Both the position numbers and the translations under genes were made by a program. From Armatimonadota bacterium (lineage in GTDB: Bacteria; Vulcanimicrobiota; JACPDS01; JBDRKI01): a stretch of DNA of 11,938 nucleotides. Shown here piece after piece: positions 1 to 11,938 of this stretch. How positions within the stretch are numbered: position 1 is the first letter of the stretch; each line of letters starts with the position of its first letter. The DNA lies in assembly GCA_043814095.1 (NCBI GenBank), contig JBDRKI010000088.1, forward strand, positions 1 through 11,938, written 5' to 3'. The notes below the pieces were generated by a model. That model was not told where the DNA came from. It ran no database searches and was given only the letters and a program-made list of their open reading frames with translations.

Positions 1-49
1 GCCGCTTTAATTCAAAAGCTTTACACATGATAATGTCCTCTCTGGTCAT
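1..49 (-). CDS. 5' fragment of a probable ISNCY/IS1202-family transposase (MTREDIIMCKAFELKR..., truncated by window edge)
   Basis: SD AGGGAGG (plus 55-61) lies 5 nt upstream of the ATG at 49-47. The translation resembles the M-x-x-x-D-I-I...E-L-K-R N-terminus of these transposases. Only 16 codons are visible. Confidence 0.55.
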   Translation of the reverse strand, partial: MTREDIIMCKAFELKR

Positions 50-137
50 AATTCCCTCCCTTTACAGGATATTATGACCTATAATTTTGTGACATTTCTA
101 CTTTGGTTAATTAGGACATTATCATTTTTGTATTACA
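1..137 (-). mobile_element. Left end of a probable ISNCY/IS1202-like (DDE) insertion sequence, running off the window
   Basis: The minus strand starts 5'-TGTAATAC at 137 (TGT terminus). Three GA(C/T)ATT-core direct repeats lie at ~23-24 bp spacing (67-78 ggatattatgac, 90-101 tgacatttctac, 114-125 ggacattatcat). An SD plus ATG at 49 starts a transposase-like N-terminus. The family call is from recalled end architecture, not a search. Confidence 0.6.
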
Positions 138-156
138 GATAATACGGATATTTTAA

Positions 157-753
157 TCAGGAGCAGTATTTTAAAATATATTTCTTCATTTTCAGAAAAG
201 CTTTGGCGCGGTGGCTTATCTTGTTTTTCTCTTTCATTGAGATCTGGGCCATTGTTTTTTCATGCGCGGGAAGATAAAAAACAGGGTCGTATCCAAATCC
301 GTGTTTGCCGGTTATTTTGTAATATATAAATCCGGCGCATTGTCCCGTGGTTTTAAAAACTTTTCCGCTTGGCGCAATTAAAACACAGCAGCATACGAAC
401 TTAGCCGATCTTTTACTTTTGGGCAGGCTTTTTAATTTTTCTAATATTTTTAAGTTTTTCTCGTAGAAAGGGGTATCTTTTCCAATAAACCGGGAAGAAA
501 GAATCCCCGGTTTATTATCTAATATTTTTATCTCCAGTCCGGAATCATCGGCAAGGACTGGCAGGTTAGTCATTTTCGCGAATGCCTTTGCTTTTTTCAG
601 CGCGTTCGCAAAATATGTTTTACCGTTTTCTTTTACATCTGTATTTTTTATTCCTAAATCTTTAGGCGTGCATAGTTCGATACCCGTTCCTTTTAAAATG
701 TTTTTAATTTCTTTAACCTTATGTTTGTTATCCGTGGCCATTAATATTTTCAT
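157..753 (-). CDS. rdgB: Non-canonical purine NTP pyrophosphatase (dITP/XTP pyrophosphatase, RdgB/HAM1 family)
   Basis: 198 aa with family motifs ATxNxxKxxE, ExGxTxxxNAxxKA, ADDSGL, PGxxSxRF, GFGYDPVF and KNxISHR. AAGGAAG lies upstream of the ATG. Confidence 0.96.
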   Translation of the reverse strand: MKILMATDNKHKVKEIKNILKGTGIELCTPKDLGIKNTDVKENGKTYFANALKKAKAFAKMTNLPVLADDSGLEIKILDNKPGILSSRFIGKDTPFYEKNLKILEKLKSLPKSKRSAKFVCCCVLIAPSGKVFKTTGQCAGFIYYKITGKHGFGYDPVFYLPAHEKTMAQISMKEKNKISHRAKAFLKMKKYILKYCS

Positions 754-775
754 GATTCTGCTTCCTTATAAAATA

Positions 776-811
776 ATAGGGGCGGGTATTAACCCGTCCC
801 TGTATTTTTTT
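776..811. terminator. GC-rich hairpin; possible (bidirectional) intrinsic terminator or REP-like element
   Basis: AGGGGCGGGT-atta-ACCCGTCCCT (778-801) forms a 10-bp stem with one G-U pair on the plus strand. A T-run follows on the plus side (805-811) and an AT-rich tract on the minus side. Confidence 0.45.
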
Positions 812-844
812 ACTTTTTATTCCTCCTTTTTATTAAGGAGGTCT

Positions 845-2062
845 TTACCTTATTTCAAGCTGTACTGTTCCGGTGGTTGAACTCGGAGATATAAGAGGAG
901 GGGTTGGAATAGAGGGTTTTGCTCCTCCCGCGACTCCGGTTGTTCCGCCGCCTGTATCCCCCGTTCCGGTTCCGATTCCGTCTCCGTCCGAAGATGCATC
1001 GGGTGCAGCCGAAGATGTAAATGGCGTTGTGAGCTCCGATATGCCTTCAGCTGTTGTCGGGTCTGCTCCGGCTGGCGCGCCGGCTGGAGCGCCTCCCGGA
1101 GGCGTCTGGTTTGCCGCTGCAGTTAAATTGTTGGGCACAAAGGGCGCCGGCGCGGGTCTGGACGGCGGGGTGCCTGTTCCCGTTCTTGTGACTGCCGGCT
1201 GTCCGTCTATAGGAGAGACAAAAACTGTCTGTACTGTAAACTGATTTCCCGTCGGGGACTGGTAGGTGTTTGACGGCTGGGCCATAAACATTCCAGCCTG
1301 GACACGGGTTATGCTGCTGCGCGCAGCGCCTGTGCCACTGATCATTCCGGCTGTTATAAAGTTTGATAAAGCAAGAGGTGAAGTTGATGCCTGCAGGTTT
1401 TCTGTTTCTCGTCCGTATACTGCTATTCTGTCGCCGGGTTTTATCTCAGATTGGCCGTTTCTTTCTGCGACAATGGTATCGCTGTCCAGGTTGATCTTTT
1501 TTATTCCTTCATCGGTTTCCAGGGTGATTTTATTTCCGTCTGAATACAGAACCCTGCCTTTGCACAGGTAAGTGGAAGTAACCTCTATTGTTCCCTCTGT
1601 GGATGTTACGCTTGTAAGGAGGTTATCTCCTGTATCAACAAGCATTTTACTTCCTCTTATTGTAGCAAGAGCGGTAGGTGTCTGTATTTTAAAGGAGTTT
1701 TTTGAATTTTTCTTTACCTCTATAAATGTTTTGCCGAATAAACGCAGGGTATAAACAGTTTTGCTTTCACTGTCTTCGCGTGTCTGTATTTTAAATAAAG
1801 TCATCTCGCCTATCAGGATTTCGCCGCCGTTTGCAAACTTTAATATTGCTTTTGAATTTTCTTTTGTTTGTATGACTGTTCCCACCGGGAGTTCCATGCT
1901 TTTCCCTGTTAATTTACTCCATTGAGCCTGTCCCGGCATCTTGTATATAACAGTGCCTTTTATAATGTGAAGTTTTCCGTCTTGCGGGGCTGAATATAAT
2001 GGGGTCAGCGCGGAAAATAAAAAGATTGTTACTAGGAATAGAGCTGTTATGTTTCTTTTCAT
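845..2062 (-). CDS. Secreted/surface FecR-domain protein with a probable OB-fold-like (DUF5666-like) segment and a Pro/Gly/Thr/Ala-rich tail
   Basis: Sec-type signal peptide (MKRNITALFLVTIFLFSALTPLYSA). FecR signatures G-x-V, GTVIQTKENSKAILKF, FKIQTPTALATIRGS and VTSTEGTIEV (aa ~28-163). Low-complexity region at aa ~285-395. SD GAGG at plus 2068-2071. Confidence 0.8.
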   Translation of the reverse strand: MKRNITALFLVTIFLFSALTPLYSAPQDGKLHIIKGTVIYKMPGQAQWSKLTGKSMELPVGTVIQTKENSKAILKFANGGEILIGEMTLFKIQTREDSESKTVYTLRLFGKTFIEVKKNSKNSFKIQTPTALATIRGSKMLVDTGDNLLTSVTSTEGTIEVTSTYLCKGRVLYSDGNKITLETDEGIKKINLDSDTIVAERNGQSEIKPGDRIAVYGRETENLQASTSPLALSNFITAGMISGTGAARSSITRVQAGMFMAQPSNTYQSPTGNQFTVQTVFVSPIDGQPAVTRTGTGTPPSRPAPAPFVPNNLTAAANQTPPGGAPAGAPAGADPTTAEGISELTTPFTSSAAPDASSDGDGIGTGTGDTGGGTTGVAGGAKPSIPTPPLISPSSTTGTVQLEIR

Positions 2063-2107
2063 ATAAACCTCACAAGGTATATTAGGAAACTATCATAGTC
2101 TACTTAT

Positions 2108-2137
2108 ATTCTATAATAAAATGCACTAATCCTTCAA
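2108..2137 (-). promoter_or_regulatory. Possible sigma70-type promoter for the FecR-domain gene
   Basis: Minus strand TTGAAG (2137-2132), 18 nt, TAGAAT (2113-2108). The AT-rich context makes a chance match plausible. Confidence 0.35.
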
Positions 2138-2149
2138 GTGTTATATGCA

Positions 2150-3025
2150 TTAAACTTCTATTACTTTTTCTTCCTCTGCCAGGAATATGTCGGCGTCACA
2201 ATCTATAGACCGGGCGTAATTCTGCGATTCGGACAGCATTTTATCTAAAAATTTATCCGGATGGTCGGGATCGTGGTGGAATAATACAAGCTTTTTGACC
2301 CCGGCTTCCCTGGCGACCTGAACCGCGTATTTCCAGTTTGAATGACCCCACCCGGCTTTTTGTATGTGTTCTTCGGGGGTATACTGCGCGTCATGTATAA
2401 GCAGATCAACACCTTTTATAAATTCTACAAATTCAAAGTCCCCTTTTTTAAATTCGCTTTTATAATCTTTCTGATCAAGCGAAGGGATATGATAAGATTC
2501 ATTGTCCGTGCAGTAAGCGAGCGCTTTGCCGTTGTGTTCTATTTTAAATCCAAGGGTGGGGGAAGTGTGGTTTAAATATTTTGCTTTTACCGTTACCCCG
2601 TCAATGACAGCTTCATTGCCTTTTAGCTCCTGAATGGATATTCTGGATTTAAGATCGGTTAATTTCACGGGGAAGTATCTGTATTCCATCTGTCCCGCAA
2701 GAGTGTCTTCCAGTTTTTTATTTAAATCATACGGGCCGTATATAATAAACTGGTTGCCTTCAATAAATGCCGGCCCGAAGAAAGGAAAGCCCTGTATATG
2801 GTCCCAGTGGGTGTGGCTTAGCAGTATATGAGATTTAATGTTTTTATCCGGGTAGTGTGTGAGGATATTTTTGCCCAGGGCTCTTATGCCTGACCCGCAG
2901 TCAAAAATAATAAATTTATCTTCTTCCATTATCAGCTGCGCGCAGGCCGTGTTCCCGCCGTATTTTGCGGTATCGGCTCCCGGAGCCGGGATTGAACCTC
3001 TTACCCCCCAGAATCTTATTTTCAT
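2150..3025 (-). CDS. MBL-fold metallo-hydrolase (RNase Z/BN- or PhnP-like phosphodiesterase subfamily)
   Basis: MKIRFWGVRGS...YGGNTAC start, DCGSG, the metal motif HTHWDH, then NH, DNE, DAQY, WGHS and FHHDP. The start is placed at ATG 3025 (AAGGA upstream) rather than the TTG at 3046 in the ORF track. Confidence 0.9.
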   Translation of the reverse strand: MKIRFWGVRGSIPAPGADTAKYGGNTACAQLIMEEDKFIIFDCGSGIRALGKNILTHYPDKNIKSHILLSHTHWDHIQGFPFFGPAFIEGNQFIIYGPYDLNKKLEDTLAGQMEYRYFPVKLTDLKSRISIQELKGNEAVIDGVTVKAKYLNHTSPTLGFKIEHNGKALAYCTDNESYHIPSLDQKDYKSEFKKGDFEFVEFIKGVDLLIHDAQYTPEEHIQKAGWGHSNWKYAVQVAREAGVKKLVLFHHDPDHPDKFLDKMLSESQNYARSIDCDADIFLAEEEKVIEV

Positions 3026-3100
3026 GATATTTTCCTTTTCAAACAATTTTTCTTTAATTTAAATTTCTCTTTGTATGAAAATTATTCCTTTGAAAACAAC

Positions 3101-3134
3101 AAAAAAGAGAGCCCCCTTTGAAAGGAGGCTCTCT
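3101..3134 (-). terminator. Rho-independent terminator of groES-groEL
   Basis: Minus strand AGAGAGCCTCCTT-TCA-AAGGGGGCTCTCT followed by a U-tract, 19 nt after the groEL stop. The single imperfect pair is G-U only on the minus-strand RNA. Confidence 0.9.
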
Positions 3135-3153
3135 AAATCCCGTAAGATTTAAC

Positions 3154-4806
<1,653 letters not shown>

Positions 4807-4812
4807 CTAAAA

Positions 4813-5127
4813 TTATTTTGTAATTATGCCGAAAAGTTCGTTTTCTCTTACGATAAGATAATCTTCGCCGTTAAGTTTTATCTCGGTGCCGGAGTATTTT
4901 CCGTAAAGAACGGTATCGCCTGTTTTAACTTCCATAGGAACTTTCTGACCGTTTTCCAGGATTTTTCCGGTGCCTACGGCTACAATTTTACCTTCCTGGG
5001 GTTTTTCTTTCACGCTGTCGGGAAGTATTACTCCCCCTCTTGTTACTTCTTCTGTTGGCAGAGGTTTTATAACTACTCTGTCACCCAGGGGTTTCAACTG
5101 GACATTTTTTTCTGTTTTTGTTGCCAT
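4813..5127 (-). CDS. groS: Co-chaperonin GroES (Cpn10)
   Basis: 104 aa with LKPLGDRVV, the mobile loop [21 protein letters not shown] and [17 protein letters not shown] is present; the gene lies directly upstream of groEL. Confidence 0.99.
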
Positions 5128-5184
5128 TTTTATCCTCCTTTTAAAATATTAAAGCCCGTAAAAGGACTTGATTTTATAGTGCAA

Positions 5185-5211
5185 TTAGCACTCTCGTCCG
5201 CAGAGTGCTAA
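5185..5211. promoter_or_regulatory. CIRCE element (HrcA operator)
   Basis: Exact consensus TTAGCACTC-N9(tcgtccgca)-GAGTGCTAA, located between the groES promoter and start codon. Confidence 0.98.
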
Positions 5212-5221
5212 TCCAGTAGTT

Positions 5222-5249
5222 ATTATATACAAAGGTATAATTTTGTCAA
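5222..5249 (-). promoter_or_regulatory. sigma70/sigA promoter of groESL
   Basis: Minus strand TTGACA (5249-5244), 16 nt, TATAAT (5227-5222). Both hexamers are perfect and the -10 lies 10 nt upstream of CIRCE, the standard HrcA arrangement. Confidence 0.88.
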
Positions 5250-5290
5250 GTGCATTTACATATATATAAAGGCTTTCATAAGGGAGGAAA

Positions 5291-5331
5291 TGTTAACAAA
5301 ATGTTAACAAATTATTAACAAATTGTTAACA
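5291..5331. promoter_or_regulatory. Four phased T(G/A)TTAACA boxes at 11-bp period; probable OmpR/PhoB-family (Pho-box-like) operator
   Basis: TGTTAACA at 5291, 5302 and 5324 and TATTAACA at 5313. This is TTAACA x4 with 5-nt spacers, immediately upstream of the predicted plus-strand promoter. Confidence 0.7.
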
Positions 5332-5333
5332 TC

Positions 5334-5362
5334 TTAAAATCAATTTAAGGATAAAATATAAT
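5334..5362 (+). promoter_or_regulatory. Probable sigma70-type promoter of the caspase operon (weak -35, perfect -10)
   Basis: TTAAAA (5334-5339), 17 nt, TATAAT (5357-5362). SD GGAGG at 5400-5404 precedes ATG 5409. Confidence 0.5.
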
Positions 5363-5408
5363 TGAGGGCTTCTATATTGGGGGAAATTTACCGCCCTTTG
5401 GAGGCATT

Positions 5409-8363
5409 ATGACCCATATAACTTCGACCGCAAATATTAATTTTTCGGAACAACAGCCGGCTTTAAATAAAACTCCGGATGCTAAATATATTTCAAGCAT
5501 TGTGGATGAGAAAGCCAAAGAAGGCCCTGTTTTCATAATTGTTGCCGGTATTAATAAATATGATCCGGCTGTTTACGGACCGCCGGAAGATGTAAGCTTA
5601 AATTACTGTGTTAATGACGCAAACAGTTATGACAAGTATTTCAGCGACAGAAAAAAGACAAGCAAACACTGGAAAAATGTAAGGGTTCTTAAATTAACGG
5701 ATGATCAAGCCACAACCGAGAACCTGAAAAAATTATTTAAGGCGGCGGGAGCCAAGAACCCGAGTCTTGTCATGTTTATAAACTCAAGCCACGGCACAAA
5801 TGACGGGACAAGACCCTATTTATGCATGCATGACAGGCCTTACAGTATGGACGAATTGACGCTGGACAGGAACAGGTATTTCGCGGACTCCCAGTTTATA
5901 TCAATACTGGATTCCTGCTACAGCGGCGGGTTTGCCGCGCCTAAAGACGCGGGTCCGGAGGTAAAATCAAGATTCTGGGAATGGAAAGATAAATCAACAG
6001 CCGCTTTTAACGCGGAGAAATTTGTAAAGAATGACAAACTTATACATAAAGGCGATATAGTTATCGCATCATGCAAATTTAACCAGACCAGCATAGAGCT
6101 TCCTTTCTTTCTGGATTTAAAAAAAATGCCTGATAGGAAAAACGGGCACGGACTGTTTTCTGGAAGTTTTTTAAAGGCCGGCCATAATCCAAAATGGGTA
6201 GATAGAGGGTACGGCAATGATGACGGCACTGCGTCCTTTGAAGAAAACTTTGAAGCGGCCCGGCATTATATGCAGGTAATACTGAACACTTTATTTCCTG
6301 ACGGCGGGTTTAAGCAGGATCCTCAGATGCTTGATTCGGATCTTAGTAAAGAGCAGCCCCTTATAGATGTTAAGGAAATAAAAGGGGGCGGGATTCTTAA
6401 TCCTAAGGAATCTAATATAAAAGTGAAACCAAGCAATGTTCTGACAGTTGAGCATAAAGATACACCTTCTTTAAAAGATACCCGTTTTAATTTTCCGGTA
6501 TTAGAACAGACATCCGGCATAAGCACAGTTAAGGAAGATCAATCTTTAAAACATGGCCGTAAATTTGTTCTTGTTATAGGCATAGATGATTACATATATA
6601 ATGTGCCGGATCTCTCATGCTGTGAGAATGACGCAAACGGGATAGTTCAGTGTCTCGGGGACAAATGGGAAGGCGCTGCTGTCACGAGGCTTTTAAGCAG
6701 AAACGCGACAAAAGCCAATATAATGAACTGGTTTGTTTCGTTAAAAGATCAGCTTAAAGCTAATGATCAGGTGTTCATTGCGTATTCCGGCCACGGCACA
6801 AATGACGGGTATAACGGATATTTATGTCCCGCCGACACAAAATCAAACAGCATAAGTTCTCTTATAAGCGGTGATGAGCTTGCCGAGTGGAGAACATGGC
6901 TCGGTCCCGCGGTTGTCTCATATACGATTGACTCATGCTTCTCGGGAAAGATCCCGGAAGATTTTGACAATGTGAAGAAACCCGGTGATTATAAAGTACC
7001 TTCTAATGTAAGGTATCTTCCTATGGAGTTTACCAAATCTAATTTCAACCAGGATTATTTTTACGCGAAACTGCTGTGGAACGCGACAGGCGGATATAGA
7101 AGTTCCGCTCCTACCATTATACTGACGGCTTCAAGCGCCGATCAGTACAGCCAGGAGGACCCTAATCTTAGAGTGGAAGGCCTGCCTTACAGAGGTTACG
7201 GCGCGTTTATGGGCTGGCTCATGAAGGGGCTCGGTGTAGGTGATGCGACCGGATATGCCGATAAAAACCAGGATAAAAATATATCAATGGCTGATGAAGC
7301 ATATAAATGGACATATGAAGCGGTGTCGCAGAAATACAGGGACCAGAATCCCAACGTATTTTATTCCGGCGCTTACGGCGGAGACTGGTATAACTGGTAT
7401 ATAAAAGGGACGGATCCCGATGAGAAGCTAGATTCCACAGGATGGATAAAAGATGCGGGCGTAGGTTCGCCTGCGGTAACTGATACGGCAAAAACCGGGA
7501 AGATAGAAGATAAACCTAAAACCACAGAAGAAGGTAATGTTTTTGTTCTTTCCATAGGTGTTAACAGATATGATTCGTTAAAATATCTCCAGCAGTACGG
7601 GACAATACCCAGCACCTTAAAATATTGTGTTAATGACGCAAGAGGTGTTGCCGGCAAATTCCAGGGCAAGCTGAGTCCTCCGGAAAATATTGCGCTTCTT
7701 GAGGACAATCAGGCCACATGGGCTAATGTTCAGGCTCAGGTTGCGGCCATAAAGCAAAATATGCGTCCCGAGGATAAACTTGTAATATACAGTTCAAGCC
7801 ACGGCACGAATGACGGCAAAGACGGTTATATCTGCCTGTATGACAGGATGGTCAGCGGAACAGAACTCGGAATTTTAAGCGATATAGCGGGGGTTGATAA
7901 TCAAGTAGCCTTTATATTCGACTCCTGCCAGAACGGGGCTTTGATAGGCAAAGGCGCGGACGAGAAAACCGTTATCGGCGAAGGCGCTAAATATTTTAAA
8001 TGGGAAAAGTCAAAAGATAATTTTGTTCAAGCACAGGAGCTTCTTGTAAAGGGGTTGATAAAACCCAATATATTTGTGTTTACATCCTGCAAGGGGGATC
8101 AGTACAGTTCTGAAAGCCCGAGGCTTGAGCACGGATTATTCACCTACGCGCTGCTTCAGGGAATGGATGAGAAGAACTATCTTGATTATATGAAAGACGG
8201 CGATATATCCATGGAAGACCTTGTCAGGTACGCGTCATGGAGGACATATCTTTTAAGCTTAAAGCCGGATTTGCACTCCCAGAATGTCATGCAGTACCCG
8301 CAGAACCCCCAGTATCTGGATAATGATAAAGAAAAAGAATTTGTAGTGAAGGATTTAAAGTAA
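5409..8363 (+). CDS. Triple caspase-family (peptidase C14, metacaspase-like) domain protein
   Basis: Three ~280-aa repeats, each with GIxxY/GVxxY, LxxCxNDA, S(S/G)HGTNDG, DSC, (A/T)S...Q-x-S-x-E, G-x-F and QxP. Catalytic dyads are H128/C170, H462/C510 and H798/C840. No signal peptide or TM segment is visible. Confidence 0.93.
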   Translation: MTHITSTANINFSEQQPALNKTPDAKYISSIVDEKAKEGPVFIIVAGINKYDPAVYGPPEDVSLNYCVNDANSYDKYFSDRKKTSKHWKNVRVLKLTDDQATTENLKKLFKAAGAKNPSLVMFINSSHGTNDGTRPYLCMHDRPYSMDELTLDRNRYFADSQFISILDSCYSGGFAAPKDAGPEVKSRFWEWKDKSTAAFNAEKFVKNDKLIHKGDIVIASCKFNQTSIELPFFLDLKKMPDRKNGHGLFSGSFLKAGHNPKWVDRGYGNDDGTASFEENFEAARHYMQVILNTLFPDGGFKQDPQMLDSDLSKEQPLIDVKEIKGGGILNPKESNIKVKPSNVLTVEHKDTPSLKDTRFNFPVLEQTSGISTVKEDQSLKHGRKFVLVIGIDDYIYNVPDLSCCENDANGIVQCLGDKWEGAAVTRLLSRNATKANIMNWFVSLKDQLKANDQVFIAYSGHGTNDGYNGYLCPADTKSNSISSLISGDELAEWRTWLGPAVVSYTIDSCFSGKIPEDFDNVKKPGDYKVPSNVRYLPMEFTKSNFNQDYFYAKLLWNATGGYRSSAPTIILTASSADQYSQEDPNLRVEGLPYRGYGAFMGWLMKGLGVGDATGYADKNQDKNISMADEAYKWTYEAVSQKYRDQNPNVFYSGAYGGDWYNWYIKGTDPDEKLDSTGWIKDAGVGSPAVTDTAKTGKIEDKPKTTEEGNVFVLSIGVNRYDSLKYLQQYGTIPSTLKYCVNDARGVAGKFQGKLSPPENIALLEDNQATWANVQAQVAAIKQNMRPEDKLVIYSSSHGTNDGKDGYICLYDRMVSGTELGILSDIAGVDNQVAFIFDSCQNGALIGKGADEKTVIGEGAKYFKWEKSKDNFVQAQELLVKGLIKPNIFVFTSCKGDQYSSESPRLEHGLFTYALLQGMDEKNYLDYMKDGDISMEDLVRYASWRTYLLSLKPDLHSQNVMQYPQNPQYLDNDKEKEFVVKDLK

Positions 8364-8379
8364 AAGGAGACTTTGTATT

Positions 8380-10041
8380 ATGAAAATAGATAAAATTGCT
8401 CCTTATTTAAGCCAGTCATCAGGCAAGGATTTTGATCTTGAAGTTTTCAATCCTTCTTCTTCCGAAACAAGGCTTAAAGACGGCAGGGAGATACTTTATA
8501 ATATCGTAGATGTTGAAGGAATATACGCTGCCGGCAAATTTAAAGAAAAAGTTAATGAACTTCTTAATGAACTTAACGATCTGGATACAGAGAAAGCCTT
8601 AAATGCGGCATCGGAGTTAAGAGAACTTTTTTCTTATGATATTAATTTAAATGATGAGAATTTTAAAACAGTTAAAGAAGCGATGATTTTAATAGTAAAC
8701 GGATTTTTGCTTAATAAAAATAAAGACGATAAACTCAGGGCAAGATTGGTCCTTGTGCTCGGCAAAATAGCCCATCTTATTACCAAGAAACTGGATGATC
8801 AGAACCCGCTTGTGCGCGAAAAAACGATAAAAATGTTTAACTCAATAATATGGGTTTTTTCCTGCATATTAAAAGATGATGAAGAGTTGTCTATGGTAAA
8901 AAGCAATACGACTAAAGCCCTGGATTATATGTGTTTATCATCCATCCCCAAACTTATAGACACTATGAGCGATGAAAACGAACAGGTTAAAATCAATGCG
9001 AAAGTAGTAGTAAGCAACATAATTACCGCTCTTGTTAAAATAATTAAATCCAAACAAAGAACCGAGAGCATGCAGGAAAATGTTGTCAGTGTATTAAGCA
9101 GGATCGGTATCGCGGCGGTGCCGGAGCTTTCACAGCTTCTTTCAAGCAGGGACAAAGAAACCTGCATAACGGCCGCTCGTGTTATTAGAAATATCGGATG
9201 GAAAGCCCAAGGAGCCATTCCCGAGCTTATAAACGCGCTGGAGAATAGAGATGAGGAAATACGGGAAGCTGTTATTGACGCCCTGGTTAATATAGGGCAG
9301 GCAACGGCCGTTGCGGTTATTGAAAGGCTTGATAAAGACGAAACCTGCTATCCTAGAAATCTGCTTATCGCAAAAGGTATGATTGATGTATTGAGAAAAA
9401 TAGGCAAAAAAGACTACGCTCAAAACATTAAAGGAGAAGCATCGCGCGCCGTTGCAAATTTTTTGTGGCATTGCATGAAAAATCAGACAAAAGACGGCAC
9501 TTTAATGGGTCAGTACAGAGAGCTTATGCGTTTATCTGCGGAACTGCTGGGAGGATGGGAGTCTTCTGCCGGCTCAGCATACAACACCCTTGAGAATATA
9601 TTTAAAGTTGACAAAAAGGATAAAGAAGGTAATAAAAATCTAAATATTAATGCAGAACTGGTTAATTTTACGCCAGTACTTGACGCGGCGGCTTGCGCGA
9701 TGGTTAAGATAAATCAGCATGAAGCTGTTAAATACTTTCTCAATAATAAGGATACTGAGAAACTTATAAAAGAAGACAGCAAAAAACTTCACGCCGTGGT
9801 ATTCGCATTTGGGGAAGTAAAATCCCCGCCGCTCGAGGTAGTTAATTATCTTATAAAAGCGCTGGATGCCCAAGAATATTTTACGCGCAAAACAGCGGTT
9901 CAATCTTTAGGCAAACTGGGTTCTTCGGCAAAAACGGCCTTGCCCGCATTGAAAGAGCTGTATGACGGCAGATATAAGAATCACGATGACATGAAAGATA
10001 CAATTAAAATTGCGATAGGGAGTATTAAAAATAACAGGTAA
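8380..10041 (+). CDS. HEAT-repeat (PBS lyase HEAT-like) alpha-solenoid protein
   Basis: Repeated units such as AVPELSQLLSSRDKETCITAARVIRNIG, AIPELINALENRDEEIREAVIDALVNIG and LIKALDAQEYFTRKTAVQSLGKLGSSAKTALPAL. It starts 16 nt after the upstream stop, with SD AAGGAG. Confidence 0.88.
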   Translation: MKIDKIAPYLSQSSGKDFDLEVFNPSSSETRLKDGREILYNIVDVEGIYAAGKFKEKVNELLNELNDLDTEKALNAASELRELFSYDINLNDENFKTVKEAMILIVNGFLLNKNKDDKLRARLVLVLGKIAHLITKKLDDQNPLVREKTIKMFNSIIWVFSCILKDDEELSMVKSNTTKALDYMCLSSIPKLIDTMSDENEQVKINAKVVVSNIITALVKIIKSKQRTESMQENVVSVLSRIGIAAVPELSQLLSSRDKETCITAARVIRNIGWKAQGAIPELINALENRDEEIREAVIDALVNIGQATAVAVIERLDKDETCYPRNLLIAKGMIDVLRKIGKKDYAQNIKGEASRAVANFLWHCMKNQTKDGTLMGQYRELMRLSAELLGGWESSAGSAYNTLENIFKVDKKDKEGNKNLNINAELVNFTPVLDAAACAMVKINQHEAVKYFLNNKDTEKLIKEDSKKLHAVVFAFGEVKSPPLEVVNYLIKALDAQEYFTRKTAVQSLGKLGSSAKTALPALKELYDGRYKNHDDMKDTIKIAIGSIKNNR

Positions 10042-10062
10042 TCTTTTTTTTGGGGGGTATTT

Positions 10063-11802
10063 ATGGAGTATAAAATAAATCCGGTTTATGCGAAAATTAA
10101 TTATACTGCCGATACTTCCTATTTGAGCTATACGGAAGCTTTATCCTCTAAAGCCGATCAAATAGAGAAACTCAGTTTAAGCAAACAGTTTGATATCGCT
10201 GAAATGAAATTAAAAAATTATCCAAACCGGCCCAGGAAGTTTTGCCTTTTTATAGGCGTGGGCGATTATGATCACTGGGGGGTTGCAGATTTAAAATTCG
10301 CGAGAAAAGACGCCAAGGATATCTACAATTGTTTTCATTATAATAAAGAAGACATAGCTTTTATTTTAACCGATAGGAACGCGAGCAAGGAAAACATAGA
10401 AAAAGTTATGGAATTTATAAAAAAGAACAGTAGGGATCCCAGAAACGACATTAAGATATACTTTTCCGGCCACGGCACAAAAGAAAAGAATATCGCTAAA
10501 GATGAACTTAAAAGGCGCGCGTATCTTGTGCCCTGTGATGGTCTTTTAAATAAATATAACACATTGATAAGCATGCAGTATTTGGTTGATGCGGTTACGT
10601 CAACAAAAGGCAAAAAAAGTGTTTTTCTCGACAGCTGTTTTTCCGGAAGGTTTATAGGAAAAACAACGGCTGTTATTGACGACCTGCTTAAAGCGCCGGA
10701 ACCCGATCCCGAATTAAGCCCGTCAGTGGAGGATTTAAAGGAAAAACTGGAAAGCTCCAGGGAAATTTTCTGGCAGAACGCATCTCGGGGAGACCAGCAG
10801 GCAAGAGAAATTAAAGAATATAAAAACGGCATGTTTACTTACTGCCTTAAAAAAGCTCTGGGGTACGGCACGGAGATGGGCAGGGCGGACAGGGACAGAA
10901 ACAGGATAATTACCGAAGATGAGCTCTTAAGATATCTTGATTACGCGGTTCCCCATGAAACCTATAAATGGATGATAGTAAAAGGGTTTGTGGGCAGGCT
11001 GGAAGACATTTATAAATATTATTTAAAACCCGCTATCAAAAAAATAAAAAGCAAAAGAAATATACCGGAAGGCTGCCGCGCGGAACTGGAATATTATGAC
11101 CGGAGTATTGAAAAGAAAGCGGATAAAAGATATATCATAAAAACGGCTCTGGGTATTGTTATTGACGCGGCATATTATTATGACGATATAAATAAACAAT
11201 ATTTAAAGCCTCTGGTGGACAGGGTAATCGCTAAAGCCGCTGAAATAGGTGTTACAGTACAGACCCCCGTAAGCATAGACAGGTATATAGTTAATGATAA
11301 TGCGCAGAAAGACCTTATCATAAAGGCGGCTCCCGTAATATACGGGTACGATATAAACCAGTATGAGCACCAGGAGGCAATGGATGAAGCTTTTGAAAAA
11401 TTTCACCGCAATAAAGGCCGTGAATTAAGGTCTGTCCGCAGTGAAATAACGGGGGAAGAGCCGGTTGATTACCGGAAAGAATTCAACGATTTTAAAAGAA
11501 AAACCCTGATTTATTATATGGAATTAGGCACAGGGAAGATAGATGAGGTAATGCATGCGGATTTAAATAATGACGGCAAGCTTAATGAAATAGAGATTGC
11601 GATATATATAAAGAAAAAAGCCCAACCTGTTCTTTTAAAATGGATAATCAGAAGATTCTCGGATAATCCCCACAAGAGCTATGAAAATCTTACAAAAAAA
11701 GAAAGAATCACCGCGAAGCAAAGAGCAGACAGGGCAGGCGTTAGCGCCGCGCTTACACAGGATGAAATATTAATGCTTTATTATGAACTGTCTCACTATT
11801 GA
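10063..11802 (+). CDS. Caspase-family (peptidase C14) protein with helical insertion and C-terminal EF-hand module
   Basis: Motifs FIGVGDY, LKFARKDA, YFSGHG (H137), YLVPCD, FLDSCFSG (C192), ASRGDQQARE and NGMFTYCL. EF-hand-like loops at D276-E287 and D500-E511. It starts 21 nt after the HEAT gene stop. Confidence 0.9.
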   Translation: MEYKINPVYAKINYTADTSYLSYTEALSSKADQIEKLSLSKQFDIAEMKLKNYPNRPRKFCLFIGVGDYDHWGVADLKFARKDAKDIYNCFHYNKEDIAFILTDRNASKENIEKVMEFIKKNSRDPRNDIKIYFSGHGTKEKNIAKDELKRRAYLVPCDGLLNKYNTLISMQYLVDAVTSTKGKKSVFLDSCFSGRFIGKTTAVIDDLLKAPEPDPELSPSVEDLKEKLESSREIFWQNASRGDQQAREIKEYKNGMFTYCLKKALGYGTEMGRADRDRNRIITEDELLRYLDYAVPHETYKWMIVKGFVGRLEDIYKYYLKPAIKKIKSKRNIPEGCRAELEYYDRSIEKKADKRYIIKTALGIVIDAAYYYDDINKQYLKPLVDRVIAKAAEIGVTVQTPVSIDRYIVNDNAQKDLIIKAAPVIYGYDINQYEHQEAMDEAFEKFHRNKGRELRSVRSEITGEEPVDYRKEFNDFKRKTLIYYMELGTGKIDEVMHADLNNDGKLNEIEIAIYIKKKAQPVLLKWIIRRFSDNPHKSYENLTKKERITAKQRADRAGVSAALTQDEILMLYYELSHY

Positions 11803-11938
11803 CACTCTCCTGAATAAATTCAAGGAGATTCTCAGGCTACGCTTGCGGCAGTCCGCTGCGTTAGCGCCCGAAGGTTCTGCCCGAACCTAAGAATATTTAT
11901 TGCGGCATTTAAGTCTCTGTCTAATTCTATTCCGCAGA
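11799..11938 (-). mobile_element. Right end of an IS200/IS605-family (tnpB-carrying) element, running off the window
   Basis: Minus strand ...TGA-GAAT-CTCCTTGAATTTATTCAGGAG-AGTG-TCAA. The subterminal hairpin is preceded by GAAT and the end is TCAA (11802-11799), matching the IS608 right-end guide/cleavage tetranucleotides. It follows a tnpB C-terminus. Confidence 0.88.
11832..11938 (-). CDS. tnpB: 3' end of TnpB RNA-guided endonuclease (partial)
   Basis: The frame from 11936 translates as CGIELDRDLNAAINILRFGQNLRALTQRTAASVA*. This gives the last zinc-finger Cys followed by the RuvC-III motif DRDxNAAxNI. It is too short for the ORF track. Confidence 0.92.
   Translation of the reverse strand, partial: CGIELDRDLNAAINILRFGQNLRALTQRTAASVA

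What the first reader, a model, noticed from the sequence alone, without database searches (positions are those of the whole stretch)
5409..11802. Caspase(x3) - HEAT - caspase/EF-hand operon: four intact caspase-like domains and a solenoid protein in one putative transcription unit
Seen: three co-oriented genes separated by 16 and 21 nt with no evident terminator between them. They encode four peptidase C14 domains, all retaining the His-Gly and Asp-Ser-Cys catalytic motifs, on either side of a HEAT-repeat protein. Established: bacterial caspase-like proteases act in regulated proteolysis and defence modules (e.g. gasdermin activation, type III CRISPR-linked protease cascades), usually with a sensor or scaffold domain and a dedicated substrate. 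Inference: this could be an undescribed proteolytic cascade in which the HEAT protein is a scaffold, sensor, inhibitor or substrate. I recognise no gasdermin, NTPase, cyclase or TIR partner in the window, and I do not recognise this architecture as a named system.
Basis: partly seen in the sequence, partly recalled or inferred. Interest (0 to 1): 0.85.

Follow-up and report, generated by a model that had tools for sequence, protein, structure and literature searches.

The report
Cytoplasmic multi-caspase and HEAT-repeat operon
An uncultured bacterium carries a tight three-gene unit encoding four intact caspase-like protease domains and a HEAT-repeat protein; it is real and rare, but looks like a lineage-specific branch of the known bacterial caspase-homologue families rather than a demonstrated new defence cascade.

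Summary
Three co-oriented ORFs (5409-8363, 8380-10041, 10063-11802) lie 16 and 21 nt apart with no terminator-like site between them. They encode three plus one Peptidase_C14 domains, all with the His/Cys dyad, on either side of a HEAT/ARM solenoid.

The cascade or defence reading has no support. PADLOC gives only domain-level hits, and the neighbours are groESL and housekeeping genes. The HEAT protein has no orthologue. The caspase/EF-hand protein has one orthologue and the triple caspase four, and none is visibly co-located with another.

The genome carries seven more caspase genes, all lipoproteins. The two in this operon lack signal peptides, and their domains form their own branch.

The operon sits behind a stereotyped promoter cassette of phased TGTTAACA boxes. 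This cassette occurs at 58 intergenic sites, three of them in front of other caspase loci.

Multi-caspase operons and HEAT-caspase fusions are already in print. My best reading is a cytoplasmic, regulon-controlled, Arg/Lys-type orthocaspase module with a HEAT adaptor, which makes it a new variant of a known kind. The contig ends in an insertion sequence right after the last gene, so any downstream partners are unseen.

The parts
5280..5331 (+). Promoter cassette: an AAGGGAGG motif, then four TTAACA boxes (5293-5298, 5304-5309, 5315-5320, 5326-5331) phased at 11 bp. Each box is the core of a palindromic TGTTAACA.
   Evidence: Sequence read. Genome-wide scans show 58 such arrays, 58 of 58 intergenic, at a median of 70 bp from the nearest gene start. 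The same layout of boxes followed about 20-25 nt later by TATAAT is seen at 25 aligned examples.
5334..5362 (+). Sigma-70-like -35/-10 pair (TTAAAA, 17 nt, TATAAT) directly after the last box
   Evidence: Consensus scan, 10 of 12 matches. This is a consensus match only. No transcript data exist.
5400..5404 (+). GGAGG ribosome-binding site 4 nt before the ATG of gene 1
   Evidence: Sequence read
5409..8363 (+). Gene 1 (P0001, 984 aa): three tandem Peptidase_C14 domains and no signal peptide
   Evidence: It has four orthologues at 45-55% identity.
5520..6308 (+). P0001 caspase-like domain 1 (aa ~38-300), H128/C170. Present only in P0001 and the orthologue P0031.
6555..7403 (+). P0001 caspase-like domain 2 (aa ~383-665), H462/C510. 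Part of the conserved D2-D3 core.
7533..8333 (+). P0001 caspase-like domain 3 (aa ~709-975), H798/C840 (DSCQNG). Part of the conserved D2-D3 core.
8380..10041 (+). Gene 2 (P0002, 553 aa): HEAT/ARM alpha-solenoid, no signal peptide, no orthologue found
10063..11802 (+). Gene 3 (P0003, 579 aa): one Peptidase_C14 domain plus an orphan C-terminal domain, no signal peptide
10234..10962 (+). P0003 caspase-like domain (aa 58-300), H137/C192
10963..11799 (+). P0003 C-terminal domain (aa 301-579). Mostly helical with one beta-hairpin in the AF2 model. Its only relative is P0004.
11560..11595 (+). EF-hand-type loop DLNNDGKLNEIE (aa 500-511)
   Evidence: Pfam EF-hand_1 is below its cut-off in both P0003 and P0004. 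The liganding positions are invariant in the pair.
11799..11938 (.). End of a multi-copy IS200/IS605-family element. It overlaps the stop codon of gene 3 and ends the contig, so it is the boundary of what can be seen and not part of the module.
   Evidence: The 136-nt tail is 97-100% identical at 7 other places in the genome. The repeat starts at TTGACACTC. The internal copy on C23 is followed by TnpB (Cas12f1-like TNB) and Y1_Tnp fragments.

Best explanation
This is a real three-gene unit, most likely co-transcribed, in a deep-branching uncultured bacterium. Earlier scan notes label the organism Armatimonadota, which I did not verify. Its class holds only two genomes in the searchable set.

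The unit encodes the cytoplasmic branch of a lineage-specific expansion of metacaspase/orthocaspase-type C14 peptidases. There are three products:
- a protein with three complete, dyad-bearing caspase-like domains;
- a HEAT/ARM solenoid;
- a fourth caspase-like domain fused to an orphan helical domain that carries one EF-hand-type loop.

Suggested by the sequence and tool results: the gene structure, the domain content, the intact dyads, the lack of export signals and native-like base composition. Also suggested: a shared promoter cassette of four phased TGTTAACA boxes next to a -35/-10 pair, which this operon has in common with 57 other intergenic sites, three of them in front of the exported caspase paralogues.

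Inferred:
- The proteases cleave after Arg/Lys. All four domains keep the Asp of the D-S-C motif and the Asp of the N/K-D-A motif. These line the S1 pocket in metacaspases, a link I recall and did not test.
- The HEAT protein acts as a substrate-recruiting or regulatory scaffold for one or both proteases, by analogy with HEAT_2-Peptidase_C14 fusions in cyanobacterial orthocaspases.
- Calcium may gate the third protein through its EF-hand loop.
- The unit is switched on with the rest of the TGTTAACA promoter class by one unknown DNA-binding regulator. It would carry out regulated intracellular proteolysis (stress, developmental or cell-fate control) and not phage sensing.
For: Operon structure: the gaps are 16 and 21 nt, each with an RBS, and no terminator-like site lies between the genes.

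Domains and dyads. The fold search returns GSU0716, MALT1 and metacaspases.

Cytoplasmic location: neither P0001 nor P0003 has a hydrophobic N-terminus or a lipobox. All 7 of the 7 other caspase paralogues have a signal peptide, a lipobox Cys and a Gly-rich linker. No upstream in-frame start is available in either gene.

Own branch: on a tree of 18 domains, the six operon-type domains (P0001 D1-D3, P0031 D1, P0003, P0004) split from the 12 lipoprotein-type domains with support 0.897.

Native composition: the operon has GC 0.409, against 0.394 +/- 0.02 for genome windows. Its tetranucleotide distance is exceeded by 13% of genome windows.

Shared promoter: there are 58 arrays, all intergenic in a genome that is about 92% coding, and 52 of 57 lie within 200 bp of a gene start. 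Arrays stand in front of 4 of the 6 caspase loci (C88, C28, C36, C9). Caspases are the largest paralogue family among the 67 array-flanked genes.

HEAT-caspase link in print: HEAT_2 is fused to 4 true cyanobacterial orthocaspases (PMC8283722, section 15, passages read). A NACHT-HEAT_PBS x9-metacaspase is reported in Trichodesmium (PMC3501461, section 9 passage). Protein-interaction domains are the commonest partners of prokaryotic metacaspases, in 139 of 671 sequences, and occur in 30 of 217 metacaspase operons (PMC3501461, sections 12 and 13).
Against: Nothing shows that the three products act together.
- P0002 has no orthologue. The best non-self hit is 89 bits at 24% identity, and only generic HEAT hits appear in 41 relatives.
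- P0003-type proteins number two in 5.8 billion clusters.
This suggests the double or triple caspase works without the other two, but the argument is indirect because the contigs themselves could not be read.
- No transcript data exist.
- Both AF2 models are poor, with mean pLDDT about 51.
- The EF-hand is below Pfam's cut-off.
- The promoter class is large and mixed. Among 40 scanned targets, Pfam found metallopeptidases, flagellar rod and hook proteins and glycosyltransferases, and most targets match no family. Co-regulation therefore says little about function.
- The contig ends in an IS element directly after gene 3, so downstream partners such as a sensor or effector cannot be excluded.
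Confidence: 0.45

Rival explanations
1. Anti-phage or abortive-infection protease cascade. One caspase would act as initiator, another as executioner, and the HEAT protein as sensor, inhibitor or substrate. Activation would kill or arrest the infected cell.
For: Four apparently active protease domains sit in one unit beside a repeat protein of the type used as a sensor or scaffold in conflict systems. PADLOC's 'caspase' model matches P0001 (E 5.3e-25) and P0003 (E 1e-9). Downstream genes are hidden by the IS element at the contig end, so a partner could be missing from view.
Against: No named system is matched. PADLOC hits are domain-level only and EACC1-type caspase scores are far below the cut-off. 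The window has no NTPase, cyclase, TIR, SAVED, gasdermin or nuclease gene. The neighbours are groESL and housekeeping genes, not a defence island. Base composition is native. Phage records give no relative and plasmid records give only domain-level hits (7 records, none covering 80% of the query). The promoter is shared with 57 other sites, including flagellar and peptidase genes, which fits a physiological regulon better than a constitutive immune module.
Confidence: 0.12
2. The genes are neighbours without a joint mechanism. They would be three independent products of a lineage-specific gene-family expansion that share a promoter. The HEAT protein would have nothing specific to do with the caspases.
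For: The same genome has 9 caspase genes with 16 domains, spread over 6 loci among unrelated housekeeping genes. It also has at least 8 other HEAT-repeat ORFs elsewhere. P0001-type genes appear to occur without P0003- or P0002-type genes on two longer contigs, an inference from contig lengths. In the tool's own benchmark only 7 of 44 blind-picked neighbours passed a binding test (tool description).
Against: The intergenic gaps of 16 and 21 nt have no promoter- or terminator-like break. The two caspase genes belong to one branch distinct from the other paralogues. HEAT-caspase fusions exist elsewhere (PMC8283722, PMC3501461), which is the classical sign of a functional link.
Confidence: 0.25
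3. The products are exported by a route that needs no Sec signal, for example a flagellar-type export apparatus. They would act outside the cell together with the lipoprotein caspases and metallopeptidases of the same promoter class.
For: P0001 and P0003, and many other genes behind TGTTAACA arrays, start with polar N/S/T/Q-rich segments without a hydrophobic core. The same promoter class includes flagellar rod, hook and FliK-type genes and several secreted-type peptidases. In other members of the phylum, caspase domains are fused to extracellular-type modules such as FG-GAP, TIG and CARDB.
Against: No export signal or apparatus was tested or identified. HEAT solenoids and EF-hand domains are typically intracellular, which is general knowledge and not a test. 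The resemblance of the N-termini is a visual impression only.
Confidence: 0.08

Closest known systems
Prokaryotic multi-metacaspase operons and metacaspases with protein-interaction partners (Asplund-Samuelsson et al. 2012, PMC3501461; sections 8, 12 and 13 read)
   Same: Several Peptidase_C14 genes lie in one predicted operon. The paper reports 20 of 217 operons with more than one, up to three. Repeat or scaffold domains are the commonest fused or neighbouring partners. The H/C dyad is mostly intact and the function is unknown.
   Different: Here three of the four C14 domains are fused in tandem in one polypeptide. The lineage is outside the four groups listed there for multi-metacaspase operons. 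The partner is a separate HEAT protein. The fourth caspase carries an orphan EF-hand-bearing domain.
Cyanobacterial orthocaspases with HEAT_2/HEAT_PBS accessory domains (the 'Type V' architecture of PMC8283722, section 15; the NACHT-HEAT_PBS x9-metacaspase of Trichodesmium in PMC3501461)
   Same: A C14 peptidase with an intact dyad is combined with a HEAT solenoid, which those authors interpret as a scaffold.
   Different: Those are single fused polypeptides, some with a NACHT NTPase. Here HEAT is a separate gene and no NTPase is present. No sequence orthology was found.
EACC1-caspase two-gene conflict system (Kaur et al. 2020, PMC7159879, section 33 passages read)
   Same: The caspase-domain protein has variable C-terminal domains. 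NCBIfam's EACC1-associated caspase model is the best NCBIfam hit for both caspase proteins.
   Different: The defining 5' gene for the single-TM EACC1 protein is absent. The region upstream of gene 1 is promoter and then divergent groES. Scores are 63.5 and 41.2 bits against a cut-off of 140.
Separase and Raptor of eukaryotes (recalled from general knowledge, not tested here)
   Same: A caspase-fold module, tandem in separase, works with a HEAT/ARM solenoid as a regulated intracellular protease or scaffold. Pfam Raptor_N gave sub-threshold hits to two paralogues in this genome.
   Different: This is an analogy of architecture only, with no detectable homology beyond the clan CD fold. In separase one of the two caspase-like modules is inactive, whereas here all are intact.
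GSU0716 of Geobacter sulfurreducens (PDB 3bij), metacaspases (Yca1, TbMCA2, AtMC4/9) and MALT1 paracaspase
   Same: These are the best structural and sequence matches to the caspase-like domains. They share the D-x-C and H-G motifs.
   Different: Sequence identity is 12-24% in the Foldseek alignments. They are single-domain enzymes, and none is encoded next to a HEAT protein as far as these calls show.

Membership tests
Peptidase family C14 (caspase/metacaspase/orthocaspase, clan CD) | Match to Pfam PF00656 above the gathering score | tested here: met
   P0001 scores 132.8 bits in 3 stretches and P0003 scores 55.8 bits, against a cut-off of 21.4. A whole-genome scan also finds the window's domains.
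Peptidase family C14 (caspase/metacaspase/orthocaspase, clan CD) | Catalytic His-Cys dyad in the conserved H-G and D-x-C motifs | tested here: met
   H128/C170, H462/C510, H798/C840 and H137/C192. Genome-wide, 13 of 16 C14 domains keep the dyad, and all four in the window do.
Peptidase family C14 (caspase/metacaspase/orthocaspase, clan CD) | Caspase-hemoglobinase fold | tested here: met
   Foldseek top hits are 3bij (E 8e-8), MALT1, AtMC9, Yca1 and TbMCA2. The model has mean pLDDT 51, and only the p20-like halves are confident.
Orthocaspase/metacaspase type (Arg/Lys-specific) | Acidic S1-pocket residues: the Asp two residues before the catalytic Cys, and the Asp of the N-D-A motif after strand 1 | tested here: met
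   D168, D508, D838 and D190 precede the Cys. NDA or KDA is present in all four domains. That these residues set P1 specificity is recalled from metacaspase structures and was not tested.
Orthocaspase/metacaspase type (Arg/Lys-specific) | Cleavage after basic residues; autoprocessing | not testable with these tools
   Needs enzyme assays.
EACC1-caspase conflict system | A 5' gene encoding the single-TM EACC1 protein, and a caspase scoring above NF047832's cut-off | tested here: not met
   No ORF lies between groES and gene 1. Scores are 63.5 and 41.2 bits against a cut-off of 140.
Gasdermin-protease, CBASS/type III CRISPR SAVED-CHAT or Craspase-type protease systems | An adjacent gasdermin, cyclase/SAVED, CHAT or Cas genes | tested here: not met
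   Pfam and PADLOC scans of all 8 window ORFs show none. The region downstream of gene 3 is not visible because the contig ends in an IS element.
HEAT-repeat proteins (Pfam clan TPR/ARM-like solenoids) | Matches to HEAT_2, HEAT or Arm above the gathering scores | tested here: met
   HEAT_2 scores 85.2 bits (cut-off 27.7), Arm 52.2, HEAT 43.8 and HEAT_PBS 44.2.
Phycobilin lyase / NblB HEAT proteins | NCBIfam equivalog score above the cut-off | tested here: not met
   CpcE scores 38.5 against 330, and NblB 30.7 against 300.
EF-hand calcium-binding domain | Pfam EF-hand match above the cut-off; a canonical 12-residue loop between two helices | tested here: inconclusive
   Scores are 18.2 bits (P0003) and 16.5 bits (P0004) against a cut-off of 25.4. 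Loop positions 1, 3, 5, 6 and 12 (D, N, D, G, E) are invariant in both. The AF2 model places helices on both sides, at 470-490 and 509-532.

The most novel reading that the evidence does not exclude
The three products assemble into one cytoplasmic, calcium-gated multi-caspase machine on a HEAT solenoid. This would be a bacterial counterpart, by architecture, of separase- or Raptor-like HEAT-plus-caspase-fold assemblies. The tandem domains would act as built-in pseudo-dimers or successive steps of an intramolecular cascade. The whole would be switched on by the master regulator of the 58-site TGTTAACA promoter class, as part of a developmental or cell-fate programme that also deploys the exported caspase lipoproteins.
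Probability: 0.1. Interest if true: 0.7.

Novelty: new variant of a known kind. Interest (0 to 1): 0.36.

Why it matters
Bacterial caspase homologues are abundant, yet almost none has a known substrate, partner or trigger. This locus offers a compact test case: four apparently active domains, a candidate adaptor, a candidate calcium switch and a recognisable promoter element shared with the exported paralogues. If the HEAT protein binds and directs one of the proteases, that would give experimental footing to the scaffold role assumed for HEAT, WD40 and TPR partners of orthocaspases. If the TGTTAACA promoter class turns out to be a regulon, it would tie caspase homologues to a defined regulatory programme in a barely sampled bacterial class. 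As it stands the locus is a near-singleton with no evidence of conservation, which limits how far anything learned from it can be generalised.

Tried and rejected
- **Synteny in relatives.** P0002 in 41 relatives gave only generic HEAT hits; 14 of 41 genomes matched, the best non-self at 38 bits. P0003 in 401 phylum genomes matched 23 of 401, and every hit outside G000 covers only query residues up to 319, the caspase domain. The P0001-family profile in the same 401 genomes matched 25 of 401 at E <= 1e-10, none beyond a single caspase unit, with the best at 121 bits against 1317 for self. The class holds only 2 genomes, and the other one (75% complete) has no match.
- **Public collections.** Genome contigs gave no confirmed relative for either the P0003 or the P0001 alignment. 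Metagenome contigs gave 11 loci, all caspase-domain-only. Viral contigs gave 1 domain-level hit.
- **Orthologue contigs.** Only their lengths are known.
- **C-terminal domain of P0003.** The exhaustive HMMER search found only P0004, plus two weak partial hits: a PPC-repeat protein at E 1e-6 over 64 residues, and a protein with no Pfam family at E 4.5e-4. The Atlas search scored at most 0.79 by features and at most TM 0.32 by structure, so it gave no lead.
- **Structure.** The AF2 model of P0003 (2-row alignment) has pLDDT 50.8, and that of P0001 (5 rows) has pLDDT 51.0 and pTM 0.34. Inter-domain packing cannot be read from either.
- **Complex prediction**, full-length P0003 with P0002 residues 133-553: no verdict.
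- **Sequencing runs.** No RNA holder is listed. One DNA run (coded X1, labelled groundwater metagenome) holds 6% of the sampled words. When laid, it shows short contigs identical to scattered parts of the window, plus other organisms' groEL. This is the same organism at low depth, possibly the source sample, and it says nothing about synteny or expression.
- **Rfam** on the window: no family at the gathering score.
- **PDB sequence search** with P0001: only 3bij, at E 0.009.
- **Literature.** Searches for orthocaspase + HEAT repeat, caspase + Armatimonadota, Peptidase_C14 + HEAT + bacteria, and metacaspase + tandem + two caspase domains found no description of this operon or of a triple-C14 protein. 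Supplementary tables of PMC3501461 (Dataset S1, Table S2), which list all architectures and operons, could not be seen and may contain tandem-C14 cases.
- **Horizontal transfer.** Considered and dropped on composition.


Full report
**1. What is there**

The window is a whole contig (G000:C88, 11,938 bp) of a 2.5-Mb, 129-contig genome rated 99% complete. On the + strand lie three ORFs: 5409-8363 (P0001, 984 aa), 8380-10041 (P0002, 553 aa) and 10063-11802 (P0003, 579 aa). The gaps are 16 and 21 nt, each with a purine-rich RBS-like stretch. No + strand terminator-like site lies between the genes.

Pfam gives the following:
- P0001: Peptidase_C14 at E 2.1e-38 in three stretches.
- P0002: HEAT_2 (E 3.8e-24), Arm, HEAT and HEAT_PBS.
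- P0003: Peptidase_C14 (E 7e-15, aa 58-268) and a sub-threshold EF-hand_1 (E 1.7e-3, 18.2 bits against a cut-off of 25.4).

A Foldseek search with the AF2 model of P0001 returns bacterial GSU0716 (3bij), MALT1 and metacaspases as top hits. That model has mean pLDDT 51, and only the p20-like halves are confident.

**2. Surroundings**

Upstream and divergent are groES (4813-5127) and groEL (3154-4797). A perfect TTAGCACTC-N9-GAGTGCTAA inverted repeat sits at 5185-5211, which I recognise from memory as the CIRCE operator. Further upstream are an MBL-fold hydrolase, a FecR-domain protein and a Ham1 NTPase.

Downstream, the contig stops 136 nt after the stop codon of gene 3. That tail is 97-100% identical to 7 other places in the genome. 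It starts at TTGACACTC, overlapping the TGA stop. In an internal copy it is followed by TnpB (Cas12f1-like TNB) and Y1 transposase fragments, so it is the end of an IS200/IS605-family element. Whatever follows gene 3 in the chromosome is therefore unseen.

Base composition of the operon is native. GC is 0.409, against 0.394 +/- 0.02 for genome windows, and 13% of genome windows have a larger tetranucleotide distance.

**3. The genome has a caspase expansion, and this operon is its cytoplasmic branch**

A phmmer scan of all ORFs finds nine caspase genes at six loci (Pfam-confirmed). They are the two here, C36 (654 aa, 2 domains), C37 (617 aa, 2), C75 (324, 601 and 352 aa; 1, 2 and 1 domains), C28 (911 aa, 3) and C9 (322 aa, 1). 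That makes 16 domains, of which 13 keep both His and Cys. The exceptions are C28 D1 (His to Tyr), C28 D2 (both lost) and C9 (His to Gln).

All 7 of the 7 other paralogues start with a hydrophobic signal sequence, a lipobox Cys and a Gly-rich linker. P0001 and P0003 have neither, and no in-frame upstream start exists. The other loci sit next to uvrA, EF-G, EF-P, ptsI and similar genes, not in defence islands.

On a FastTree of 18 domains, the six operon-type domains (P0001 D1-D3, P0031 D1, P0003, P0004) split from the 12 lipoprotein-type domains with support 0.897. P0001 D1-D3 group together at 0.907. In other members of the phylum, caspase domains are fused to FG-GAP, TIG, CARDB and similar extracellular-type modules.

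**4. Distribution**

- P0003: in 5.8 billion protein clusters it has one orthologue. This is P0004, 44% identical over 94% of the query, 581 aa, on a 4.7-kb contig. The only other hit is a caspase-ankyrin protein that matches the caspase domain alone.
- C-terminal 280 residues of P0003: in an exhaustive HMMER search of 1.84 billion representatives they find only P0004 and two weak partial hits. The Atlas search gave no lead.
- P0002: no orthologue. It has 24 hits at E <= 1e-3 among 7,999 scored candidates, the best non-self at 89 bits and 24% identity, all generic HEAT proteins.
- P0001: four orthologues (P0031-P0034, 45-55% identity), and the next best hit scores only 58 bits. P0031 has all three domains. 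P0033 and P0034 have only domains 2 and 3 behind unrelated N-terminal regions, and P0032 (699 aa on a 2.2-kb contig) likewise shows only that part, so the D2-D3 pair is the conserved core.
- Contigs of the orthologues: 3.0, 2.2, 9.2 and 97.4 kb. None of the P0003 or P0002 hits has a matching contig length. This suggests that, at least on the 9.2-kb and 97.4-kb contigs, the double caspase is not accompanied by the other two genes. The contigs could not be read, so the argument is indirect.
- Genomes of relatives: no orthologue of any of the three was found in 401 phylum genomes, in 41 relatives for P0002, or in the only other genome of the class.
- P0001 and P0003 in other collections: no orthologue in the species-representative contig collection or in JGI metagenome contigs beyond domain hits.
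- Mobile-element collections: viral contigs searched with the P0001 alignment and plasmids searched with P0003 gave only domain-level hits, and phages searched with P0001 gave none.

**5. Regulation**

Between groES and gene 1 lie four TTAACA boxes at an exact 11-bp phase (5293-5331). An AAGGGAGG motif precedes them, and a TTAAAA-17-TATAAT pair follows at 5334-5362.

I scanned the whole genome and found 58 arrays of three or more boxes with at most one mismatch. All 58 are intergenic in a genome that is about 92% coding. Their median distance to the nearest gene start is 70 bp, and 52 of 57 lie within 200 bp. The layout is stereotyped in the 25 examples I aligned, often with the same AAGGG motif upstream.

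Arrays stand in front of 4 of the 6 caspase loci: this operon, C28, C36 and C9. Caspases are the largest paralogue family among the 67 array-flanked genes. Of 40 other targets scanned with Pfam, most match no family. The hits include Met-zincin, M16, M90 and ATLF-like zincin peptidases, flagellar rod, hook and FliK proteins, and glycosyltransferases.

The closest relative (G001) has 15 pattern hits against 0-1 for the control pattern. In G010, a different family of the phylum, a caspase gene is also preceded by phased GTTAA(A/C) boxes. This operon therefore shares a promoter class, and probably a regulator, with the exported caspases. The class is too mixed to name a function.

**6. Mechanism**

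Suggested by the sequence and tool results:
- one probable transcription unit;
- four domains with intact dyads;
- no export signal;
- a separate HEAT solenoid;
- an orphan helical domain with a canonical EF-hand loop (DLNNDGKLNEIE, with liganding positions invariant in P0004).

Inferred:
- Arg/Lys specificity, from the Asp of D-S-C and of N/K-D-A. The link to the S1 pocket is recalled from metacaspase structures.
- HEAT as scaffold or adaptor, from HEAT_2-C14 fusions in four cyanobacterial orthocaspases (PMC8283722 section 15), the NACHT-HEAT_PBS-metacaspase of Trichodesmium, and the general prevalence of protein-interaction partners (PMC3501461 sections 8, 9, 12 and 13).
- Calcium gating of P0003.
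- Possible autoprocessing in the Lys-rich inter-domain linkers of P0001.

None of these was testable here. The complex prediction gave no verdict, and neither model shows inter-domain packing.

**7. Comparison with known systems**

The proteins are members of family C14 on every tested criterion. The locus is not an EACC1-caspase system: the 5' TM gene is absent and the scores are far below the cut-off (PMC7159879 section 33). It is not a gasdermin, CBASS or type III CRISPR protease system either, as no such partners are in the window.

Multi-metacaspase operons (20 of 217, up to three genes) and metacaspase operons with protein-interaction neighbours (30 of 217) were catalogued in 2012 (PMC3501461 section 13). 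New here are three things. Three dyad-bearing C14 domains sit in one cytoplasmic polypeptide, with a conserved D2-D3 core. They are combined with a separate HEAT gene and a caspase/EF-hand gene of an orphan family. The unit is tied to a recognisable promoter class in a barely sampled class of bacteria. My literature searches found no description of this.

**8. Verdict**

My best reading, at about 0.45, is a cytoplasmic, regulon-controlled orthocaspase module with a HEAT adaptor. The rivals are unrelated neighbours (0.25), a defence cascade (0.12) and non-classical export (0.08). I class it as a new variant of a known kind and score interest at about 0.36.

The phylum label Armatimonadota comes from earlier scan notes and was not verified here.

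Noticed in passing
window 5280-5362, and 57 other intergenic sites of G000 (e.g. C28:1173-1213, C36:49031-49071, C9:4843-4881, C54:15536-15576): A stereotyped promoter cassette: often an AAGGG motif, then 3-5 TGTTAACA boxes phased at 11 bp, then TATAAT about 20-25 nt later. It occurs at 58 sites, all intergenic. It is enriched before caspase genes and also stands before metallopeptidase and flagellar genes and many orphan genes. The closest relative G001 has 15 pattern hits against 0-1 for the control. This is much larger than the three-site set noted earlier in this scan, so it is a large regulon or a promoter class.
   Followed up: partly
window 11799-11938 and 1-140: Both contig ends are multi-copy repeats. 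The tail is the end of an IS200/IS605-family element (TnpB and Y1 fragments follow in the C23 copy), is found at 7 other places, and starts on the stop codon of gene 3. The first ~140 nt recur at 100% identity in 5 other contigs (C94, C119, C79, C29, C70).
   Followed up: partly
window 5185-5211: A perfect TTAGCACTC-N9-GAGTGCTAA inverted repeat lies between a consensus TTGACA-16-TATAAT promoter (5249-5222, minus strand) and groES. This is the CIRCE/HrcA operator layout, recognised from memory.
   Followed up: no
G000 C36:46980-48944, C37:14218-16071, C75:50029-55174, C28:1336-4071, C9:3576-4544: Seven caspase-like lipoproteins have 1-3 C14 domains each, with poly-Gly linkers after the lipobox Cys. 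Three of their 12 domains have lost the His or both catalytic residues (C28 D1, C28 D2, C9). C75 holds three such genes in a row, with an unannotated 281-aa ORF between the first two.
   Followed up: partly
L060 (G010:C49) 3130-3240, minus strand: In another family of the phylum, a 552-aa caspase gene is preceded by phased GTTAA(A/C) boxes. This hints that the link between the array and caspase genes is older than this genome.
   Followed up: partly
L110 (G000:C23:52800-57000) 1680-2024 and 3434-3722: Next to the internal IS copy lie a HepT-like RNase ORF and group II intron D1-D4 RNA matches (RF02001 at 92 bits, RF01998 at 71 bits).
   Followed up: no
P0001 aa 617-630 and aa 930-941; P0003 aa 274-287; every lipoprotein paralogue: Each caspase-like domain ends with an EF-hand- or dockerin-like D-x-(D/N)-x-(D/N)-x-x-(I/V)-(S/T)-x-x-E loop, followed in most by a Q-x-P-Q-x-Y-D-N motif. 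The loop could be a calcium site common to this C14 subfamily.
   Followed up: no

Follow-up and report, generated by a model that had tools for sequence, protein, structure and literature searches.

The gene P0001, which lies in a window of 11,938 bases (the whole stretch of DNA analyzed), encodes a real polypeptide carrying three full C14 domains (D1, D2, and D3; Table 1). Each of the domains has a His–Cys catalytic dyad, an acidic pocket, and a p10-like half. We consider it fairly probable that this protein is a multi-headed zymogen, in which three competent Arg/Lys-specific units on flexible linkers would cross-activate one another.

Gene and domain architecture

The start codon, an ATG at 5409, is preceded by GGAGG. 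Pfam PF00656 (Peptidase_C14) matched the protein in three stretches (E 2.1e-38; score 132.8 bits, cut-off 21.4). Neither a signal peptide nor a hydrophobic segment was found in it (maximum 19-residue hydropathy 1.04), and judging by its sequence P0001 is a soluble, cytoplasmic single protein.

The initial annotation had described one polypeptide with three tandem metacaspase-like domains, and the three PF00656 stretches within one ORF of 984 aa bear this out. HGTNDG occurs three times, with the His codons at 5790, 6792, and 7800, and so does DSC, with the Cys codons at 5916, 6936, and 7926, all where they had been placed; the CxNDA motif was likewise located three times, at 5607, 6621, and 7626. 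The His-to-His spacings of 334 and 336 aa (1002 and 1008 nt) reproduce the claimed period of ~335 aa. The start had been set at 5526, which is the first strand of D1 and not the start codon. The linkers proposed at aa ~320–383 and ~665–709 fit the domain envelopes (aa 35–325, 379–656, and 704–984) and are hydrophilic as described, with a K+R fraction of 0.15 versus 0.09–0.13 within the domains, only a slight enrichment.

Table 1. Features of the P0001 operon and of the region upstream of it
Feature	Position	Strand	Description
TGTTAACA box array	5293..5331	+	Four TTAACA boxes at 5293, 5304, 5315, and 5326; 11-bp phase; candidate operator array
Promoter-like site	5334..5362	+	TTAAAA-17-TATAAT; consensus scan 10/12; pattern match only
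Gene P0001, triple C14	5409..8363	+	984 aa; frame open throughout, no internal stop
D1	5514..6383	+	aa 36–325; Cys67/Asp70, His128, Asp168, Cys170; residue pattern CDHDC
Arg188 (D1)	5970..5972	+	Candidate autoprocessing P1; basic, then Phe/Tyr, past the catalytic-Cys loop
Linker 1	6384..6545	+	aa 326–379; hydrophilic, poorly conserved
D2	6546..7388	+	aa 380–660; Cys405/Asp408, His462, Asp508, Cys510
Arg535 (D2)	7011..7013	+	Arg188 equivalent; candidate P1 site
Linker 2	7389..7523	+	aa 661–705
D3	7524..8360	+	aa 706–984; Cys740/Asp743, His798, Asp838, Cys840
Lys861 (D3)	7989..7991	+	Arg188 equivalent; candidate P1 site
P0003, HEAT/ARM-repeat protein	8380..10041	+	553 aa; PF13646 HEAT_2, E 3.8e-24
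P0002, fourth C14 protein	10063..11802	+	579 aa; PF00656, E 7e-15

All three domains belong to the C14 family by their dyads (His128/Cys170, His462/Cys510, and His798/Cys840), and the CxND, S-x-H, and D-S-C motifs of each were aligned with AtMC4 residues. The pocket of metacaspases and orthocaspases (C14B) was found in 3/3 domains. Its equivalence to the proposed S1 pocket of TbMCA2 (Cys92, Asp95, Ser156, and Asp211) goes by the residues named in one account of that enzyme (PMC4357240) and, together with the AtMC4 alignment, agrees with the acidic-pocket assignment made previously. The domains are not of the animal caspase type (C14A), the pocket being acidic and not the basic Arg/Gln one that confers Asp specificity. 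Nor are they pseudo-orthocaspases, described as having the catalytic His and Cys replaced by Tyr and Ser (PMC6426788), since all three dyads are intact. The NCBIfam model for EACC1-associated caspases (NF047832) gave 63.5 bits, short of its curated cut-off of 140.

Each domain includes a p10-like half, with profile matches that run to positions 258–261 of 261 (D1 matches positions 2–258) and a fold match to the whole of GSU0716. Its motif reads SCKFNQTSIE in D1, SSADQYSQED in D2, and SCKGDQYSSE in D3; on these readings the Cys is absent in D2, where Ser stands, and the acid residue is Glu. The motif resembles SGCxxDQTSAD, which we take to be a metacaspase motif, and a stretch of AtMC9 was aligned with it in the profile search of solved structures. 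We count the Ser of D2, versus Cys in D1 and D3, against our main explanation. An EF-hand-like loop pattern was also seen in the p10-like half.

The basic residues past the catalytic-Cys loops (Table 1) are candidate cleavage sites. Of the genome's 16 C14 domains, 13 keep the [KR][FYT] column to which they belong, and so does every orthologue domain. The conserved [KR][FY] lies within a short predicted strand and could therefore have a structural role instead of being cut.

A model of D2–D3 showed two folded domains (mean pLDDT 81.4, pTM 0.59). The pLDDT was mostly >85 in D2 and ~29 in linker 2 (model residues 293–323, aa 672–702), and confidence was low in the post-Cys loops, which come ahead of the conserved basic residues. 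Given this pTM and the pLDDT of the linker, the mutual orientation of D2 and D3 is not confidently predicted. The full-length AlphaFold2 model, made from a five-sequence alignment, had a mean pLDDT of 51.6 and is unusable for domain packing; in it linker 1 was below 50 and the p10-like half of D1 was never confidently modeled. A complex prediction of D2 versus D3 scored 0.00 without controls and counts neither way. The best fold matches were GSU0716, AtMC4, AtMC9, MALT1, and caspases; animal caspases were absent from the profile matches among solved structures and present only as fold matches. With the single sequence of D3 the search of solved structures returned 0 matches, and matches came from the domain-profile search. 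The domain fold of P0001 is metacaspase/orthocaspase-like, nearest to GSU0716 and to Arabidopsis MC4 and MC9.

Assembly integrity

The triple architecture is not an assembly artefact. A misassembly had been allowed for in the initial annotation, and the contig is short and comes from a 129-contig draft. The chance that repeats were collapsed or misjoined, or that separate genes were fused, is nevertheless negligible. The domains of P0001 are mutually 24–34% identical at the protein level and the longest DNA repeat within the gene is 54 nt (65–76% identity), which leaves nothing for an assembler to confuse; the reading frame is open across the whole gene; and P0004, from a separate metagenomic source, independently carries all three domains, ordered alike (53% identity across 98% of the length).

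Orthologues and domain history

Four relatives of P0001 were found (P0004–P0007), making a family of five members. P0005–P0007 are two-domain orthologues, D1 being missing from these three; a decayed D1 was sought in their N-termini and C14 similarity was not found (E 0.14 or worse). D2–D3 is the conserved core of the family, and D1 is placed as the sister of D3, on a long branch (1.69) of the domain tree. A scan of genome contigs with the family alignment gave 26 pattern matches, none of them a relative, and the source genome is possibly outside the collection.

In D2 and D3 the dyad and pocket residues do not vary across 5/5 orthologues, nor do those of D1 across 2/2; Lys385 and Lys704, which sit just ahead of the opening strands of D2 and D3, are likewise invariant (5/5). 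Identity between P0001 and P0004 is 54–65% in the domains, with D1 lowest at 54%, and falls to 25% (aa 319–383) and 29% (aa 663–708) in the linkers. The conservation of the dyad and pocket residues in orthologues argues that all three dyads of P0001 are under selection; their retention also looks selected because the extra copies in the triple of contig C28 and in the TPR family (see below) have lost them. With its long branch, the lowest conservation, and a p10-like half lacking a confident model, D1 may serve another function. We count its divergence against our main explanation.

Rarity and other C14 proteins

The source genome has 16 C14 domains in nine proteins, which include a second triple C14 protein (contig C28, decayed) and three double C14 proteins. 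Only the three domains of P0001 keep the pocket Cys, and the other 13 are without it. The triple of contig C28 keeps 1/3 dyads, with d1 and d2 of the pseudo-orthocaspase kind, and the protein of contig C9 is likewise.

A census of dyads was made on 152 proteins from a profile search, a sample confined to the 150 top-scoring representatives. Three p20 matches were present in 17 of them; five kept all three dyads and 12 had lost at least one, 11 of the latter keeping just one. The triple C14 architecture is rare, not unique, and other families mostly have one live and two dead domains. Its rarity had been overstated in the initial annotation, in view of the second triple and the three doubles of the same genome.

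The other triples represent families different from that of P0001. P0123 (three C14 domains and ankyrin) is similar in having three PF00656 stretches with all three dyads, but the pocket Cys is absent in all three domains. P0089 and P0090 (~3000 aa, three C14 domains and FN3) also have three PF00656 stretches and all dyads, but they are giant proteins with C14 domains ~1000 aa apart. Dead copies set apart P0135 and P0143, from a TPR-containing family of ~1200 aa with three PF00656 stretches, and also P0079 and the contig C28 lipoprotein, whose three C14 p20 matches came from a profile scan and not from Pfam. Solenoid repeats (Ank, TPR) are fused in other triples, whereas P0001 has a HEAT protein as its neighbor. 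No studies of P0123, P0089, P0090, P0135, P0143, P0079, or the C28 lipoprotein were found in the literature.

Operon and upstream boxes

P0001, P0003, and P0002 form a tight operon in this order, spaced by 16 and 21 nt and having a Shine–Dalgarno sequence at each gene (AAGGAG ahead of the ATG of P0003, which starts 16 nt past the P0001 stop). A close orthologue of P0003 was not found, the best match being 24% identical. P0002 keeps the His and Asp-Ser-Cys, and its pocket Cys is replaced by Ala. Its C-terminal region of ~275 aa has an EF-hand-like loop at aa 500–511, with EF-hand_1 below cut-off, and an ESM Atlas search with this part gave no usable lead (top score 0.76, TM ≤0.36). P0002 has one orthologue, P0192 (44% identity). 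From its models of anti-phage defence systems, PADLOC returned only the generic "caspase" model (5.3e-25) and weak HEAT-ARM matches (1.5e-5).

The contig ends 136 nt past the operon, and the 5.4 kb upstream hold groESL and housekeeping genes. A conserved operon was rejected, as the neighbors at the P0007 locus differ (metK stands on one side of P0007 and an unrelated set of genes on the other); this locus also gives no support to groESL adjacency as a family trait. That the operon partners are not conserved we count against our main explanation.

Upstream of the operon promoter lies the TGTTAACA array, a candidate operator array. Forty-two arrays of this type occur genome-wide, all of them intergenic (42/42), and some lie upstream of C14 genes on contigs C9, C28, and C36. 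Besides the operon, such arrays precede three exported C14 lipoprotein genes of the genome.

Proposed mechanism and alternatives

In the explanation that we favor, two flexible and rapidly evolving linkers would connect three units, each with a p20 and a p10-like half. Judging by their residues, the three heads all look catalytically competent, with Arg or Lys as the expected P1. Each head may be activated by a cut in the loop past its catalytic Cys, in analogy to MaOC1 and metacaspases, and the proposed cuts would fall at the conserved basic residues Arg188, Arg535, and Lys861. Tethering would raise the local concentration of the heads, so that a head, once activated, could set off the other two in cis or trans. 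Of the two genes that follow P0001 in the putative three-gene operon behind the TGTTAACA array, the HEAT protein would probably be a scaffold, adaptor, or inhibitor, next to the fourth C14 protein.

A bolder version, which we regard as quite unlikely, is a self-contained cascade in which one triggering cut spreads across the three diverged tethered heads and yields an amplified Arg/Lys-specific burst. Calcium acting through the EF-hand-like loops could gate its trigger, or the HEAT and fourth C14 proteins could set it. If true, this cascade would be a bacterial equivalent, free of any scaffold, of the proximity-induced activation of initiator/executioner caspases, and one TGTTAACA-box regulator would turn it on along with the exported C14 lipoproteins.

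The initial annotation had offered two alternatives, a self-processing polyprotein and a covalently pre-assembled oligomer. The protein could be a true polyprotein, whose own Arg/Lys-specific heads cut the linkers and release three free single-domain proteases, a reading that we find doubtful. It agrees with linkers that are low-confidence, hydrophilic, and Lys-containing, with the invariance of Lys385 and Lys704 ahead of the strands that open D2 and D3, and with the cutting after basic residues that would be expected of the heads by analogy. However, the K+R content of the linkers is barely above that of the domains, and their sequence is unconserved except for those two lysines. A basic residue ahead of the first strand is a general feature of the metacaspase family, so it need not mark cleavage. 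It also seems unlikely to us that one or two heads cut and the others, D1 being the first candidate, serve to bind substrate or to regulate although their dyads are intact. Among the 17 three-p20 proteins, 12 have lost at least one dyad and 11 of these keep just one; this would fit such a division, as would the single dyad left in the contig C28 triple of the same genome and a D1 that is long-branched, less conserved, and absent in three of the five family members. Nevertheless, no domain of any orthologue has lost a dyad or pocket residue, and the pocket Cys, absent from the genome's other 13 C14 domains, is retained in P0001.

Improbable in our view is a covalently pre-assembled oligomer, with domains packed like the protomers of a caspase or paracaspase dimer and activity created by the packing. 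The conserved D2–D3 pair would suit it; however, metacaspase-type proteins give the best matches by sequence and by fold, metacaspases are described as activating without dimerizing (PMC5756287), and the D2–D3 model, with its pTM of 0.59 and linker pLDDT of ~29, also speaks against it.

Bacterial caspase relatives are abundant, and how they are silenced and switched on is still an open question. With three apparently live heads in one chain beside decayed relatives, P0001 is a natural test case for whether tethering can replace the dimerization or the calcium switch of other family members, and for why some duplicated heads stay live while most die. It overturns nothing known and is a good target for expression.

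Comparison with known systems

Full-text searches of the literature turned up no account of an active C14 protein with three domains; such proteins may appear in the supplements of PMC6426788. That study speaks of "a few" multi-p20 proteins and leaves them without a class, as "ambiguous" (Klemencic et al., 2019; PMC6426788), and as far as this brief description goes P0001 resembles them in its multiple p20 regions.

MaOC1, an orthocaspase of Microcystis aeruginosa PCC 7806, was, at the date of one review, the one prokaryotic C14 protease studied biochemically, and it needs cleavage for activity (PMC5756287). The same review states that the characterized C14 members except caspases cut after Arg/Lys owing to the acidic pocket, that mutation of the pocket Cys in AtMC9 brings activity down by 90%, and that metacaspase activation takes place without dimerization, and it cautions that an intact dyad is no proof of activity (PMC5756287). 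By its description, MaOC1 resembles P0001 in having the His–Cys dyad and an acidic pocket that is complete, the pocket Cys included; by analogy, both would be expected to require a basic P1 and to become active through self-cleavage. MaOC1 has one domain versus three per chain in P0001.

The solved metacaspases Arabidopsis MC4 (6w8s) and MC9 (9n3d, 8a53), yeast Yca1 (4f6o), and T. brucei MCA2 (4af8) were the best profile sequence matches (E 2e-23 to 8e-11) and were also fold matches. The pocket Cys/Asp, Ser-Gly-His, and Asp-Ser-Cys motifs align in the profile search. The four metacaspases are all single-domain proteins versus three domains in P0001, which, unlike them, has neither a prodomain nor a long type II linker. 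The top fold match was GSU0716 of Geobacter sulfurreducens (3bij; E 6.6e-13, TM 0.65 normalized by target), whose profile match spans both domain halves, as in P0001; it differs in being a single domain and an uncharacterized structural-genomics protein. Vertebrate caspase-16 is described as a tandem duplication of the caspase fold within one protein (PMC12198278), and in this it is like P0001; it differs in belonging to an animal, Asp-directed lineage, in having two domains, and in its unrelated origin.

Gene and domain architecture

The window spans all of contig C88, one of the 129 contigs of a 2.5-Mb draft genome with a marker-gene completeness of 99%. The triple C14 protein (P0001) is encoded by a stop-free ORF, in which Pfam recognized three stretches of Peptidase_C14 (E 2.1e-38; Table). 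The gene begins at 5409, with GGAGG in front, and not at 5526, where the stretch given in the initial annotation starts. A script check found the three HGTNDG and three Asp-Ser-Cys motifs exactly at the His and Cys codons reported in that annotation, and the CxNDA motif, also named there, three times. That three C14 domains share one polypeptide was confirmed by the ORF, by the Pfam stretches, and by the same order of domains in P0004, an independent metagenomic protein of 946 aa that has the same three domains and is 53% identical over 98% of P0001.

The other two domains share 28% and 34% identity with D1, and the three are old duplicates. The longest DNA repeat within the gene measures 54 nt (65-76% identity) and lies at the His motif; there is nothing in it to mislead an assembler, and the gene is real. 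At this motif D1 and D2 also share an identical stretch of about 20 nt despite 28% protein identity, which could reflect constraint on codons or gene conversion over a small patch.

Features of the window (nucleotide positions and residues)
Feature	Position	Residues	Strand
FecR-domain protein gene	845-2062	405 aa	-
groES-groEL	3154-5127		-
Perfect CIRCE operator, TTAGCACTC-N9-GAGTGCTAA, between groES and 12/12 sigma-70-like promoter	5185-5211 and 5249-5222		-
Four palindromic TGTTAACA boxes, 11-bp spacing, between groES and P0001 gene	5293-5331		
P0001 gene	5409..8363	984 aa	+
D1 / D2 / D3		35-325 / 379-656 / 704-984	
CxNDA motifs	5607, 6621, 7626		
HGTNDG motifs (His codons)	5790, 6792, 7800		
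Asp-Ser-Cys motifs (Cys codons)	5916, 6936, 7926		
Identical patch, D1 and D2	5786-5807 and 6788-6809		
EF-hand-like loop, P0001	7260-7295	618-629	
HEAT/ARM-repeat protein gene	8380-10041	553 aa	
EF-hand-like loop, free-standing copy in P0002 C-terminal region	11560-11595	500-511	

Domain type and S1 pocket

A profile built from 15 domains of the P0001 family matched 11 distinct solved sequences, including Arabidopsis metacaspase 4 (AtMC4; E 2e-23), metacaspase 9 (AtMC9), Geobacter GSU0716, yeast Yca1, and Trypanosoma brucei MCA2 (TbMCA2); animal caspases were absent from these 11. In the alignment with AtMC4, the pocket position of the family with its Asp, Ser-Gly-His, and Asp-Ser-Cys correspond to LRGCVND, SGHGT, and DSCHSG. 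An AlphaFold2 model of D2-D3, made from a 25-row alignment of two-domain relatives, contained two well-folded domains (mean pLDDT 81.4, pTM 0.59), and Foldseek matched its fold to GSU0716 (E 6.6e-13, TM 0.65 by target), AtMC4, AtMC9, MALT1, and caspases. By this model and its placement, each unit of P0001 is predicted to be a complete protease domain of the metacaspase/orthocaspase type, comprising a p20 and a p10-like part.

The S1 pocket proposed for TbMCA2 consists of Cys92, Asp95, Ser156, and Asp211 (PMC4357240). An acidic pocket is described as directing cleavage after Arg or Lys in all characterized C14 members except caspases, and replacement of the pocket Cys as lowering AtMC9 activity by 90% (PMC5756287). 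D1, D2, and D3 each have equivalents of all four TbMCA2 residues. The earlier argument for an acidic pocket of the Arg/Lys type holds.

Conservation and proposed activation

A search of 5.8 billion clusters returned only four close relatives of P0001, the next match having an E of 1.9e-10. P0004 has three domains; P0005, P0006, and P0007 lack D1 and carry D2 and D3 after unrelated N-termini, in which no C14 remnant was found. The catalytic dyad (His and Cys) and the pocket residues are invariant in D2 and D3 of all five proteins and in D1 of both that have it. Of the genome's 16 C14 domains, only the three of P0001 have the pocket Cys. In other duplicated C14 domains such residues have been lost: in the second triple of the genome, a lipoprotein on contig C28, and in an unrelated family of ~1200-aa TPR-containing proteins from the profile search, in most members of which one of three dyads is live. 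Selection has probably acted for catalysis in all three heads of P0001. The rival reading is that some heads are silent; an intact dyad alone is not proof of activity (PMC5756287). D1 is the weakest case for a live head because of its long branch, its lowest identity between P0001 and P0004 (54%, with 62% for D2 and 65% for D3), and the lack of a confident model.

The favored model is a zymogen with several heads. Some 18-25 residues past each catalytic Cys stands a basic residue (Arg188, Arg535, and Lys861) with Phe or Tyr next to it on the C-terminal side, in a column that 13 of the genome's 16 C14 domains and all orthologue domains keep. MaOC1 is reported to be active only after a cut behind its p20 (PMC5756287). 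Each head of P0001 would likewise be activated by a cut in the loop after its catalytic Cys, with these three residues as candidate sites; once one head had fired, its tether would enable it to cut the other two. Two further rivals concern the linkers and the packing of the domains. P0001 could be a polyprotein cut inside its linkers, which are 25% and 29% identical to those of P0004, or its domains could form a packed pseudo-dimer; in the D2-D3 model, confidence is low in the linker between the two domains (pLDDT ~29 for model residues 293-323) and in the loop after each catalytic Cys. The loop ahead of the basic residues, where the favored zymogen would be cut, is among the parts modeled with low confidence.

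Operon and upstream region

The gene for the HEAT/ARM-repeat protein lies 16 nt downstream of the P0001 gene, and after another 21 nt comes that of P0002 (579 aa). Each gene has a Shine-Dalgarno sequence, no terminator-like sites were seen between them on the + strand, and none of the three proteins has a hydrophobic segment. The C14 domain of P0002, the fourth in the operon, keeps the dyad and has Ala at the pocket-Cys position. Behind it, the C-terminal ~275 aa show a weak match to the last third of the C14 profile (5.5e-9 for P0192, the one orthologue of P0002, at 44% identity); P0002 may be a decayed two-domain protein. Most C14 domains of the genome have an EF-hand-like loop (D-x-N/D-x-D/N-G-x-I-x-x-x-E) in their p10-like half, and calcium control through it is a possibility.

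For the HEAT/ARM-repeat protein, the best match among 5.8 billion clusters was 24% identical, while both operon partners have relatives. The P0007 gene is preceded at its locus by metK, and downstream of it are a 23S-IVP gene, a TPR kinase, and priA. On these results, the operon is not conserved as a unit across the family. In the window it is divergent from groES-groEL, which lies upstream with housekeeping genes on the opposite strand; metK takes the place of groESL at the P0007 locus, and thus no conserved link with groESL was seen. The CIRCE operator is ordinary HrcA-type heat-shock control of groESL. The FecR-domain protein scores 43 bits against LipL45 and Lsa33, two Leptospira lipoproteins, a weak similarity that is far under their cut-offs.

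The TGTTAACA boxes upstream of P0001 are followed by TTAAAA-17-TATAAT. Arrays of at least three boxes number 42 in the genome, all intergenic and with three or four boxes each; others precede C14 lipoprotein genes on contigs C9, C28, and C36, giving four C14 transcription units in all. Of 37 other array-adjacent ORFs compared with Pfam, 28 had no family and 9 had a match, among them proteins of the flagellar rod and hook and one FliK-like protein that scored under its cut-off. The arrays look like a large regulon of one putative DNA-binding protein, to which the triple C14 operon is presumably tied as well.

C14 proteins of the genome and domain history

Our profile found 16 C14 domains spread over nine proteins, of which two have three domains, three have two, and four have one. 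P0001 and P0002 have no signal peptide; the other seven, on contigs C9, C28, C36, C37, and C75, are lipoproteins with a lipobox and then a poly-Gly stretch (1, 3, 2, 2, 1, 2, and 1 domains). Catalytic His is lost in the C9 protein and in two domains of the C28 triple, where Tyr and Asn replace it; Cys is gone from one C28 domain.

The maximum-likelihood tree had 26 domain rows, including one spurious row, a weak second match in P0002, to be ignored. The cytoplasmic domains group together (support 97/97), with D1 sister to the D3 clade (98/91), D2 outside this pair, and the P0002 domain outside all three. Lipoprotein paralogues occupy their own part, where the tandem domains of a single protein branch as a pair (C37, C75_52089, and C28 d1/d2); intragenic domain duplication has therefore recurred in this genome.

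Comparison with known C14 proteins

Klemencic et al. (2019; PMC6426788) mention a few proteins with more than one p20, which they set aside as ambiguous. Asplund-Samuelsson et al. (2012; PMC3501461) describe up to three metacaspase genes per operon. Searches of article full texts turned up no work on a C14 protein with three active domains, and 0 of 40 relatives had an orthologue of P0001 (best match 37% identity over one domain). PF00656 was present at E <=1e-5 in 41 of 150 other genomes sampled from the phylum, with no two matches in one open frame among those listed, in a scan of limited sensitivity that also missed D1 of P0001.

A single-domain profile gave 119,711 matches at E <=0.001 among 1.84 billion representatives. 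The best 150 and the P0001 family, 152 proteins in all, had zero (1 protein), one (82), two (52), or three (17) p20 matches, a tally that is no census, being biased to high total scores, which sum over domains and lift multi-domain proteins. Pfam found three PF00656 stretches in each of the five unrelated triples scanned (P0089, P0090, P0123, P0135, and P0143). The architecture is uncommon, but the sense of rarity in the initial annotation was too strong, given these 17 proteins and the second triple in the genome itself.

All three dyads are kept in five of the 17 triples: P0001, P0004, P0089, P0090, and P0123. P0089 and P0090 (~3000 aa) differ in having their domains ~1000 aa apart with FN3 domains between; P0123 (1044 aa) has three tandem C14 domains and ankyrin repeats but lacks the pocket Cys. 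P0001 belongs to a known protease family, in which it is an uncommon variant; it does not represent a new kind of system.
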